Assembly: GCA_045803545.1 (NCBI GenBank)
Contig: JBJMOW010000006.1
Span: 96,001-160,000, forward strand
Length of the DNA stretch: 64,000 bases
Origin: Gemmatimonadaceae bacterium
Lineage (GTDB): Bacteria; Gemmatimonadota; Gemmatimonadetes; Gemmatimonadales; Gemmatimonadaceae
Direction of reading: 5' to 3'
Shown here: one piece after another, positions 1-64,000 of the stretch
Layout: each line of letters starts with the position of its first letter
How positions within the stretch are numbered: the first letter of the stretch is position 1
Translations under genes and position numbers: made by a program
Notes under the pieces: model-generated
Databases searched by the model: none
Told to the model about the DNA's origin: nothing
The model's input: only the letters and a program-made list of their open reading frames with translations

Positions 1-1
1 A

Positions 2-1495
2 ACCCGCGCCGCTGTTTTCATCCACGACGGACGAATCTCCCTCCGCTCCGTCATTGGCAAGTTCATCGTAACGTCCCTCACCCTCGCCAGCGGAATCCCG
101 CTCGGACGCGAAGGGCCGTCTGTCTATATGGGTGCCGGTCTCGCATCGAGCATCGGACGACGCCTGGGACTGAGCAGAAACCAGATCAGATGGCTGCTAC
201 CCGTCGGCGGAGCCGCAGCTCTCTCCGCGGCATTCAACACTCCGATCGCCGCGGTGTTGTTCACCCTGGAAGAAATCATGGGCGATCTGCACGCGCCCGT
301 ACTCGGCTCAGTAGTCATCGCATCCGCCACATCGTGGATGGTGTTGCACCTCGTCCTCGGCGACAATCCGCTCTTCGAGGTCGCGAGCTATCGACTCGTC
401 AGCCTCTACGAGCTGCTGATTTATGCGCTGCTCGGCATCATCGGCGGCTTCGTCGCTGTCGGCTTCGTGAAGATGCTCCTTTGGCTCCGATCGAAGTTTC
501 AAAAGTTGCCGGCGTCGACGCTTTGGCTGCAGCCCGTCGCCGGCGGACTCGTCGTCGGCATCTTCGGGTTTTTCGTTCCGCAGGTGATGGGCGTCGGCTA
601 CGAACACATCGAGCGCGTGTTGAACGGCGACATGATCATCAAGACGGTGCTGCTGCTCGCATTGCTCAAAATCATCGCTGTATCGGTTTCGTACGCCTCG
701 GGCAACGCCGGCGGAATCTTCGGGCCGAGTTTATTCATTGGCGCAATGGTTGGGGCGGGAGTCGGAGGATTGGCGCACCTCGCTTTTCCGGCATCGACAG
801 CCGGGCCTGGTGCATACGCATTGGTTGGAATGGGAGCCGCGTTTGCGGGTGTCGTGCGCGCGCCGCTGACATCGGTGATCATGATATTCGAGATAACGCG
901 CGATTACGCAATCATCGTCCCGCTGATGATCGCCAATCTGATTGCTTACTACATCTCTCACAGACTGCAGCGCGAGACAGTCTATGAAGCCCTGGCGCTG
1001 CAGGATGGATTGCATCTTCCTTCGGGCGCCTTCCGCGCAGTGAGCGGGTTGTGGGTGACGACTGCGCTGCGTGAAGCCCCGCAGCCGCTGACCGCGGAGA
1101 TGAAGGTCGATGAAGCGACCGCGCGGTTCGGCGACAGCGACCTCGAGTCGTGGCCAGTTGTCGACGACGACGGTCTGATCGGAATGGTGCGCGTGAACGA
1201 CGTGGTCGATGCCGCGACAGGAAATCAGCGGCCCGTAACCATCGCGACGATCATGAAACGCGCGCGCGCACTGATCAGAGATGGCAATGCCGAGATCCCG
1301 CACGTGCACAAAGACCAACCGCTTGGCCTTGCTCTCGCGCGCATGGGTGATACCGGACACAATGCGCTGCCCGTCGTCAGTCGCGGCAACATTCGCGAAA
1401 TGGTCGGGATCGTGACGCTCGTCGATGTACTCAATGCGTACGGTGTCGATACCAGGCGGCTGACGCCCGTGCGTGGCACGCGGGTGGTGGAATAA
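2..1495 (+). CDS. ClC-family chloride channel / H+/Cl- antiporter with C-terminal CBS domains (5'-truncated)
   Basis: Frame open from the window start; GREGP, AAFNTPIAAVLFTLEE and GGIFGP ClC motifs; CBS pair at the C-terminus. Confidence 0.93.
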   Translation, partial: TRAAVFIHDGRISLRSVIGKFIVTSLTLASGIPLGREGPSVYMGAGLASSIGRRLGLSRNQIRWLLPVGGAAALSAAFNTPIAAVLFTLEEIMGDLHAPVLGSVVIASATSWMVLHLVLGDNPLFEVASYRLVSLYELLIYALLGIIGGFVAVGFVKMLLWLRSKFQKLPASTLWLQPVAGGLVVGIFGFFVPQVMGVGYEHIERVLNGDMIIKTVLLLALLKIIAVSVSYASGNAGGIFGPSLFIGAMVGAGVGGLAHLAFPASTAGPGAYALVGMGAAFAGVVRAPLTSVIMIFEITRDYAIIVPLMIANLIAYYISHRLQRETVYEALALQDGLHLPSGAFRAVSGLWVTTALREAPQPLTAEMKVDEATARFGDSDLESWPVVDDDGLIGMVRVNDVVDAATGNQRPVTIATIMKRARALIRDGNAEIPHVHKDQPLGLALARMGDTGHNALPVVSRGNIREMVGIVTLVDVLNAYGVDTRRLTPVRGTRVVE

Positions 1496-2631
1496 TGACT
1501 GATCCCGCGCAGCAGCTGCCTGGTCCAACGCCGACAGCGAGCAACTCGGAGTTCTTGCTGACCTTTGCGGTGATTCTGGTGACGATCCTGCTCCTCCTCG
1601 GGTTCGACACCGGCCTGGCGCGCATCGACAAGCGCGCCAACTCCGCGAGCGCACTCAGCGAGTACAAGCAGGGCCAGGGACTTTTCGCCACTGGCCACGT
1701 CGACGACGCGATCGACCATTTCCGCGCCGCGGCCACTCTCGATCGCGATCACTCGGTTTACACTGTCGCTCTTGCCCAGGCTTTTCTCGCGCAAGGGCGA
1801 GCCTCGGTCGCTGAGCAGTTGCTGGGCCCTGTGCTCGAGCGCAACGTCTACGATGCACCGGCGAACCTTCAGCTCGCGCGCGTACTGGCGAAAGAAGGCA
1901 GACCCGACGAAGCAAAGTCATACTATCGCCGCGCGATCATTGGCACATGGCAAGGCCCGGACGCCGAGCGTAATCGAACCGCGAGCCGTTATGAGCTGAT
2001 CGATCTGCTGGCGCAGAGCGGTGACAAGCAGGACCTGTTGTCAGAGTTGTTGCCGTTGCAGGACGAAGCCCAGACCGACAGTGCCCGACGGAAAGTTGCG
2101 CACTTGTTCGTTGTCGCCGGCTCGCCGGAGCGTGCGAGCGACATGTATCGCACTATCCTGCGCCACAATCCCCGCGACGCCGAAGCTTATGTCGGTCTCG
2201 CCGATGCGACACTGGCGATGGGCAACTTCAACACCGCGCGCGATCACCTCGACGCCGCGCTCAAAGTCGCGCCGGATGACAGCGTGATCAAAAAGAGGCT
2301 GGCGCTCACCGACACTGTGATTGCGATGGATCCAGGCCAGCGCGGACTCGGCGTCGACGAGCAGCTCCGCCGCAGTAGAGCGTTGGTGCAGCGAACGATC
2401 GTAGCGGCGAGAAGATGTCTCGATGTTTCGTCGCCGGAGGTATCAGCGGCACTCGATTCGGTCACCCGTAGTTTGGTCGCATCGGCGGCAAACGTACCGC
2501 GCGCCCAGGCGATCGAGGAGAATCTCTCGATCGCCGGGACGATCTGGCGGATGCGCGGTACGCGCTGCGCTACGCGGGATCAGCCGGGAGAAGAGGCGTT
2601 ACGCCTGGTGCAGGAAAAGATCGGCCAGTAA
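1495..2631 (+). CDS. Membrane-anchored tetratricopeptide-repeat protein
   Basis: N-terminal TM helix and multiple TPR-like helices; start overlaps the ClC stop (TAATG). Confidence 0.8.
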   Translation: MTDPAQQLPGPTPTASNSEFLLTFAVILVTILLLLGFDTGLARIDKRANSASALSEYKQGQGLFATGHVDDAIDHFRAAATLDRDHSVYTVALAQAFLAQGRASVAEQLLGPVLERNVYDAPANLQLARVLAKEGRPDEAKSYYRRAIIGTWQGPDAERNRTASRYELIDLLAQSGDKQDLLSELLPLQDEAQTDSARRKVAHLFVVAGSPERASDMYRTILRHNPRDAEAYVGLADATLAMGNFNTARDHLDAALKVAPDDSVIKKRLALTDTVIAMDPGQRGLGVDEQLRRSRALVQRTIVAARRCLDVSSPEVSAALDSVTRSLVASAANVPRAQAIEENLSIAGTIWRMRGTRCATRDQPGEEALRLVQEKIGQ

Positions 2632-2638
2632 CGGCTGC

Positions 2639-4141
2639 TCACCGCTTGCCGCTCAGGTACGCATGATCGAATTGCAGATCCATAGCGGTATTGAGAACGC
2701 CTCCTTCGCCACCCCAGACGGGCGATATCGATGCTTGATCGATATTCGACGCACCGGATGTCCACTGAATCCCGGGTCGACTCGTAATGTGAGCCCCATT
2801 GAGGTACACATCGACCGAGCCGTCTGCATTGCCTGCGGTGTTGGTTTTAACTACCAACTCCAACAGATCCCATTGGCCACGGGTGAAGTGCGCCCCTGGT
2901 ACGAGATTCGGATGCCAGAACGATGACACTCCAAGATTCTGGATTCCCTGCAGTCCTACTGCACAAATCAACGGATCGCTACCGGCGCCGTAGCCAGCAA
3001 TGAAGAAGTAGTTCCCGTCATTGATGGAAAGGAAGAGGGTCTTGTTTACGATACTCGGATGGCCGACCCAGTTCGCTGAGAATTTTATCCAGACGGCGTA
3101 GTAGAGTGTGTTGACGACCGGGAAGTTCGTGGAGAGAAAGTCCCACGCCTGCCCTGGCGCGTAACCACCGGCCAGTCCAACCGGGTAATGGATGTCGAGA
3201 ATGCCTCCCGGCGACTGTGGCCCCGAGTTGTCGGCCACGATCGAGGCGTTGTTCTGCATGCGCCAGCCGTTCGAGGGCATCGACGAGAACGGTTGATCTG
3301 AGATGAAGGTCATACCAGCCGGTTCATTCTTCCGCCAAAGTCCTGATGGCGGCGGAGGTGGCGGTGGCGGCGGCGGCGGTGGTGGTGGTGGTGAACCTGA
3401 TGCCGTCGTGGTGGACGTAGCGACATTCGACAGCGGTCCGTAAACGGCGCCCTGGTTCATTGTGCCGCGAAATGCCACGAGTTGAAAATCGTATTTAGTC
3501 GACGGCGCTAGCCCGGCTACCGTGCAACTCAACGAAGCTCCAATCGCAGTTCCCGCTCTCGGAACGGTGCAGGTGCCCGACGCGACTGACGTTGCGGATC
3601 CCCAGCTGATTGGCGACGGCGAGTAGCGAATGTCGTAGCTCGCTGGCTGGCCTATGCCATCGTCAACCTGAGTGAACGAGAGTGTGGCGCTGACGCTATC
3701 CACGGCCGGCACCGTCAGGTTTCGAACCTGCGCCGGACTCACCGCCGCGGTAGCGAAGGTCGCGACGACGGTGATCGTTGCACTGCCGGATTTCAATCCT
3801 CGAGACGCGGTAATAACTGAGACACCCTCCGATACCCCTGTTACGAGACCGCTGCTATCGACAGTAGCAACGGCCGGGCTACTAGACGTCCAGGTTACTA
3901 CACGATCGAGTGTTTGGTTCCGATAATCCAGCAGCTTCGCTGCGGCACTTGTGGTATCGCCTACGGAAACCGTAGCGCGGGTGAGGGTTACGCTGATGCT
4001 CGCTATGCGACTGGGGTCGGCGGACAGGTCGTCTGAGCTCAGTCCGTTGGGTGCTGTCGAGTCGGAGCAGGAAAGAGTATTGAGCAACGCGAGGGCTATC
4101 GTCGCCCCCGAGGTGACAATGCGGTTCACGGTTATACCCAT
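2639..4141 (-). CDS. Secreted/lipoprotein with Ig-like (Big_2), FN3, poly-Pro linker and lyase/ConA-like beta-sandwich domains
   Basis: Signal peptide with Cys; VTWTSSSPAVATVDSSGLVT (Big_2); GLAPSTKYDFQLVA (FN3); poly-Pro linker; aromatic-rich C-terminal domain. Confidence 0.7.
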   Translation of the reverse strand: MGITVNRIVTSGATIALALLNTLSCSDSTAPNGLSSDDLSADPSRIASISVTLTRATVSVGDTTSAAAKLLDYRNQTLDRVVTWTSSSPAVATVDSSGLVTGVSEGVSVITASRGLKSGSATITVVATFATAAVSPAQVRNLTVPAVDSVSATLSFTQVDDGIGQPASYDIRYSPSPISWGSATSVASGTCTVPRAGTAIGASLSCTVAGLAPSTKYDFQLVAFRGTMNQGAVYGPLSNVATSTTTASGSPPPPPPPPPPPPPPPSGLWRKNEPAGMTFISDQPFSSMPSNGWRMQNNASIVADNSGPQSPGGILDIHYPVGLAGGYAPGQAWDFLSTNFPVVNTLYYAVWIKFSANWVGHPSIVNKTLFLSINDGNYFFIAGYGAGSDPLICAVGLQGIQNLGVSSFWHPNLVPGAHFTRGQWDLLELVVKTNTAGNADGSVDVYLNGAHITSRPGIQWTSGASNIDQASISPVWGGEGGVLNTAMDLQFDHAYLSGKR

Positions 4142-4458
4142 GAATCGCGCGACTGACTTCAGTTAGGTCGGCGCACCATCGACGGCGGGCCCGCGAGTAA
4201 TTACCGCGTACCATAGCCGAATACGGTTCACGACCAGCAACGCCGTTGAGACGGCGCGCATCTATATACGTCAGGCGAGACGTTCGAATCGCCATTGAAT
4301 TGAGCGTTGAGTTTTTCTGAAGCAGTCGCGCAGTGTTTCGCGCGCAAAGCCGCCCGACGCTCTTATCGTGCCAGCAAGCGTTGGGAAAAAAGATTACTGT
4401 GTAACGAAGGCCTTGAGTGCGCGGTCAAGCGCACAACGCTGAAGAATGTTTTTTCTGT

Positions 4459-7209
4459 TCAGGTTGTCTTCGGCGATTGCTGAGCCCACAGCTCGGCAAG
4501 ATTTTCGAGGATGCGCGCGAGATTCGGTTTCTCATCAATCACGGCCCTGACGGGATCCGTACCCAACTTCTCCAGTCGGTCGATTGCGTTCCTGATAGTG
4601 AAGTTCTTTGGGTCGAGAGTGGAATTCACCTCGGCCCAAACGAGCGGCATCGATACAGTCGCGCCGGGTAAGGGACGCACACTGTAAGGCGCGACGATGG
4701 TTTGGCCGTGCCGATTCTGGAGATAATCGAGATAAACCTTGTCGCCGCGCTTCGTGACGTGACGCGTGATTGTCGCGATGTCCGCACACTCTTTCAGGAC
4801 GAACCGCGCCAGGAGCTCACCCAACATCCGCGACTGCTCATAGGTGCATTGCCTTCCGAGCGGTAACATGATGTGGAGGCCGGTCTTGCCCGTTGTCTTC
4901 ACGTAGTTCGGCAGCGAAACCGAATCGCAGACGCGGTGGACGACTTCAGCACAGCGAATAACAGCCGAGAACGGTGCGTCCTTCGGATCGAGATCGATCA
5001 CGCACCAATCGGGCAGTTCGAGTGATCCGCACCTGCTCGCCCAGACGTGGATCGGAATCGATCCCATGTTGGCGAGGTAAAGCAAGGACTCTTCGTCGTC
5101 GCAGACAAAGAATTTGATCTCGCGCTGAGTGTCCTCGCTCCAGATTGGGGTGGTGCGAATCCATTCTGGCGCAAAAACGGGCGCGTCTTTCTGATAGAAT
5201 GATTTCCCGTCGATGCCATCGGGATAGCGAGTCAACACAACCGGTCGATTGATCAAATACGGCAGCAGCCACTTCGATACCGACCGGTAGTACTCGATCA
5301 AATCGCCTTTGGTGTACTTATCCGCCGGCCAGAAGACTTTGTTGAGATTGGAGAGCGCAATTTTCTTCTCGACTGGCGCTTTCGCTGGAGCTGGGGGTGG
5401 TTCGTGTGTCGCAGTCGCATCGACGTGCACCCGCTCACGAACGACTCGACCGGACGGCAGCTCGCCGCCGGCGACGCCCACTGTCGCATTCCCCTCCGGT
5501 TCCCCGTCCGCCTCCCGCCCCCTGCCTCCCGCCTCCCGCTTCATCCAACCCTGACGCTCGCACTCGTGCGCGCGCTTGTCGGTACGCATGCGCAGGAAAG
5601 CGGCGTGGCGCAGTAAACCGTCCGGCGTCACCTCACGGTACCGGACTTCGCAAACGTGAACCGCGTCGGTCCACACCGTGGTCTTTGTCTCCGGAATCTT
5701 TTCACTCGGCAGAGCGTCGCTCTCCGGCGAAAAGACAGGACCAGCACACAGCGGATCCTTACGAATAATCGGCTCGAGCAACCCATGCAGATCCTTGAGC
5801 AGGCTCTCGGTGAAACCAGTGCCGACTCTGCCGGCGTAAACCAGGGTGCCGTCTACCCAGTCAGCGAGCTGCAGTGCGCCGAGGTGGGCGCGACTGCCGC
5901 CGGGCTTCGTGAACCCGACAATGACGAAGTCGCCCGTTTTTTCCGTCTTGATCTTGATCCAGTCCCCTGCCCGTCCGCTTCGATACTTTGACGTCGCTTT
6001 CTTGGCGATGATTCCCTCGAGTCCCATCGTCTTCACCTGCGCGAGTACCGCTTCGCCCTCACGCTCGATGTGATCGAGATAGCGGACCGCGCCGAGGGCG
6101 GGCACCAGATCCTTGAGCAGCTCCTTGCGCCCAATTAGCGGCAAAGGGCGAACGTCGAAATCTTCGTACGCGATGAGATCGAAGGTGTAGAACGTCGCCG
6201 GTAATTCGACTGCGGCGCGGTTGATCTCCAGCGGGGAGGACAAGCGTCCGCGTTTTTGCAGACGCGAGAAACTGGGCAGGCCTTTGTCGTCGAGCACGAC
6301 TACTTCACCATCGATGATGCAATCGTCGCACGGCAGTGCTTTCACGGCTTTGGCGATCTCGGGAAAGACACTCGTGTAGTCGTTGCCGTTGCGCGTGAGC
6401 AGCAAAGCTTCACCGCGCGATTTGCTCGCGATCAGCCGATAACCATCGAGCTTGAGCTCGAACAGCCAGCCGTCGCGCGTGAATGCGTCATCCTGAGTCT
6501 CGCAGTGCATCGCCTCGACTTTGTATGGGTCGACTCGACCACGGACAGCCTTGTCTTCAGCGGCGAGAACCTTTCGCAATTGTGCGGCGGGATTGTCCCC
6601 GGCTTTGACTTCTTCGACGGTGAGTCCGGAAAGCACGGACTCTTCGTTGAAGACATCGCCCGGCGACGAGACGTACTGATCGCGCTCCTTGATCAGCAGC
6701 CATTCCTTGTCGCTCTTTTTGATTTTGACGAGAGTCCACTTGCCGTGGAGCTTGTAGCCCTTGAGCTCGAAGAGGAGCTTTCCTTTCTCGAGGCCCTCCC
6801 GCCAATCCTCGAGTGGCAGCCACTCGCCCCGATCCCAGACGATGACACCGCCGGCTCCGTAGTTCCCGGCCGGGATCACACCCTCGAAGTCGCCGTACTC
6901 CAGCGGATGGTCTTCGACTTTGACCGCGAGCCGCTTGTCGTTCATGTCGTACGATGGGCCTTTGGGAACAGCCCACGATCTCAGCACGCCATCCATCTCC
7001 AGGCGCAAATCGAAATGGAGCTGTCGCGCCGCGTGCTTGTGGATGACGAACAGGTTTCCAGGCGTCGCCGGCAACGCGCCGCCGAATGGCTCGGGGGTGC
7101 GGTCGGTCGACCGCTTCGCGCGGTACGCCGACAGGTTGTCCGCGCCGGCCAGACTGTTATCCGATGAAGATTCTTCCACGTCGTCCTGGTGCCGTTGTAC
7201 AAAGGACAA
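4459..7209 (-). CDS. ligD: DNA ligase D (phosphoesterase-ligase-polymerase), NHEJ
   Basis: HAARQLHFDLRLE (PE domain), ELKLDGYR (KxDG), DLDP and KTTGKTGLHI (POL domain); TTG start uncertain. Confidence 0.95.
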   Translation of the reverse strand: MSFVQRHQDDVEESSSDNSLAGADNLSAYRAKRSTDRTPEPFGGALPATPGNLFVIHKHAARQLHFDLRLEMDGVLRSWAVPKGPSYDMNDKRLAVKVEDHPLEYGDFEGVIPAGNYGAGGVIVWDRGEWLPLEDWREGLEKGKLLFELKGYKLHGKWTLVKIKKSDKEWLLIKERDQYVSSPGDVFNEESVLSGLTVEEVKAGDNPAAQLRKVLAAEDKAVRGRVDPYKVEAMHCETQDDAFTRDGWLFELKLDGYRLIASKSRGEALLLTRNGNDYTSVFPEIAKAVKALPCDDCIIDGEVVVLDDKGLPSFSRLQKRGRLSSPLEINRAAVELPATFYTFDLIAYEDFDVRPLPLIGRKELLKDLVPALGAVRYLDHIEREGEAVLAQVKTMGLEGIIAKKATSKYRSGRAGDWIKIKTEKTGDFVIVGFTKPGGSRAHLGALQLADWVDGTLVYAGRVGTGFTESLLKDLHGLLEPIIRKDPLCAGPVFSPESDALPSEKIPETKTTVWTDAVHVCEVRYREVTPDGLLRHAAFLRMRTDKRAHECERQGWMKREAGGRGREADGEPEGNATVGVAGGELPSGRVVRERVHVDATATHEPPPAPAKAPVEKKIALSNLNKVFWPADKYTKGDLIEYYRSVSKWLLPYLINRPVVLTRYPDGIDGKSFYQKDAPVFAPEWIRTTPIWSEDTQREIKFFVCDDEESLLYLANMGSIPIHVWASRCGSLELPDWCVIDLDPKDAPFSAVIRCAEVVHRVCDSVSLPNYVKTTGKTGLHIMLPLGRQCTYEQSRMLGELLARFVLKECADIATITRHVTKRGDKVYLDYLQNRHGQTIVAPYSVRPLPGATVSMPLVWAEVNSTLDPKNFTIRNAIDRLEKLGTDPVRAVIDEKPNLARILENLAELWAQQSPKTT

Positions 7210-7214
7210 AAGCG

Positions 7215-7392
7215 AACTACCGCGCTCGTAGCTGATGGCGGCTGGCTATTAGCTGATGGCTGCCTCCGACCGGACAGATCTCATCGCATAAAGGCGAACT
7301 GAACGCGTTTGCTCTGACTCTATCGCGATCTGTCCCGTCGCTTGCAGCGAATAGCTAATAGCCAGCTGCTATCAGCTAACAGCGCGGCAGTT
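7215..7392. repeat. Long imperfect inverted repeat (hairpin A), ~66-bp arms
   Basis: 7215-7280 is nearly the reverse complement of 7327-7392; arms show 7-nt periodicity. Confidence 0.9.
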
Positions 7393-7478
7393 ATCAGTTA
7401 AGTCCTCAGTCCGCAGTGTGACGCAAACCGAGGTTGACGGGTCACTATCTGGCAAACTCGCCAGACCGTGACCTCATG

Positions 7479-7505
7479 TGTCGATTGGCTCTTGCGTCGA
7501 TCGTC
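7479..7505 (+). promoter_or_regulatory. Putative ECF42-type promoter upstream of ku
   Basis: TGTCGA-N17-CGTC, same layout as the sites at 13848 and 20882. Confidence 0.6.
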
Positions 7506-7598
7506 GTCAAAGGTAAGCATACGGTACCCGAGTTTTCCACGTAAGAAATATTTGTGATGCGCCTCCCGGGCGCTCGCTCAACCTTTTCGGTCCCGACC

Positions 7599-8411
7599 AT
7601 GCCCGCACGCTCCATCGCCACCGCGACGATCTCCTTCGGATTGGTCTCAGTCCCGGTCAACATCTACTCATCGGCTGAATCCAAGGCGAGCGTGTCGTTC
7701 AACATGCTCCACAAGAAGTGCGGATCACGACTCAAGCAGCAGTACATCTGCACCAAGGACGGCGACACCGTTAGCAGAGACGACACCGTCAAAGGCTATG
7801 AATACTCGAAGGACAATTACGTCATCCTGACCCCGGAAGAGCTGAAGGCTCTCGAGGAAAAAGCGACCAGTGTCATCGACGTCGTCGAGTTCGTACCGCT
7901 GGCCAAGATCGACCGCGAGTATGTGGAGAAGGTCTACTACCTCGGTCCGGACAAGGGCGGCGACCGCGCGTATCGACTTCTATCCGAGGCGTTGAAGGAC
8001 ACCGGAAAAGCTGCACTCGGCCAGTACGCCGCACGTGGCCAGCAGCATCTGGTGCTGCTCCGTCCGCTCAACGGCGTGCTCGTGATGGAGCAGCTGCACT
8101 ACTCCGACGAAGTCCGTTCGACGTCGGAAGTCCCGGTTCCTGAAGGTGAGGTGAAGCCACAGGAGCTAAAGCTCGCCAAGCAGCTGATCGAGCAGACCTC
8201 CAACGAAGAGTTCGAGCCGAACAAGTACAAGGACACCGTCCGCGAGCGGGTGCTCGAAGCGATCCAGTCGAAGGTCGAAGGACAGGACATCACCGCTGAC
8301 GTAAAGGTCGGCGGCGAAGCAAAGATCATCGACCTGATGGAAGCGCTGAAGGCCAGTCTCGAGACCGGCAAGCCCAAGGAAAAGGAAAAGGCGGCGCGCA
8401 AGGCGTCGTGA
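7599..8411 (+). CDS. ku: Ku protein (NHEJ)
   Basis: ISFGLVSVPV, VKGYEY and C-terminal IIDLMEALKASL; divergent from ligD. Confidence 0.95.
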   Translation: MPARSIATATISFGLVSVPVNIYSSAESKASVSFNMLHKKCGSRLKQQYICTKDGDTVSRDDTVKGYEYSKDNYVILTPEELKALEEKATSVIDVVEFVPLAKIDREYVEKVYYLGPDKGGDRAYRLLSEALKDTGKAALGQYAARGQQHLVLLRPLNGVLVMEQLHYSDEVRSTSEVPVPEGEVKPQELKLAKQLIEQTSNEEFEPNKYKDTVRERVLEAIQSKVEGQDITADVKVGGEAKIIDLMEALKASLETGKPKEKEKAARKAS

Positions 8412-9115
8412 AGATCCTCGCCGGGACCAGCGGGTACGCCTTCAAGGAGTGGAAGGGCAACTTCTACCCGAAGGAAATGAAAGACGACGGGATGCTTGGC
8501 TTCTACGCCACCAGGTTTCCCGCGGTCGAGATCAACAACACCTTCTATAGACTGCCGCGTGAGAACGTGCTGCGCGACTGGGCGGCGCAGGTGCCCGAGA
8601 CGTTCACCTTCGCGCTCAAGGCAAGTCAGCGCATCACGCACCACGCGCGGCTCAAGGAAGAATCGGCGACGCTGGTCGATTTCCTTCTAAAGAACACCTC
8701 GACGCTCGGTAATCGACTGGGTCCGATTCTCTTTCAGCTGCCGCCCAATCTCAAGAAAGACGTCGATCGTTTTCGCGGATTTCTCGGACTCCTTCCGTCC
8801 GATCGCCGCTACGTCTTCGAATTCCGCCACGACAGCTGGTTCGACGACGACATCTATTCGGCGATGCGCGAGCGGGACATCGCGATGTGCATTTCGGAGC
8901 AGGACGATTTTCGCTGCCCCGTCGTATGCACGTCGACCTGGGGCTATCTCCGACTACATAAGCTCGATTACAACGAAGGCGAGCTAGTCGACTGGGCCAA
9001 ACGAGTCAGCTCACAGACCTGGAACGAGACCTACGTCTTCTTCAAGCACGACGAGACCGAGAACGGCGGAAGCGGCCCGCCAGCTGTTGCCACTTTCGTT
9101 CGGGCGTGCGGATAG
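8408..9115 (+). CDS. DUF72 family protein
   Basis: GTSGYAFKEWKGNFYP, VEINNTFYRLP, LFQLPP and FEFRHDSW; 4-nt overlap with ku. Confidence 0.92.
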   Translation: MKILAGTSGYAFKEWKGNFYPKEMKDDGMLGFYATRFPAVEINNTFYRLPRENVLRDWAAQVPETFTFALKASQRITHHARLKEESATLVDFLLKNTSTLGNRLGPILFQLPPNLKKDVDRFRGFLGLLPSDRRYVFEFRHDSWFDDDIYSAMRERDIAMCISEQDDFRCPVVCTSTWGYLRLHKLDYNEGELVDWAKRVSSQTWNETYVFFKHDETENGGSGPPAVATFVRACG

Positions 9116-9116
9116 G

Positions 9117-9148
9117 TTCCCGCTTCCCGCTTCCCGCTTCCCGCCTCT
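9117..9148. repeat. Heptamer tandem repeat (TTCCCGC)x4
   Basis: Read directly between convergent stop codons. Confidence 0.85.
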
Positions 9149-9150
9149 CG

Positions 9151-10503
9151 CTACTTGTTGATCTTGTCCGCGATGAGTTTGGCGACTCGCGGATCGTCCT
9201 TCTGACCAAGCCAGAATAGAGCTTTCGCACGCATCGAGCGATCAGAATCGCTCTGTGCGATTCGCATCAGCTCGTTGAAAGCGGCTTCGTCTTTTCGCTG
9301 AGACAACACGAAGATCGCGTGCTCCTTGAGCTGTCGCTCGTCAGCGGACCGGTAGAAGTCGGCGAGATCGCGCGTGGGCGTCGCCTCGTTCTGGCCAGCC
9401 CAGAACAACGCCTTCTCGCGAACGTCCATCGGATCGTTTCTATCCCGTGCTTTCTCGAGCAGCCAATCAGAGCCGCCTGATTTCTGTCCCATCGTCAGGA
9501 AGATCTGCTCTTTCATTCGATTCGTGGCGCGCGGATAGATCGACTGCAGATACCGAATCTGCGCCGGATCCTTCTCAGCGCCCTGACCGAGCGAGAAGAC
9601 GGCGTGCGCACGGATGCGATCGTCTTCACGTGGATTCTCGATCACGGAGTGGAGCGTTGCAAATGCGCGCGGATCGCCGGTCTGACCAAGCCAGAAAACT
9701 GCTGCGCTCCGAATGGCGGTTGAGCCCGTGCGCGAGAGATCGATGATCGCCGGCACGCCAATATTGTTGTCCATTTCGGCGAGCGCGGCCATCGCAGTGG
9801 TGCCGAGCTCTTTCTTTCCGGGCTTGCCTTCATCCTCGTCGATATCCTGGCCAACCGGTCCTGCCCCGCCGCCGCGGGCATACGCGACCAGCGTGGGAAT
9901 CACTCTCTCGTCGCCGAGTATGCCGAGCCAGTAGATCGCCTGCCGTCGGGTATCGATAGAGCGACCTTCGTCGCGAGCCAGCGTAGTCAGCTGAGGAATG
10001 ACATCGCCTGCGTTCGCCAGCACTGCGGCGAGGAGTAACCGCGATTTGTCGCCTTGAATCCGCTCGATCTGAGGAACGAGCCCAAAAAAGTACGACGCCG
10101 CCTCGATCGGCGAGACCATGCCGAGGTCGGTGACGCGATCGGTTGTCTTTGGAAAAGTGTCGCCGACCGAGGTGCGAATGCGGGTTATGTGCCCGTTTGT
10201 TTTGGTGATCGCAACTCGCACTGGCCCCGGAACGCAATCGGGAGCACTCCAATCGCCGATCGATTGGAAATTCTCGGCGAACAGCGCTTTGCGATATCCG
10301 ATCATATCGCGTCCATTGCCGCAGGTGCCCGGCCGGCTGGCGAAAGTCACGCGAACCGTGCCGTCGGGTGCGCTGTTAACGCGTGAAGAGAGATCGGTTT
10401 GAGAGAGAGACGTCGAAACGGCTACACACAGTGCCGCGACGGGGTATCCAACGATTGAAAACAAACGCACGGGTGGCTCCGCAGGGTGACGAGATTCTGA
10501 CAA
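9151..10503 (-). CDS. Secreted HEAT-repeat protein
   Basis: Repeated R..A(V/L)FW(L/A)GQ HEAT-like units; N-terminal hydrophobic segment. Confidence 0.82.
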   Translation of the reverse strand: MSESRHPAEPPVRLFSIVGYPVAALCVAVSTSLSQTDLSSRVNSAPDGTVRVTFASRPGTCGNGRDMIGYRKALFAENFQSIGDWSAPDCVPGPVRVAITKTNGHITRIRTSVGDTFPKTTDRVTDLGMVSPIEAASYFFGLVPQIERIQGDKSRLLLAAVLANAGDVIPQLTTLARDEGRSIDTRRQAIYWLGILGDERVIPTLVAYARGGGAGPVGQDIDEDEGKPGKKELGTTAMAALAEMDNNIGVPAIIDLSRTGSTAIRSAAVFWLGQTGDPRAFATLHSVIENPREDDRIRAHAVFSLGQGAEKDPAQIRYLQSIYPRATNRMKEQIFLTMGQKSGGSDWLLEKARDRNDPMDVREKALFWAGQNEATPTRDLADFYRSADERQLKEHAIFVLSQRKDEAAFNELMRIAQSDSDRSMRAKALFWLGQKDDPRVAKLIADKINK

Positions 10504-10588
10504 CAGCTTCCCAAAAAGGGTTGAGGAGTCCGGTGAACTACCGACCCTTCTGTGCGCTATGCTCGCCGCGTATCATATAGTAGCTGAT

Positions 10589-11278
10589 ATGAACAGAACG
10601 CCCGTTAGTGCAATCTGCGCCGCGCTCGCTCTCGCCGCCTGCACCACCGCCACCCGCTCGACAGCTACATCAAGCAGTCCGGTCACGGTTACGCCGACGC
10701 TTAGCCCCGAAGCGGAGGCCGCTGCAATCGCACAGGCCAAAGCCGACAGTGTACGTCACCCTTACACCGCTGCCGACGTGGAATTCATGTCGCACATGAT
10801 TCATCACCACGCGCAGGCGATCGTGATGGCGCGTTGGGCGCCAACTCACGGTGCAAGCCCCGCCGTCCAACGTCTCGCCGATCGCATCATCAACGCCCAG
10901 CAGGACGAGATCGGAACGATGCAGTCGTGGCTGCGCGATCGACGTCAGCCAGTACCCGAAGCGACGCCCGGCGGCGTGATGATGAACATGGCGGGCATGG
11001 AGCACGAGATGCTGATGCCAGGCATGCTTACCGAAGCACAAATGAAACAGCTCGACGCCGCCCGCGGCCCCGAGTTCGATCGCTTGTTCCTCACCTACAT
11101 GATTCAACACCACAAGGGCGCTGTCAGTATGGTGAAGGATCTCTTTGGCACCTACGGCGCCGGTCAGGACGAGCTGGTGTTCAAGTTCGCTTCTGACGTC
11201 AACGTCGATCAGAGCACCGAGATCGCGCGAATGGAAAAGCTGCTGGTCTCGGTCACGCTCGGCATAGATACCCAGTAG
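10589..11278 (+). CDS. DUF305 domain lipoprotein (ferritin-like, Met/His-rich)
   Basis: ADVEFMSHMIHHHAQAI and FLTYMIQHHKGAV; lipobox LAAC. Confidence 0.9.
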   Translation: MNRTPVSAICAALALAACTTATRSTATSSSPVTVTPTLSPEAEAAAIAQAKADSVRHPYTAADVEFMSHMIHHHAQAIVMARWAPTHGASPAVQRLADRIINAQQDEIGTMQSWLRDRRQPVPEATPGGVMMNMAGMEHEMLMPGMLTEAQMKQLDAARGPEFDRLFLTYMIQHHKGAVSMVKDLFGTYGAGQDELVFKFASDVNVDQSTEIARMEKLLVSVTLGIDTQ

Positions 11279-11339
11279 CACCAATCAACCACCCACCCAT
11301 CCCGGCACGCCCGGGAATCGATTCACTCGAGGAATCGCC

Positions 11340-13331
11340 ATGAACTCGGTTTTGAGAAACAGGTCAAAGATCGCGCTGTCGCTAACCGCGGTGCTGACTG
11401 CAGCTGCTTGCGCGACCGCGACCAGCTCGTCGCGTACGAGCACGAGCAGCAGCATCCCACCAATCAGCGACATGTCCCCCGGCGAGCCGTATCCCGATCC
11501 GCGCGTCGGACTCCGTGCCGGAGCCGACAATGCCGGCGAGGCACTATGGAACATGCGCGTCCTCTCGTCGACTCCCCAGCCCGGCGAATTCAAAGGTCAG
11601 ACGAATTCCGACCTCGCGTTCCTCGGCAACTACGCGATCCAGGGCAACTACCACGGCTTCCAGTTCTGGGACATCTCGAATCCGGCTGCGCCCGTTCTGA
11701 AAGAAGGTTACGTCTGCCCGGCGTCGCAGAGTGACGTATCGGTGTATCGCAATCTCCTCTTCGTTTCTGGTGAGGGGCTGAGCGGTCGCATTGATTGCGG
11801 CACCACCGGCGTGAAGGACACCGTCAGCAAGGATCGACTCCGCGGTCTGCGAATCTTCGACATCAGTGATCTGTCGAATCCGAAGAACGTCGGCAACGTC
11901 CAGACGTGCCGCGGATCGCACACTCACTCGCTGCTCGTTGATCCCAAGGATCCGGACAACGTTTACGTCTATATCTCCGGTTCAGCAGGCGTTCGTTCGC
12001 CGAGTGAGCTCGCCGGTTGTTCTCGCGTGACACCGGATAAGGATCCGAACTCCGCGTTGTTCCGCATCGAAGTTATCAAGGTTCCGCTCGCTCACCCGGA
12101 GCAGGCAGCGATTGTCAGCTCCCCGCGCATCTTCAATGATCTGAACGCGCCGGCTCGTCACGGCGATGCGCCGGAAGACGTCGCCGAGAATGCCAGACAG
12201 GTTGCTGAGGCGAAAGCCAAAGGTGGATTCGTGGCGATGGTCCGCGGAGACGAGAGAGTTCTCCCGCCGTTCATTATCACTCCGTTGCTCGACAGCATCG
12301 TGAAAGCTCGTGGCGGAACGGGTGCAGCCACTGCCGGTGACAGCGCGTCGCTGCGCGCCGGCCTGCAGGCGATTGTCGACAAGCTCGTCGGTCCTCAACC
12401 TGCCACGGGTGCGACACGTCCGGGACCGACGCAGTGTCATGACATCACGCTCTATCCGGCAATCGGTCGCGCTGGTGGCGCCTGCGAAGGCTACGGCTTC
12501 CTGCTCGACATCTCGGATCCAGCGCACCCGGTTCGCATTGCCGCGGTTGCCGATTCGAACTTCTCGTACTGGCACTCGGCGACTTTCAACAATGACGGTA
12601 CGAAGATCCTCTTCTCCGACGAGTGGGGCGGTGGTGGGCAGCCGAAGTGCCGCTCGACAGATCGTCGTGAGTGGGGGGCTGATGCGATCTTCACCATCAA
12701 CGGCAGTCAGCTTCAGTTCCAGAACTACTATAAGCTGCCGGCGCCTCAGACCCGCTTCGAGAACTGCGTGGCGCACAATGGTTCGATGATTCCGATTCCG
12801 GGACGCGATGTCATGGTGCAGTCGTGGTATCAGGGCGGCATTTCGGTCTTCGATTGGACCGATCCGAGAAATCCGCGCGAGATTGCGTACTTCGATCGTG
12901 GCCCGATGGATTCAACGAGAATGGTTGGAGCGGGCACCTGGTCAGCGTACTGGTACAACGGCAACATCATCAGCTCTGAAATCGCCCGCGGACTGGACAT
13001 TCTGCAGCTTCAGCCGAGCGCGTATCTGACGCAGAACGAAATCGACGCTGCGAACACCGTGAAGTTCGACTACTTCAACACGCAGGGTCAGATGAAGTTT
13101 GTATGGCCGAATACACCCGCACTCGCCCGCGCATATCTCGATCAGCTGGAAAGATCGAAGGGCGAAAGCGCGGAAAGACTTGCTCAGGTCAGGGCAGCGG
13201 TCGGCGCCAGTTCGACTGTTTCAACTCGCGCGGCACTCGGCGCGTTGGCGGCGCAGCTTGATGCTGATGCAGCGACGTCTTCTGACGCCGCGAGGGTGAG
13301 GCTGCTGGCTGCAGTTCTTAGAGGGCTCTGA
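11340..13331 (+). CDS. LVIVD-repeat lipoprotein
   Basis: Repeated (F/L)DISDPxxP units, CHDI, WHSATF and NCVAHNG. Confidence 0.8.
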   Translation: MNSVLRNRSKIALSLTAVLTAAACATATSSSRTSTSSSIPPISDMSPGEPYPDPRVGLRAGADNAGEALWNMRVLSSTPQPGEFKGQTNSDLAFLGNYAIQGNYHGFQFWDISNPAAPVLKEGYVCPASQSDVSVYRNLLFVSGEGLSGRIDCGTTGVKDTVSKDRLRGLRIFDISDLSNPKNVGNVQTCRGSHTHSLLVDPKDPDNVYVYISGSAGVRSPSELAGCSRVTPDKDPNSALFRIEVIKVPLAHPEQAAIVSSPRIFNDLNAPARHGDAPEDVAENARQVAEAKAKGGFVAMVRGDERVLPPFIITPLLDSIVKARGGTGAATAGDSASLRAGLQAIVDKLVGPQPATGATRPGPTQCHDITLYPAIGRAGGACEGYGFLLDISDPAHPVRIAAVADSNFSYWHSATFNNDGTKILFSDEWGGGGQPKCRSTDRREWGADAIFTINGSQLQFQNYYKLPAPQTRFENCVAHNGSMIPIPGRDVMVQSWYQGGISVFDWTDPRNPREIAYFDRGPMDSTRMVGAGTWSAYWYNGNIISSEIARGLDILQLQPSAYLTQNEIDAANTVKFDYFNTQGQMKFVWPNTPALARAYLDQLERSKGESAERLAQVRAAVGASSTVSTRAALGALAAQLDADAATSSDAARVRLLAAVLRGL

Positions 13332-13349
13332 TCCTTCGGTGAAAAACAG

Positions 13350-13384
13350 AACCGTCCGGTGCGCATTGCACCGGACGGTTTTTT
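13350..13384 (+). terminator. Rho-independent terminator, possibly bidirectional
   Basis: Perfect 13-bp stem AACCGTCCGGTGC/GCACCGGACGGTT plus T-run, between convergent genes. Confidence 0.85.
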
Positions 13385-13391
13385 CTTGCCT

Positions 13392-13802
13392 CTATGCTGC
13401 TCGGCGGAGTACGGTCTCGGTGAGATAAACCGGTGCCGGTTGCGTGAGCGACTGCCAGCGACTACGCGCAACGTAGAAGGCGAGCAATCCGACGACGCCG
13501 GGGAATGCCGAGGCGACTCCAACACCCTGGATGATCGAGGTGACAACGGCGCCGCTCATGATGATGACGAGCCCAACGGCAGCGAGCGACGTCAGTTCTG
13601 TCCGAATCTTCGTCAGTCCCGGCAGGATCAATCCGAGCGCGCCCAGCGTCTCACAGATTCCGATGAACTTGATGAAGTCGCCCGGCATGTGGGACTGAGC
13701 GGCGAGGACGTCGGCTGGAGTGACAAGTTTGAAGACACCGGCAAACAGAAACAGCGCGGCCAGTAGTGATTGAGCGGTCCAGAGGCGGGTATTGGCTTTC
13801 AT
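13392..13802 (-). CDS. DoxX-like family membrane protein
   Basis: LAALFLFAGVFKL and FIGICETLGALGLILP. Confidence 0.88.
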   Translation of the reverse strand: MKANTRLWTAQSLLAALFLFAGVFKLVTPADVLAAQSHMPGDFIKFIGICETLGALGLILPGLTKIRTELTSLAAVGLVIIMSGAVVTSIIQGVGVASAFPGVVGLLAFYVARSRWQSLTQPAPVYLTETVLRRAA

Positions 13803-13847
13803 TTTCGGATCTCCTTATCGTCGTCGGTTCGGTTCTTCTACCAAGGC

Positions 13848-13874
13848 GACGAATGGCATCTCGAGAAATCGACA
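13848..13874 (-). promoter_or_regulatory. Putative ECF42-type promoter
   Basis: Minus strand TGTCGA-tttctcgagatgccatt-CGTC, 45 bp before the DoxX start. Confidence 0.7.
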
Positions 13875-14040
13875 TCAGCGCGTGAACAAACCGTAGCGAC
13901 ACGTTAACCGCGCCGAGACAGCTATTGCGCGCGCGACGCAATAGGTTGGGCTACCACGACTTGCGGGCTGTGGTGGCGATGAGCAGCGTGTAACGAACAC
14001 CGCTGTTCGGCCGTAGGGGAGCAAACCTCAACACGCGGAG

Positions 14041-15867
14041 ATGCACGTGTTCCGAGCCTGTCTGGCTGTCATGGCTGTTTCCCTTTCCGTGTCCGTCTCA
14101 CGCGCGCAGAGTCCGACTGTCACTGCGGAGCTAGAGCGCCTGGAGCGCGCATCATGGGTGGCCTGGCAAAATCACGACGGGAAGTTCTTCAGCGAATTCT
14201 TAAGCGACGATCATTCCGAGGTGGGCGGATCCGGAATCGCCGGTAAGCAAAGCGTGGTGTCTTTCGTCGCCAGCGGAGCCTGCACCGTCAGCAATTACTC
14301 GCTCGACGAGATGAACGTAAGGCAGCTCGCCGAGAATGTCGCCGTCGTGACCTACCGCGCGACACAAAATACCACGTGCGGCAAGACCAAAGTGCCGAGC
14401 CCCGCCTGGGTGTCGTCGACTTTCGTGAAACGCGGCGGGCATTGGCGCAATGCGATCTATCAGCAGACACCGGCTCCGAGTCAACGCGATCTCACCTCAG
14501 CGACGGACAGTTTGCGCAAGCTCGTCCAATCCGGATTCGTACCAAGTGTTGCTTACAGCGTTAGCGATCGTTCAGGAATCGTCGAGGAAGGCGCATTTGG
14601 CTTTGCCGACGTGGAACGTCGCAGAAAGGCGTCGGCGTTTACCGCGTACCCGGTGGCGTCGGTTGCAAAATCGCTGACGGCGATCGCGGCTCTGCGAGCC
14701 GTGGATGCAGGTCGCCTCGATCTCGATCGGCCCGCGAATTCCTACCTTGGTCGCGATTCGATAACGGTTTCGGTGGGCGATGCACGCCGGCTGACGACCC
14801 GAGCGTTGCTCCACATGACCGCCGGTATTCCGCACGTGGTGCGTTTTTACTGGCCGGACGAGCCCCGCGACGCAGGTCTCGATCGACCGCTCGGACACTT
14901 CGCCGCGTTTGCGCCGGGCACACAGTTCCACTACTCCAACCAATCGCTCGGCATTGTCGGCGAGATTCTCTCTCGAATCTCAGGAGAGCCATTTCCGCGG
15001 TACATGGCGGAGAGTGTATTCGCGCCTCTCGGCATGGCGAACAGCGCTGTTCGCGCCGGCGATCTTCCCTCCGCAACTCGAGCGCTGGCGTATCGCGATC
15101 ATCCCACGCGCGAATCTGGATTCACGAGGCTCGATCCAGAGCCCGGCGCCGGGATGTACACCAGTGCACACGACCTTGGCGTTCTCGCTCGTCGAGTACT
15201 ACTCGATCCTGGCTCCCGTTTTCTGAGTGCTGCGAGCAAAAGCGCGCTGACTGATTTCAGCGAATATCCGTTCTATTCGAGCGGGTGGTGGAAAGACCCA
15301 TTCCGTCCGACAGGACTGACGTTGCTCGCCGACGGTGCGGCGCTCGGTCACGCTGCGTCGATGAAAGTCCTGCCCACGGAAGGACTGGCCGTCGCGGTGC
15401 TCGTCAACGGCCCCGTACCGGATGGGTTCACGCTGGGGTTGTGTGATTTGCTACTTCGCGCCGCCGGGTACCCCGATGCCGTGTCGAGCAATCATGACAT
15501 CCCGGCCGAATTCCGTGACGTGCCCGTCGCACAGGATACGGCGTGGCGGGGAAATTGGCGCGGCGTGATTCGCACCCCCGACGGTGAATTGCCAATACGA
15601 TTTGCTTTCGATTCGACGGGAATGATGGCGGCAGTCGGAAGCACCCCGTTGCAACGGGCTAATGGTAGCGTGTCGAATCATATCCTGGAGGCGACTATAC
15701 CCGGCGAGTTGCCGAGATCGGACGTCGCGGGAGTCTCTCACAAGCTCGGCGTGAGGTTACAGCGGCAGAACGACTCCCTCACCGGCTATATCGTGGCAAC
15801 GGCACAGCTTGGTGACCGTCCGTTTCTAATGCTGCCGTACTATCTCTCGGCGACGCGTGACAAATAG
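14041..15867 (+). CDS. DUF4440 (NTF2-like) domain fused to a beta-lactamase-family serine hydrolase
   Basis: Signal peptide; N-terminal NTF2-like domain; SVAK (SxxK) and YSN motifs. Confidence 0.8.
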   Translation: MHVFRACLAVMAVSLSVSVSRAQSPTVTAELERLERASWVAWQNHDGKFFSEFLSDDHSEVGGSGIAGKQSVVSFVASGACTVSNYSLDEMNVRQLAENVAVVTYRATQNTTCGKTKVPSPAWVSSTFVKRGGHWRNAIYQQTPAPSQRDLTSATDSLRKLVQSGFVPSVAYSVSDRSGIVEEGAFGFADVERRRKASAFTAYPVASVAKSLTAIAALRAVDAGRLDLDRPANSYLGRDSITVSVGDARRLTTRALLHMTAGIPHVVRFYWPDEPRDAGLDRPLGHFAAFAPGTQFHYSNQSLGIVGEILSRISGEPFPRYMAESVFAPLGMANSAVRAGDLPSATRALAYRDHPTRESGFTRLDPEPGAGMYTSAHDLGVLARRVLLDPGSRFLSAASKSALTDFSEYPFYSSGWWKDPFRPTGLTLLADGAALGHAASMKVLPTEGLAVAVLVNGPVPDGFTLGLCDLLLRAAGYPDAVSSNHDIPAEFRDVPVAQDTAWRGNWRGVIRTPDGELPIRFAFDSTGMMAAVGSTPLQRANGSVSNHILEATIPGELPRSDVAGVSHKLGVRLQRQNDSLTGYIVATAQLGDRPFLMLPYYLSATRDK

Positions 15868-15928
15868 TGGCGGGCTGCTGTCCAGCGCGTAACTTTTTCG
15901 AACCTAACCAGACGTCACGAGGACTGAT

Positions 15929-16687
15929 ATGCATCGCGTGTACTACTCAATGCTGCCGATCGCGGCGATCGCAATTCTCGCCTGCAATGGCAAAGCACAG
16001 AACGAAGCAACCGCCAGCTCGACATCGAGCTCAACATCGCAGGGTCAGATGCAGATGAATGAGTCGACCCGGCAGGTCGCCGGCGGCGGAATCTCAGTGA
16101 ATGGCTGGAGCGGGCAGATCGATCCTGGCGAAGCCCGCCGCGGACAACTACTCAGCAACGCGAAGTTTGCGCAGGAAGGAAGCGCGTTCCACGTGACGAC
16201 CGGACCCGCGGTCGCGTACTGGAATCCGGCGAACACTGCGACCGGCGATTACACGGTGAAGGCAACGTTCACCGAGCCGCACTACATGAACCTGAACGAT
16301 CATCCGCATCCGTACGGACTAATCATCGGCGGCAACGACATGGGAACGCCGAACGAGACGTACCTGTACTGCGCAGCTTACGGCAATGGCACCTTCATCG
16401 TGCGCGGCTTCGGGCCGGCGCCATTCCAGGTGAATGGTCGCGGCGGCGAATCGAACGCGGCGGTGCACAAAGCCAGTGGACAAGGCGCGCCGGTGACTCA
16501 GGATATCGCGATGTCGGTGAAGGGCGATAACGTGAGCTGCTCGATCAACGGACAGGTGGTCGGGACGTACAAGAAGTCCGACCTTGTCGCAGCCGGGAAG
16601 CTGAAGTCGACCGATGGCGTTTACGGGATACGCTTCGCGCATAATACCGAGGGCACGGTTACCGGACTTACGGTCACGAAGCCCTAA
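15929..16687 (+). CDS. Hypothetical lipoprotein (beta-sandwich, lectin-like)
   Basis: RBS GAGGA; lipobox ILAC; beta-strand-rich sequence. Confidence 0.7.
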   Translation: MHRVYYSMLPIAAIAILACNGKAQNEATASSTSSSTSQGQMQMNESTRQVAGGGISVNGWSGQIDPGEARRGQLLSNAKFAQEGSAFHVTTGPAVAYWNPANTATGDYTVKATFTEPHYMNLNDHPHPYGLIIGGNDMGTPNETYLYCAAYGNGTFIVRGFGPAPFQVNGRGGESNAAVHKASGQGAPVTQDIAMSVKGDNVSCSINGQVVGTYKKSDLVAAGKLKSTDGVYGIRFAHNTEGTVTGLTVTKP

Positions 16688-16700
16688 CGCGCATCTCGAA

Positions 16701-16837
16701 AACTAAAGTCGGCAGTTCGCAGTCAACTGTCCACAGTCTGCAGTTGTTATACGGGCATTCACAGCGCATCTCGCGATGGACGCGTGTATAACAACTCCGA
16801 ACTGCAGACTAGTAGCTGCAAACTGCCGACTGTAGTT
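16701..16837. repeat. Long hairpin element B
   Basis: AACTAAAGTCGGCAGT...ACTGCCGACTGTAGTT; ~52-bp arms with CAGTnnn heptamer periodicity; homologous to element C. Confidence 0.9.
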
Positions 16838-16857
16838 GATGTAAAAGGATCGAGTAG

Positions 16858-18318
16858 TCAGCGTTTGATATCCACCGCAATTCCCCGCCACTTCCCCTGA
16901 TTGAATCGCACCACACTGAGAGCGCATCTCGTCAGGTGTCCAATTAGAATGGCGATCCAGATGTCGATGGTATCCAGCGTGCTCACCCGCTGAACAGCGA
17001 AGCAAATGCCGAGTGGTACCAGAATCTGGGAGATGATCGAGATGTAGAGCGGGCTCTTGGTGTCGCCCGTACCTTGAAGTCCGCCGGTGTAGGTGAGCGC
17101 GACGGCGATGAACAAACCTGACACGCTGAGAATGCGCAGCAGCTGCACTCCGACGTGAACTACCGCCGGATCGCGCATCCCGAAAATCGCGAGCAGCTGC
17201 TGCGGGATGAACATGAACATGATTCCGACAGCCGCCGCGCTCGCTGCTCCAATTCGAGCCGCCACGTGAACGGATTCGGCGGCGCGATCTGGTTTGCCCG
17301 CGCCGAGATTCTGTCCGGCGACAGCGGCAGCCGCGCCCATCAATCCGACCGAAGTCCACGTCACCAGCGAGAACAGCTGGCTGTAGCAAACCGCGAACGC
17401 AGCTTGGGCAGCTGCGCCGTGCGCGACTGATCCGATGAATGCCAGCATGAACACACCGCCAACATTCATCGCAATGCCCTGAATTCCGGTTGGCAGTCCA
17501 AACCGGAATAGCGCGCGAATGATCTCCCAATCGGGCCCCCATCCCTTCCCGCGCGGGAACGACAGCACCCAGCCGCCGTGCCACAACTTGTACAGTGAAT
17601 AAACCGCGACCAGACCCGAAGCGATCGACGTACCCATCGCCGATCCCTTGGTCCCGAATGCCGGAATTGGACCGAGGCCGCGAATCAGGATCACGTTCAA
17701 AATCACGTTCAACACAGTGAGCGAAATCCCCAGCACCATTGGAGTGCGGGCATCACCGGCGGAGCGCAGTGCCCCACCGAGCATGAAGAAGACAAGCATT
17801 CCGCTGCTAAAGAGGAAGCTGATGCGAATGAATGGCAGCGCCTCGGCTTTGACGTCTGGTGCTGCGTTCACGAAGTCGAGGAGCGCCGGCGACGCGAAGT
17901 ACCCGATCGGCCCGAGAATGAATAACGCGAGGAAGATCGACGTGATGAACGCCTGGTAGACCGTGCGATCCGCTTTGTCGTGATCGCCCTGCCCCACAAA
18001 TCGCGCGACGAGCACGCTCATGCCGGTGAAGAGCGAAGCGACGAAGATCACGACGATCAGGAAGATCTGATTGCTGTCGCCGATCGCGGCGTTCGCTTTG
18101 GGTCCGATCAGATTGCCGACCAGGACCTGATCGACCATCGCCTGCAGCCCACCGACGATGTTGGTGAGCATTGTCGGCCAGGCCAGCTTCCACACCGCCG
18201 GCATCAACGGCCCCTCGACTATCGAACGGTCGTACTGCCGGCGACCCGGCCTGGGCCGACCTTCGCTCGCTGCTCGCGGCGCAGCGGGCGCAGCTGCAGG
18301 TGCAGTGACGTCAGTCAA
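16858..18318 (-). CDS. MATE family efflux transporter
   Basis: LAWP, LRSAGDARTPM, GQNLGAG and LQGTGDTK; multiple TM segments. Confidence 0.93.
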   Translation of the reverse strand: MTDVTAPAAAPAAPRAASEGRPRPGRRQYDRSIVEGPLMPAVWKLAWPTMLTNIVGGLQAMVDQVLVGNLIGPKANAAIGDSNQIFLIVVIFVASLFTGMSVLVARFVGQGDHDKADRTVYQAFITSIFLALFILGPIGYFASPALLDFVNAAPDVKAEALPFIRISFLFSSGMLVFFMLGGALRSAGDARTPMVLGISLTVLNVILNVILIRGLGPIPAFGTKGSAMGTSIASGLVAVYSLYKLWHGGWVLSFPRGKGWGPDWEIIRALFRFGLPTGIQGIAMNVGGVFMLAFIGSVAHGAAAQAAFAVCYSQLFSLVTWTSVGLMGAAAAVAGQNLGAGKPDRAAESVHVAARIGAASAAAVGIMFMFIPQQLLAIFGMRDPAVVHVGVQLLRILSVSGLFIAVALTYTGGLQGTGDTKSPLYISIISQILVPLGICFAVQRVSTLDTIDIWIAILIGHLTRCALSVVRFNQGKWRGIAVDIKR

Positions 18319-18739
18319 TACGCGCTCGACGACGAGCGATCAGCGCGTCGATGCTCCAGGGTCCGGCACCGGCGAGCATGAAATACAAAAAGAGGAAACA
18401 ATAAAGCATCGACGTGATGCCCCAATTGCGCGTCGGCCAGAAAGACATCGGGAAACTGAATTGGAAATATGCAACCGCCATTTCACCGGCGAGTAAGAAC
18501 GAGATCGGTCGCGTGAACAAACCGAGCGTGAAGGCGAGGCCGAGGTAGGTCTCGAGCCAGCCGGCAACGTGAAACTCCCACATCGGGGGCATTGGCATCG
18601 GCGGCGCATAAGTCGGGAACGGCGGAAAGCCAAACACCTTCATTGTTCCGCTGGTGAAGAATGCGAGACCCGCCATAATTCTGAGAATGCTCAGCATTCT
18701 CGCTGTCCATTTTGGTGAGCCGGGATCAAAGATCGACAT
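18311..18739 (-). CDS. DoxX family protein
   Basis: LGLFTRPISFLLAGEMAVAYF and GAGPWSID. Confidence 0.9.
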   Translation of the reverse strand: MSIFDPGSPKWTARMLSILRIMAGLAFFTSGTMKVFGFPPFPTYAPPMPMPPMWEFHVAGWLETYLGLAFTLGLFTRPISFLLAGEMAVAYFQFSFPMSFWPTRNWGITSMLYCFLFLYFMLAGAGPWSIDALIARRRARID

Positions 18740-18742
18740 GGT

Positions 18743-19999
18743 TTACGCTCCGCATTCGCGCGCGCGCTCCAACAGCAGCGCACGCTCACGTGAGTTTCGC
18801 GTCATTGACGCGGCGCGCTCGAACTCCGCGCGCGCTTCAGGAAATCGCTTGAGCTTCATCAGGAGATCTGCTCGTACACTCGGCAACAAATGATAATTTC
18901 TGAGCGCAGGCTCTGTCTGTAACGGCTCGACCAGCTCCAGCGCAGTCGCCGGGCCATATGCCATCGACACTGCCACCGCCCGATTGAGCTCGACGATTGG
19001 CGATGGCGTTAATTCGGCGAGCGCATCGTACAGCGCGACGATCCGCTCCCAGTCGGTTTCGTCGGCCGTGCGGGCACGAGCGTGACAGGCAGCGATCGCC
19101 GCCTGCAGCACATGAGGCCCGCGCTCGCCGCCCAAGCGCTCGGCGCGATCGAGTGCGGCGAGACCGCGGCGAATCAGCAGGTGGTCCCAGCGGCCACGAT
19201 CCTGATCGAGGAGAAGAATCGGCTCGCCCTTTGGCCCGGTTCGCGCGCGAAGGCGCGACGCCTGGATTTCCATCAGCGCTACGAGACCGTGCACCTCCGG
19301 CTCGTTGGCCGCCAGTTCGGCGAGGATGCGGCCAAGCCGTAGCGCATCCTCGCACAGCGCCGGGCGCATCCAGTCGTCGCCGGCAGTGGCAGAGTAACCT
19401 TCGTTGAAGATGAGATAGATGACACCGAGCACCGACGAAAGTCGCTCGTCTCGATCTTCGCCACGCGGAACTTCGAATGGCACGTGCGCTTCGGACAGAG
19501 TGCGCTTGGCTCTCACGATGCGCTGAGCAACCGTCGGCTCGGGCACCAGAAACGCGCGGGCGATCTCGTCGGTGGTCAATCCGCCAAGCAGTCTCAGCGT
19601 GAGCGCCACGCGCGCATCTGTAGAAAGAACCGGGTGGCAGGCGGTGAACATCAATCGCAGCAGATCATCGCCAATGTCGTCATCGAGTGCGGTGTCGAGG
19701 TCTGACACGCTCAGCTCCTGACGCTCTTCGAGCTCCGGCACCATCTGCTCATGCTTCCGCTCGAGGAGCTTGCTGCGACGATGCATGTCGATGGCGCGGT
19801 GCTTCGCCGTGGCCATGAGCCACGCCCCGGGATTATCAGGGATTCCCGTTTCGGGCCACCGCTCGAGTGCGGCGAGAAGTGCATCCTGCGCCAAATCCTC
19901 GGCGAGTCCGACATCGCCAGTGATGCGTGCAAGACTGGCGATGACTTTAGCCGACTCAATTCGCCAGACGGCATCGATCGCGCTGTTGACGTCGGACAC
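18743..19999 (-). CDS. ECF sigma factor with C-terminal TPR extension (ECF42-type)
   Basis: AEDLAQDA, DDLLRLMFTACHP and YLIFNEGY; lies downstream of YCII/DGPF genes. Confidence 0.92.
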   Translation of the reverse strand: MSDVNSAIDAVWRIESAKVIASLARITGDVGLAEDLAQDALLAALERWPETGIPDNPGAWLMATAKHRAIDMHRRSKLLERKHEQMVPELEERQELSVSDLDTALDDDIGDDLLRLMFTACHPVLSTDARVALTLRLLGGLTTDEIARAFLVPEPTVAQRIVRAKRTLSEAHVPFEVPRGEDRDERLSSVLGVIYLIFNEGYSATAGDDWMRPALCEDALRLGRILAELAANEPEVHGLVALMEIQASRLRARTGPKGEPILLLDQDRGRWDHLLIRRGLAALDRAERLGGERGPHVLQAAIAACHARARTADETDWERIVALYDALAELTPSPIVELNRAVAVSMAYGPATALELVEPLQTEPALRNYHLLPSVRADLLMKLKRFPEARAEFERAASMTRNSRERALLLERARECGA

Positions 20000-20008
20000 G
20001 CGTACGTG

Positions 20009-20404
20009 CTAGCGCCGACTCGCGGCGTTGTGCAAAGACGGTTGCGTAGGGTCGGCATCGAACGCCGGCTGCTCGTACATCTCGCGAACCTCGCTTTCCC
20101 CCGTGCCGGCGACTTTGAGGAAGCGCTTCGTCCATTCGATCGCTTCTTCTCTGGTCGCGACGTCGATGATCGCGTAGCCGCCGACTACTTCCTTGGCTTC
20201 GGCGAACGGGCCATCGGTGACCGTAAATCTCCCATCGTCGGTTATGCGAACGCGCGCACCTCGGGAGCTGGGGAGCAAACCATCGGTGCGGACGAGCACG
20301 CCCGCCGCCGAGATTTGCTCAATGAACTTTCCCATCGCGGCGATTTCTTCCTGGCTCGGTGGAGCGTTGCGCTCGACACTCTTGTAGATCGTCATGTATC
20401 GCAT
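20009..20404 (-). CDS. YciI/YCII (DGPF) family protein
   Basis: TDGPFAEAKEVVGGY. Confidence 0.92.
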   Translation of the reverse strand: MRYMTIYKSVERNAPPSQEEIAAMGKFIEQISAAGVLVRTDGLLPSSRGARVRITDDGRFTVTDGPFAEAKEVVGGYAIIDVATREEAIEWTKRFLKVAGTGESEVREMYEQPAFDADPTQPSLHNAASRR

Positions 20405-20410
20405 TTTTAC

Positions 20411-20845
20411 TTATCTCCCGGCGTTTTTCGCCATTTGCTCGCCGATGCGGCGCTCGTACTCGCGCATCTCCGGCGTGAACTCGGGGCCAAAGTCTTCGGC
20501 TTCGAAGATCTGCCGGATCTCGATTTCGGAATCCTCATTGGGCATCGGATTCGGGCACCGTTTCACCCACTCGATGCACTCAGCCATCGATTTGCACTGG
20601 AAAAGCCAGAATCCGGCGACCAGCTCCTTCGTCTCGGCGAACGGTCCGTCGACGACAGTACGTTTGCTGCCGCTGAACCGGACACGTGCGCCCTTCGAGC
20701 TCGGGTGGAGTCCTTCACCAGCCAGCATCACGCCCGCCTTGACCAGCTCTTCGTTGTACTTGCCCATCGCGGTGAGCAGCTCCATGTCGGGGAGCGCGCC
20801 CGTTTCGCTCTCCGGGGTCGCCTTTACCATCACGATAAATCGCAT
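20411..20845 (-). CDS. YciI/YCII (DGPF) family protein
   Basis: VDGPFAETKELVAGFW. Confidence 0.93.
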   Translation of the reverse strand: MRFIVMVKATPESETGALPDMELLTAMGKYNEELVKAGVMLAGEGLHPSSKGARVRFSGSKRTVVDGPFAETKELVAGFWLFQCKSMAECIEWVKRCPNPMPNEDSEIEIRQIFEAEDFGPEFTPEMREYERRIGEQMAKNAGR

Positions 20846-20881
20846 TGAGTCTCCTGTTCGTTAGAGTGCTTATACAAACGC

Positions 20882-20908
20882 GACGAACGGGGTGAGCGGA
20901 AATCGACA
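20882..20908 (-). promoter_or_regulatory. ECF42-type autoregulatory promoter
   Basis: Minus strand TGTCGA-tttccgctcaccccgtt-CGTC ahead of the YCII-YCII-sigma operon. Confidence 0.78.
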
Positions 20909-20970
20909 AGTCGGGAAACGAAGCCGATTTCAGCCGGCCGCAGACCGCCGGCCGCGAGCCGTTTTTAGTT

Positions 20971-21345
20971 TCAGCCCCCAACCAGCGCCAGGATATTCCC
21001 GTCCGGATCCTTGAACCACGCCGCCTTGAGCCCTCCGGCGACGTGGACATCGCCTTTGAGGGTCATCCCGGGAAGGGTGTAGTGCTCGAAGTTGACTCCC
21101 TTCTCCTTCAGCATTCGGGCAACGCCCTCGACATCGTCCAACTCCCACGTTGCAGCGGTCGCTTTGTTGGTACCGGCGAACATCGACTTATAGACAAGGA
21201 TCTTCGATTTCCCAACCTTGTAGTTGAGAACGTCTGCCTGTGGCGATTCCAGTCGCTTGAGGCCAAGGGTGTCTTCGTAGAATTTCCGGGCGCGTGCAAT
21301 GTCCTTTACCGCGATCGTCGCGATGGCGACGCTATCACCGAGCAT
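20971..21345 (-). CDS. VOC/glyoxalase family protein
   Basis: ARKFYEDTLGL and AWFKDPDGNIL. Confidence 0.9.
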   Translation of the reverse strand: MLGDSVAIATIAVKDIARARKFYEDTLGLKRLESPQADVLNYKVGKSKILVYKSMFAGTNKATAATWELDDVEGVARMLKEKGVNFEHYTLPGMTLKGDVHVAGGLKAAWFKDPDGNILALVGG

Positions 21346-22060
21346 GCGCCTCTCCTGTTGGTTTGTTGGTCTCCCTCTCACGTCGTGCAACCCAATTTCT
21401 AATTGTATCAGTCATCTGATCCAGGACCTGCGCATCCGTTGTTCCGGACGATTTCAAAACGTGGAAGCTGTGATCAGCACCTTCAACCCAGTGCATCTCC
21501 CAATTTGTGGCAACTCGTTTCAACACTTCCTCCATTAAGGAAGGCGTGCAGAAGGGATCACGCGTGCCATTGAAGCAGATGACGGGCATGCGGATCGAAG
21601 GCAGGTGCGCGTCGCGAAGCTGATCGGGTTTCCCGGGTGGATGAAGCGGGTACGCGAGCAGCACCAGCCCAGCAGCGTCAAAGCCATCCGACGCCAGCAT
21701 CGAAGCTGCCCTGCCTCCCATCGATCGGCCACCGATAATCAGTGTCCGCGGCGCGATCTCCGCTCTCGCTCGATCGACGACCGCCGTGAACGCGTCCCTC
21801 AGCTTTGGCATCGGATCGGGTCGGCCTGATTTCTTTTCCCTGTACAGGAAATTGAATCGAATGGTTCCGATGCCACGCTCGTTGAGCGCTCTCGAAGTCG
21901 CAACGACGGCCCGGTCGTTCATGTTGCCGCCCGCTCCGTGCGCGAACACGAAGGTTGCGCCTTCAGCGCCTACGGCTGGGTCGTAAATCGCGGAAGTCTC
22001 TTCCGCGCCTACTCGGACGCGCCACTCGCCGTCCGTACGCTGTCGTTCACGCGTCGCCAT
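21335..22060 (-). CDS. Alpha/beta hydrolase (DLH-like)
   Basis: HGAGG, GRSMGG nucleophile elbow, YPLHPPG, GTRD and GADH. Confidence 0.9.
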   Translation of the reverse strand: MATRERQRTDGEWRVRVGAEETSAIYDPAVGAEGATFVFAHGAGGNMNDRAVVATSRALNERGIGTIRFNFLYREKKSGRPDPMPKLRDAFTAVVDRARAEIAPRTLIIGGRSMGGRAASMLASDGFDAAGLVLLAYPLHPPGKPDQLRDAHLPSIRMPVICFNGTRDPFCTPSLMEEVLKRVATNWEMHWVEGADHSFHVLKSSGTTDAQVLDQMTDTIRNWVARRERETNKPTGEAHAR

Positions 22061-22141
22061 CGTACCTCAACTTATCACGCCAACTGCAGTGCGTGAATCT
22101 TGCGCGAATGATCTGATTAACGTATCGCGGACGAGCCTCTG

Positions 22142-23470
22142 ATGACAAAAAGCCGGCGAGCGACTGGAATCGTCGCGGCCGCCGTATTGGCGGCTGGAAT
22201 AACAGGATGCGGAGTCCCGGCCCGGGTGCCCGTGTTGGCGGAGACGGGACCAAGACCGGTGATCCCCAAGCCGAGCCCGTCACTCATTCCGGTGATGAAG
22301 GTCGTCGCCGCAAAGGGCTGGAGTGCGAACGCGACGCCAGCTGCACCGAGCGATGTCACAGTGCGGGCTTTCGCGCGTGATCTGCACCATCCGCGCTGGC
22401 TGTACGTGCTTCCCAACGGTGATGTGCTGGTCTCGGAGACCAATGCTCCGAAACGGCCAGATGACGCGAAAGGAATCAAAGGCTTCTTCTTCCGAATGTT
22501 TCAGGCTCGCGCTGGCGGCAGCGCGCCGAGTGAGAATCGCCTGCTGCTCCTTCGCGACAGCGATGGCGACGGCGTTGCCGATATCCGAACGGTCTTCCTC
22601 ACCGGTTTGCACTCTCCGTTTGGCGTGACGCTCGTCGGCGACGATCTCTACGTCGCGAACACCGACGGCATCGTCCGGTACCCATACACGCGCGGGCTGA
22701 CGACAATTTCGTCATCTGGCGTTAAGCTCGTCGATTTGCCTGGTGGGCGAATCAATCACCACTGGACGAAGAACGTCATCGCCAGCCCCGATGGTACGAA
22801 GCTGTACGCTGCCGTCGGCTCCAACAGCAACGCCGCCGAAAATGGCATCGCCCACGAGAATGGACGCGCGGCAATCTGGGAGATCGATCGGGCGACGGGG
22901 CGGCATCGCGTTTTTGCCACTGGCTTACGCAATCCTGTCGGCCTCGCGTGGCAACCTGACACCCGGATGTTATGGGTAGCGGTGAATGAGCGCGATGAGC
23001 TCGGCGCTGACCTGGTGCCCGACTACATCACGTCGGTGCGGGAGGGCGCCTTCTACGGCTGGCCCTATAGCTACTACGGCAAACACGTCGACTTTCGCGT
23101 CGAGCCACAGCGGCTCGATCTGGTCGATCGCGCGCTGGTACCTGATTATGCGCTCGGATCACACACGGCGTCCCTCGGTCTCACCTGGTCTGGTGCCTCG
23201 GCAATGCCGGAGCGTTTTCGACACGGGATGTTTGTCGGCCAGCACGGATCGTGGAACAGAAAACCTTTCAGCGGTTACAGGGTGGTATTCGTACACTTTG
23301 AAGACGGGCACCCATCGGGAGCTCCAATCGACGTACTGACCGGCTTCATCAAGCCAAACGGCGAAGCGATGGGTCGTCCCGTCGGCGTCGCGATTTCAGG
23401 CGATGGGGCCCTGCTAGTAGCGGATGATGTTGGGAATGCGGTTTGGAGAGTTTCTCGAAGAGCTCCGTAG
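22142..23470 (+). CDS. PQQ-dependent sugar/L-sorbosone dehydrogenase family lipoprotein
   Basis: HPRWLYVLPNGD, GLRNPVG, VNERDELG, HGSWNR and GRPVGV. Confidence 0.92.
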   Translation: MTKSRRATGIVAAAVLAAGITGCGVPARVPVLAETGPRPVIPKPSPSLIPVMKVVAAKGWSANATPAAPSDVTVRAFARDLHHPRWLYVLPNGDVLVSETNAPKRPDDAKGIKGFFFRMFQARAGGSAPSENRLLLLRDSDGDGVADIRTVFLTGLHSPFGVTLVGDDLYVANTDGIVRYPYTRGLTTISSSGVKLVDLPGGRINHHWTKNVIASPDGTKLYAAVGSNSNAAENGIAHENGRAAIWEIDRATGRHRVFATGLRNPVGLAWQPDTRMLWVAVNERDELGADLVPDYITSVREGAFYGWPYSYYGKHVDFRVEPQRLDLVDRALVPDYALGSHTASLGLTWSGASAMPERFRHGMFVGQHGSWNRKPFSGYRVVFVHFEDGHPSGAPIDVLTGFIKPNGEAMGRPVGVAISGDGALLVADDVGNAVWRVSRRAP

Positions 23471-23500
23471 TCGGGTGTCTACGCTTCGGCGAGCTCCGTG

Positions 23501-23640
23501 AACTAAAGTCGGCAGTCTGCAGTAAGGCGGTTAGCAGTTAGGAGTTGTTGTACGCGAGTCTATGGGGAAGGACGGCCCCGAGGCGCGTGTATGACAACTC
23601 CGACCTGCAGACTGTGCCTCTGCAAACTGCCGACCTTTTT
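23501..23640. repeat. Long hairpin element C (homolog of B)
   Basis: Starts AACTAAAGTCGGCAGT; right arm CGCGTGTATGACAACTCCGACCTGCAGACT...TGCAAACTGCCGAC closely matches B. Confidence 0.9.
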
Positions 23641-23664
23641 TCTGTGCCTGTCTGAGCCTCGGAC

Positions 23665-26619
23665 TTAAAGGGACTGCAGCGGAATTCCGATCTCATCCAG
23701 AAAGCGGTGCCCGCCGGTGCCTTTCCCGTCCCGCGTCTTGGCCCTCGTCATCACCAGCCGGTCTTTCGTACGGGTCATCCCGACGTAGAGAAGACGACGG
23801 GCTTCTTCCAGCTCCAGTTTGCTGAGCAGTCCGTCGCGCGGAATCGGGATCAGCTGCTCGTCCTCGACGCCGACGATGTACACGCGTGAGAATTCCAGGC
23901 CCTTAGTCGAGTGCATGGTCAGAAGATTCACTCGATTCGGTCTCGGCTGAGCGCCGTCGCTCTGCGAGAGCATCGCGCGTTCGAGAAACGCGCAGATGCT
24001 CGCCGGCAGCTCCCCCCGCTCACACGCTTCGATGAGCCGCCGCAGTCTCCCCATTGTCTCGGGATAGCGCGTCTGCGCCGTGCGCTCGGCGCGAAGGTGC
24101 TCCATCCGCTGATGGCCGCCAAGTAGCGTGATCAGCTCGTCAACGGTCGGAAGGTCGGCATCGCCACACTCGGCGCGCTCACGCGTGTAAATGTCCAGGC
24201 ACTCGCTGAATCTTCCCAGGGAATACGGCTGCACGAAATCGAGGAACTTCCGTGCTTCCTCACACAGTTGCTCGCGATCGCTCAGCGCGATGGCAACACC
24301 GAGGTGATCGAGAAGGTTCACGAGCGCGGTCTTGCGCGCGAATTCGAGTCGATCCTCACATAACGCGGGAAAGAGCTTGGCGAGCGCGCGCGAGTCGTCC
24401 AACGCGCGGTGCCACTGCGCGAGTCTGACACCGTACATTCGCGACAGCGACGATAGACTCGCGCTGGTACGGTGCAGTGTTCTCGCGAGCGGAAGGGTGT
24501 CGTACACACTGAGGTCGCGACCCCTCGGCAGCTTCGCCGCCATCCGACGCAGAATTGGGAAGTCAAAAGTGTAGCCATTATGCGCTACCAGCACATCCGT
24601 GCCGCAGAACGTTCTGAGCTTCTCCCACACCTCCTCGAAGTACGGCGCCTCGGCGACCACGCTCTCCGAGATGTGATGGGTCTTGAGCGCACCGGAAGTG
24701 ATCGGAACTCGCGGTTTGACGAGCGAATGAAATTCCTCTACGATCCTTCCGTGGCGCACGCGGACGGCCGCGAGCTCGACGATCTCCGCAACGTCGACTT
24801 CATTACCGGTGGTTTCAAGATCGATGGCAGTGAAATCCTCGCTGAAGCTCATTGCGAAGCCGCCGCTCCGCATTAGCTGCGCGGTCTTGAACAAGCCCAA
24901 CGCGAAGCCGAGTGACGGTAGATCCGCCGGCGTGATTCTCAGTGAGCCAACAGGCGGCGCGCCACCGACATGAACAGCGCGCAACCCGGTCTCGAGCAGG
25001 ATCCGCCGAGCGGGGATCTCGGCGCCGCCCATTCTCGGAATCCAAACGGAGCCGCCGTCGCCGATTGCTTCCTGAATCCGTGCAGCAAGGGTCACGACTT
25101 CTTCGTGAGCCTCCGGATCGGATAGCTCGTCGTGATGATCTTCCAGCACGGTCCGGTACGTTCCGACTTTTTCGGAGAGGATTGCCTCGACCAGCGACTG
25201 CAGCGAGCCGTGAGTCTGGGCGAGCACCTCGAGGTTTCGCAGCGCGTAGTGTCCGCGCCAGATCTTCTTCGCATCCGGATGGGCGCCCGGAGAATTCCGG
25301 GCGATGTGCTCGAGTTGGCGGAGCAGACTGCGTCCATCGCGCTCAGCTTCGGCGCGCGCTGTATCGAACAGCGCTGAAGGAAGCACGGCTTCGTAAAACA
25401 GCTCATGCTGGATTTCATCCCGCGGATTCGCGATCACGCGGAGAGCGGCGATCAAATAGCGGACGACGTCGTCGTCGCACAGCGCGTGACCCTGCGCGAG
25501 ACAGCACGGGACTCCGGCATTCAGAAACGCCGATTCCAGGACACTCCCAATTTTGTGCTTGCGATAAATGATGCCGACGTCCCCCCATTCCAGCGCGCCG
25601 TCGTGCTCGATGCGATCGCGACGGAGATCCTGAAGCAGCCAATTCGTTTCTGCTTCTTCGTTCGCAAATGCCAGCGCGCTCACTGGAAACGGCGACTCGT
25701 GAGCGGTGCGCTGTGGGGCGCGGTTGTCAAAGAGGGTTTCGTTCTGCGCGATGAATTTGCGCGCCGTCTCGAGAACCGCACGCGGACAGCGATGATTGTC
25801 CGCCAGCTGAAGAAGCGCAACGGGACCGAAGTCGTCCTGAAAGGTTTGAAAGACCCGCGGACTCGCACCCGCCCAGGAGTAGACTGACTGTTCGTCGTCG
25901 CCCACGGCGAAGATGTGACGATGATCCATCGCGAGCCGCCGCACGATCGCATACTGGATCTCGTTCAGATCCTGGAATTCGTCGATCAACACTTCGTCCC
26001 AGCGCGCGCGCACCTGCGCGGCAATCGCGTCGATGCGAAGAAGCTGCGCGGCTTTCAGAACCAGAGTATCGAAGTCGGCGATGTTTCGACCAACCGTCAG
26101 CGTCTGATAGGCCTCGAACACCTTTCGCTGGGGCCACTCGAGCGTGACGCCGCAAAAGCGATATCGCGCGAAAGCGTTGAGGAGATACTTATGCCTCCTC
26201 GCGGGGACGCGCAGCCGCCGCAGTACCGATCGCTGGTAGTCTTCATCCGCGATCCCGAATCCTGGCTGCATGTCCACTTCTTCACCGAACTCGCGCAACA
26301 GCTCGGCGCAAAAAGAGTGAATGGTGCCGCGCTTTACGCGATCACTCGCGTCGCCGAGCTCAGTAAGACGCTCCGCGATTTCGCCGGCCGCTTTGTTGGT
26401 GAAAGTGAAAACGCAGATTCGACCGGGATCGACGTTCAGACTTCCGATCAAATGGCGAACCCTCTCGATCAGGCAGAAGGTCTTCCCCGCTCCCGGTCCG
26501 GCGAGCACCAGCGTCGGGCCAGCCGGGGCCTCGATCGCTGAGCCTTGAGATGGCGTTGGTACGCGTGTGCACGAAGCGGCGTCAATCGCGACTGACGCCG
26601 CTTCGGCGATTCGCGCCAC
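23665..26619 (-). CDS. UvrD/Rep-family helicase with an inserted DnaQ-like 3'-5' exonuclease domain
   Basis: Helicase: AGPGAGKT, DEFQD, TMHSTKGLEF and EEARRLLYVGMTR; DEDDh: IDLETTG, AHNGYTFD and HRALDD. Confidence 0.9.
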   Translation of the reverse strand: MARIAEAASVAIDAASCTRVPTPSQGSAIEAPAGPTLVLAGPGAGKTFCLIERVRHLIGSLNVDPGRICVFTFTNKAAGEIAERLTELGDASDRVKRGTIHSFCAELLREFGEEVDMQPGFGIADEDYQRSVLRRLRVPARRHKYLLNAFARYRFCGVTLEWPQRKVFEAYQTLTVGRNIADFDTLVLKAAQLLRIDAIAAQVRARWDEVLIDEFQDLNEIQYAIVRRLAMDHRHIFAVGDDEQSVYSWAGASPRVFQTFQDDFGPVALLQLADNHRCPRAVLETARKFIAQNETLFDNRAPQRTAHESPFPVSALAFANEEAETNWLLQDLRRDRIEHDGALEWGDVGIIYRKHKIGSVLESAFLNAGVPCCLAQGHALCDDDVVRYLIAALRVIANPRDEIQHELFYEAVLPSALFDTARAEAERDGRSLLRQLEHIARNSPGAHPDAKKIWRGHYALRNLEVLAQTHGSLQSLVEAILSEKVGTYRTVLEDHHDELSDPEAHEEVVTLAARIQEAIGDGGSVWIPRMGGAEIPARRILLETGLRAVHVGGAPPVGSLRITPADLPSLGFALGLFKTAQLMRSGGFAMSFSEDFTAIDLETTGNEVDVAEIVELAAVRVRHGRIVEEFHSLVKPRVPITSGALKTHHISESVVAEAPYFEEVWEKLRTFCGTDVLVAHNGYTFDFPILRRMAAKLPRGRDLSVYDTLPLARTLHRTSASLSSLSRMYGVRLAQWHRALDDSRALAKLFPALCEDRLEFARKTALVNLLDHLGVAIALSDREQLCEEARKFLDFVQPYSLGRFSECLDIYTRERAECGDADLPTVDELITLLGGHQRMEHLRAERTAQTRYPETMGRLRRLIEACERGELPASICAFLERAMLSQSDGAQPRPNRVNLLTMHSTKGLEFSRVYIVGVEDEQLIPIPRDGLLSKLELEEARRLLYVGMTRTKDRLVMTRAKTRDGKGTGGHRFLDEIGIPLQSL

Positions 26620-26657
26620 GTCCGTTAGCGCACGCTGTGCAGCGCCGGTGGCTTCGA

Positions 26658-27083
26658 TCAGGGTCCGGTCTTGTAGAAGAAATGCTCGTGGACGACCTTG
26701 CCGTCCTTCACGGTATACAGCGCCATCTCCTCCATCTGGTTGCGTTTGCCCGTCTGTTTCGCCGTGATATCGTAATTGTAGTAAACCGCGAACTTGTCGC
26801 CCTCACCAATAAATGGGCCTTCGACGGTGGCTGAATGCACGGTGTTGTTCTCGCTCCACCATTTATTCTTTGCGAAGATGGCGTCGATGCCCTTCATTTC
26901 GCGCGGCATGAGTTCATTTCCCATCGACTCAACGCTCACAATTTCGGGCGAGTAGACATTCTTGATCGCATCGGCATTGCGGCCGACTCGGCAGAGCGAC
27001 ACGAGTTCCTCGGCGACTTCCGCGGTACTGGATCGTGTGGCCGGCATGGGGGTTGGAGGGGTAGCGGTGGCGTTGGTGGTCAT
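26658..27083 (-). CDS. SnoaL/NTF2-like protein
   Basis: YSPEIVSVES and EEMALYTVKDGKVVHEHFFY; RBS AGGAG. Confidence 0.85.
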   Translation of the reverse strand: MTTNATATPPTPMPATRSSTAEVAEELVSLCRVGRNADAIKNVYSPEIVSVESMGNELMPREMKGIDAIFAKNKWWSENNTVHSATVEGPFIGEGDKFAVYYNYDITAKQTGKRNQMEEMALYTVKDGKVVHEHFFYKTGP

Positions 27084-27187
27084 GAAGTCTCCTGTCGTTG
27101 ACCACTCCATAGTAGTGCGGGAACCGAACAGCGCCATAAGCTATTATCCAGTTCCAGGAAATGAAACAGACGTTCTAATCCACGATC

Positions 27188-28003
27188 ATGGCTGACCAAC
27201 GAACCAGACTTCGGGCCGTACTTGAGGAAAGTGAGATCGATCTTAGCGACCGCGCGGCCGAGCGGACGCGAGCTCTCGGCAAGGCTAAGGGCATCAAAAA
27301 GGCGGCAAAAGAGCAGCGCAAGCGGATCGAAAAACTACAGGACGTCTTCTACGCTGACGCACGCTTTGCCTTGCTGGTGGTGCTTCAGGGACGCGACGCA
27401 TCGGGGAAGGATGGCACAGTCAAGCACGTCTTCCGCAGCGTCAACCCAATGGGCTGCGAGGTCACCAGCTTCAAGCAGCCGACCGCAGAGGAGCGCGATC
27501 ACGATTTTCTGTGGCGGATCGAGAAACGCGTTCCGGCAAAGCGGATGATCGGGATCTTCAACCGCTCGCACTACGAGGACGTGATCGTACCGCGCGTCCA
27601 TCACGAGATCGGCGACGACAAGCTGCGGAAACGCTACGGGGAGATCAACGATTTCGAGAAGAATCTGGTCGAGAATTCGACGATCGTCCTCAAGTTCTTC
27701 CTCCATATCTCGCGCGACGAGCAGAAAAAGCGGTTGATGGAGCGGCTCAAGAATCCGAAGAAGAACTGGAAGTTTCGGGCGGGAGATCTCGACGACCGGG
27801 CGCTATGGGACGAGTACACCGCGGCATATCACGACATGATCGCCAGCTGCAGCACTCGCTGGGCGCGCTGGCTTATCGTTCCCGCGGATGACGAAGATGC
27901 GCGCAACCTTCTGGTCGCTCGGACCATTGCGGATACGCTCGATCGATTGAAGCTCCGCTATCCGCGCATCGATCCCAAACTCAAAAAACTGAAGTTCGAG
28001 TAA
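27188..28003 (+). CDS. ppk2: Polyphosphate kinase 2 family
   Basis: QGRDASGKDG, FNRSHYEDV and KFFLHIS. Confidence 0.92.
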   Translation: MADQRTRLRAVLEESEIDLSDRAAERTRALGKAKGIKKAAKEQRKRIEKLQDVFYADARFALLVVLQGRDASGKDGTVKHVFRSVNPMGCEVTSFKQPTAEERDHDFLWRIEKRVPAKRMIGIFNRSHYEDVIVPRVHHEIGDDKLRKRYGEINDFEKNLVENSTIVLKFFLHISRDEQKKRLMERLKNPKKNWKFRAGDLDDRALWDEYTAAYHDMIASCSTRWARWLIVPADDEDARNLLVARTIADTLDRLKLRYPRIDPKLKKLKFE

Positions 28004-29335
28004 TCAGCCTGCAGTCAGCGGCTTGACGCGCGGTAGCGTGAAGGAGAAAGTCGTGCCGGAGCCAACAGCGCTATCACACCAGATGCGTCCGCCGTGGGCG
28101 TCGACGATTCCCTTGGCGATTGCAAGTCCCAGCCCTACGCCACGCTTGTCGTGACGCGCCTGCCAGAACTGCTCGAACAAATGCGGAACCTGCTCCGCTG
28201 AAATGCCGGGGCCCGAGTCGGTGACGCAGAAAGTCACGTCGTTCTCTCCAACAACTGCGCGCACGGTGACGTTGCCATCGACAGGCGTGAACTTCAGCGC
28301 ATTGCCGACGAGGTTTCCCAATACCTGCTGCATGCGCAGTGGATCGGCGCGCACGAATAGATCGTCGTCGGGAGGAATCACCGTCAGAAGAATGTGGCGT
28401 TTCTCCGCCCGTGGGTGGAACGCCTCGTCGGTCTGACGGAGAATAGCTGCCACTGCAAGTTCTTCCACATCGAGCGACAACTTGCCGGATTGCATTTGCA
28501 CGGTGTCCAGCAAATCACCGATCAGCCGGTTCATCTGCTTGCCGGCACGCTTGGCAATCTCGAGGATTTGCTGACGTCGCTCGGGCTCGAGGTTCTCTTC
28601 GAGCAGCTCCGTTGAAGTAACAATCAGACTCAACGGATTTCGCAGATCGTGAGCGACGACGCCAAGCACTTCCTCGCGCGCCTGGGCGATGAACTCGGCA
28701 GATTTTCTCCGTTCCTGCTCGGCGTCGTAACTGCGTGCGCGCGCCAGCGCGGTAGCGGTCACTTGCGCCAGCAGCGAAGTGAATGGGCGATCGGAGGCGC
28801 CAAGAGCGGCAGCCTCCTTGAAGTGAAGCGTTATCGCACCGATGGTCCGGCCGGTGTGCACCAGCGGCATCGCGATATAGGTCTGCATGTCGGCGATCTC
28901 GCTAAACCCGGCGTAAGTGCCTCCGTATCGTTCCTGAAACTCCGCGCCCGACTCCAGGGAAATCATTGCACCCCTGCGCAGCGCATCGACGACCGGGACG
29001 TCAGTATCGAGAGTAACGGTATCCAGATAGGAGATCAGCGCGGGACTGAAGCCGCTCGAGCCGAGGATGTGGATCTTGTTGTCTTCCAGCGAGATGAGGA
29101 TGCCACGCGCTGCTTCGACCACCGCCAGACCTTTGCTGAGGAAGACGCGCGCTACGTCGTCGACAGATCGCGCCTCGGAAAGAGACGTGTTGAGGTCGAG
29201 CAGCTTCGTGGCGCGACTCCTCACGCGATCGAGCTCTTCGCGGAGTCGCGCGACCTCTGCCGATGATTCGGCGTTCAACTTCGCAGGACGGTCCGCAGCG
29301 GCGCTCGTCACTTCAGGCGATTGTTGCAGCTTCAA
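28004..29335 (-). CDS. GAF-domain sensor histidine kinase
   Basis: GAF domain; AHDLRNPL H-box; NLVGNALKFT; DSGPG; GLGLAI; start uncertain. Confidence 0.9.
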   Translation of the reverse strand: MKLQQSPEVTSAAADRPAKLNAESSAEVARLREELDRVRSRATKLLDLNTSLSEARSVDDVARVFLSKGLAVVEAARGILISLEDNKIHILGSSGFSPALISYLDTVTLDTDVPVVDALRRGAMISLESGAEFQERYGGTYAGFSEIADMQTYIAMPLVHTGRTIGAITLHFKEAAALGASDRPFTSLLAQVTATALARARSYDAEQERRKSAEFIAQAREEVLGVVAHDLRNPLSLIVTSTELLEENLEPERRQQILEIAKRAGKQMNRLIGDLLDTVQMQSGKLSLDVEELAVAAILRQTDEAFHPRAEKRHILLTVIPPDDDLFVRADPLRMQQVLGNLVGNALKFTPVDGNVTVRAVVGENDVTFCVTDSGPGISAEQVPHLFEQFWQARHDKRGVGLGLAIAKGIVDAHGGRIWCDSAVGSGTTFSFTLPRVKPLTAG

Positions 29336-29382
29336 ACTCCCGGTAGTGGGATAGCCCGTGTCAGCCCGTATAACACTCGCTT

Positions 29383-32163
29383 CTAACCCGTGTTCCGCAA
29401 GCCTTGAGCGATGCCGCTCAGCGTGGTGGACAAGGCATTTTCAATCGCTTCCTTCTCGCGCTCGTCGGCACCAGCGCCCGTCCGCTTCCGACGCAACAGA
29501 GATATCTGCAGCAGCGACAGCGGATCGACGTAAGGATTCCGCAACGCGATCGCCGACTGCAGGACCGGAATATCATCGAGCAACTGTCGATGCCCCCGAA
29601 TCAACAACAGCGATTCGACAGCGCGCTGGTATTCCTCGATCAATCGCTCAGCCAGCTTGATATCCGCGCCAAGATGTCGGATGTAAGCGCGGGCGATATC
29701 GACGTCGGTCTTCGCGCAAACCATCTCCGCCTTGCCGAGCATGTCGTCGACAAACGGCCACGCCGACGCCATCCGCTGCAAGCGGCGCAGTCCCGCGCGT
29801 GTTGCGACCTCTTCACCGAGGGCGGTTCCGACGCCGAGCCAACCGGTAAGCATCAGGCGGATCTGGGTCCAGCCGAAACCCCATGGTATTGCGCGAATAC
29901 CTTCGATTCCCGCTTTCGCTCCGGGTCGATAGGCGGGACGTGAGCCGAAGCGAGCGTTCGCGAGCTCGTCGATGGGTGTAGCCATTCTGAACAGCTGAAA
30001 CAGCTCGTCGTTATCGTAGACCAGATCGTGATAAACCGCGCGCGACCGCGCAGCGACGCGATCCATCACTTCGCGAAAGTCTTCGACTTCCTTTACGCCG
30101 GCCGTCTTGCGCCAGTCCGTGAATTCGTGGAGCAGCACACCCGCGGCGGTGACTTCCAGTGTGCGCTCCGCTACGGGCAACAATCCGAATTGCTGCGAGA
30201 TGATCTCGCCCTGCTCGGTGATCTTGATCCGCCCGCGCGTAGTGCCCGGTGGAAGTGCAGCGAGGGCTCGATAGACTGGTGATCCACCGCCCCGGCCGAC
30301 GCTGCCTCCGCGCCCGTGAAACAGCGTCAGCTCGATTCCCGCTTCGTCGAATACGTCGGCCAGCGCCTCCTGCGCGCCGTAGAGCGCCCAGGACGACGCG
30401 ATCATACCAGCGTCTTTGCTCGAATCCGAGTAGCCGATCATCACTTCCTGTCGGCGGCCACGCGCTTCCAGCTGCTTCGCGTACAGGCTGTCATTGAGCA
30501 GCGTGCGCATGATCCCGGGAGCGTGCTCCAGATCCTCGAGTGTCTCGAACAACGGCACCACGTTCAGGCGCGACATCGGCGTCTTCCCCGCGAGATCCAC
30601 CAATCCCGCTTCCCGAGCGAGCAGCAGCACCTTTAACAGATCGTCGACGGAGCGCGTCATCGAAACGATGTACGTAGAGGCGGCTGCTTGCCCGGCCTCG
30701 TTCTGAACGGTCCGAATGGCGCGGAAAGTGTCTATTACTCGCCTGGTGTCGTCGGAAAGCTTCCGATTGCTCAGCAGCGATCTGTGTTTCTCCGAGAGCA
30801 GTCGCCTGAGCGTCGCGGTTTCGTTCTTCGATTTCTGCCGAGGAAGTATTTCTGCTACCGCTGCGGTGTGAACGTCGGCGTGATCACGAACATCCATCAT
30901 CAGGCCGTGAAATCCATGGGCGCGCACTGTTGCCAACAACGGATCAAATGTGGTCCGACACGCCTGCTCCGCGCCTGCGCGGAGTAGGGCACCCCGAACC
31001 AGCATCAGGTCCGCTTCAAGCGCATTGACGTCGGGGTATGCGGCTCGCTCGCGCCGTGGACGGCCGGCATCGCGTGATGCCACCAGGCGTCGCGTCGCCT
31101 GGAGACGCTCCTCGATGAAACTGAGCTTGAGGCGGAGCGGTTCTTCGGCGTTCCGCCAGCGATTCTTCTTCCAGATCTGCGGTAGCAGCTTGCGATCTTT
31201 TTCCAGTGACTTCGTGAGATCCTCAGGTGGCTCAGCGATTGACGACGCCAATGAAAGGCGTCGCGTCAGCTCGTCAACCGCTTCGATGTAGCGGCCGAGA
31301 ATTACGTGACTCGCGCGGCGCGCGGTCGCGACGGTGATGTCGGGCGTGACGAATGGGTTTCCGTCGCGATCGCCGCCGACCCACGTCCCGAATCGCAGCG
31401 GCACTGACAATCGGAACGAGTCGGCAGAGCGCGCAAATTCTTCTTCGAAAGCCAGCGCGAGGGTCGAGTGCATGTACGCGCCGGCTTCGAGCAGCCGTGT
31501 CTCCAGATACCAAAGTGCAGTGCTAACTTCATCGAGCACTGTTGGCCGATCCTGCCGTACCTCGCTCGTCAGCCACAGCAGCTCGACCTCGCCTTCGAGC
31601 GTCTGTTCGATGAGTCGGACAGCATCAGCCGGTGCCGACTCGCGCGCGAGCAAACCAGATGCAACTCGAGCCTGCAGGCCTAGCAGGGTTCGTCGGGTCG
31701 ACTCGGTCGGATGCGCTGTCAGCACCGGGCGGATGTCGAGCTTCAGCATCGCCTTTTCGATATTGTCGCCACTGGCACCGACGCTCCGCAGCTGCTTCAT
31801 CGTCCAGCGCGCCGAAGCGGCCTGAGGCTCGACGCCGGACTTTCCCAGATATGCGTTGCGGCGCCGTACGCGGTGGGTTTGCTCGGCGGTGTTGATTAAA
31901 AGGAAGAACAATGTGAAGGCACGAGCTGCGACCGCGCACTCTTCGACGGTCAGCCCGTCAATAACCCGTAGAATCTCTTCCAGCGTAAGGGCACCAACTT
32001 CGTTGTGGCGTCGGGCCCGCGTTGCCACGCGTAACCGCTCCACAATGGCGAAGGCTTCATCGCCTTCCAGTCTGCGTATTACCCGCCCCAACGTCGCTGC
32101 AAGCCAGCGGACGTCCTCATGGAGGGGTAGATCATCTTTTCGGGGAGGTGCGGGGCTTGGCAC
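29383..32163 (-). CDS. ppc: Phosphoenolpyruvate carboxylase
   Basis: VLTAHPTE, GGDRDGNP, VMIGYSDSSKD, FHGRGGSVGRGG and terminal LRNTG. Confidence 0.97.
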   Translation of the reverse strand: MPSPAPPRKDDLPLHEDVRWLAATLGRVIRRLEGDEAFAIVERLRVATRARRHNEVGALTLEEILRVIDGLTVEECAVAARAFTLFFLLINTAEQTHRVRRRNAYLGKSGVEPQAASARWTMKQLRSVGASGDNIEKAMLKLDIRPVLTAHPTESTRRTLLGLQARVASGLLARESAPADAVRLIEQTLEGEVELLWLTSEVRQDRPTVLDEVSTALWYLETRLLEAGAYMHSTLALAFEEEFARSADSFRLSVPLRFGTWVGGDRDGNPFVTPDITVATARRASHVILGRYIEAVDELTRRLSLASSIAEPPEDLTKSLEKDRKLLPQIWKKNRWRNAEEPLRLKLSFIEERLQATRRLVASRDAGRPRRERAAYPDVNALEADLMLVRGALLRAGAEQACRTTFDPLLATVRAHGFHGLMMDVRDHADVHTAAVAEILPRQKSKNETATLRRLLSEKHRSLLSNRKLSDDTRRVIDTFRAIRTVQNEAGQAAASTYIVSMTRSVDDLLKVLLLAREAGLVDLAGKTPMSRLNVVPLFETLEDLEHAPGIMRTLLNDSLYAKQLEARGRRQEVMIGYSDSSKDAGMIASSWALYGAQEALADVFDEAGIELTLFHGRGGSVGRGGGSPVYRALAALPPGTTRGRIKITEQGEIISQQFGLLPVAERTLEVTAAGVLLHEFTDWRKTAGVKEVEDFREVMDRVAARSRAVYHDLVYDNDELFQLFRMATPIDELANARFGSRPAYRPGAKAGIEGIRAIPWGFGWTQIRLMLTGWLGVGTALGEEVATRAGLRRLQRMASAWPFVDDMLGKAEMVCAKTDVDIARAYIRHLGADIKLAERLIEEYQRAVESLLLIRGHRQLLDDIPVLQSAIALRNPYVDPLSLLQISLLRRKRTGAGADEREKEAIENALSTTLSGIAQGLRNTG

Positions 32164-32263
32164 GGCGGAAAAATATCATTGTCTGACGGTTAAGGGGCTA
32201 TCCTGGACCCTCCGTGAATCGTCCTATGAATGCCACGATTCACAGCGCCGTCAGTTAACAAAT

Positions 32264-33142
32264 ATGAAGATACCTCACAGCCGTCCAATCCTTGTTTCCT
32301 TCGGACTGGCGTCAACGGCACTCGTGCTGTGCGCCCTGCTCGTGCTGGAATGGAGAGGCGGTTCAGCTGCAGTCGAGTCCTTCGAATGGGTCAGTCATAC
32401 CCTCGAAGTCCAGCGTGAGCTGACGACCGTCGAAGCTCGCATCAGCGAGGCAGAATCAGGACAGCGTGGCTACCTGCTCAGCGATGACCCGGAATACCTG
32501 CGCCAGTACACCGAGGCGACGCGCGACGTCGCCAATCGCCTGTACAATCTCAGACAAATCGTCGCCGACAACTCCGCGCAGCTGCGCCGCTTGCTGATCA
32601 TCGAATCGCTTTCCCGGCGCAAGCTCGCCGAGCTGGATTCAACGATCAAGCTGGCCCGCGCCGGCAGGAAGTCTGATGCGCTCAGTTTCACGCGCAAACC
32701 CTACAGCGACAGCCTGATGACGTCGATTCGCTCCAGCCTGCGGGCGATGACTGAGGAGGAAGCGCAGGTACTGCGCGCCCGCCAGAAGGACCTGGTCAAC
32801 GACATGCGGGACGCTGACATGGTTTCGATAGCCCTTAGCGGCGGTTTGGCGCTGATGTTCGTCGCACTGCTGGTGATTGCGCGCGGCGCCGAGCACTACC
32901 GGAACCTCGTGACACTCTGCGCGTGGACTCGATCGGTCGAGTACGAGGGCGAGTGGATAAGCTTCGAGGAGTATCTGCGCCGCAAGTTCCAGGTAAGCAC
33001 CACTCACGGGATCTCGCCCGAAGCGTTGACGCAGATTCAGGTTGGGCTCGATGAAGACAAGGACGATAAGATCGTTCCGATCGAGCCAATTGATCCGATC
33101 GAGCCAATCGAGCCGATCGATCCCAAGAAGCTGGCTAGTTAA
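32264..33142 (+). CDS. CHASE3-domain membrane protein lacking an enzymatic output domain
   Basis: TM-WVSHT...EAESGQRGYLL-TM; short cytoplasmic tail. Confidence 0.85.
   Translation: MKIPHSRPILVSFGLASTALVLCALLVLEWRGGSAAVESFEWVSHTLEVQRELTTVEARISEAESGQRGYLLSDDPEYLRQYTEATRDVANRLYNLRQIVADNSAQLRRLLIIESLSRRKLAELDSTIKLARAGRKSDALSFTRKPYSDSLMTSIRSSLRAMTEEEAQVLRARQKDLVNDMRDADMVSIALSGGLALMFVALLVIARGAEHYRNLVTLCAWTRSVEYEGEWISFEEYLRRKFQVSTTHGISPEALTQIQVGLDEDKDDKIVPIEPIDPIEPIEPIDPKKLAS
33075..33124 (+). repeat. 9-nt coding tandem repeat (PIE/PID x5)
   Basis: CCGATCGAG-like units encoding PIEPIDPIEPIEPIDP. Confidence 0.8.
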
Positions 33143-33180
33143 TCCACGAGCCGCGCCGGCAGCCAGGCGCGCTCGTCTAA

Positions 33181-33894
33181 CTACCGCAGTCTTCGCGCGA
33201 GGCCCGCGAGGTAATCGGCAGCCTGCGCGATCGGCTTCGCGCCAGCCATCACTGCACGATCGAGCGCCGGGATGCGCGGCTCACCATTAATGTTGCGGAT
33301 TCCGAGTCTGCGTCGCAATTCGTCGCGGAGAGCCCGCGCCGGGCGATAGAAGACTTCACGATACGTCCGCCAGGTGCGCAGGTTGTGCTCCATTAACTCG
33401 CCGCTCTGTTGATCGAGCGCTTCGTCTTTTTCTGCGTCCGAGGATGCAGCAGGCAACGGGTCAGACTCCAGGGATTTGACGAACTCGCGATCACTGCCGG
33501 CCTCAAACCGCTTCATCTCGTCGGCCAGTTGCAACGCTTCGATTTTCAGTTCGGCGGTATCGAGCACGGAGAGCTGACTGGTCAGCGTATCAGTCGTCTC
33601 GGCGACGACCCCATCCACCGCTGTCGGAGATTCGAAGCCGGTAAAACGCGGACCGGTGACCAGCAGCCACAAGAACTCCGCAAACGTCGTCACGAAATAG
33701 CACGAAGCCGCGACGACAATGAAGCGGATCACTTTTGGCTCGCCGCGCAGGACGCCGTGTCCCTGCCAGAGTATGTTAAGCGCGGCGATGGTAACGCAGC
33801 CGGCGATTCTGGTGGGTTGTGCCAGCGGAAGCTGTTCCCACGCGATCGGAGTCGCGCGCCGCAGAACGCGAATAACTATTGGAGTTCTCACCAT
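33181..33894 (-). CDS. Hypothetical membrane protein
   Basis: Two hydrophobic segments and a helical C-terminus; no recognised family. Confidence 0.55.
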   Translation of the reverse strand: MVRTPIVIRVLRRATPIAWEQLPLAQPTRIAGCVTIAALNILWQGHGVLRGEPKVIRFIVVAASCYFVTTFAEFLWLLVTGPRFTGFESPTAVDGVVAETTDTLTSQLSVLDTAELKIEALQLADEMKRFEAGSDREFVKSLESDPLPAASSDAEKDEALDQQSGELMEHNLRTWRTYREVFYRPARALRDELRRRLGIRNINGEPRIPALDRAVMAGAKPIAQAADYLAGLARRLR

Positions 33895-34055
33895 GAAAAG
33901 ACTGTTGCGTGAGCTAGGCAGTCACGCTACCACAGAAGAGTTTCGGAGCAAGTAGGTGTTACCTATTTGCTGATTTGCTTCTTGCCTGGCCGGTTAACGC
34001 GAAACCTTTACGCGATGATGTCGTAAGGGAAAACTCGCTCGAGCACAACACCACA

Positions 34056-34838
34056 ATGAACTCCGGCTATACGGACGAACTTCCGCTTCTCTACGACCAC
34101 GTTGCCCTTTACGGGTCACGAGGTGACATCGGATTCTACGTCGACCTTGCTCGGGGTACCAAAGGCGATGTTCTTGAGCTGGGATGTGGTAGCGGTCGTA
34201 TCCTGCTGCCCATCGCTCGACTGGGTAAGCGCATCGATGGTCTTGATTCCTCAGAGGCGATGCTGGCTCGGTGCGCGCGCAAACTCGACGCGGAGCCGAA
34301 TTCTGTAAAGGCCAAGGTCTCGTTGCACGGCGGCGATGCACGTGGCTTTGATCTCGGCCGCGTGTTTGCACTGGTCATAGCGCCGTTCCGCGTACTTCAG
34401 AATCTATGTTCCATCGACGACCAGCTCGGATTCCTTAGAAGCGCCGCCCGCCATCTCGCCGGCGACGGCCGCCTCGCGTTTGACGTCTTCAATCCCAACT
34501 TCAGCGCTATGGTCGCCTCCGACGGGATAGAACGCGAAGACACGCCACCAACAACCTTGCCCGACGGCCGCGTTTTTCGGCGCACTGCTCGCGTAAAACG
34601 TGTACGGAGGGTGGATCAGATCAGTGAGATCGACCTCACGTACTACCTGATCAACGCCAGCGGGGAAGACGTGCCTCTGTTCGTACACTCACTCGAAATG
34701 CGGTGGTACTTGCGATCGGAACTGGTGCATCTCATCGAGCGGTCGGGAATGGCCATCGAGGCTATTTATGGTGACTTTGACGGGAGCCCGCTGACCGACG
34801 CATCGCCGGAAATCATCGCTATCACGCGGCCCAAATAG
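34056..34838 (+). CDS. Class I SAM-dependent methyltransferase
   Basis: VLELGCGSGR, GLDSSEAML and YGDFDGSP. Confidence 0.9.
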   Translation: MNSGYTDELPLLYDHVALYGSRGDIGFYVDLARGTKGDVLELGCGSGRILLPIARLGKRIDGLDSSEAMLARCARKLDAEPNSVKAKVSLHGGDARGFDLGRVFALVIAPFRVLQNLCSIDDQLGFLRSAARHLAGDGRLAFDVFNPNFSAMVASDGIEREDTPPTTLPDGRVFRRTARVKRVRRVDQISEIDLTYYLINASGEDVPLFVHSLEMRWYLRSELVHLIERSGMAIEAIYGDFDGSPLTDASPEIIAITRPK

Positions 34839-34855
34839 TCTTTAGGTCGATTGGC

Positions 34856-35395
34856 TTACAGCGGTCGGGACATTATGTGGTCGTCGCCGATTTGCTCGCC
34901 GAAATGAAATGCTGCAGATCCGACTGCGGTAAACCCCATCCGCTGATAGAACCCGATCGCCCACGGCGCCTCTTTCCAGACTTGGAGCCAGATCGTGTCG
35001 GCGCTTCGCTGGCGCGACTCGTGGAAGCATTTCTCCATCAGCGCCGCACCAATCCCGCGGCCCTGCGCGGCTGCCTCGACGTAGAATCGCACCACCTCGA
35101 AGCTGTTGTAGCTGCTCACGCCCTCGGGAAGCTCTCTAGTTTTGCGGAGAAACGCGTAACCGAGCGGATGCGTCGTTTCGTCCTCGGCGACGAACATGGT
35201 CACATCACCGTCTGTGATTTCGTCGCGGACTTTATCGCCCGAGAATGAACGCGCGAGATACCGACTGAGCTCCGGTTCCGGATGCGTTGGTCCGTATGCC
35301 TCCGTAAACAGTCGCGCGGCTAGCTCCCCCAGCATCTTCGCGTCGCTTGCCGTGCACCGGCGGATTGCGAATTCACTCGCGGTGCGCGTCGCCAT
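34856..35395 (-). CDS. GNAT N-acetyltransferase (PaiA-like)
   Basis: RFYV, QGRGIGAALM, WLQVW and FYQRMGF. Confidence 0.88.
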   Translation of the reverse strand: MATRTASEFAIRRCTASDAKMLGELAARLFTEAYGPTHPEPELSRYLARSFSGDKVRDEITDGDVTMFVAEDETTHPLGYAFLRKTRELPEGVSSYNSFEVVRFYVEAAAQGRGIGAALMEKCFHESRQRSADTIWLQVWKEAPWAIGFYQRMGFTAVGSAAFHFGEQIGDDHIMSRPL

Positions 35396-36618
35396 CACCG
35401 CACTCCGGAAATTGCGCGAATGAGCTGGCCGTCATCGGCGCCGATTTCCCAAATAATGATGCCGCCGAGGTTGTGCTCGCGCATGTAGTCTACTTTGGCC
35501 CGCACGGATTGCGGATCGTCGTAGGTGATCCACGTTCCGTTCAACGCATCGTACAGCCAGGGAACTTTTGCCGACGCTTCCCAATGCCGAACGTAGCGGG
35601 GATCGCTGAGCCGCGTGCGCGACAGTCTGCGCCAGTCGCCGTCCGATTCGTGCCAGTCACGCGGCTTGCCGGGCGACGGTTGAAAGAGTCCCGCGTTGGT
35701 CTTCGGAACGCGCCCATACGCGCGAGCAAAGAATGGCACACCGACGAGCAACTTTTGCGACGGCACACCTCCCTGCTCGAACGCGCGCATCGAAGCGTCG
35801 ACGTTGAGGTCGGGAGTCGGATCGTTCCTGGCCGCGAACAGCGGCGCGTTGAAGTGCGCGATCGGACCTTCGGTGTGATAGTCATACGTCATCACGTTGA
35901 TGAAATCGAGCAGCGGAGTGATCTGCGCCAGCTCGACGTTCGCGATCTCCGATGGTCGCGCTGAAGCGGCGATGGTCAGCTCATAATGACGGTTGTCGAC
36001 TTTGCCCTGCGCATCCAGCTGACGACGCAGCTCGGCCAGCAGCAGCGTAAAGTTGTGCTTGTCTGCCGGTCTCTCGACGTTACCCTTGAGCCCGCCCTGT
36101 ACCGGAAATTCCCAATCGATGTCGATGCCGTCGAACAGTCCGGGCCATTTGTGGAAGAAGAGCTCGATCGCAGACTCAGTAAACCGCTTGCGCGATTCAT
36201 CGGTCAGCGCAGCATCGGAGAACCGCGCCGATCCGCCCCACCCACCGATCGAGATCGTGAGCTTCAGATGTGGATTCTTCGCCTTGAGCTTGCGCAGCTC
36301 GCCAAAGTTTCCGCCCGGTTGCCCGGACGACGATTCGCCACGTCCGCACACGCCGATGTCGACACACCGATCGCCGAGCACCACCTCGCCTGACGCGTCT
36401 ATCAGCGCGAAGGCGTAGTAGATGTGAGTAAGCTGGTTTGCCGGCAGTTTTGCGATGGGGGTGCCTTTCGACTTCACTCCCCACGAGGCTAGGTAACCCA
36501 CGACGCGCATGGGGGGCGCGGCGGCTGTGAATGGAGCCGCACCGGTCGCCACGACGAGTGTCGTTAGAGCAGCGAGCGCAATGGCGGCGTATAGTCCGCT
36601 GCGCAATCTGCCAATCAC
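35395..36618 (-). CDS. GH18 chitinase, secreted
   Basis: SIGGW, FDGIDIDWEFP (DxDxE), MTYDY and WITYDD; GTG start chosen just before the signal peptide. Confidence 0.92.
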   Translation of the reverse strand: MIGRLRSGLYAAIALAALTTLVVATGAAPFTAAAPPMRVVGYLASWGVKSKGTPIAKLPANQLTHIYYAFALIDASGEVVLGDRCVDIGVCGRGESSSGQPGGNFGELRKLKAKNPHLKLTISIGGWGGSARFSDAALTDESRKRFTESAIELFFHKWPGLFDGIDIDWEFPVQGGLKGNVERPADKHNFTLLLAELRRQLDAQGKVDNRHYELTIAASARPSEIANVELAQITPLLDFINVMTYDYHTEGPIAHFNAPLFAARNDPTPDLNVDASMRAFEQGGVPSQKLLVGVPFFARAYGRVPKTNAGLFQPSPGKPRDWHESDGDWRRLSRTRLSDPRYVRHWEASAKVPWLYDALNGTWITYDDPQSVRAKVDYMREHNLGGIIIWEIGADDGQLIRAISGVR

Positions 36619-36620
36619 AG

Positions 36621-36768
36621 AACGAAAGCCGGGAGCTACCAGCTTAGGGAGCCTATTAGCTCGGAGCACGGTTGTAAGCACGCCCTCATATAAGGTTGCG
36701 CGCACCCAAAAATCAAACCGTGCTCGGCGCTAAGCTGCTCCCTAAGCTGGCAGCTCCCGGCTTTCGTT
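36621..36768. repeat. Long hairpin element D, ~53-bp arms
   Basis: 36621-36673 is nearly the reverse complement of 36716-36768; AGC recurs about every 7 nt. Confidence 0.9.
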
Positions 36769-36815
36769 TCGTGGATGCTAGCCCGCGACTAGCCTCTCCG
36801 CCGTCCGTCCGATCC

Positions 36816-37967
36816 CTATGCTGCGTCCGGCCGCGGCAGTGTAAACGAGAACGTCGCCCCCTGCCCCGGCTGTGTCTCGCACCATATCATGCCGCCGTGC
36901 GCTTCGACCATTCCCTTGGCGATGGGGAGGCCGAGGCCGACGCCGCGGTGGTCGTTGCGGGATTGCCAGAAGTTGTCGAAAAGGTGTTCGACATCCCCGG
37001 GATTGATGCCGGGGCCGGTGTCCGATACGTGAAACGCGACGTTGTGTCCGTTTGGTGAAGCGCGCAGGGTAACCGTGCCGCGCTCTGGTGTGAACTTGAG
37101 GGCGTTGCCAACCAGATTGCCCATGATCTGAGACACCCGAAACGGATCCGCGCGCACCACGACGTCGTCGCCGGGCGGAACGGCGACCAGCTCGATGCTG
37201 CGATTCGCAGCGAGCGGGCGGAATGCCTCTTCGGTCTGGGAGAAGATCGTCTTTACCGGCAGTTCTTCGACGTCGAGCGTGAATTTTCCCGCCTGCAGTC
37301 GCACCGTGTCGAGCAAGTCTGCGATCAAGCGGTTCATCTGCCTGGCCGACCGCATCATCACCGACAACAGCTGCCTTTTCTTGAACCGGTCCAACCTCTC
37401 CTGCAGCATCAGGTCCGCCGAGCTGACGATGATGCTCAATGGATTGCGTAGATCGTGTGCAACGACCGCAAGAACTTCCTCGCGCGCCCGCGCCATCAGT
37501 TCCGCGGTGCGACGACGCTCACGCTCGTCGTTGTAGCTGCGCCCGACTTCCTCGTTCATGCGCTTGAGCTCTGCCGCGCGCAATTCCGCGAGCGCACGTG
37601 CACGCTGCAGCGCTGTCATCGTAGCGGTGATCGTCACGGAGACGATCAGGAAAGCGATGATCTCGAGCGCCTCGATTCTATCGATGCGGAGAGAGCCACC
37701 GGGCGCGAAAAAGTTGATGTCGATCAGCACCAATGCGAGCAGCGTCGCCACGCTGCTTGGTCCTACGCCGCCGTACCACGCCGAAAGTGCAACCGCAGGA
37801 ACAAAGAACAAAAAGCTCGGCGTAGGTCCATCGCGACGTAGGACGAGTGTAGCTGCCAACGCTATTGCAGTAGCGGCAAATGCAAGCGCGAAACGCGCCA
37901 GGTGCAATCGTATGTTTACCGACCGTGGTTTCGTCACTTGGCCGTGATTCAGGTCGCTCACCAGCAC
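36816..37967 (-). CDS. DUF4118 (KdpD-like TM) sensor histidine kinase
   Basis: PAVALSAWYGGVGP TM domain; AHDLRNPL; NLVGNALKFT. Confidence 0.88.
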   Translation of the reverse strand: MLVSDLNHGQVTKPRSVNIRLHLARFALAFAATAIALAATLVLRRDGPTPSFLFFVPAVALSAWYGGVGPSSVATLLALVLIDINFFAPGGSLRIDRIEALEIIAFLIVSVTITATMTALQRARALAELRAAELKRMNEEVGRSYNDERERRRTAELMARAREEVLAVVAHDLRNPLSIIVSSADLMLQERLDRFKKRQLLSVMMRSARQMNRLIADLLDTVRLQAGKFTLDVEELPVKTIFSQTEEAFRPLAANRSIELVAVPPGDDVVVRADPFRVSQIMGNLVGNALKFTPERGTVTLRASPNGHNVAFHVSDTGPGINPGDVEHLFDNFWQSRNDHRGVGLGLPIAKGMVEAHGGMIWCETQPGQGATFSFTLPRPDAA

Positions 37968-38087
37968 TCTGATTACGCCGCTGCAACCGATAGCGTTGAC
38001 GCGACCTATGTAGTCCTTGTGTCATTTCGTCGTGTTGTGTGCGGAATTTGCTAATGTCGGCAGTGAACGCCTAACCAGAGGATTGAC

Positions 38088-38420
38088 ATGAAATTCCTTA
38101 CCATCGCGGCGACTGTAGTTGGCTACGCGGCACTGGTCGCCGCCGCGCCAGCTCCGGCGCCAGTGCCGGTGCACAGCGCGTGGACCTTGCAGCAGGCCTG
38201 TCCGGCAGCGCCCGCAGTCGCCCGCGGCTATTTGGCCAATCAGGTATCGGCCGGCCGCAAGCTGACGATGTCACGCGCCGCCGCCGTCGCCGAGATCACG
38301 AAGATCACTGGCACCGACGGAGAGTTTGCGGGCCTCAAGCCGTGCGACTCGGGTTACCCGAACGCGGTGCGGTTCTACCTCGACGAAGTGATCAAGGCCG
38401 GCACAAACAACAGCGTTTAG
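38088..38420 (+). CDS. Small secreted hypothetical protein
   Basis: RBS GAGGA; signal peptide; two Cys residues. Confidence 0.6.
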   Translation: MKFLTIAATVVGYAALVAAAPAPAPVPVHSAWTLQQACPAAPAVARGYLANQVSAGRKLTMSRAAAVAEITKITGTDGEFAGLKPCDSGYPNAVRFYLDEVIKAGTNNSV

Positions 38421-38422
38421 AC

Positions 38423-39520
38423 CTAACGGCGGTCGATACAGGGCTCGATAATCTGACGCTTCGCGGAGCGCGGGTCGTTGATCGTTTCGTAAAACTCGTC
38501 GAAATATTTCAACGTCTCGCGCACCGTGTCGTCGTCCAGCAGCTTGCCAATCGGGTCACGATATAGCGCGTAGATCTCGGCCCTCTTCTCGTTGAACAGT
38601 GCGAAGACCTTCGTGAACATCGCCGGATCGCCGCAGTAACCGCGGAAAAGTCTCCGGCGCACGTTCGGAAGGTTGAGCCTCTCGTCTGGAATCGCGTACG
38701 ACGCGTTCACTGCACCGGCGAAATCAAAGTCGTAGGCAATTGGCATCACGTTGCCATCGTTGGTGAATAGCAGCTCGACGTTGTGCAGGCCGGCTACCGA
38801 GAAATCCGTGTTCCCGATCATGTACTGGAACACGCCGAATAGCGCATTCTGGAACGGGTCCAGATCAGATCCGCCAGCGCCCTTCTGCTCCATGACTTTT
38901 CCATTCAGTCTCGAGCCGAGCGAACCTGGTTCCTCCATGATGAACCCGAACCTGTGCGCGCGCACTTTTCCGCTGCCGCTGTCGGCGTACGTGAACTTGA
39001 GCAGCCGCGCGCGATGACTGATCGGCGTCAGTATCTGATAGACGCGATAGAGCTGGAATTCCTCGAGGAGGTAGCGCTCATACCCGTCGCGATCCTGGCA
39101 GTAGCTCACCAGCTTTGGCTTGTCGAGCCGGCTGAAGATCGTTCCTTTGGAAGTTTCACCGCTGAAATTCAGCTTGAGCGGCGGGAAGTCGCACATCCTA
39201 AGACGCCAGATTCCGCGCGTGCGTGCTTTGAGTGGAAGGGAAACCGTCGCGCCGGCAGTGTCCTTGTACGACATCGTCGCCGGACGCCACGGTGCTTCAG
39301 CGCCCTTGTCGCCTCGAATCCTGCCGATATTCGTGGTGAAGGTCACCTCCAGCGGCTCCTGAGCGTCGTACAGCGGTGCAGGTACGAAAGTCTTGGTGTG
39401 TTCGACCTTGACCGCTGGCGTTTGCTGAGTGCTGGCTACAACAGGCTCCTGCGCACTCACTCCTGAAGAAATGAGCGCGGCACACGAGCAGGCAAAGAGA
39501 TAGGTGCGGGTTGCCGGCAC
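38423..39520 (-). CDS. Secreted hypothetical protein, possibly with a CotH/HipA-like kinase fold
   Basis: CDFPPLKLNF, FQYMIGNTD, HN and YDFD resemble an atypical kinase catalytic loop. Confidence 0.5.
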   Translation of the reverse strand: MPATRTYLFACSCAALISSGVSAQEPVVASTQQTPAVKVEHTKTFVPAPLYDAQEPLEVTFTTNIGRIRGDKGAEAPWRPATMSYKDTAGATVSLPLKARTRGIWRLRMCDFPPLKLNFSGETSKGTIFSRLDKPKLVSYCQDRDGYERYLLEEFQLYRVYQILTPISHRARLLKFTYADSGSGKVRAHRFGFIMEEPGSLGSRLNGKVMEQKGAGGSDLDPFQNALFGVFQYMIGNTDFSVAGLHNVELLFTNDGNVMPIAYDFDFAGAVNASYAIPDERLNLPNVRRRLFRGYCGDPAMFTKVFALFNEKRAEIYALYRDPIGKLLDDDTVRETLKYFDEFYETINDPRSAKRQIIEPCIDRR

Positions 39521-39621
39521 GGTCTACCTCCGAGAGACGGACGCTCGAATATTGTGCGAGCATCTGGTTCGCGCCATAGCGAGTCGATGGCGCCATGACG
39601 ACCTCGCTCGACGATCGCCCT

Positions 39622-39660
39622 AAAAAAAACAAAACCCGCCGAGTTAGCTCGACGGGCTTT
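39622..39660 (-). terminator. Rho-independent terminator
   Basis: GC stem GCCCGTCGAG/CTCGGCGGGT followed by a long T-run on the minus strand. Confidence 0.85.
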
Positions 39661-39680
39661 GTCCCCTCTCCAGCGAAGCC

Positions 39681-40139
39681 TTACAGGCTCCACTGCAGTC
39701 GTTCAACAAAAATGGGTTTAGCGAAACGTCCCAACAGCGTCGCCGTACTCTGAACCTGAGAGTAGCTCTCCGGTCCGACCACGACGTAGAGTGCGCCGTT
39801 CCGCAGAAATCTGTCGCGCGCCATGATGCCGCGCAGAAGCGGAACGATCAATCTTGCATCCGCACCGCTGACCGCCCGCAGATCCACGATCAACCGCTCC
39901 GCGGAAACCGCGTCGGCACTCTCGAACATCCGCCTGATCAGCACATGGATCGGCTCACGCCCGTCATCCTGCAGTCCGGCGAACCGAACGTAGACGGTTC
40001 GATGTGATGCATCGATCGCAAATGTGCTTACCGGTCCTTCCGCGCTCATTACCGCCGGCGCGTCGGGAGTCGACTTGACGGTCGTCGGCTCGACGCAACC
40101 CAATGCGAGTAGAGCGCATGCTATGCGAATCATGTTCAT
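39681..40139 (-). CDS. Hypothetical lipoprotein (resembles a fragment of the S41/ClpP-crotonase fold)
   Basis: Lipobox ALGC; LIVDLR motif. Confidence 0.5.
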   Translation of the reverse strand: MNMIRIACALLALGCVEPTTVKSTPDAPAVMSAEGPVSTFAIDASHRTVYVRFAGLQDDGREPIHVLIRRMFESADAVSAERLIVDLRAVSGADARLIVPLLRGIMARDRFLRNGALYVVVGPESYSQVQSTATLLGRFAKPIFVERLQWSL

Positions 40140-40148
40140 ACCTCGATC

Positions 40149-41546
40149 TCACGGAAATGGACGCGGACGCGGCCATGGCCACGGCCACGGGTCGAACGAG
40201 CGCGCGCCAGCCAGTCCGCGTACCGCTGCTTCGCGCACTTGCGGATCACTCGAGTTGAGTAGCTCGGTTAATGTTGCCTCCGAGCTCTCGCCCGATTTCA
40301 TCAATGCACGGATCAACGCTTTTCTGACACGATCGTTGCGCTCCGATTTGAGCGCGTCACGAATGGCAGACAGCGCATTCCGGTCCTGCATCTGTCCAAG
40401 CGCCCAGGCTGCCTTGAGCCGCGTGTCCGTGTTCTCGTCCGACAGCAACCGCAGCAATCCTGCGGGCGCACTCGCCCCCTCGTCGTCCAGCTGGCCAAGC
40501 GCCCACGCAGCCGTGCCTCGGACATAAGCACTGCGATCGGAGGTTGCTGCATCGAGCAGAGCAACCGATGCATGGTCACCGATGTTGCCGAGCGCCCACA
40601 CCGCAGTCTCGCGCACGCGCTCTTCACTGTCGCTGCGGATTGCATTTCCAAGCGCCGACACGCCACGCGTGTCTTCAATGTTGCCAAGCGCCCACGCCGC
40701 CATTTCACGCACGCGTGGTTCGGCGTCTCGTCCGAGCACCTCGATCAGCGCGGGTACACCTTCCCTTGCCTCCATCTTGCCGAGTGCCCACGCAGCAACT
40801 CGGCGAACGTTGGGCGAATTGTCCTGTCGCGCGACACGGATCAACGCCGGAACAGCGCTGGTGGACTCGAGGTGGCCAACAGCAGCGACGGCCGCCTCCC
40901 GCACCTTCTCGGCGTCGTCGCTGAAGAGATTGACCAGCGGATTGAGCGCGCGTCCATTCTCGATCCTGCCGAGCGCCCAGGCAGAATTCGCGCGCACTTC
41001 CACGGCAGCATCACGCAGTGCGCGTATCAGCGGCTCTACCCCCGTTTGTGCCTCGACGAGACCAAGTCCAAGCGCCGCGACGGCGCGCGTAGGTCCGTCG
41101 CTCGCACCCAACCGAGTGACGAGCTCACTGCCAACCGTCTCAGCTCTTTGAGTTCCGATCAATCGCACCGAGAGCTCCCGCACGCACGCATCGTCCGAAG
41201 ACAGACCCGCAAAAAGACGCTGTACATCTTCAGTCGAAAACGCGCGGCCGTCATGACCGCTGTACGTCAGCGGCCCCGACGATGCAGCGAGCGGCGTGTA
41301 CGGCGCGTCCGCCCAACCGCCCCAACCATTCCCGACCGACCCTGCGGCCAACGAGCAGATCATCGGCGGTGCGCCGCGCGCAGCTGTCAGCAGCGCAGCC
41401 ACATCGATGGTGGCGCGCTGCTGTCCTTCGTCAGAGCTCCAACTCGACTCTTTCACAGTGGCAGCTGCCGGGACATTGGTTAGCGACGAAAAGGCAAACG
41501 TCGCGAGCGCCAGTCCGATTATGCGTTGCATGATTACTCCGTTCAT
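40149..41546 (-). CDS. Secreted HEAT-repeat protein with a C-terminal W/P-rich tail
   Basis: About 9 VR..AAWALG repeats; ends WPWPWPRPRPFP. Confidence 0.88.
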   Translation of the reverse strand: MNGVIMQRIIGLALATFAFSSLTNVPAAATVKESSWSSDEGQQRATIDVAALLTAARGAPPMICSLAAGSVGNGWGGWADAPYTPLAASSGPLTYSGHDGRAFSTEDVQRLFAGLSSDDACVRELSVRLIGTQRAETVGSELVTRLGASDGPTRAVAALGLGLVEAQTGVEPLIRALRDAAVEVRANSAWALGRIENGRALNPLVNLFSDDAEKVREAAVAAVGHLESTSAVPALIRVARQDNSPNVRRVAAWALGKMEAREGVPALIEVLGRDAEPRVREMAAWALGNIEDTRGVSALGNAIRSDSEERVRETAVWALGNIGDHASVALLDAATSDRSAYVRGTAAWALGQLDDEGASAPAGLLRLLSDENTDTRLKAAWALGQMQDRNALSAIRDALKSERNDRVRKALIRALMKSGESSEATLTELLNSSDPQVREAAVRGLAGARSFDPWPWPWPRPRPFP

Positions 41547-41592
41547 GAAGCCCGCCTTGTTGCGGGAAGTTGAAAATTCAGCACTGACCTTC

Positions 41593-41623
41593 AAAAGAGA
41601 GGGCGCCGACCTGGCGCCCTCTC
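41593..41623 (-). terminator. Rho-independent terminator
   Basis: 11-bp stem GAGAGGGCGCC/GGCGCCCTCTC plus TTTT on the minus strand. Confidence 0.75.
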
Positions 41624-41626
41624 CGA

Positions 41627-43774
41627 TTACCTGTCGCTCGGATAAGGGCGCGGCTGCGGCCACGGTCGTGGCCACGGTCCCGTCGCGTGTCCGCCTGCTA
41701 ACGCTTTCACAGCAATGGTTCTGATCTCCGGATCCTTCGACTCCAGCAGCGATTTCAGCGCGTCAACCGACTTTTCGCCAGTTGCCGCAAGTGCGCGGAT
41801 GTATGCGATCTGCAGCTCTTTGTTCTGTTCTCTGCTCATCGCTGCCTCGAGACCAGGGATTGCCGCCGGATCTTCGATTTCGTACAGCGCCCAGGCCGCG
41901 GTCTCACGGGTCTCGGCATCGCTGTCCTTGAGCAGGTTGATCAACGCTGGAGGCGCCTGCTTGAGATCGAGATTGCCCAGCGCCCACGCTGCACGCTTCC
42001 GCATCTCGGAGCTCGGATCCGACAACGACTGAGCGAGCGCGTCTGCAGCGTTGCGGTTTCCAACGCTCCCGAGCGCCCACGCCGCGGTAAGCTTGACCTG
42101 GGTGTCTGAATCGCGCAGGCCGGCTATCAACGCTTCCGTTGCAACCGCCGAATGATCGCCCTCAGCCAGCGACCACGCCGACATCTCTCTTACTCTCGCA
42201 TCGCGATCGGTGCGCAGCGCTTTAGCAAGCGCTTCTGCAGCATCCTGACGATCGGCGTACTCGGACAATCCCCACGCTGCAATCCGGCGCAGGTTGGCGT
42301 CAGCGTCCGTCGTCAAAATCTTCGCGAGCAGCACCGGACGTTCATCGGTGTCGCTCTTCGCGCCCTGGGTATTGAGGAGGTTGAGTAGAGCCGTCTGGCC
42401 CGCACTCATACCAGCCTTCACGCCCTGCTCTACGACGTAGTTGAGGGACATCTGGGTCTGAGTGTTAGTCGTTCGCGCCGTTTGCGTACTCGTCGCCTGT
42501 GAAGAACTTTGGCTGGTCGACTGCGCCGCCGCTCTCGCAGCTGCTTCGGCGCTTGCTTCCTTCCCGAAGGACTTCTCCATCTTCCTCTCGAGACGTGGAT
42601 CCGGGTACGCGCGATCGACGACGTTCTGATTAGCCATGTCGAGATCGCTCGCGGCGGGAGCAACGGTTGCTGCTGGCGTTTGTTGACGGGGAGCTGGCGC
42701 AGCGGCACCGACCACGATCGAGATCAACGCCAGCGATCCAATCAACGCAGCCGACTGCTTGCGGCTCGGACTCGAGTGACGAAGGTCCGGATCGAGAATC
42801 GCCAACATGCGACCTTCGAATTCCTTGCGGCGCGCCATCGCCAGTGCAACCGACGGCGTCGCGTCACGCTTCACGCTGGTGACGATATCGAGCAGATGTT
42901 CGGCGTAGTCAGTCGCGCGCGCCCCGCATGCAAGCGCGAGATCATCGCACGCGCGCTCGCTCTCTGAGCGGAGCTGCTTGGCGGCAGTCCACACCAGTGG
43001 ATGGAACCAGTAGAACGCACAGGCCAAACGCCCGAGTGTGTGCCCAACCAGATCGTGACGCCGAACGTGCGCCAGCTCGTGCAGCAATACCGCGCGACGG
43101 CGATCGAGCGTCCAGGTGTCGCATTCGGCCGGGAGTACTATAGTCGGAGTGAGCACGCCACAGGCAAAAGGCATCTTGGTGTCTTCGCTGCGCAGCAATC
43201 GCGGAGGCTCTTCGAGCGCGAGCCGGTCCGAGACTTCGTACAGCGGGTTCATCCAATCTTCAGTCGTCAGCGGGCGTGCGCGATTGACAATGCGCTTCAC
43301 CAGCATTGCTGCGTAGCCGAGCGATGCGGCGATCACTACGACCACGATCGCCCAGATCGAGACGAGCAGCGATAGGCCACTCAGAATGGGCGAGCCTGCA
43401 ACTTCGCTTTCGATTGAAGCCGGGGTTGAAAGATGGTTGCCCGACGCATTCCCATTGATGACGACCGGCGTCTGTTTGTCGACCTTTGATGCTGACTGTG
43501 TCTCGTTGAACGACGGTGGCTGAATGTTTGGAGACGCTTTCTCAGCCGGGAGAATGCGGATAGGAATCGGCGCCCACGCAGTCAGTGCGGGAACCAGCAG
43601 CAGCGTGGCGAGTGTGACGAGCCATACCAGGTGACGCGCGCCAGCAGAGGCCCGCTGCATGGAAAGCGTGATACCGAGTGCAACAACGAGAATGAGCGTA
43701 GCCTTGATCAGCAGCGCCGCCATTGAGAGACTGGTGCCGCTGAACTCAAAGCCGGACAGGATGTTGGAGAGCAT
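41627..43774 (-). CDS. BlaR1-like M56 metallopeptidase with an extracytoplasmic HEAT-repeat domain
   Basis: HELAH, YWFHPLVW and ERACDD; HEAT repeats; ends WPRPWPQPRPYP. Confidence 0.92.
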   Translation of the reverse strand: MLSNILSGFEFSGTSLSMAALLIKATLILVVALGITLSMQRASAGARHLVWLVTLATLLLVPALTAWAPIPIRILPAEKASPNIQPPSFNETQSASKVDKQTPVVINGNASGNHLSTPASIESEVAGSPILSGLSLLVSIWAIVVVVIAASLGYAAMLVKRIVNRARPLTTEDWMNPLYEVSDRLALEEPPRLLRSEDTKMPFACGVLTPTIVLPAECDTWTLDRRRAVLLHELAHVRRHDLVGHTLGRLACAFYWFHPLVWTAAKQLRSESERACDDLALACGARATDYAEHLLDIVTSVKRDATPSVALAMARRKEFEGRMLAILDPDLRHSSPSRKQSAALIGSLALISIVVGAAAPAPRQQTPAATVAPAASDLDMANQNVVDRAYPDPRLERKMEKSFGKEASAEAAARAAAQSTSQSSSQATSTQTARTTNTQTQMSLNYVVEQGVKAGMSAGQTALLNLLNTQGAKSDTDERPVLLAKILTTDADANLRRIAAWGLSEYADRQDAAEALAKALRTDRDARVREMSAWSLAEGDHSAVATEALIAGLRDSDTQVKLTAAWALGSVGNRNAADALAQSLSDPSSEMRKRAAWALGNLDLKQAPPALINLLKDSDAETRETAAWALYEIEDPAAIPGLEAAMSREQNKELQIAYIRALAATGEKSVDALKSLLESKDPEIRTIAVKALAGGHATGPWPRPWPQPRPYPSDR

Positions 43775-43779
43775 TGGTG

Positions 43780-44199
43780 TTATCTCCCGCTTTGACGAGC
43801 ACGCCCGATGATGGCGCGCAATCTCTTGACGTCCGAATCACTCATCTCAGCATCCGACATCCGAAGCAAAGCAGTCATTGCCTGCTCCGGCGAGTCGCCG
43901 AAGTACGTGCGGACCACGTGCGCGAGAACATCTTCGCGTGCCATCTCGGTCGACTGTGCCGGATAGTAGATGTAGCGGGGACCATCCTCACGATGCTTGA
44001 TCAGACCCTTCTCGCCGAGGATGCGAAGCACGGATCGCACGGCAGAATAGGTTGGCGGATCGGGAAGGTCGGCCATGATCTCGGCGACGGTGGCGCCGGT
44101 GCGGCGATGGAGGATGTCCATCACCTGGCTTTCGCGTCGCGAAAGCGCGGATGGAATTGCAGAGGCTTCTTCTTTTTTGGGCATCAGCGTAGCAGCCAT
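43780..44199 (-). CDS. BlaI/MecI/CopY family repressor
   Basis: LSRRESQVMDIL, PTYSAVRSVLRIL and GPRYIY. Confidence 0.93.
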   Translation of the reverse strand: MAATLMPKKEEASAIPSALSRRESQVMDILHRRTGATVAEIMADLPDPPTYSAVRSVLRILGEKGLIKHREDGPRYIYYPAQSTEMAREDVLAHVVRTYFGDSPEQAMTALLRMSDAEMSDSDVKRLRAIIGRARQSGR

Positions 44200-44235
44200 G
44201 GGAAATCACCAGGGATTCAGAGAATCCCATAAAGG

Positions 44236-44286
44236 TGTTGAAAAATCAACCGTGCTGAATTTTCAACAGTCCTACGGCTTTGTCAA
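44236..44286 (-). promoter_or_regulatory. Tandem 16-bp operators (TGTTGA-N4-TCAACA type) and a -35 TTGACA
   Basis: TGTTGAAAAATCAACC (44236) and TGCTGAATTTTCAACA (44253); minus-strand TTGACA at 44281-44286. Confidence 0.7.
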
Positions 44287-44296
44287 TAGCGAAGTT

Positions 44297-46615
44297 TCAG
44301 GAGCCCTTTCTGAGCACGATGTCGCCGTTCACTGTATTGACTCGAATCAGCGGTCCACCGCTCCCAACCTGTTGGCGCACACGGACATAGCGTCGCGGCG
44401 TCCCGTGACTCGTATCCCAGTTGTTCGTTTCGGTAACCGTCAGCGGCCAGTCGCTGATGATGCGAGTCTTGTCGCGGAAATTGTCCGTGTAGGCGGTCTC
44501 GAGCTCAAGGTTCGCATTTAAATCATCGGGCACCGTGATCACCACTCGCCCGGTTCCGGATGTCACATCGACCGAGCCAGCACCGCGAAAATCGATCGCC
44601 ACGCTGCCGGCGCCGGTGTGAGCTTCAACCGATCCGCGAGCCGGACCGATCTCGATGTCACCGCCGCCAGTCTCGGCGTATACGGCACCGCCTGAAGGTC
44701 CGATGGTGACCTTGCCGCCGCCGGTGGTGACGTGGGCGCCGTTCGGCGCAAATGGAAGCTTGAGTGAGCCGCCGGCAGCAGACATTCTGATGGGCCCGCC
44801 AGTCGCAACGGCGTAGCCAGTAGTATCGCCGTCGACAGTCGCCATCGCCGCCGCACCCTCGCCGGTGCCGTAGCCGTAGCCTTTACCAGCGCCGCTCGCA
44901 TCGGTGTAGATCACCGGCCCGCTACCGGACGAACCTTTAAAGTGACCTTTGACGCCGATGATGCGAACGAGTCCGCCACCGGTGCTGACGTTCCCTTCGA
45001 GGTTGGAATCGTCGACGTACACTTCCCCGCCACCGGTGCTCAGGTCCACGCGGCCGTTGACCTTGTGGAGTTTGATATTGCCGCCGCCGGTGCTGCCACG
45101 GAATTCGCCGCTGGTGTTGGAGATGTCGATCGATCCGCCGGATGACTTGATCCGAACGTTGATCTCGCGTGGCAACTTGATGTCGAAGTCGTGACTGCTG
45201 CTCTGATTTCGCGAGAAGCGGCTGAAATCACTCGACAGAGTGGCGTCGCCACCCGAACGCTCGAGCGTGACGCGCGTGTCGCGCCAGCTGCTCCCACTCA
45301 AACGCGCATCGACTAAGACTTCTGGCTTGTCCCAGCTCTCGATCGTTATTCCGCCGCCCGTTTTCAGATCGATGTAGAGCGTACCGCCCGAGCGTATCGG
45401 CGCCGAGAGAGTGAATGTCGAATCGAAAACTCTTTTAGAATCGCGTCCGACTTTTTCTATGTCGTTGGCCTTTTCGGGAGTCGCGATCAGCGGATTCGGC
45501 GCGTCAACCGGCGTGGCAGAAATTTTGGGGGCGGCACTCACCGTTGGCTTTGCGGCTGCCTTGCGCTCAACCGGTCGGAATGCTGCGAGCGGTAACACCA
45601 CCAATAAAGAAATCGCGGCTGCAACCCATCTCGCCGTTCGGGAGGCCGCGACCCTCTCGCGGGATTCGTTCAGCACGGCGAGCAGTCGTCCCTCGAGCTG
45701 TGATGGTCGCGCCATCGCTACCGACAGGAAGCCGGGCGCACCGAATGCGCGGGCGGATCTCGCTACCTCGAGCAAATGCGACGCGTAATCCGCCGCCGGC
45801 GTGCCCAGCGAAACCACACGATCATCGCACGCGCGCTCACACTCTGCGCGCAACCTGCGTTCGAGCATCCAGACAAGCGGATGGAACCAGTAAATCGCGC
45901 AGACGAAGCCGGCTAGCAGCTGCGACAGAGAATCCGCTCGGGAGATGTGCGCCATCTCGTGGCGAAGCACCACCCGACGATGGTCCTCAGACCAGTCGAG
46001 TGCATCGTCGGGCAACAGGATCACGGGATCCAGGGTGCCCCAGGTGAGGGGCGTGCTGACGAACGAGCTGGTCGATAACCGTACGCTGCGCGTTACGTCT
46101 GCTTCGATGCGGACTGCGTCGAGAAGCCTCTGCCACTCCGGTTGGCTGAGTGGCCAGGCCTCGCGTGCAATCTTACGCAAGCGGAGACGGCCGATCGCGA
46201 GCCAGGAAAGCACCGCGAACAAACCGATCGCCCACGCGAGAACGGGGACGGCGTCAAGATTCAGTCGCGTCGGATTGCTGGTGACGCCGCCGGCGGCGAA
46301 TCGCGCACCGCTGTTGGCGTCATTCGTCGATATGTTGGCCGGCGCGGAGGGAACGGCGGTTGAAGAGGAGCGTTGGTCCCCGATGGCCGCTGCGACGTTT
46401 GGTATGAGCGCGGCACTCGACTGCGGCAGCACCCCAACTTCCCAGCGCGGCGAGATCAGCATCAGCGCGGGCAACGTTAGCCCACAAACGAGGGTCGCCA
46501 GCAACACGAGATGCCGGACCGAAGATGAAACGCGTCGCATGGCCGCAGCGACCACGAGGCCTGCGCCAAAGATGAGAGTCACCTTGATCAGCAACCCAGG
46601 AATGAACGCGGTCAT
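44297..46615 (-). CDS. BlaR1-like M56 metallopeptidase with a DUF4097 beta-solenoid domain
   Basis: HEMAH, YWFHPLVW and ERACDD; many STGGG repeats; terminal TVNGDI. Confidence 0.9.
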   Translation of the reverse strand: MTAFIPGLLIKVTLIFGAGLVVAAAMRRVSSSVRHLVLLATLVCGLTLPALMLISPRWEVGVLPQSSAALIPNVAAAIGDQRSSSTAVPSAPANISTNDANSGARFAAGGVTSNPTRLNLDAVPVLAWAIGLFAVLSWLAIGRLRLRKIAREAWPLSQPEWQRLLDAVRIEADVTRSVRLSTSSFVSTPLTWGTLDPVILLPDDALDWSEDHRRVVLRHEMAHISRADSLSQLLAGFVCAIYWFHPLVWMLERRLRAECERACDDRVVSLGTPAADYASHLLEVARSARAFGAPGFLSVAMARPSQLEGRLLAVLNESRERVAASRTARWVAAAISLLVVLPLAAFRPVERKAAAKPTVSAAPKISATPVDAPNPLIATPEKANDIEKVGRDSKRVFDSTFTLSAPIRSGGTLYIDLKTGGGITIESWDKPEVLVDARLSGSSWRDTRVTLERSGGDATLSSDFSRFSRNQSSSHDFDIKLPREINVRIKSSGGSIDISNTSGEFRGSTGGGNIKLHKVNGRVDLSTGGGEVYVDDSNLEGNVSTGGGLVRIIGVKGHFKGSSGSGPVIYTDASGAGKGYGYGTGEGAAAMATVDGDTTGYAVATGGPIRMSAAGGSLKLPFAPNGAHVTTGGGKVTIGPSGGAVYAETGGGDIEIGPARGSVEAHTGAGSVAIDFRGAGSVDVTSGTGRVVITVPDDLNANLELETAYTDNFRDKTRIISDWPLTVTETNNWDTSHGTPRRYVRVRQQVGSGGPLIRVNTVNGDIVLRKGS

Positions 46616-47037
46616 GCTGCACCTCCCTTGCTTCGCGCGCGCTCGATCAGGCGCTCGAGCTCGTCCAAATCTTCGTTAGTTAGATGGTCCTCGTACATAC
46701 CCACCATCGCTGCCACCGCGGAGCTGGCCGAGTCGTCGAAGAAGGTTCGCACGAGGTGGCGCATAGCGGACATGCTGACCCGATCGGGATCCACTGTCGG
46801 ATGGTAGACATAGCGGGGACCATCCTGCTCGTGCCGGAGGTGGCCTTTACTCTCCAGCCAGCGAAGCATGCCTCTGACTGCGGTATAGGTCGGTGGATCG
46901 GGAAGATCGGCGAGAACGTCGGCGGCGCTAGCCCGACCGCGACGGTAAACGATCTCCATTATCTGACGCTCTCGGCGTCCCAGCTGCTCCAATCCACGCT
47001 TTTGCATCGCGGCTCCGTCCGGTGACTGTTGCGCCAC
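46612..47037 (-). CDS. BlaI/MecI/CopY family repressor
   Basis: LGRRERQIMEIV, PTYTAVRGMLRWL and GPRYVY. Confidence 0.93.
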   Translation of the reverse strand: MAQQSPDGAAMQKRGLEQLGRRERQIMEIVYRRGRASAADVLADLPDPPTYTAVRGMLRWLESKGHLRHEQDGPRYVYHPTVDPDRVSMSAMRHLVRTFFDDSASSAVAAMVGMYEDHLTNEDLDELERLIERARSKGGAA

Positions 47038-47050
47038 TGGAGGGCCAAGA

Positions 47051-47085
47051 TGTCAATAGGTTGACATACTGTCAATAGGCTGGCA
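47051..47085 (-). promoter_or_regulatory. Tandem 16-bp operators (TGTCAA-N4-TTGACA type)
   Basis: TGTCAATAGGTTGACA (47051) and TGTCAATAGGCTGGCA (47070). Confidence 0.75.
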
Positions 47086-47117
47086 CGAGTCCAAGGTTGA
47101 CGAGGTTATCCGAGGCC

Positions 47118-50012
47118 TTAGTCTCTTCCAATTCGTCGAGGGTCGGGCTTTACCGCGAACGGCTGGCTGTAGGTTTTCGCATTTACAGTCAGCCGCGCTG
47201 TAAAGTTGCCGACGTAGCGCCGGTCCAGCGGCCCGCCCTCGTCAGCAGGCGGCGCCCCGCGCGGGCGCTCTCGCAAGGGGTTCCAGACAACCCGATGCAT
47301 CCCGGCGGATGTCGGCAGCGGCTCAGGCGACGTCTGCCAGAGCGGCGAAACTCGAGGCAGCGCGTTCGATGCCTGACGCGGATCTCCGGCTGTCGACTGC
47401 GCAGCCGCGACGCTCGAGAAAGTGCGAATGACTTTGCCCGCGTCATCCAGGATCTCGACGGTGACCGGTGTCGTCGCGGCGCGCTTCAGGTAGTAGTCGA
47501 TCGCCGCACCATCGGGCAGGTTTTCAGCCTGCGGCTCGTCTTTTTGCAGCGGTGTGCCGTTATCGGTGCCTTCGATGTAATTGATCGCGTCGGCCGGCTT
47601 GAACAGGTATGCGTCCCCCCGTGTCACGGCGTCGGTCAGCTGACGCAAAGGAGAGACGTCGTCGATGATCCAGAATCCGCGGCCGTGCGTCGCGACGATC
47701 AGATCGTTGCCATAGAACTCAAAGTCGCGCATCGACGTCACCGGCATGTTGAGCTGCAGCGGCTGCCAGTTGTCACCATCGTCGAACGAGACGTGAATTC
47801 CGCGCTCCGTTCCCGCGACCAGCAGCCCTCGGTGCTGAGGATCCTCCTTCACCACGTGCACATAGACCCCTGCCGGCAATCCTTTGGTGATTTTCTGCCA
47901 GCTGCGACCCATATCGCTTGTTCTATAGATGTAGGGATCGAAATCCTGCAACTGGTGGCGATCGACGCTGGCGTACGCCGTATTAACGTCGAAGTGGGAT
48001 GCCTCCAGCATCGTAATCCTGCTCCACGGCGCAATTGCGTTTGGCGTCACGTTTTGCCAGTTCACGCCGCCATTCGATGTCACGTGGATCAGACCGTCGT
48101 CGGTTCCGGCCCAAATCGCAGGTGCGCTGAGTGGCGAAGGTGAAATCGTGTAAACGACACCTCGCTTGCCATTCCGATCCGTTGCGTTGGCAGCGGTCTC
48201 GTCGAGCGTCGGCGGCACCACGATCTCGCGACGGGTGAGATCAGGGCTGATTTGCGCCCAGGTCTTCGCGCCGTCGCTCGTTCTGAACACGAACTGATTC
48301 GCGTAATAGAGGTCCTGTTTGTTCGCCTTCGAGAACACCAGCGGCTGGGTCCAGTCGCTGCGTGCCGGCTCTGGTGACTCAGGCCTTGTTGTCGATTCGT
48401 CGGGAACGTTGGTCTCGAGATTCCACCGCTGGCCATCCCCACCATAGACGATGCCAGGATTTAGCGGATCGCCGGCCGTGTACCCGCTCTCACCACCCGG
48501 AGCGATGGGCTCCCAGTCGTGCATCGAGATCTCGGCGAATTTTCCGCGTGAGCGCACTGCGATCGCGCCCGAGTCCTGTTGCGCGCCAGTCACCCAGTAC
48601 GGAAAGCGATAATCGATCGAGAGATGATAGATCTGCGCTGTCGGCTGATTGAGCCACGATGTCCACGTAACGTCGCGCGGGTCCCGTGAGCGCGCGTTGC
48701 GCGTGATGATCGCGCCCTGATCGCTCGCCACGATCATCGTGTTCGGATCGTTTGGCGAAATCCACGGCTGATGATAATCATCGCCGCCAGGCGATCCGCG
48801 CAGCACCGCCCATGTCTTGCCGCCGTCCATCGTGCGGTTCACGGCCACGTTCGGCACGTACACTGTGTCGGCGTCGCTCGGATCGACAGTAATTTTCTCG
48901 AAATACCAGCCGCGTCCCCAGAGTGCGGGATCGTTGGACAGTCGCGTCCACGTCGCACCAGCGTCGTCGGAGCGAAAGAATCCGCCCTGCCCGGGAGGAG
49001 GCGATGATGGGCGCGCACCGGCTGCCGAGGGCGTAGGAACCGGAGTGCCGAGTGGTGGCTCGGTCTGCGGCGGCGTCTCGGGCACCAGACAATCGACGAT
49101 TGCATACACGCGATTGGGGTTGGCTGCAGCCACCGCAATGCCGGTGCGCCCGATTCCTTCCCTCGGCAGCCCATTGGTGAGCCGGGTCCACGTCGTCCCG
49201 CCGTCCATTGATTTGAAGATTCCACCGCCCGGACCATTGGTCGGCGCGTAGGTGAACCAGGGTGGGCGGCGTGTGTTCCAGAGGCCAGCGTAGACGATTT
49301 GCGAGTTCGAAGGGTCGAAAACGACTTCGACCGCGCCGACGTTGTCGTCACCGAGAACCTTTTGCCAGCTGCGACCGCCATCGCGAGAGCGGAAGAGCCC
49401 GCGCTCCGGATTGGCCGCGTAAAGTTTTCCGATGGCCGCTACGAAGACGTTGTTTGGATTGCGCGGATCGATCGCGATCTTACCGATGTGGTGCGTCTCG
49501 TCGAGTCCGAGGTGCGTCCAGGTTTTTCCAGCGTCGGTGGACTTGTAGACTCCGTTTCCATAACCCACTGAGTCGCGGAGTGTAGACTCGCCGCTGCCGA
49601 CGTAAACGGTGTCGGGTGAGCTCGGCGCGACCGCGATCGCTCCGATCGACGCTGTCGATTGGCCATCGAAAACGGGCAGCCAGATGCGTCCACCGTCGAT
49701 GGTCTTCCAGACGCCCCCGTTGACGGCGCCGAAGTAGAACTCGTTAAGCCGCCCCGGAACTCCGGTGGCAGCAGCGACGCGCCCACCGCGGAACGGTCCG
49801 ATCATCCGCCAGCGCAGGCCGGAGAATAGACCTTCCGCGACGGGCGACGAAAGAATGCGCGCCGATGTCGCTACATCTTCTCGATGCGTCGCAGCAATTA
49901 GCGATCGATCGAGACCGAGCGGGAAAAGCGAAAATGAAAAACCGGCGGCGGACACGCGGGAAACGAAGGCCCGGCGCGTCCACCTATCGTCGGACCGGTC
50001 GTTCTCGCCCAC
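47118..50012 (-). CDS. BNR/Asp-box (VPS10-like) beta-propeller glycosyl hydrolase-like protein with Tat signal
   Basis: TRRAFV twin-arginine motif; many SxDGGxTW Asp-boxes; IGPFRGGR. Confidence 0.85.
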   Translation of the reverse strand: MGENDRSDDRWTRRAFVSRVSAAGFSFSLFPLGLDRSLIAATHREDVATSARILSSPVAEGLFSGLRWRMIGPFRGGRVAAATGVPGRLNEFYFGAVNGGVWKTIDGGRIWLPVFDGQSTASIGAIAVAPSSPDTVYVGSGESTLRDSVGYGNGVYKSTDAGKTWTHLGLDETHHIGKIAIDPRNPNNVFVAAIGKLYAANPERGLFRSRDGGRSWQKVLGDDNVGAVEVVFDPSNSQIVYAGLWNTRRPPWFTYAPTNGPGGGIFKSMDGGTTWTRLTNGLPREGIGRTGIAVAAANPNRVYAIVDCLVPETPPQTEPPLGTPVPTPSAAGARPSSPPPGQGGFFRSDDAGATWTRLSNDPALWGRGWYFEKITVDPSDADTVYVPNVAVNRTMDGGKTWAVLRGSPGGDDYHQPWISPNDPNTMIVASDQGAIITRNARSRDPRDVTWTSWLNQPTAQIYHLSIDYRFPYWVTGAQQDSGAIAVRSRGKFAEISMHDWEPIAPGGESGYTAGDPLNPGIVYGGDGQRWNLETNVPDESTTRPESPEPARSDWTQPLVFSKANKQDLYYANQFVFRTSDGAKTWAQISPDLTRREIVVPPTLDETAANATDRNGKRGVVYTISPSPLSAPAIWAGTDDGLIHVTSNGGVNWQNVTPNAIAPWSRITMLEASHFDVNTAYASVDRHQLQDFDPYIYRTSDMGRSWQKITKGLPAGVYVHVVKEDPQHRGLLVAGTERGIHVSFDDGDNWQPLQLNMPVTSMRDFEFYGNDLIVATHGRGFWIIDDVSPLRQLTDAVTRGDAYLFKPADAINYIEGTDNGTPLQKDEPQAENLPDGAAIDYYLKRAATTPVTVEILDDAGKVIRTFSSVAAAQSTAGDPRQASNALPRVSPLWQTSPEPLPTSAGMHRVVWNPLRERPRGAPPADEGGPLDRRYVGNFTARLTVNAKTYSQPFAVKPDPRRIGRD

Positions 50013-50854
50013 TACGGAAGCGTCAGGTAATTGCCGAGGAAGCCGCGCGCTTCAGGCGTGTCGAGTCGCCAATCCCAGGTCGTCGCGCGGCAGTTGTAAT
50101 CACCCGTCGTAACGGTCGCGAGGATCATCGTGGTGTTGCCATCGATGAACTTCGGTCCGCCCGAGTCTCCGTAGCAGTCACCACCTAATCCGGTTGCGTT
50201 GGTGTTCATGAGCAAGCCGAGCCACGTCGGCTGGAGGCCCATGAACTCAGACTTCGAATAGCTGCGCTTGCCGTCGTAAGGAAAACCGGGCTTCCCGGTA
50301 AGAGTCGCCGATGTGCCGTAGCCGACGTTGATGAATGTAAGGCTGTTGATGACTCCGCTTGCCTTCAGCTTGTCGAGATAGCCTGCCGGCGGCAGCTGCA
50401 GCGGCGTGATTCCGCGGGTCGAATTTTTTGGCAGGAAGACTACTGCCAGATCGTGGAGGTTTGCCTGATCGTGGCCGTACTGCGGATCCCACACGTATCC
50501 AGTCGCCTTGATGTAGCTGAAGGATTTCGAGTACAGGTCGGGAGAGAACGAGACATAGAACTGAGTACCAGCGGGCGTAATCGGATCGGGCGCGACACAG
50601 TGAGCCGCCGTCAGGAAAATCGTTGGCGTGACCAAACTTCCGGTGCAAAGCTCGTCGTCGCCGTTAATGACGCCGTTCTGGTCGTAGTCGATCAGCAGCG
50701 CGCCAACATTGCCGTAAGAGTTGCCAGTCGGTTGACCGTTCACGATGAATGCTGCAGTAGCCGGAGCTGTTACGCGGTTCGCTGCATCGGTGCACGCGGT
50801 GGACGCGAGTGCAATTGCGACGGTGGCAAATCGAAGGATCGATAGGCGGCGCAT
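50012..50854 (-). CDS. Trypsin-like (S1) serine protease, lipoprotein
   Basis: IVNG, LTAAHC, DLAV and CYGDSGGP. Confidence 0.92.
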   Translation of the reverse strand: MRRLSILRFATVAIALASTACTDAANRVTAPATAAFIVNGQPTGNSYGNVGALLIDYDQNGVINGDDELCTGSLVTPTIFLTAAHCVAPDPITPAGTQFYVSFSPDLYSKSFSYIKATGYVWDPQYGHDQANLHDLAVVFLPKNSTRGITPLQLPPAGYLDKLKASGVINSLTFINVGYGTSATLTGKPGFPYDGKRSYSKSEFMGLQPTWLGLLMNTNATGLGGDCYGDSGGPKFIDGNTTMILATVTTGDYNCRATTWDWRLDTPEARGFLGNYLTLP

Positions 50855-50994
50855 AGACTTCCTCGGAGGGTGGGATAAACGGATGCCTAGACTATATCCA
50901 GTTCAGTCTTTTGGCAAACGCGATTTCTCGTGAGCAGCAAGTGCGTGTATCGCTCGCGCGTTGCCGTCCCACTCGGTTTCGCCAGCCCACCCGG

Positions 50995-51591
50995 TCACCT
51001 CCCAGTCGTCTCCGCCGTTCCGTCGAACAGCGCCTCGATGCGACTGTCCGGAATCAACCAGACCAATGCAACAAAAGCGTAGATGGCGTCGGATATCCAC
51101 TGATTCATGAACGCCAGCGGAATCGCCGAGGCGTACATAACGATCGAGATCTTGCCCTTGGTGTCGGCACCGACGGCCGTTGCCAATCGCGAATCGACAT
51201 CCTGGTTGCGAATGATCACCTGCTCGAGGATGTAGTAGGCGATCCCTGCAAGGAGGAGAACCGCTCCGTACAGCGCCGTCGGCAGCGGAGCGAAGTGGTT
51301 TTCACCCATCCAGCCTGTCACGAACGGCATCAGCGATAGCCAGAACAGGAGATGAAGGTTTGCCCACAGCACACCTCCCGTGACGCGATCGGTGAGGTAG
51401 AGCAGGTGGTGATGATTGTTCCAATAGATGCCGACCACGATGAAGCTGAGGACGTAGACCAGAAAGGCGGGCAGCACCGCCGACAAAGCGGCGAGATCGC
51501 TGTTGTGCGGCACTTTGAGCTCGAGCACCATGATCGTGATGATGATCGCGATCACACCGTCGCTAAATGCGTTCAGCCGTTCCGGAGTCAT
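50995..51591 (-). CDS. TMEM175-family potassium channel
   Basis: RLNAFSDGVIAIIITIMVLEL and YWNNHH. Confidence 0.93.
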   Translation of the reverse strand: MTPERLNAFSDGVIAIIITIMVLELKVPHNSDLAALSAVLPAFLVYVLSFIVVGIYWNNHHHLLYLTDRVTGGVLWANLHLLFWLSLMPFVTGWMGENHFAPLPTALYGAVLLLAGIAYYILEQVIIRNQDVDSRLATAVGADTKGKISIVMYASAIPLAFMNQWISDAIYAFVALVWLIPDSRIEALFDGTAETTGR

Positions 51592-51768
51592 TTGTCTCGC
51601 CGACTCAGCTCAGTCACAGCGCAGCAATCTACAGTGTGTCGACTACCCCGAAATGGCCCTGGCGGCTTCTACGTCATTTTCGTGTAATCTACGTAATCAT
51701 ACGTATCGACCCCTCGATCCGGTCTGGGTAGAGTCGCTCCAGCAAAACACCCATCACCGGAGCGAACA

Positions 51769-53004
51769 ATGGAAAGAACTCGCAGCGTGCTGGCGCTCGT
51801 CATAGCGTCGGCAATCGGATTGGCAGGATGCTCGAACGATTCAGCTTCGCCGGTCTCGACTGACCTCAAGCTCGCCGCGAAGCTTTCCCCCAAGGCCGCA
51901 TCCTACATGACCAACTACGTAGCGATCGGTACCAGCATCAGTATGGGGTGGGCGAGCGATGGTGTTGTCGCGGGCTCCCAGAACAACGCATGGACGAAGC
52001 AGCTTGCTGACGAAGCAGGAGTCGATTTCACTTTGCCGCAGATCGACGTCCCAGGCTGCAGGCCTCCACTCGCAGCGCCGTTGATTTCGTTCGCGCGCAT
52101 CGATGGCAGCTCCGCGGCTGCTTCTTCGGTGTGTGCGGAAAACGTCGCCGGTGTCGCGCTGCCGACGCACAACCTCGCGGTGGAGAACGCGACGGCGGCA
52201 GAAGCGCTGAACGCGACACCCGCCACCGCATCGCAAGGACGCGGACCCGTCACGAGCAGAATCCTCGCCGCCGGTATGACTCAGGTAACCACGATGCGCT
52301 CGCTCAATCCAACTTTTGTCTCAGTGGAGCTTGGCGGCAATGAGCTACTGCCGGCGCAGGTCGGTCTGCTCTACCCCGGCGTGACCTACACCCCGTTTGA
52401 TTCGTTCCGCGCGACGTACGATCAGATCATCGATCAGGTCAAAGCCGCTGGTGCGCGGGCGCTACTCGCCACGGTGCGCACAGATCTGCGGAACTTCCCG
52501 ACTATTCGCACCTCTCAAGAAGTCGCGTCACAGCGGGGAGCGTTCGGCAGCTACAACGTCAGTGTGAACAGCGACTGTGATGCTAGTGCGAACTTCATCT
52601 TCGTGCGGGGCAAAGTACTCACGGCGATTGTCACCGGCATCACTCGCGCGCGGATGGGACTCGGCCCGTACGATCTGAGCTGTGCTGATGTTCCGGGCAC
52701 CGTCGATTATGTGTTGACGCCGAGCAACATCGATCAACTGAATGGCCTCGCCGGTCAGATGAGTGATTACATCGAAAGCAAAGCCGCTGAAAACGGCTAC
52801 GCCGTCTTCTCGATCGGATCGCTCTACGATCGATCCAAGGACGACGTTCCGTTCGATCTCGAATCGTACCTGAAGTCGAACAACCCTTACGGTGATCTAA
52901 TCAGCCTCGATGGCGTACACCCGAGCGCGAAGGGCCAGACCGTTCTCGCTCGCAACGCACGACAGGCCATTCAGCGGACTTACGGAACGGGGCAGCCCGA
53001 CTAA
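51769..53004 (+). CDS. SGNH/GDSL-like hydrolase lipoprotein
   Basis: YVAIGTSIS (G-T-S variant of GDS), GGNE and SLDGVHP; lipobox LAGC. Confidence 0.8.
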   Translation: MERTRSVLALVIASAIGLAGCSNDSASPVSTDLKLAAKLSPKAASYMTNYVAIGTSISMGWASDGVVAGSQNNAWTKQLADEAGVDFTLPQIDVPGCRPPLAAPLISFARIDGSSAAASSVCAENVAGVALPTHNLAVENATAAEALNATPATASQGRGPVTSRILAAGMTQVTTMRSLNPTFVSVELGGNELLPAQVGLLYPGVTYTPFDSFRATYDQIIDQVKAAGARALLATVRTDLRNFPTIRTSQEVASQRGAFGSYNVSVNSDCDASANFIFVRGKVLTAIVTGITRARMGLGPYDLSCADVPGTVDYVLTPSNIDQLNGLAGQMSDYIESKAAENGYAVFSIGSLYDRSKDDVPFDLESYLKSNNPYGDLISLDGVHPSAKGQTVLARNARQAIQRTYGTGQPD

Positions 53005-53075
53005 TCGAACGGGCGACGGCGGGCGAATGTTTAACGGGTTGTGGAATTCTCACTCGCTGCTGATACTTGCAGCGG

Positions 53076-53867
53076 ATGGACAACTTCAGCATTCGATCCG
53101 CCGTCGCCAGCGATGCTCCCGCGCTGGCGAGCATGCTCGATCAGCTCGGGTATCCGACCGACGCCGGTGAAATCCCCGGCCGCCTCGCGCGAATGGCGGA
53201 ACGGCCTGGCACCACGGTCTTTGTCGCGGAGCATCGCAACAAGCCCGTAGGCGTGGTGACCGTCCATCTTTTTCCGTCGTTACATACGAGCGAGCCGGTA
53301 GCCTGGCTGACTGCGGTCGTGGTCGACGAAGCGGTGCGCGGCACTGGCGTTGGGTCCGCGCTCGTCAAGCACGCGGAGGATTGGGCGCGGCGGCGGGGAG
53401 CCAAGCGTCTGGCGCTGACGTCTCACCTCCGTCGAGTGGAAGCACACGAGTTCTATAAGAAGCGGCATTACGAGCACACAGGCGTTCGCCTGGCGAAGGA
53501 CTTGACGGCTCAGACCTCGCATGCGACCCAGAAGAAATCTGACGCATTCCATGTCCTGGAATTCGACCATCACGACGAAGCTGCCGCATTTGTCGCGGCG
53601 CTGTCGCGTTTTGTCAGCTCGCCGGCAACCGCTCGCGACCCCGAGTCAGTCGAGGTTTGGGCACGCTCGCCGGTGCATCGTGAGTCAGTAAAACTTTTTC
53701 TCAACGACCGCGCTCTCGACGCGGCACAGACAGCATTCTCGCCGGTGCCTCAGCATAAGACGGTGTCGCGCCAGGCACTTCCTGACGAATGCTTCCTCAT
53801 TATCGGGGACAACACTACGGCGTGGGGCGCGGACGAAGCATCGGCCAGACTGACCCAACGCGCATGA
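53076..53867 (+). CDS. GNAT acetyltransferase fused to an unknown C-terminal domain
   Basis: VVDEAVRGTGVGSAL and AHEFY; about 110 extra residues. Confidence 0.8.
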   Translation: MDNFSIRSAVASDAPALASMLDQLGYPTDAGEIPGRLARMAERPGTTVFVAEHRNKPVGVVTVHLFPSLHTSEPVAWLTAVVVDEAVRGTGVGSALVKHAEDWARRRGAKRLALTSHLRRVEAHEFYKKRHYEHTGVRLAKDLTAQTSHATQKKSDAFHVLEFDHHDEAAAFVAALSRFVSSPATARDPESVEVWARSPVHRESVKLFLNDRALDAAQTAFSPVPQHKTVSRQALPDECFLIIGDNTTAWGADEASARLTQRA

Positions 53868-56191
53868 GGATACTTCGTTTGATCCGCAACTTATCTATTG
53901 GATCGTTGATGACGATGACGTTCGTCGTCAGCGGCTTGCCACTCGCCGCGCAGGCGACACGAGAATCACCGCTCAATTCAGCGCGCGCGCCTCAATTCGC
54001 CGATTCGATTCTGCGCTTGATGACGCTCGACGAAAAGCTTGGCCAGCTCAATCAGCTCCCTGGAGGCGGCCAGCAAATTTCGGCCAATGACCGGCAGGCG
54101 CTCCGAGCCGGACGTGTCGGGTCGTTCCTCAATGTTTTCGGCGCGGATTTCACGCGGGAATTGCAACGTATCGCTGTGACCGAGACGCGGCTCAAGATTC
54201 CGCTGCTCTTCGCGCACGATGTCATTCACGGCTTCCGCACTATCTTCCCAGTACCGATCGCCGAAGCCGCCAGCTTCGATTCGGCGCGCGCGGAATTCTC
54301 GGCGCGTCAGTCGGCGATCGAAGCAACAGCGCACGGGCTGATGTGGACTTTTGCGCCGATGGTCGACATCGCGCGCGATCCGCGCTGGGGACGCATCGTC
54401 GAAGGAGCGGGCGAGGATCCTTACCTCGGCACGGTGATGTCCGCGGCACGCGTGCGCGGTTTCCAGGGCGGCGACAACGCGGCGAACCTTGGCGCGACCG
54501 ATGCGATGTTGGCGACCGTCAAGCATTTCGTGGGATACGGCGCCGCGGAGGGCGGGCGCGACTACAATACCGTCGAGCTCTCGGAACGCACGCTCTGGGA
54601 GACGTACATGCCTCCGTTCGAAGCAGCGATCAAAGCCGGTGTCGCGACCGTGATGGCATCATTCAACGAAATCGGTGGCACTCCATCGCACGCGAGCGAC
54701 TGGCTACTCGGCGATGTCCTGCGAAAGCGCTGGGGATTCAATGGGCTTGTTGTCAGCGATTGGGGCGCGATCTCGGAGCTCGTTCCGCACCGCGTGGCCG
54801 CAGGCACTGGTGAAGCCGGCATTCTCGGATTGCGTGCCGGTGTCGATTTCGACATGTCGGATCACGTGTACGTCGACAGCATGGGCGTAGCGGCAAACGC
54901 CGGAAGAGTGCCGGTCTCACTGATCGATTCGGCAGTGAAGCACGTGCTGCGCGTGAAGTATCTACTGGGACTCTTTACCGATCCCTACAAGTTCAGCGAT
55001 GCCGGCCGCGAAAAACTCTACACGCTGGCACCCGGCCATCTTGGGGCGGCACGAATGGCGGCGCGTGAAGGAATCGTGCTGCTCAAGAATGCAAACAAGA
55101 CCCTGCCGCTCAGGAGAGACCTGCGCTCGATCGCGATTATCGGCCCGCTCGCAAACGACAGCGCATCGTCGATGGGTAGCTGGGCGGCCGACGGACGAGC
55201 GAGTGAAGCGAGTACGGTACTGGCTGGGATTCGCGCAGCACTCGGCACCTCTACGCGCATTATCATGACTCGCGGCGCACCTGTCGATACGGTCGATACC
55301 ACAGGCTTTGCACAGGCGCGTAGCGCCGCGTCGGAAGCGGATGCAGTCGTGCTGGTGATCGGCGAGCGCGCTGACATGAGCGGCGAAGCGTCGAGTCGAG
55401 CATCGATCGAGCTGCCCGGAGTGCAGCGCGAACTTACGCTCGAGGTAATACGGGCGGCGCGGAGCTCACCGGGTGGCGACACAAAACCGGTCGTTGTCGT
55501 GCTGATGAACGGCAGACCACTGGCGATCCCGGAGGTCGCGAGCGCAGCGCCGGCAGTGCTCGAGACATGGTTCCTCGGGACGGAGCACGGACTCGCTGTA
55601 GCGGACGTCCTCTTTGGTGACTACAGCCCGGGCGGCAAGCTGCCCGCCACGTTCCCGCGCGCGACGGGACAGATTCCGATTTACTACAATCACCGCAGCA
55701 CCGGCCGGCCGGCAGACAGCGCCAATCACTACACATCGAAGTATCTGGACCTGCCGTGGACGCCGCTGTTTCCGTTTGGATATGGCCTGAGCTACACGAC
55801 GTTCACCTACTCCAATCTGCGAATGTCGTCGCCGACAATTCGCGCTGGCGATTCGCTGGCCGTTTCGCTGGAAGTGAGAAACGCGGGAGATCGAACGGGG
55901 GATGAAGTCGTGCAGCTTTATATCCGCGACAACGTCGCCAGCGTGGAGGAGCCGATCAAAGCGTTGAAGGGCGCACGTCGGATTACTCTCCAACCCGGCG
56001 AAACTCGTACGGTGACTTTCAAGCTCGGCCCGGATGCCTTTGCGCTCTACGATCGCGACATGCGACGGGTGATCGAACCTGGAGCGTTCACGATCTTTGC
56101 GGGCACGAACTCGGTTGACGTGAGTAGCGTTCCGCTGCAGGTAACTGGCGACACGTTCGTGCTGGCGCCATCGACTCCACGCATGCGCTAA
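53864..56191 (+). CDS. bglX: GH3 beta-glucosidase (BglX-like)
   Basis: DVIHG, ARDPRWGRIVEGAGED, KHF, VVSDW and PFGYGLSYT. Confidence 0.92.
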   Translation: MRILRLIRNLSIGSLMTMTFVVSGLPLAAQATRESPLNSARAPQFADSILRLMTLDEKLGQLNQLPGGGQQISANDRQALRAGRVGSFLNVFGADFTRELQRIAVTETRLKIPLLFAHDVIHGFRTIFPVPIAEAASFDSARAEFSARQSAIEATAHGLMWTFAPMVDIARDPRWGRIVEGAGEDPYLGTVMSAARVRGFQGGDNAANLGATDAMLATVKHFVGYGAAEGGRDYNTVELSERTLWETYMPPFEAAIKAGVATVMASFNEIGGTPSHASDWLLGDVLRKRWGFNGLVVSDWGAISELVPHRVAAGTGEAGILGLRAGVDFDMSDHVYVDSMGVAANAGRVPVSLIDSAVKHVLRVKYLLGLFTDPYKFSDAGREKLYTLAPGHLGAARMAAREGIVLLKNANKTLPLRRDLRSIAIIGPLANDSASSMGSWAADGRASEASTVLAGIRAALGTSTRIIMTRGAPVDTVDTTGFAQARSAASEADAVVLVIGERADMSGEASSRASIELPGVQRELTLEVIRAARSSPGGDTKPVVVVLMNGRPLAIPEVASAAPAVLETWFLGTEHGLAVADVLFGDYSPGGKLPATFPRATGQIPIYYNHRSTGRPADSANHYTSKYLDLPWTPLFPFGYGLSYTTFTYSNLRMSSPTIRAGDSLAVSLEVRNAGDRTGDEVVQLYIRDNVASVEEPIKALKGARRITLQPGETRTVTFKLGPDAFALYDRDMRRVIEPGAFTIFAGTNSVDVSSVPLQVTGDTFVLAPSTPRMR

Positions 56192-56218
56192 CGTTCGAAT
56201 ACCAGCTACAACAGGCCG

Positions 56219-56773
56219 ATGCAGACACAGTTATCTGCGCTCGTCGACTCTTTCGAGTCGGCCCAGCAAAAATTGAGATCGCTGAGCGATAAGGTTTCGA
56301 GCGCGCAGTTTACCAGGCGTCCCACAGCCGACGCCTGGTCAGCCGCCGATTGTGTCGAGCACCTGAACTTGACGTCGCGTGCCTATGTCCCACTTCTCCG
56401 AACAGCGATCGCGGAGGCTCGATTGCTGCGAAGGCCGGCTTCGCAACAATACACCATGGATCTTCTGGGCAGAGTGTTTGCCTTCATGGTGCGGCCGATG
56501 AGGCACATCGGAAGGTTTAAGCTCGTCCGAGTGAAGACCACCGGGCCGTTCACTCCTCGCGGCGGTCAAACGCGAGAGCAGCTGCTTTCAGAATTTGTGC
56601 GGCTGCAATCGGATCTGATCGGACTCATTCGCACCGCCAACGGTCTACCGATTGATCACGTGAAGATACAGTCGCCATTCGGAAAGATGCGCTACAACGC
56701 GTACTCGGCGTTGGAGATCGTTGCTCAGCACGAGCATCGCCACTTACAACAAGCTGAAGAAGCCGCTAGGTAA
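56219..56773 (+). CDS. DinB family protein
   Basis: WSAADCVEHL and HEHRHLQQ. Confidence 0.88.
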   Translation: MQTQLSALVDSFESAQQKLRSLSDKVSSAQFTRRPTADAWSAADCVEHLNLTSRAYVPLLRTAIAEARLLRRPASQQYTMDLLGRVFAFMVRPMRHIGRFKLVRVKTTGPFTPRGGQTREQLLSEFVRLQSDLIGLIRTANGLPIDHVKIQSPFGKMRYNAYSALEIVAQHEHRHLQQAEEAAR

Positions 56774-57164
56774 TCGTCACCGAAAAAATCACTGGTGGGA
56801 TGCCATTGACCCTTGCCTGGATCTGTGCGCTGCCCGCGGCGGCTCCGGTGGTGTAGGTCACCGACGACACGCCGCCCTCGACGGTCAGGTTGCTCGTTTC
56901 ACTGACCGAGCCGCCTCCGGAAAGAACTGTCCAGTCGACGGTCACGTTCTTTAGCGAATTACCAAACTGATCGAGTACGATCACTTCAAACGCTACCGGA
57001 AGCGCAGTGTTCGCCGGGCCACTCTGGGTATCGCCAGCGTGTTTGATCAGCACACTCGGGTCGTTGACGTCGACGTTGAGGGTGCAGGCTCCGGCGAAAA
57101 GTGCGATTACGACAGCAGATAGAATCCGGGCAATGGAGATGCGGCGCGGACGGATAAGCTTCAT
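56766..57164 (-). CDS. Ig-like domain lipoprotein
   Basis: Lipobox FAGAC; GDTQSG and VLDQFGN..NVTVDW..SGGG. Confidence 0.75.
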   Translation of the reverse strand: MKLIRPRRISIARILSAVVIALFAGACTLNVDVNDPSVLIKHAGDTQSGPANTALPVAFEVIVLDQFGNSLKNVTVDWTVLSGGGSVSETSNLTVEGGVSSVTYTTGAAAGSAQIQARVNGIPPVIFSVTIT

Positions 57165-57248
57165 CTCGAATCCCTCATGACGGGTGGGTGCGGTAAAGAA
57201 AATTATATCGCGCTGGCGTTTTTCGGAGCGTGCGCTCACCATTCATCG

Positions 57249-57617
57249 GTGCCGCGCAATCCCCTGCCTCGACTCCGTAAACTCGCGCTCTCTTTTCCCG
57301 AAGCACATGAAGTGGAGGCGTGGGGAGAGCCAACGTTCCGGGTCAGGAACAAGCTGTTCGCCATGTATGCGTCGTCCGGCAACCACCACGGTGAGGGTCG
57401 GCCTGCGGTTTGGTGCAAAGCCAAGACAGTGAACCAGCAGCTGATGATCTCCATGGCGCCGCAGAAATTCTTTTCGCCGCCGTACGTTGGTCCAAGTGGA
57501 TGGGTTGGCGTGTGGCTGGACGGCGAGATCGAGTGGGACGACCTGCGGGAAATTCTGCTCGATGGCTATCGAATGACGGCGCCGAAGAAGTTGTTGTCCC
57601 AACTAGGCGACGACTGA
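57249..57617 (+). CDS. MmcQ/YjbR family DNA-binding protein
   Basis: WGEPTFRVRNKLFA and PPYVGPSGWVG. Confidence 0.88.
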   Translation: MPRNPLPRLRKLALSFPEAHEVEAWGEPTFRVRNKLFAMYASSGNHHGEGRPAVWCKAKTVNQQLMISMAPQKFFSPPYVGPSGWVGVWLDGEIEWDDLREILLDGYRMTAPKKLLSQLGDD

Positions 57618-58015
57618 TGGCAGTGCGCGTCGTACGACTCGGCCAGCCTCGCACTAACGGGGAGGGTCTGCGCCTCGGCACCGTGCGCCGTCCACCGCGT
57701 GGCGTGCGCAAGGAGCAATATGCGTCTCTCGATTTCTTCGACGTGTGGATGCCGGAGCTCGCACCGAGCGCGCCACTCGTATCATGGGCGTTGTCGGAGC
57801 CCTGGACCGATAAACGGTGGGCCAAGTACGAGCGCTCATATCGCAGCGAGATGAAGAACCCTCCCGCGGCGCGGTTGCTTTCACTGCTCGCCGCGCTATC
57901 TCGCCAGACGGATTTCTCCGTCGGGTGCTACTGCGAGAATGAATCCCGCTGTCACCGCTCGATCCTGAGAGAGCTGCTCAGAGACGCCGACGCGGACATG
58001 AGAGATTCGGAATGA
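57617..58015 (+). CDS. DUF488 family protein
   Basis: RRPPRGV, WMPELAPS and CYCENESRCHRS. Confidence 0.88.
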   Translation: MAVRVVRLGQPRTNGEGLRLGTVRRPPRGVRKEQYASLDFFDVWMPELAPSAPLVSWALSEPWTDKRWAKYERSYRSEMKNPPAARLLSLLAALSRQTDFSVGCYCENESRCHRSILRELLRDADADMRDSE

Positions 58016-58230
58016 TCAACCTGAACCTTCCGCCCCGCGACGATCATCGACGCCCTGCAAAGAATTCACGTTTCCTGATCGTGGTCATCGTGGCGATGGC
58101 CACGGTCCTCTCACTTCAATACACGTCGCATCCGTTCTTCGGACCGGATAAGACCGCGACGCTCTGGGGAATGTTTGTAGGACTGTTTATTGGGGGATTT
58201 CTGTTTGGATGGCTTCGGAAGCCGTGGTAG
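58012..58230 (+). CDS. Small two-TM hypothetical protein
   Basis: ATGA overlap with the upstream gene; two hydrophobic helices. Confidence 0.6.
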   Translation: MINLNLPPRDDHRRPAKNSRFLIVVIVAMATVLSLQYTSHPFFGPDKTATLWGMFVGLFIGGFLFGWLRKPW

Positions 58231-58392
58231 CTGCGGGAGGACGGCGAACTGACCGAGAGGCTGCGGGAGGAGAGCTAACTGATTGCTGCGAACTGCGAGC
58301 TGGATGAGAGTTGCGGGCTAGTTGCGAGAAGAGGGCTGGTTGCGAGAAGAGGGCTGGTTGCGAGAAGAGGGCTGGTTGCGAGAAGTCAGCTG
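58227..58392. repeat. Left arm of a ~165-bp inverted repeat, with four 18-nt tandem units (GGTTGCGAGAAGAGGGCT-like)
   Basis: Near reverse complement of 58881-59045. Confidence 0.95.
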
Positions 58393-58466
58393 GTTGCCCG
58401 CGACGAACGATGCTACGGGGCGCAAAATGATGATGACAGGTGAATTCATTCCGCTATGCTGTCGGG

Positions 58467-58874
58467 GTGAGTCACTCAAAACCTGCTTACTCGTTCGACG
58501 ACAGCGACCCACTGTCGAAGATGCAGGCGGTACAAATCACGCGCGCCCTGCTTCCGGAATGCTGGGACGACGCGGAGAAGCTGGCGCATAACGAGCTGAC
58601 CAAGAATATCGGCGGACAATTGTATGCTGCGATGGGCTCGATTCTCGCTAATCTCGGTGAGGGTTACTCGAGAAGCTCCGGCCGTGACCGCGCAAAGATG
58701 TTTGAGTACGCGCTAGGCTCCGTCCGCGAGAGCATGATGTGGTACCGGAGCAGCGTCCGCATTCTCGGCCAGCAGACGATAGACAAGCGGCTCGACAAGC
58801 TGGAGCAGGTACGTCGGCTCTTACTAGCAACAATCCCGCGGGAACGGGATCGCGTAATCCGACCAAGACGGTAA
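58467..58874 (+). CDS. Four-helix-bundle protein (23S rRNA-IVP / bAvd-like family)
   Basis: QLYAAMGSILANLGEGYSR...FEYALGSVRE resembles the family pattern QL..A..SI..NIAEG..R...ARGS..E; start could be 58440, 58467 or 58521. Confidence 0.88.
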   Translation: MSHSKPAYSFDDSDPLSKMQAVQITRALLPECWDDAEKLAHNELTKNIGGQLYAAMGSILANLGEGYSRSSGRDRAKMFEYALGSVRESMMWYRSSVRILGQQTIDKRLDKLEQVRRLLLATIPRERDRVIRPRR

Positions 58875-58880
58875 AGTGCG

Positions 58881-59045
58881 CAGCTCTCTTCTCGCAACCA
58901 GCTCTCTTCTCGCAACCAGCCCTCTTCTCGCAGCCAGTTCTCTTCTCGCAGCTAGCCCGCAACTCTCATCCAGCTCGCAGTTCGCAGCAATTAGTTAGCT
59001 CTGCTCCCGCAGCGCAGCCGTCAGATAGGCTCCTCCCGCAGCTAC
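58881..59045. repeat. Right arm of the ~165-bp inverted repeat
   Basis: CTCTTCTCGCA(A/G)C units x4, ending CCTCCCGCAGCTAC. Confidence 0.95.
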
Positions 59046-60370
59046 ACGAGGGATTCGACGCCCTTAGCCGTAACCCGGTGCGAAACAAGAGGCAGTACTT
59101 TCGGCCTTCCCTCGCCAATCACGATTGCCTTCGCCAGAATCGATTCGCCCAGCTTCAGGTCGCTTTCGCTCCGCGCGTGAATTGTCCCCAGCGCATCGCC
59201 CTTGGTGACTCGCACTCCCGGCTTGGTGGTAATAACGAAGCCGACCGCAGGGTCGACGCTGTCTTCCATGTTGCGCCGTCCCCCGCCGAGGGCGATTACG
59301 CCGTAGCCAATCTCCCGCGGCTCGACACGCTGGACGACACCAGATACGGGAGCGAGGAAGTAAGCCTTGTGCGCTGCCTGCGGGAGGCGCTCCGGTTTGG
59401 CGACTACGGAGTCGTCGCCCCCCTGCGCGCGCACAATCTCCCTGAACTTCTCCAGAGCGCGCCCGCTCGTCATCGCATCGATCATCATCGCAGAGGCATC
59501 CTTGCTCGACTTCGCAATGCCTCCCAGCACCAGCATCTCTGCCCCCAGCGCCAGCGTCACTTCGACCAGATCGGCGGGGCCGGCCCCCTTCAGCACGTCG
59601 ATCGATTCGGCAACTTCGAGAGCGTTGCCGCAGGCGCAGCCGAGTGGACGATCCATCGCCGTCAACAGTGCGACGACCGGACAGTCGTGCGCGTCGCCAA
59701 GCTCGATCATCGCGTTGGCCAGCGCGATCTCCTGCTCCAGTTCCGGCATGAATGAGCCTGCCCCACGCTTGATGTCGAGGACAAGTCCCGTCAGTGACTC
59801 CGATATCTTCTTGCTCATGATGCTGGATGCGATCAGCGGGATGACTTCCACCGTCGCCGTTGCATCGCGGAGCGCGTAAAGTTTTCGATCGGCCGGGACG
59901 ATCTCCTCGGTCTGGCCGATCATTGCGCAGCCAATTCTTTCGACCTGGCGCTCCGTCTCGGCGAGCGAGAGCGAAGTGCGGAATCCGGGAATCGACTCGA
60001 GCTTGTCGAGGGTGCCGCCGGTATGGCCCAGCCCACGCCCTGACATCATCGGCACAGCGACGCCCAGCGACGCGATTAGCGGAGCCAGAATGAGTGAGGT
60101 CTTGTCGCCGACGCCACCGGTCGAGTGTTTGTCGATGCGCGGCTTTGCCAGATGAGCGAAATCGAGCCGCTTGCCGCTCGCCAGCATCGCATCCATCAAA
60201 GCGTTCATCTCGCTTCGATCGAGGCCGCGATAGTACACTGCCATCAGGAACGCAGCCATCTGATACTCGGGCACTTTGCCCTCGGAAAAGGCGATCACCA
60301 GCTCGTTGATCTCCTGGGGCTCGAGCCGGCCACCATTTCGTTTGCGCTCGATCAGACGGGGTACGATCAT
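59042..60370 (-). CDS. pdp: Thymidine/pyrimidine-nucleoside phosphorylase
   Basis: DKHSTGGVGDK, SGRGLGHTGGTLDKLESIPGF and SIMSKK. Confidence 0.95.
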   Translation of the reverse strand: MIVPRLIERKRNGGRLEPQEINELVIAFSEGKVPEYQMAAFLMAVYYRGLDRSEMNALMDAMLASGKRLDFAHLAKPRIDKHSTGGVGDKTSLILAPLIASLGVAVPMMSGRGLGHTGGTLDKLESIPGFRTSLSLAETERQVERIGCAMIGQTEEIVPADRKLYALRDATATVEVIPLIASSIMSKKISESLTGLVLDIKRGAGSFMPELEQEIALANAMIELGDAHDCPVVALLTAMDRPLGCACGNALEVAESIDVLKGAGPADLVEVTLALGAEMLVLGGIAKSSKDASAMMIDAMTSGRALEKFREIVRAQGGDDSVVAKPERLPQAAHKAYFLAPVSGVVQRVEPREIGYGVIALGGGRRNMEDSVDPAVGFVITTKPGVRVTKGDALGTIHARSESDLKLGESILAKAIVIGEGRPKVLPLVSHRVTAKGVESLV

Positions 60371-60427
60371 TTAGTGACCGACGGGGTAAACACCATGACC
60401 AACTTCAAACTCGTAATTGGAGCTCAT

Positions 60428-61192
60428 ATGCGCGTCGCCCACCTTGTCTCCGCAGGAATGTTGCTTGTTGCAGTTGGCGCGCGTGCCGGCGCCCAGTCGG
60501 CCGCCGACCACATTGCGCTCGGGGACAAAGAATACGTCGCGATGCACGCTCCCGCCGCCCTCGAGCATTACGAAGCGGCGTTAAAGGAAGATCCCAAGAG
60601 CTACGACGCCTTGTGGAAGGCGTCGCGATCGGCAGTCGATCTCGGTGAGTTCGAGAAGGACGACGCCAAGCGAGACGATTACTTCAAGCGGGGCGAGCTG
60701 TACGCGCGGCGGGCGGTTGAAGCCAATCCCAATGACGCCGAAGGGCATTTCAACCTCGCCCGGGCACTTGGCAGGAACGCGCTGACCCAGAGCCCGCGCG
60801 GTCGCGTGAAGTACGCTTCCGACGTACGAAATCATGCGCTCGAATGCCTGAAATTGAATCCGAAGCATGCGGGCTGCCTGCACGTCATGGGGATGTGGAA
60901 CGCCGAAGTCATGCGACTCAACGGCTTCACGCGAATGATCGCCAAAAACTTCCTTGGCGGAAAAGTCTTCAGCTCGGCGAGCTGGGACGAAGCAAAACGC
61001 TACATGGAGGAGTCGGTGGCGGCAGATCCTGAGCGGATCACCCACCGTGTCGACCTGGCGGGCGTTTATCGGGACACCGGCGACAAGGCTAAGGCGCGCG
61101 CCGAATGGCAGGCAGTGATGAAGCTGCCCAATCGCGACTACAACGACCGCTATTACAAGGGTGAAGCAGACTCGGGGCTAAGGTCGACCTGA
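60428..61192 (+). CDS. Secreted TPR protein
   Basis: Signal peptide; TPR-like helices. Confidence 0.8.
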   Translation: MRVAHLVSAGMLLVAVGARAGAQSAADHIALGDKEYVAMHAPAALEHYEAALKEDPKSYDALWKASRSAVDLGEFEKDDAKRDDYFKRGELYARRAVEANPNDAEGHFNLARALGRNALTQSPRGRVKYASDVRNHALECLKLNPKHAGCLHVMGMWNAEVMRLNGFTRMIAKNFLGGKVFSSASWDEAKRYMEESVAADPERITHRVDLAGVYRDTGDKAKARAEWQAVMKLPNRDYNDRYYKGEADSGLRST

Positions 61193-61494
61193 GTCGAGGC
61201 GAGATCGAGCTCCGCAGCCAGCTGTTCCCAGAGGTCGTCATCCTCCTGGCGTCTCACCTTGTTTGCAATGCGATGCCGGGTTTCTTCTCCGCTGGCCGGA
61301 GCGAGTAGCAGGGCAACCGACGCCCCGAGGATTGCACCGAGAGCTATACCAGTGGCGAACAACCCGATCGCACTCCAGTCCGGCACCATTTCAACCGGGG
61401 CATCGTCGGGGCGAGGCTGAGGGATCGACCCGGGTCGGGGTGCCTTTGGAATCGACGAGGTCAAAGGTTCAGAGGGGGTCGAAGTATCGAACAT
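61153..61494 (-). CDS. YtxH-domain protein
   Basis: GAILGASVALLLAPASGEETR. Confidence 0.85.
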   Translation of the reverse strand: MFDTSTPSEPLTSSIPKAPRPGSIPQPRPDDAPVEMVPDWSAIGLFATGIALGAILGASVALLLAPASGEETRHRIANKVRRQEDDDLWEQLAAELDLASTQVDLSPESASPL

Positions 61495-61563
61495 AGGCTA
61501 ACTCTAGGGATGGTAAGAAATTTGCCCTATACCGACCCAGCAATAGCCGTGCGAGGATACTGA

Positions 61564-61942
61564 ATGAGCAATTCAGGTAAAATGGTATTACTGGTAGAAG
61601 ACAACGAAGACAATCGAATCGTCTATTCCACCATCCTGAAGCATTTTGGGTACGAGGTCACCGAAGCATTAAACGGTGAAGAAGGGATTGCAAAGGCTCG
61701 ATCGGAAAAGCCCGATCTGATCCTGATGGATATCTCCATCCCGATCATTGATGGCTGGGAGGCGACGCAAGTGCTGAAGCACGATCCCTCAACCAAATCG
61801 ATCCCGATCATCGCGCTGACCGCGCACGCGCTCGCCTCTGACCGTGAGAAAGCGATGGAAGTCGGCTGCGACGGATACCTCGCCAAGCCATGCGAGCCTA
61901 GAGCCGTGGTCGCTGAAGTTCAACGCTTCCTCGGCAAAAACA

Positions 61943-61953
<11 letters not shown>
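61564..61953 (+). CDS. Single-domain response regulator (DivK-like)
   Basis: VLLVEDN, DLILMDI, IALTAHA and YLAKP. Confidence 0.92.

Positions 61954-64000
<2,047 letters not shown>

What the first reader, a model, noticed from the sequence alone, without database searches (positions are those of the whole stretch)
58227..59045. Four-helix-bundle (bAvd/IVP-like) gene sits in the loop of a ~165-bp hairpin outside any rRNA or DGR: candidate RNA-based element
Seen: the arms 58227-58392 and 58881-59045 are near reverse complements and enclose a single ORF. Established: this family includes the proteins encoded inside 23S rRNA intervening sequences, which are excised from a stem by RNase III, and the RNA-binding Avd of diversity-generating retroelements. 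Seen: no rRNA, reverse transcriptase or transposase is nearby. Inference: this is an IVS-like stem-loop cassette placed between protein-coding genes. It may be excised as a stable RNA, bound by its own product, or mobile.
Basis: partly seen in the sequence, partly recalled or inferred. Interest (0 to 1): 0.85.

Follow-up and report, generated by a model that had tools for sequence, protein, structure and literature searches.

The report
Four-helix-bundle gene in hairpin cassette
A small gene of the family first seen inside ribosomal-RNA "intervening sequences" sits here between two 165-base mirror-image arms, and it is the only gene-carrying copy of a family of hairpin elements that has spread to gene ends in this soil bacterium without any visible transposase.

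Summary
Arms 58227-58392 and 58881-59045 are 89-90% complementary, and the fold gives z = -19. They enclose one ORF that passes the PF05635 and TIGR02436 cut-offs and models as a four-helix bundle (4HB).

It is not a one-off. All 8 paralogs in this Gemmatimonadaceae genome sit between inverted arms, as do 15 of 17 and 28 of 31 relatives' loci.

The arms belong to a repeat family (F3) with 11 loci in this genome. Only this locus carries the 4HB gene. BLAST found one weak match in 60 other species of the genus.

The closest species has a different, younger family (X, about 24 loci). X matches the arms of that species' own 4HB cassette and fills at least four of the slots that F3 fills here, including this junction. 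Other X copies face clean empty sites here, with no target duplication.

RNase III excision is not supported: no RNase III was found in 66 of 66 genomes of the class, and arm mismatches show no RNA-strand bias.

Best reading: a DNA-level hairpin cassette that lands at gene 3' ends, whose protein probably acts on its own arms (inferred).

This scan has met the same design many times on other DNA. My searches found no paper describing it outside rRNA.

The parts
58227..58392 (.). Left arm of the hairpin (family F3). The outer module GCTGCGGGAGGA...AACTGA occurs twice (58230-58252, 58260-58282). The TAG stop of the upstream 72-aa ORF (58228-58230) lies inside the outermost paired bases.
   Evidence: similarity to other F3 loci
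58315..58397 (.). 18-nt tandem array (4.6 copies, consensus GGGCTGGTTGCGAGAAGA) forming the inner left arm
   Evidence: A related strain's contig lacks 21 nt here (table 4).
58433..58460 (+). Sigma-70-like match ATGACA-16-TATGCT inside the loop, ending 6 nt before GTG 58467. A hint only.
   Evidence: Conservation at a fixed distance from the start is weak across 21 cassettes.
58440..58874 (+). Four-helix-bundle protein gene (PF05635 / TIGR02436). Longest ORF 144 aa; probable start GTG 58467 (135 aa, MSHSK...).
   Evidence: A related strain differs at 10 synonymous and 5 non-synonymous codons.
58881..59045 (.). Right arm. 18-nt array 58881-58950 (3.9 copies). The outermost bases include CTA (59042-59044), which is the TAG stop of the thymidine phosphorylase gene on the - strand.
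58012..58230 (+). Left neighbour: 72-aa ORF, membrane-like by eye, with no Pfam or NCBIfam hit, conserved in relatives. It follows a DUF488-N3a gene (57410-58015).
59042..60370 (-). Right neighbour: thymidine / pyrimidine-nucleoside phosphorylase, convergent with the 72-aa ORF
7215..7392 (.). Gene-less hairpin of family F1 (arms 66 nt, loop 46 nt). F1 also forms the arms of the paralogous 4HB cassette L003.
36621..36768 (.). Gene-less hairpin of family F2 (arms 53 nt, loop 42 nt). By eye, F2 also forms the arms of the frameshifted 4HB cassette L008.

Best explanation
The locus is the gene-carrying member of a lineage-specific family (F3) of hairpin elements, and it behaves as a DNA-level insertable cassette. 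It is the counterpart, outside rRNA, of ORF-bearing rRNA intervening sequences. SHOWN: (1) 4HB genes of this family are bracketed by inverted arms in this genome and in relatives. (2) The same arms recur without a gene at other gene ends of the same genome. (3) Hairpin families are lineage-specific and match the arms of a 4HB cassette resident in the same genome: F3 with this gene here, and X with L026 in the sister species G014. (4) New copies lie just after stop codons or beside intrinsic terminators, and four filled-versus-empty comparisons show no target duplication. (5) Different families occupy the same slots in different species. (6) Slots that hold a 4HB cassette in some species hold a gene-less hairpin of the same arm type here. 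(7) The protein is conserved. INFERRED: insertion is directed by DNA structure, towards hairpin-prone gene ends and existing hairpins. The 4HB protein, a relative of the pentameric XCC0516/BT_0352 proteins and fold-similar to DGR Avd, recognises its own arms as a folded nucleic acid. It thereby promotes copying or maintenance of the cognate hairpin population, with host enzymes doing the chemistry. The stop-rich arms and the long stem keep the insertion from disturbing the two converging neighbour genes. RNase III processing plays no part in this lineage.
For: Bracketing by arms:
- 7 of 7 other paralogs in this genome have flanking inverted repeats of 29-104 nt.
- 15 of 17 judgeable loci from genus relatives have them.
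- 28 of 31 loci from public genomes have them.

Shared arms:
- The left arm here is 98/120 identical to gene-less hairpin C5:161642 and 71/86 identical to C2:1133710.
- F3 gives 16 matches, which make 11 loci, in this genome. It gives 1 weak match in 60 other genus genomes.

Cognate pairing in the sister species G014:
- G014's hairpins at this very junction and at a second junction are 77/93 and 79/97 identical to the arms of G014's own 4HB cassette L026.
- Family X has 42 matches in G014, up to 97% identical to that arm.
- X has none in this genome at E <= 1e-3.

Insertion sites:
- X-filled sites face gaps of 1, 4, 6 and 23 nt here, next to stop codons or terminators, with no duplication.
- 20 of 22 gene ends found within 60 nt of an element edge are stop codons (crude ORF filter).

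Shared slots: F3 here and X in G014 at the tm72/pdp junction and at the C5:161642, C2:1069679 and C2:1133710 slots.

Gene-bearing versus gene-less at one slot: L003-like 4HB cassettes of 3 species and of 2 further species lie where this genome has gene-less F1 hairpins.

Pairing kept while sequence drifts:
- 17 of 55 F1 stem pairs carry changes on both sides, and 0 of 500 shuffles reach the covariation score.
- Between orthologous hairpins of the two species, 43 pairs changed on both sides against 19.5 expected; 28 of the 43 still pair.

Protein: family cut-offs passed. The profile hits 2gsc at 9e-19 and 2rld at 3e-11. The model has pLDDT 84 with four helices, and its best fold matches are 2rld, 2gsc and the Avd chains of 8ub7/8ub8. 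A related strain differs at 10 synonymous and 5 non-synonymous codons.

No rival mobiliser found: no Y1 transposase and no reverse transcriptase in the genome, and no such family among the neighbouring ORFs scanned.
Against: - No binding, cutting or copying activity of the protein is shown. Its link to the arms is co-location and co-distribution, which linkage and common descent alone could produce.
- Most hairpins are old and stable rather than jumping. 11 of 13 G014 F1 hairpins sit at sites orthologous to F1 hairpins here.
- The arms also bracket other genes: a 128-aa ORF with no family hit, on F3 arms, and a SnoaL-like gene. So the 4HB gene is not an obligatory cargo.
- F3 copies are only 74-89% alike, and a degenerate F3-like arm is visible by eye in G014. 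F3 is therefore older than the species split, and its 'absence' elsewhere is partly decay.
- The genome is 93% complete with no rRNA assembled. A mobilising enzyme or rRNA-borne copies could be missed.
- The comparison of cognate families rests on two genomes.
Confidence: 0.5

Rival explanations
1. The hairpins are host-serving structures at gene 3' ends, such as bidirectional terminators or 3'-end protectors of mRNA. They arise and are kept by selection or by repair and slippage processes. The 4HB gene is only a frequent passenger that tolerates, or benefits from, life in an insulated loop.
For: - Elements abut stop codons (20 of 22).
- New copies lie beside intrinsic terminators.
- 11 of 13 F1 hairpins are conserved in place between two species, and pairing is kept by an excess of compensatory changes.
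- The junction at C5:161642 holds some hairpin in all 5 genomes compared.
- Other genes can sit in the loop.
Against: - It does not explain why each genome's young hairpin family matches the arms of a 4HB cassette resident in that genome.
- It does not explain why 6 of the 12 gene-sized local inverted repeats in the genome hold this one small family.
- It does not explain why whole families replace each other at the same slots.
- The scan found no terminator-like T-run hairpin between 58000 and 59200.
Confidence: 0.25
2. This is an RNA-level intervening-sequence-like element. Read-through RNA folds into the long stem, RNase III cuts it, and a stable RNA or mRNA is released and bound by its own product.
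For: - The + strand RNA would fold very stably.
- ORF-bearing rRNA intervening sequences are cut from a terminal stem by RNase III in Coxiella (PMC4990558, passages read).
- One 151-nt contig of a soil metatranscriptome is identical to 58667-58817. This is a weak hint, and DNA carry-over is not excluded.
Against: - No RNase III in this genome by PF14622, TIGR02191, PF00636 or tblastn.
- 1 of 61 genomes of the order has it, on a 1.5-kb contig.
- 0 of 66 genomes of the class have it, against 14 of 15 elsewhere in the phylum.
- Arm mismatches are not biased to sense-strand G:U: 95 against 83, with 133 transversions.
- A promoter-like site inside the loop would give an mRNA without the left arm.
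Confidence: 0.07
3. The inverted arms act as a recombination switch. Exchange between them flips the enclosed gene, so the cassette is an invertible expression element.
For: The ORF enclosed by F3 arms at C4:1137708 is inverted relative to its flanks when compared with 4 of 4 relatives.
Against: No strand-changing joints were seen over this locus in 4 runs, although those runs are contigs and cannot show rare forms. Flipping does not explain the gene-less copies or the family turnover.
Confidence: 0.08

Closest known systems
ORF-bearing intervening sequences of 23S rRNA (Leptospira, Coxiella burnetii S23p; PMC4990558, passages read)
   Same: The same protein family lies in the loop of a stem formed by terminal inverted repeats. 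The insert carries no transposase and has long been suspected of being a mobile-element remnant.
   Different: Here the insert lies between two protein genes, not in an rRNA helix. The arms are 165 nt of 18-nt repeats, against a 28-bp stem in Coxiella. Gene-less sister copies populate other gene ends. The lineage has no detectable RNase III, the enzyme that excises intervening sequences.
REPIN-RAYT systems (Bertels & Rainey 2011, PMC3116915, abstract read)
   Same: Populations of extragenic hairpin-forming inverted-repeat elements are each tied to a gene that is itself flanked by the same repeats. The hairpin is retained while the sequence drifts.
   Different: The associated protein is a ~120-140-aa four-helix bundle, not a Y1 tyrosine transposase. 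PF01797 was not found in this genome. The arms are long and built of 7- or 18-nt units rather than 20-40-nt REPs.
Avd accessory protein of diversity-generating retroelements (DGRs)
   Same: Fold-level similarity: 8ub7/8ub8 Avd chains match at TM 0.80-0.82, rmsd 1.9-2.4. DGR homing needs a DNA hairpin or cruciform whose stem structure matters but whose sequence does not (PMC3240598, abstract read).
   Different: There is no reverse transcriptase in the genome and no template or variable repeat pair. The family profile did not reach Avd by sequence at E <= 1.
MITEs and their parent insertion sequences
   Same: Short non-coding copies share terminal inverted repeats with a longer gene-carrying copy, and expansions are lineage-specific.
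   Different: Four filled-versus-empty sites show no target-site duplication, and there is no transposase. The arms make up nearly the whole element and pair along their full length.

Membership tests
PF05635 / TIGR02436 four-helix-bundle ('23S rRNA intervening sequence protein') family | Score above the curated HMM cut-offs | tested here: met
   PF05635 37.9 bits against 33.8; TIGR02436 47.3 bits against 24
PF05635 / TIGR02436 four-helix-bundle ('23S rRNA intervening sequence protein') family | Four-helix-bundle fold like XCC0516 (2gsc) and BT_0352 (2rld) | tested here: met
   The profile of 7 paralogs hits 2gsc at 9e-19 and 2rld at 3e-11. The AlphaFold model has pLDDT 84.1 with four long helices. 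Foldseek top hits are 2rld (TMt 0.89) and 2gsc (TMt 0.84). The pentameric assembly was not tested.
PF05635 / TIGR02436 four-helix-bundle ('23S rRNA intervening sequence protein') family | Conserved polar motif reported as GxxRxxxSxxxNxxE (PMC3936711, passage read) | tested here: inconclusive
   Q60, A64, S67, N71, E74 and G75 are invariant among the 7 paralogs. The S...N..E part is present. In the alignment, the residue four before S67 is A here and R in the four other-clade paralogs.
rRNA intervening sequence (IVS) | Inserted in a helix of 23S or 16S rRNA | tested here: not met
   Flanked by a 72-aa ORF and thymidine phosphorylase. No Rfam family in the window. No LSU rRNA is assembled in this genome, so rRNA-borne copies cannot be excluded.
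rRNA intervening sequence (IVS) | Terminal inverted repeats form a stem that encloses the ORF | tested here: met
rRNA intervening sequence (IVS) | Excised from the precursor by RNase III | tested here: not met
   The enzyme was not found in this genome or in 66 of 66 genomes of the class. Cleavage itself is not testable with these tools.
Diversity-generating retroelement (Avd) | Adjacent reverse transcriptase and a template / variable repeat pair | tested here: not met
   PF00078 has no match in the genome, and the neighbouring ORFs scanned are housekeeping genes. The repeat scan of 57000-60500 shows the hairpin arms, their internal repeats and short weak repeats of chance size.
REPIN-RAYT | Y1 (IS200/IS605-like) tyrosine transposase flanked by the repeats | tested here: not met
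   PF01797 has no match in the genome, which is 93% complete
REPIN-RAYT | A hairpin-forming repeat population that shares its sequence with the flanks of a single associated gene | tested here: met
   F3: 11 loci, one of them with the 4HB gene. X in G014: about 24 loci, with one 4HB cassette identified on X arms.
MITE / insertion sequence | Target-site duplication flanking the terminal inverted repeats | tested here: not met
   Four filled (G014) versus empty (this genome) junctions show none. This was tested on family X, not on F3 itself.
MITE / insertion sequence | Transposase gene in the full-length copy | tested here: not met
   The only family-sized ORF in the loop is the four-helix-bundle gene

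The most novel reading that the evidence does not exclude
Four-helix-bundle proteins of the PF05635/TIGR02436 family are the trans-acting factor of a new class of mobile hairpin elements. These elements have no transposase and insert by DNA structure. Each protein lineage maintains and spreads its own cognate population of gene-less hairpins at gene ends, with the logic of RAYT-REPIN but a different protein. The ORF-bearing intervening sequences of rRNA, and the short-period (heptamer-type) repeat hairpins of many bacteria, would then be products of the same system.
Probability: 0.35. Interest if true: 0.9.

Novelty: new variant of a known kind. Interest (0 to 1): 0.72.

Why it matters
The protein family is widespread and has solved structures, yet a 2024 paper still calls it functionally uncharacterised (PMC11270868, passage read). 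Its only described context is the rRNA intervening sequence, whose origin has been open since the 1990s.

This locus and its relatives show a gene-plus-arms unit that lives outside rRNA. It has gene-less copies that share its arms. The families turn over between sister species at the same slots, and no transposase is present. That turns "what is this protein for" into a testable question: does it recognise its own hairpin, and does the hairpin population depend on it?

It also shows that the RNase III story cannot be general, because this whole class of bacteria appears to lack the enzyme.

Tried and rejected
- **RNase III model.** Searched three HMMs and tblastn in this genome, then the order and the phylum. 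The enzyme was not found in the class.
- **G:U wobble strand-bias test** on 44 distinct cassettes (7 duplicates dropped): 95 sense against 83 antisense, p = 0.41. This gives no support for an RNA stem under selection, though power is low for young arms.
- **Public reads**. All four runs are contigs, with no joints and no read ends. One identical 151-nt contig in an RNA library lies inside the ORF. That does not show transcription.
- **Single-sequence PDB search.** No hit at E <= 0.01; the profile was needed.
- **PADLOC and PHROGs.** No hit for two 4HB paralogs.
- **The search for related loci with all 7 paralogs** was not possible, because no conserved stretch exists. Rerun with the 3 close ones.
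- **Internal promoter.** One sigma-70-like match, but only weak conservation across 21 cassettes.
- **Homology of this element's arms to the G014 hairpin at the same junction.** Rejected: at most 22 nt align.
- **G046 hairpin at the same junction against the arms of paralog L001.** Only a 21-nt block matches. Not used.
- **Idea that arms are long here because RNase III is absent.** Genomes with the enzyme gave shorter arms: 17-34 nt in a Prolixibacteraceae genome, 21-31 nt in G129, 19 nt in a Chloroflexota genome. That is three lineages only, RNase III was tested here only in G129, and earlier notes of this scan report long arms elsewhere. Left as a hint.
- **Literature.** Searches found no paper describing these cassettes outside rRNA. 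The library lacks most subscription journals. The Ralph & McClelland papers were seen only as citations.
Full report
**1. The observation**

The two arms are real and lie at the stated coordinates.
- The repeat finder gives a 144-nt core, 58249-58392 / 58881-59024, at 90% complementarity. It also gives a perfect 15-nt outer pair, 58227-58241 / 59031-59045.
- A genome-wide self-BLAST joins them into 166-nt arms at 89.2% with a 488-nt loop.
- The + strand RNA would fold at -515 kcal/mol, z = -19.4 against shuffles.
- The inner halves of both arms are 18-nt tandem repeats. The outer module is itself duplicated (D4).
- The loop holds one ORF of family size, 58440-58874. It passes the curated cut-offs of PF05635 and TIGR02436.
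- A model built on 7 paralogs is a four-helix bundle (pLDDT 84). Its best structural matches are BT_0352 (2rld) and XCC0516 (2gsc), followed by the Avd chains of the DGR ribonucleoprotein.
- The neighbours are YjbR, DUF488-N3a, a conserved 72-aa ORF, and a convergent thymidine phosphorylase. No transposase or reverse-transcriptase family matches the ORFs scanned between 53.8 and 63 kb.
- No Rfam family is matched in the window.
- The outermost paired bases contain the TAG stops of both converging genes: GTAG...CTAC.

**2. It is one of many**

The window lies in a 3.7-Mb, 93%-complete assembly. Public relatives of its protein are named Gemmatimonadaceae.

The genome has 8 TIGR02436 loci, one of them frameshifted. 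All 7 others also lie between inverted repeats of 29-104 nt, each with a different sequence.

| Sample | Loci with arms far above shuffles |
|---|---|
| Genus relatives, both flanks available | 15 of 17 (3 more cut by contig ends) |
| Public genomes, analysable | 28 of 31 |

In a Prolixibacteraceae chromosome the 8 family members have shorter arms of 17-34 nt, built of short-period repeats. Their scores are 11-22 against shuffle maxima of 10-12.

Conversely, a census of all local inverted repeats in this genome found 30 loci. Of the 12 with gene-sized loops, 6 hold this one small gene family. The other 18 are gene-less hairpins with loops of 42-129 nt.

**3. Gene-less copies share the arms**

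The gene-less hairpins fall into families, and each family matches the arms of a 4HB cassette in the same genome.
- For this locus (family F3), the left arm is 98/120 identical to hairpin C5:161642, which lies 6.6 kb downstream, just beyond the window. It is 71/86 identical to C2:1133710.
- A BLAST of the arm finds 16 matches in this genome. They make 11 loci: this one, one that encloses a 128-aa ORF with no family hit, six hairpins and three single arms.
- The same BLAST finds a single weak match in 60 other species of the genus.
- Only this locus carries the 4HB gene.

**4. Comparison with the sister species**

G014 is the closest genome, with 88% identity in thymidine phosphorylase. It keeps the gene order YjbR-DUF488-72aa / pdp. 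At this junction it has a 230-nt gene-less hairpin whose sequence is unrelated to F3. Other relatives have 2-44 nt there, and one has a 276-nt hairpin.

The G014 hairpin belongs to a family I call X.
- It is 84% identical to the hairpin G014 carries at the junction where this genome has the F3 hairpin C5:161642.
- Both are 81-83% identical to the arms of G014's own 4HB cassette L026. The L026 protein is only 56% identical to the one here, whereas the two other clade members form 85-86% orthologous pairs.
- X has 42 matches, about 24 loci, in G014, many 92-97% identical to the L026 arm.
- X has none in this genome.

So each species has its own hairpin family, matched to the arms of its own 4HB cassette.

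**5. Where the elements land**

I compared 13 X loci with this genome.
- Four face gaps of 1, 4, 6 and 23 nt here. They lie between two converging stop codons, directly after an intrinsic terminator, or between a stop codon and a terminator. None shows a target duplication.
- Two lie exactly where this genome has F3 elements, C2:1069679 and C2:1133710.
- Three lie where it has F3-like remnants, judged by eye.

With the two junctions above, at least four slots carry F3 here and X in G014. By my own rough arithmetic, 11 and about 24 loci scattered at random among a few thousand intergenic regions would be expected to share about 0.1 slot. Either both families aim at the same structures, or the young family overwrites older hairpins.

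In this genome, 20 of 22 gene ends found within 60 nt of an element edge are stop codons (the ORF filter is crude and misses small genes). The outer 75 nt of the arms carry stops in all three inward frames in 18 of 50 arms, against 4.6% of random 75-mers.

**6. Old hairpins persist and keep pairing**

Family F1 forms the arms of paralog L003.
- It has 26 BLAST matches here and 25 in G014, 1-3 weak ones in three genomes, and none in the other 56.
- All four of those other genomes are among the six with the closest L003-type proteins, at 66-75% identity.
- 11 of 13 G014 F1 hairpins lie at sites orthologous to F1 hairpins here, so most copies predate the species split.
- In 10 copies from this genome, 17 of 55 stem pairs carry changes on both sides. 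No shuffle of 500 reaches the covariation score, and slid controls give 3-6 such pairs.
- Between 9 orthologous pairs, 43 stem pairs changed on both sides against 19.5 expected, and 28 of the 43 still pair. Thirteen of those 28 come from one pair.

Pairing is therefore maintained, by selection or by copying between arms.

The L003-type cassette itself is orthologous between the two species, at 79% over 3.35 kb. In G054, G075 and G021 it sits at the slot where this genome has the gene-less F1 hairpin C2:1175432. In G065 and G069 it sits at a slot where this genome has another gene-less F1 hairpin, near C2:202000. Gene-bearing and gene-less forms thus alternate at the same slots.

**7. What it is not**

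- No RNase III was found in this genome with three models or with tblastn.
- 1 of 61 genomes of the order, all at least 90% complete, has it, and that hit is on a 1.5-kb contig.
- 0 of 66 genomes of the class have it, several of them one-contig assemblies, against 14 of 15 genomes in other classes of the phylum.
- Mismatches between arms are not biased towards sense-strand G:U: 95 against 83, with 133 transversions.

The genome also has no Y1 transposase and no reverse transcriptase.

Public soil runs hold the locus only as fragmentary contigs. They show a related strain whose inner left arm is 21 nt shorter and whose 4HB gene differs at 10 synonymous and 5 non-synonymous codons. They show no joints. 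One identical contig in an RNA library is not evidence of transcription.

**8. How it most likely works**

Shown: a gene-plus-arms unit; gene-less copies with the same arms; lineage-specific families that match the resident cassette; insertion at stops and terminators without duplication; reuse of slots; maintained pairing; a conserved protein.

Inferred:
- The element is recognised and propagated as a folded nucleic acid.
- The 4HB protein is the specificity factor for its own arms.
- Host replication or repair enzymes do the chemistry.
- The stop-rich arms and the stem insulate the neighbours.

The logic resembles REPIN-RAYT (PMC3116915, abstract) but with a non-transposase protein. Two observations make nucleic-acid structure recognition a plausible activity but do not show it: the fold kinship to Avd, and the DGR requirement for a target hairpin whose structure matters but whose sequence does not (PMC3240598, abstract).

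The main rival is that the hairpins are host terminator-like structures and the gene is a passenger. That explains their stability and placement. It does not explain the cognate family-to-cassette matches.

**9. Novelty and earlier notes**

Four literature searches and the passages I read gave the following.
- The family is described as rRNA-intervening-sequence-encoded and functionally uncharacterised.
- It is scattered through cas loci, for example between cmr3 and cmr2.
- It is suspected to be a transposon remnant.
- No paper in the library describes hairpin cassettes outside rRNA or their gene-less copies.

This scan's own notes report the same design many times: 128 findings hold my search words, in at least 125 genomes. 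I reached the same reading independently before looking them up.

I add here:
- the reciprocal F3/X comparison with a sister species;
- filled-versus-empty junctions without duplication;
- slot sharing between families;
- alternation of gene-bearing and gene-less forms at orthologous slots;
- the absence of RNase III from the class.

Counts include two genomes marked unpublished (G055, G070). No claim depends on them.

Noticed in passing
whole genome G000 and its class (not a window feature): Canonical RNase III (TIGR02191) was not found in 66 of 66 genomes of the same class, including this genome, the rest at least 90% complete. It was found in 14 of 15 genomes of other classes of the phylum. 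A review says RNase III is highly conserved across bacteria (PMC3071783, passage read). One search returned two papers; passages read in one (PMC3071783) do not state this loss, and the other was not read.
   Followed up: partly
G000 C4:1137708-1138414 (locus L122 / L139): F3 arms of 109 nt (91% complementary, with 18-nt repeats) enclose a 128-aa ORF that has no Pfam hit and looks membrane-like by eye. The ORF is inverted relative to its flanks compared with 4 of 4 relatives. G014 has only a degenerate F3-like arm beside it.
   Followed up: partly
G000 C2:39095-40002 (locus L123): Another hairpin cassette, with arms of 145 nt at 77%, encloses a SnoaL-like 192-aa ORF instead of a 4HB gene.
   Followed up: partly
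G000 C4:437426-437831 and C4:1271338-1271707: Inverted GGGAAGC-type heptamer arrays lie inside long open reading frames. By eye, the first pair brackets what looks like the subunit-binding domain between linkers of an acyltransferase E2-like protein. So heptamer arms can sit in coding linkers.
   Followed up: no
window 7215-7392 and nine other G000 loci (alignment A3): Most gene-less F1 hairpins share a conserved loop of about 47 nt (consensus ...CATNGCATAAAGGCGAACAGAACGC.TTTTCTCTGACTC...), found in both orientations relative to the genome. It has no Rfam match in the window.
   Followed up: no
loci L170, L171, L172 (G010, G001, G041) at the junction orthologous to G000 C5:161642: These three species carry larger hairpins, in gaps of 265-461 nt. 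The arms are 70-80 nt in G010 and G001 and weaker (42 nt aligned) in G041. By eye, their inner region of roughly 100-300 nt is partly conserved between species. That region might be a small RNA or ORF.
   Followed up: no
G000 C6:61266-61864 (loci L008/L009): The 4HB gene on F2 arms is split by a frameshift into two reading frames, although its 67-nt arms are still 91% complementary.
   Followed up: partly
window 58381-58396: A contig of a related strain in a soil metagenome lacks 21 nt of the inner left arm, about one 18-nt unit. So the arm repeat number varies between strains (table 4).
   Followed up: no
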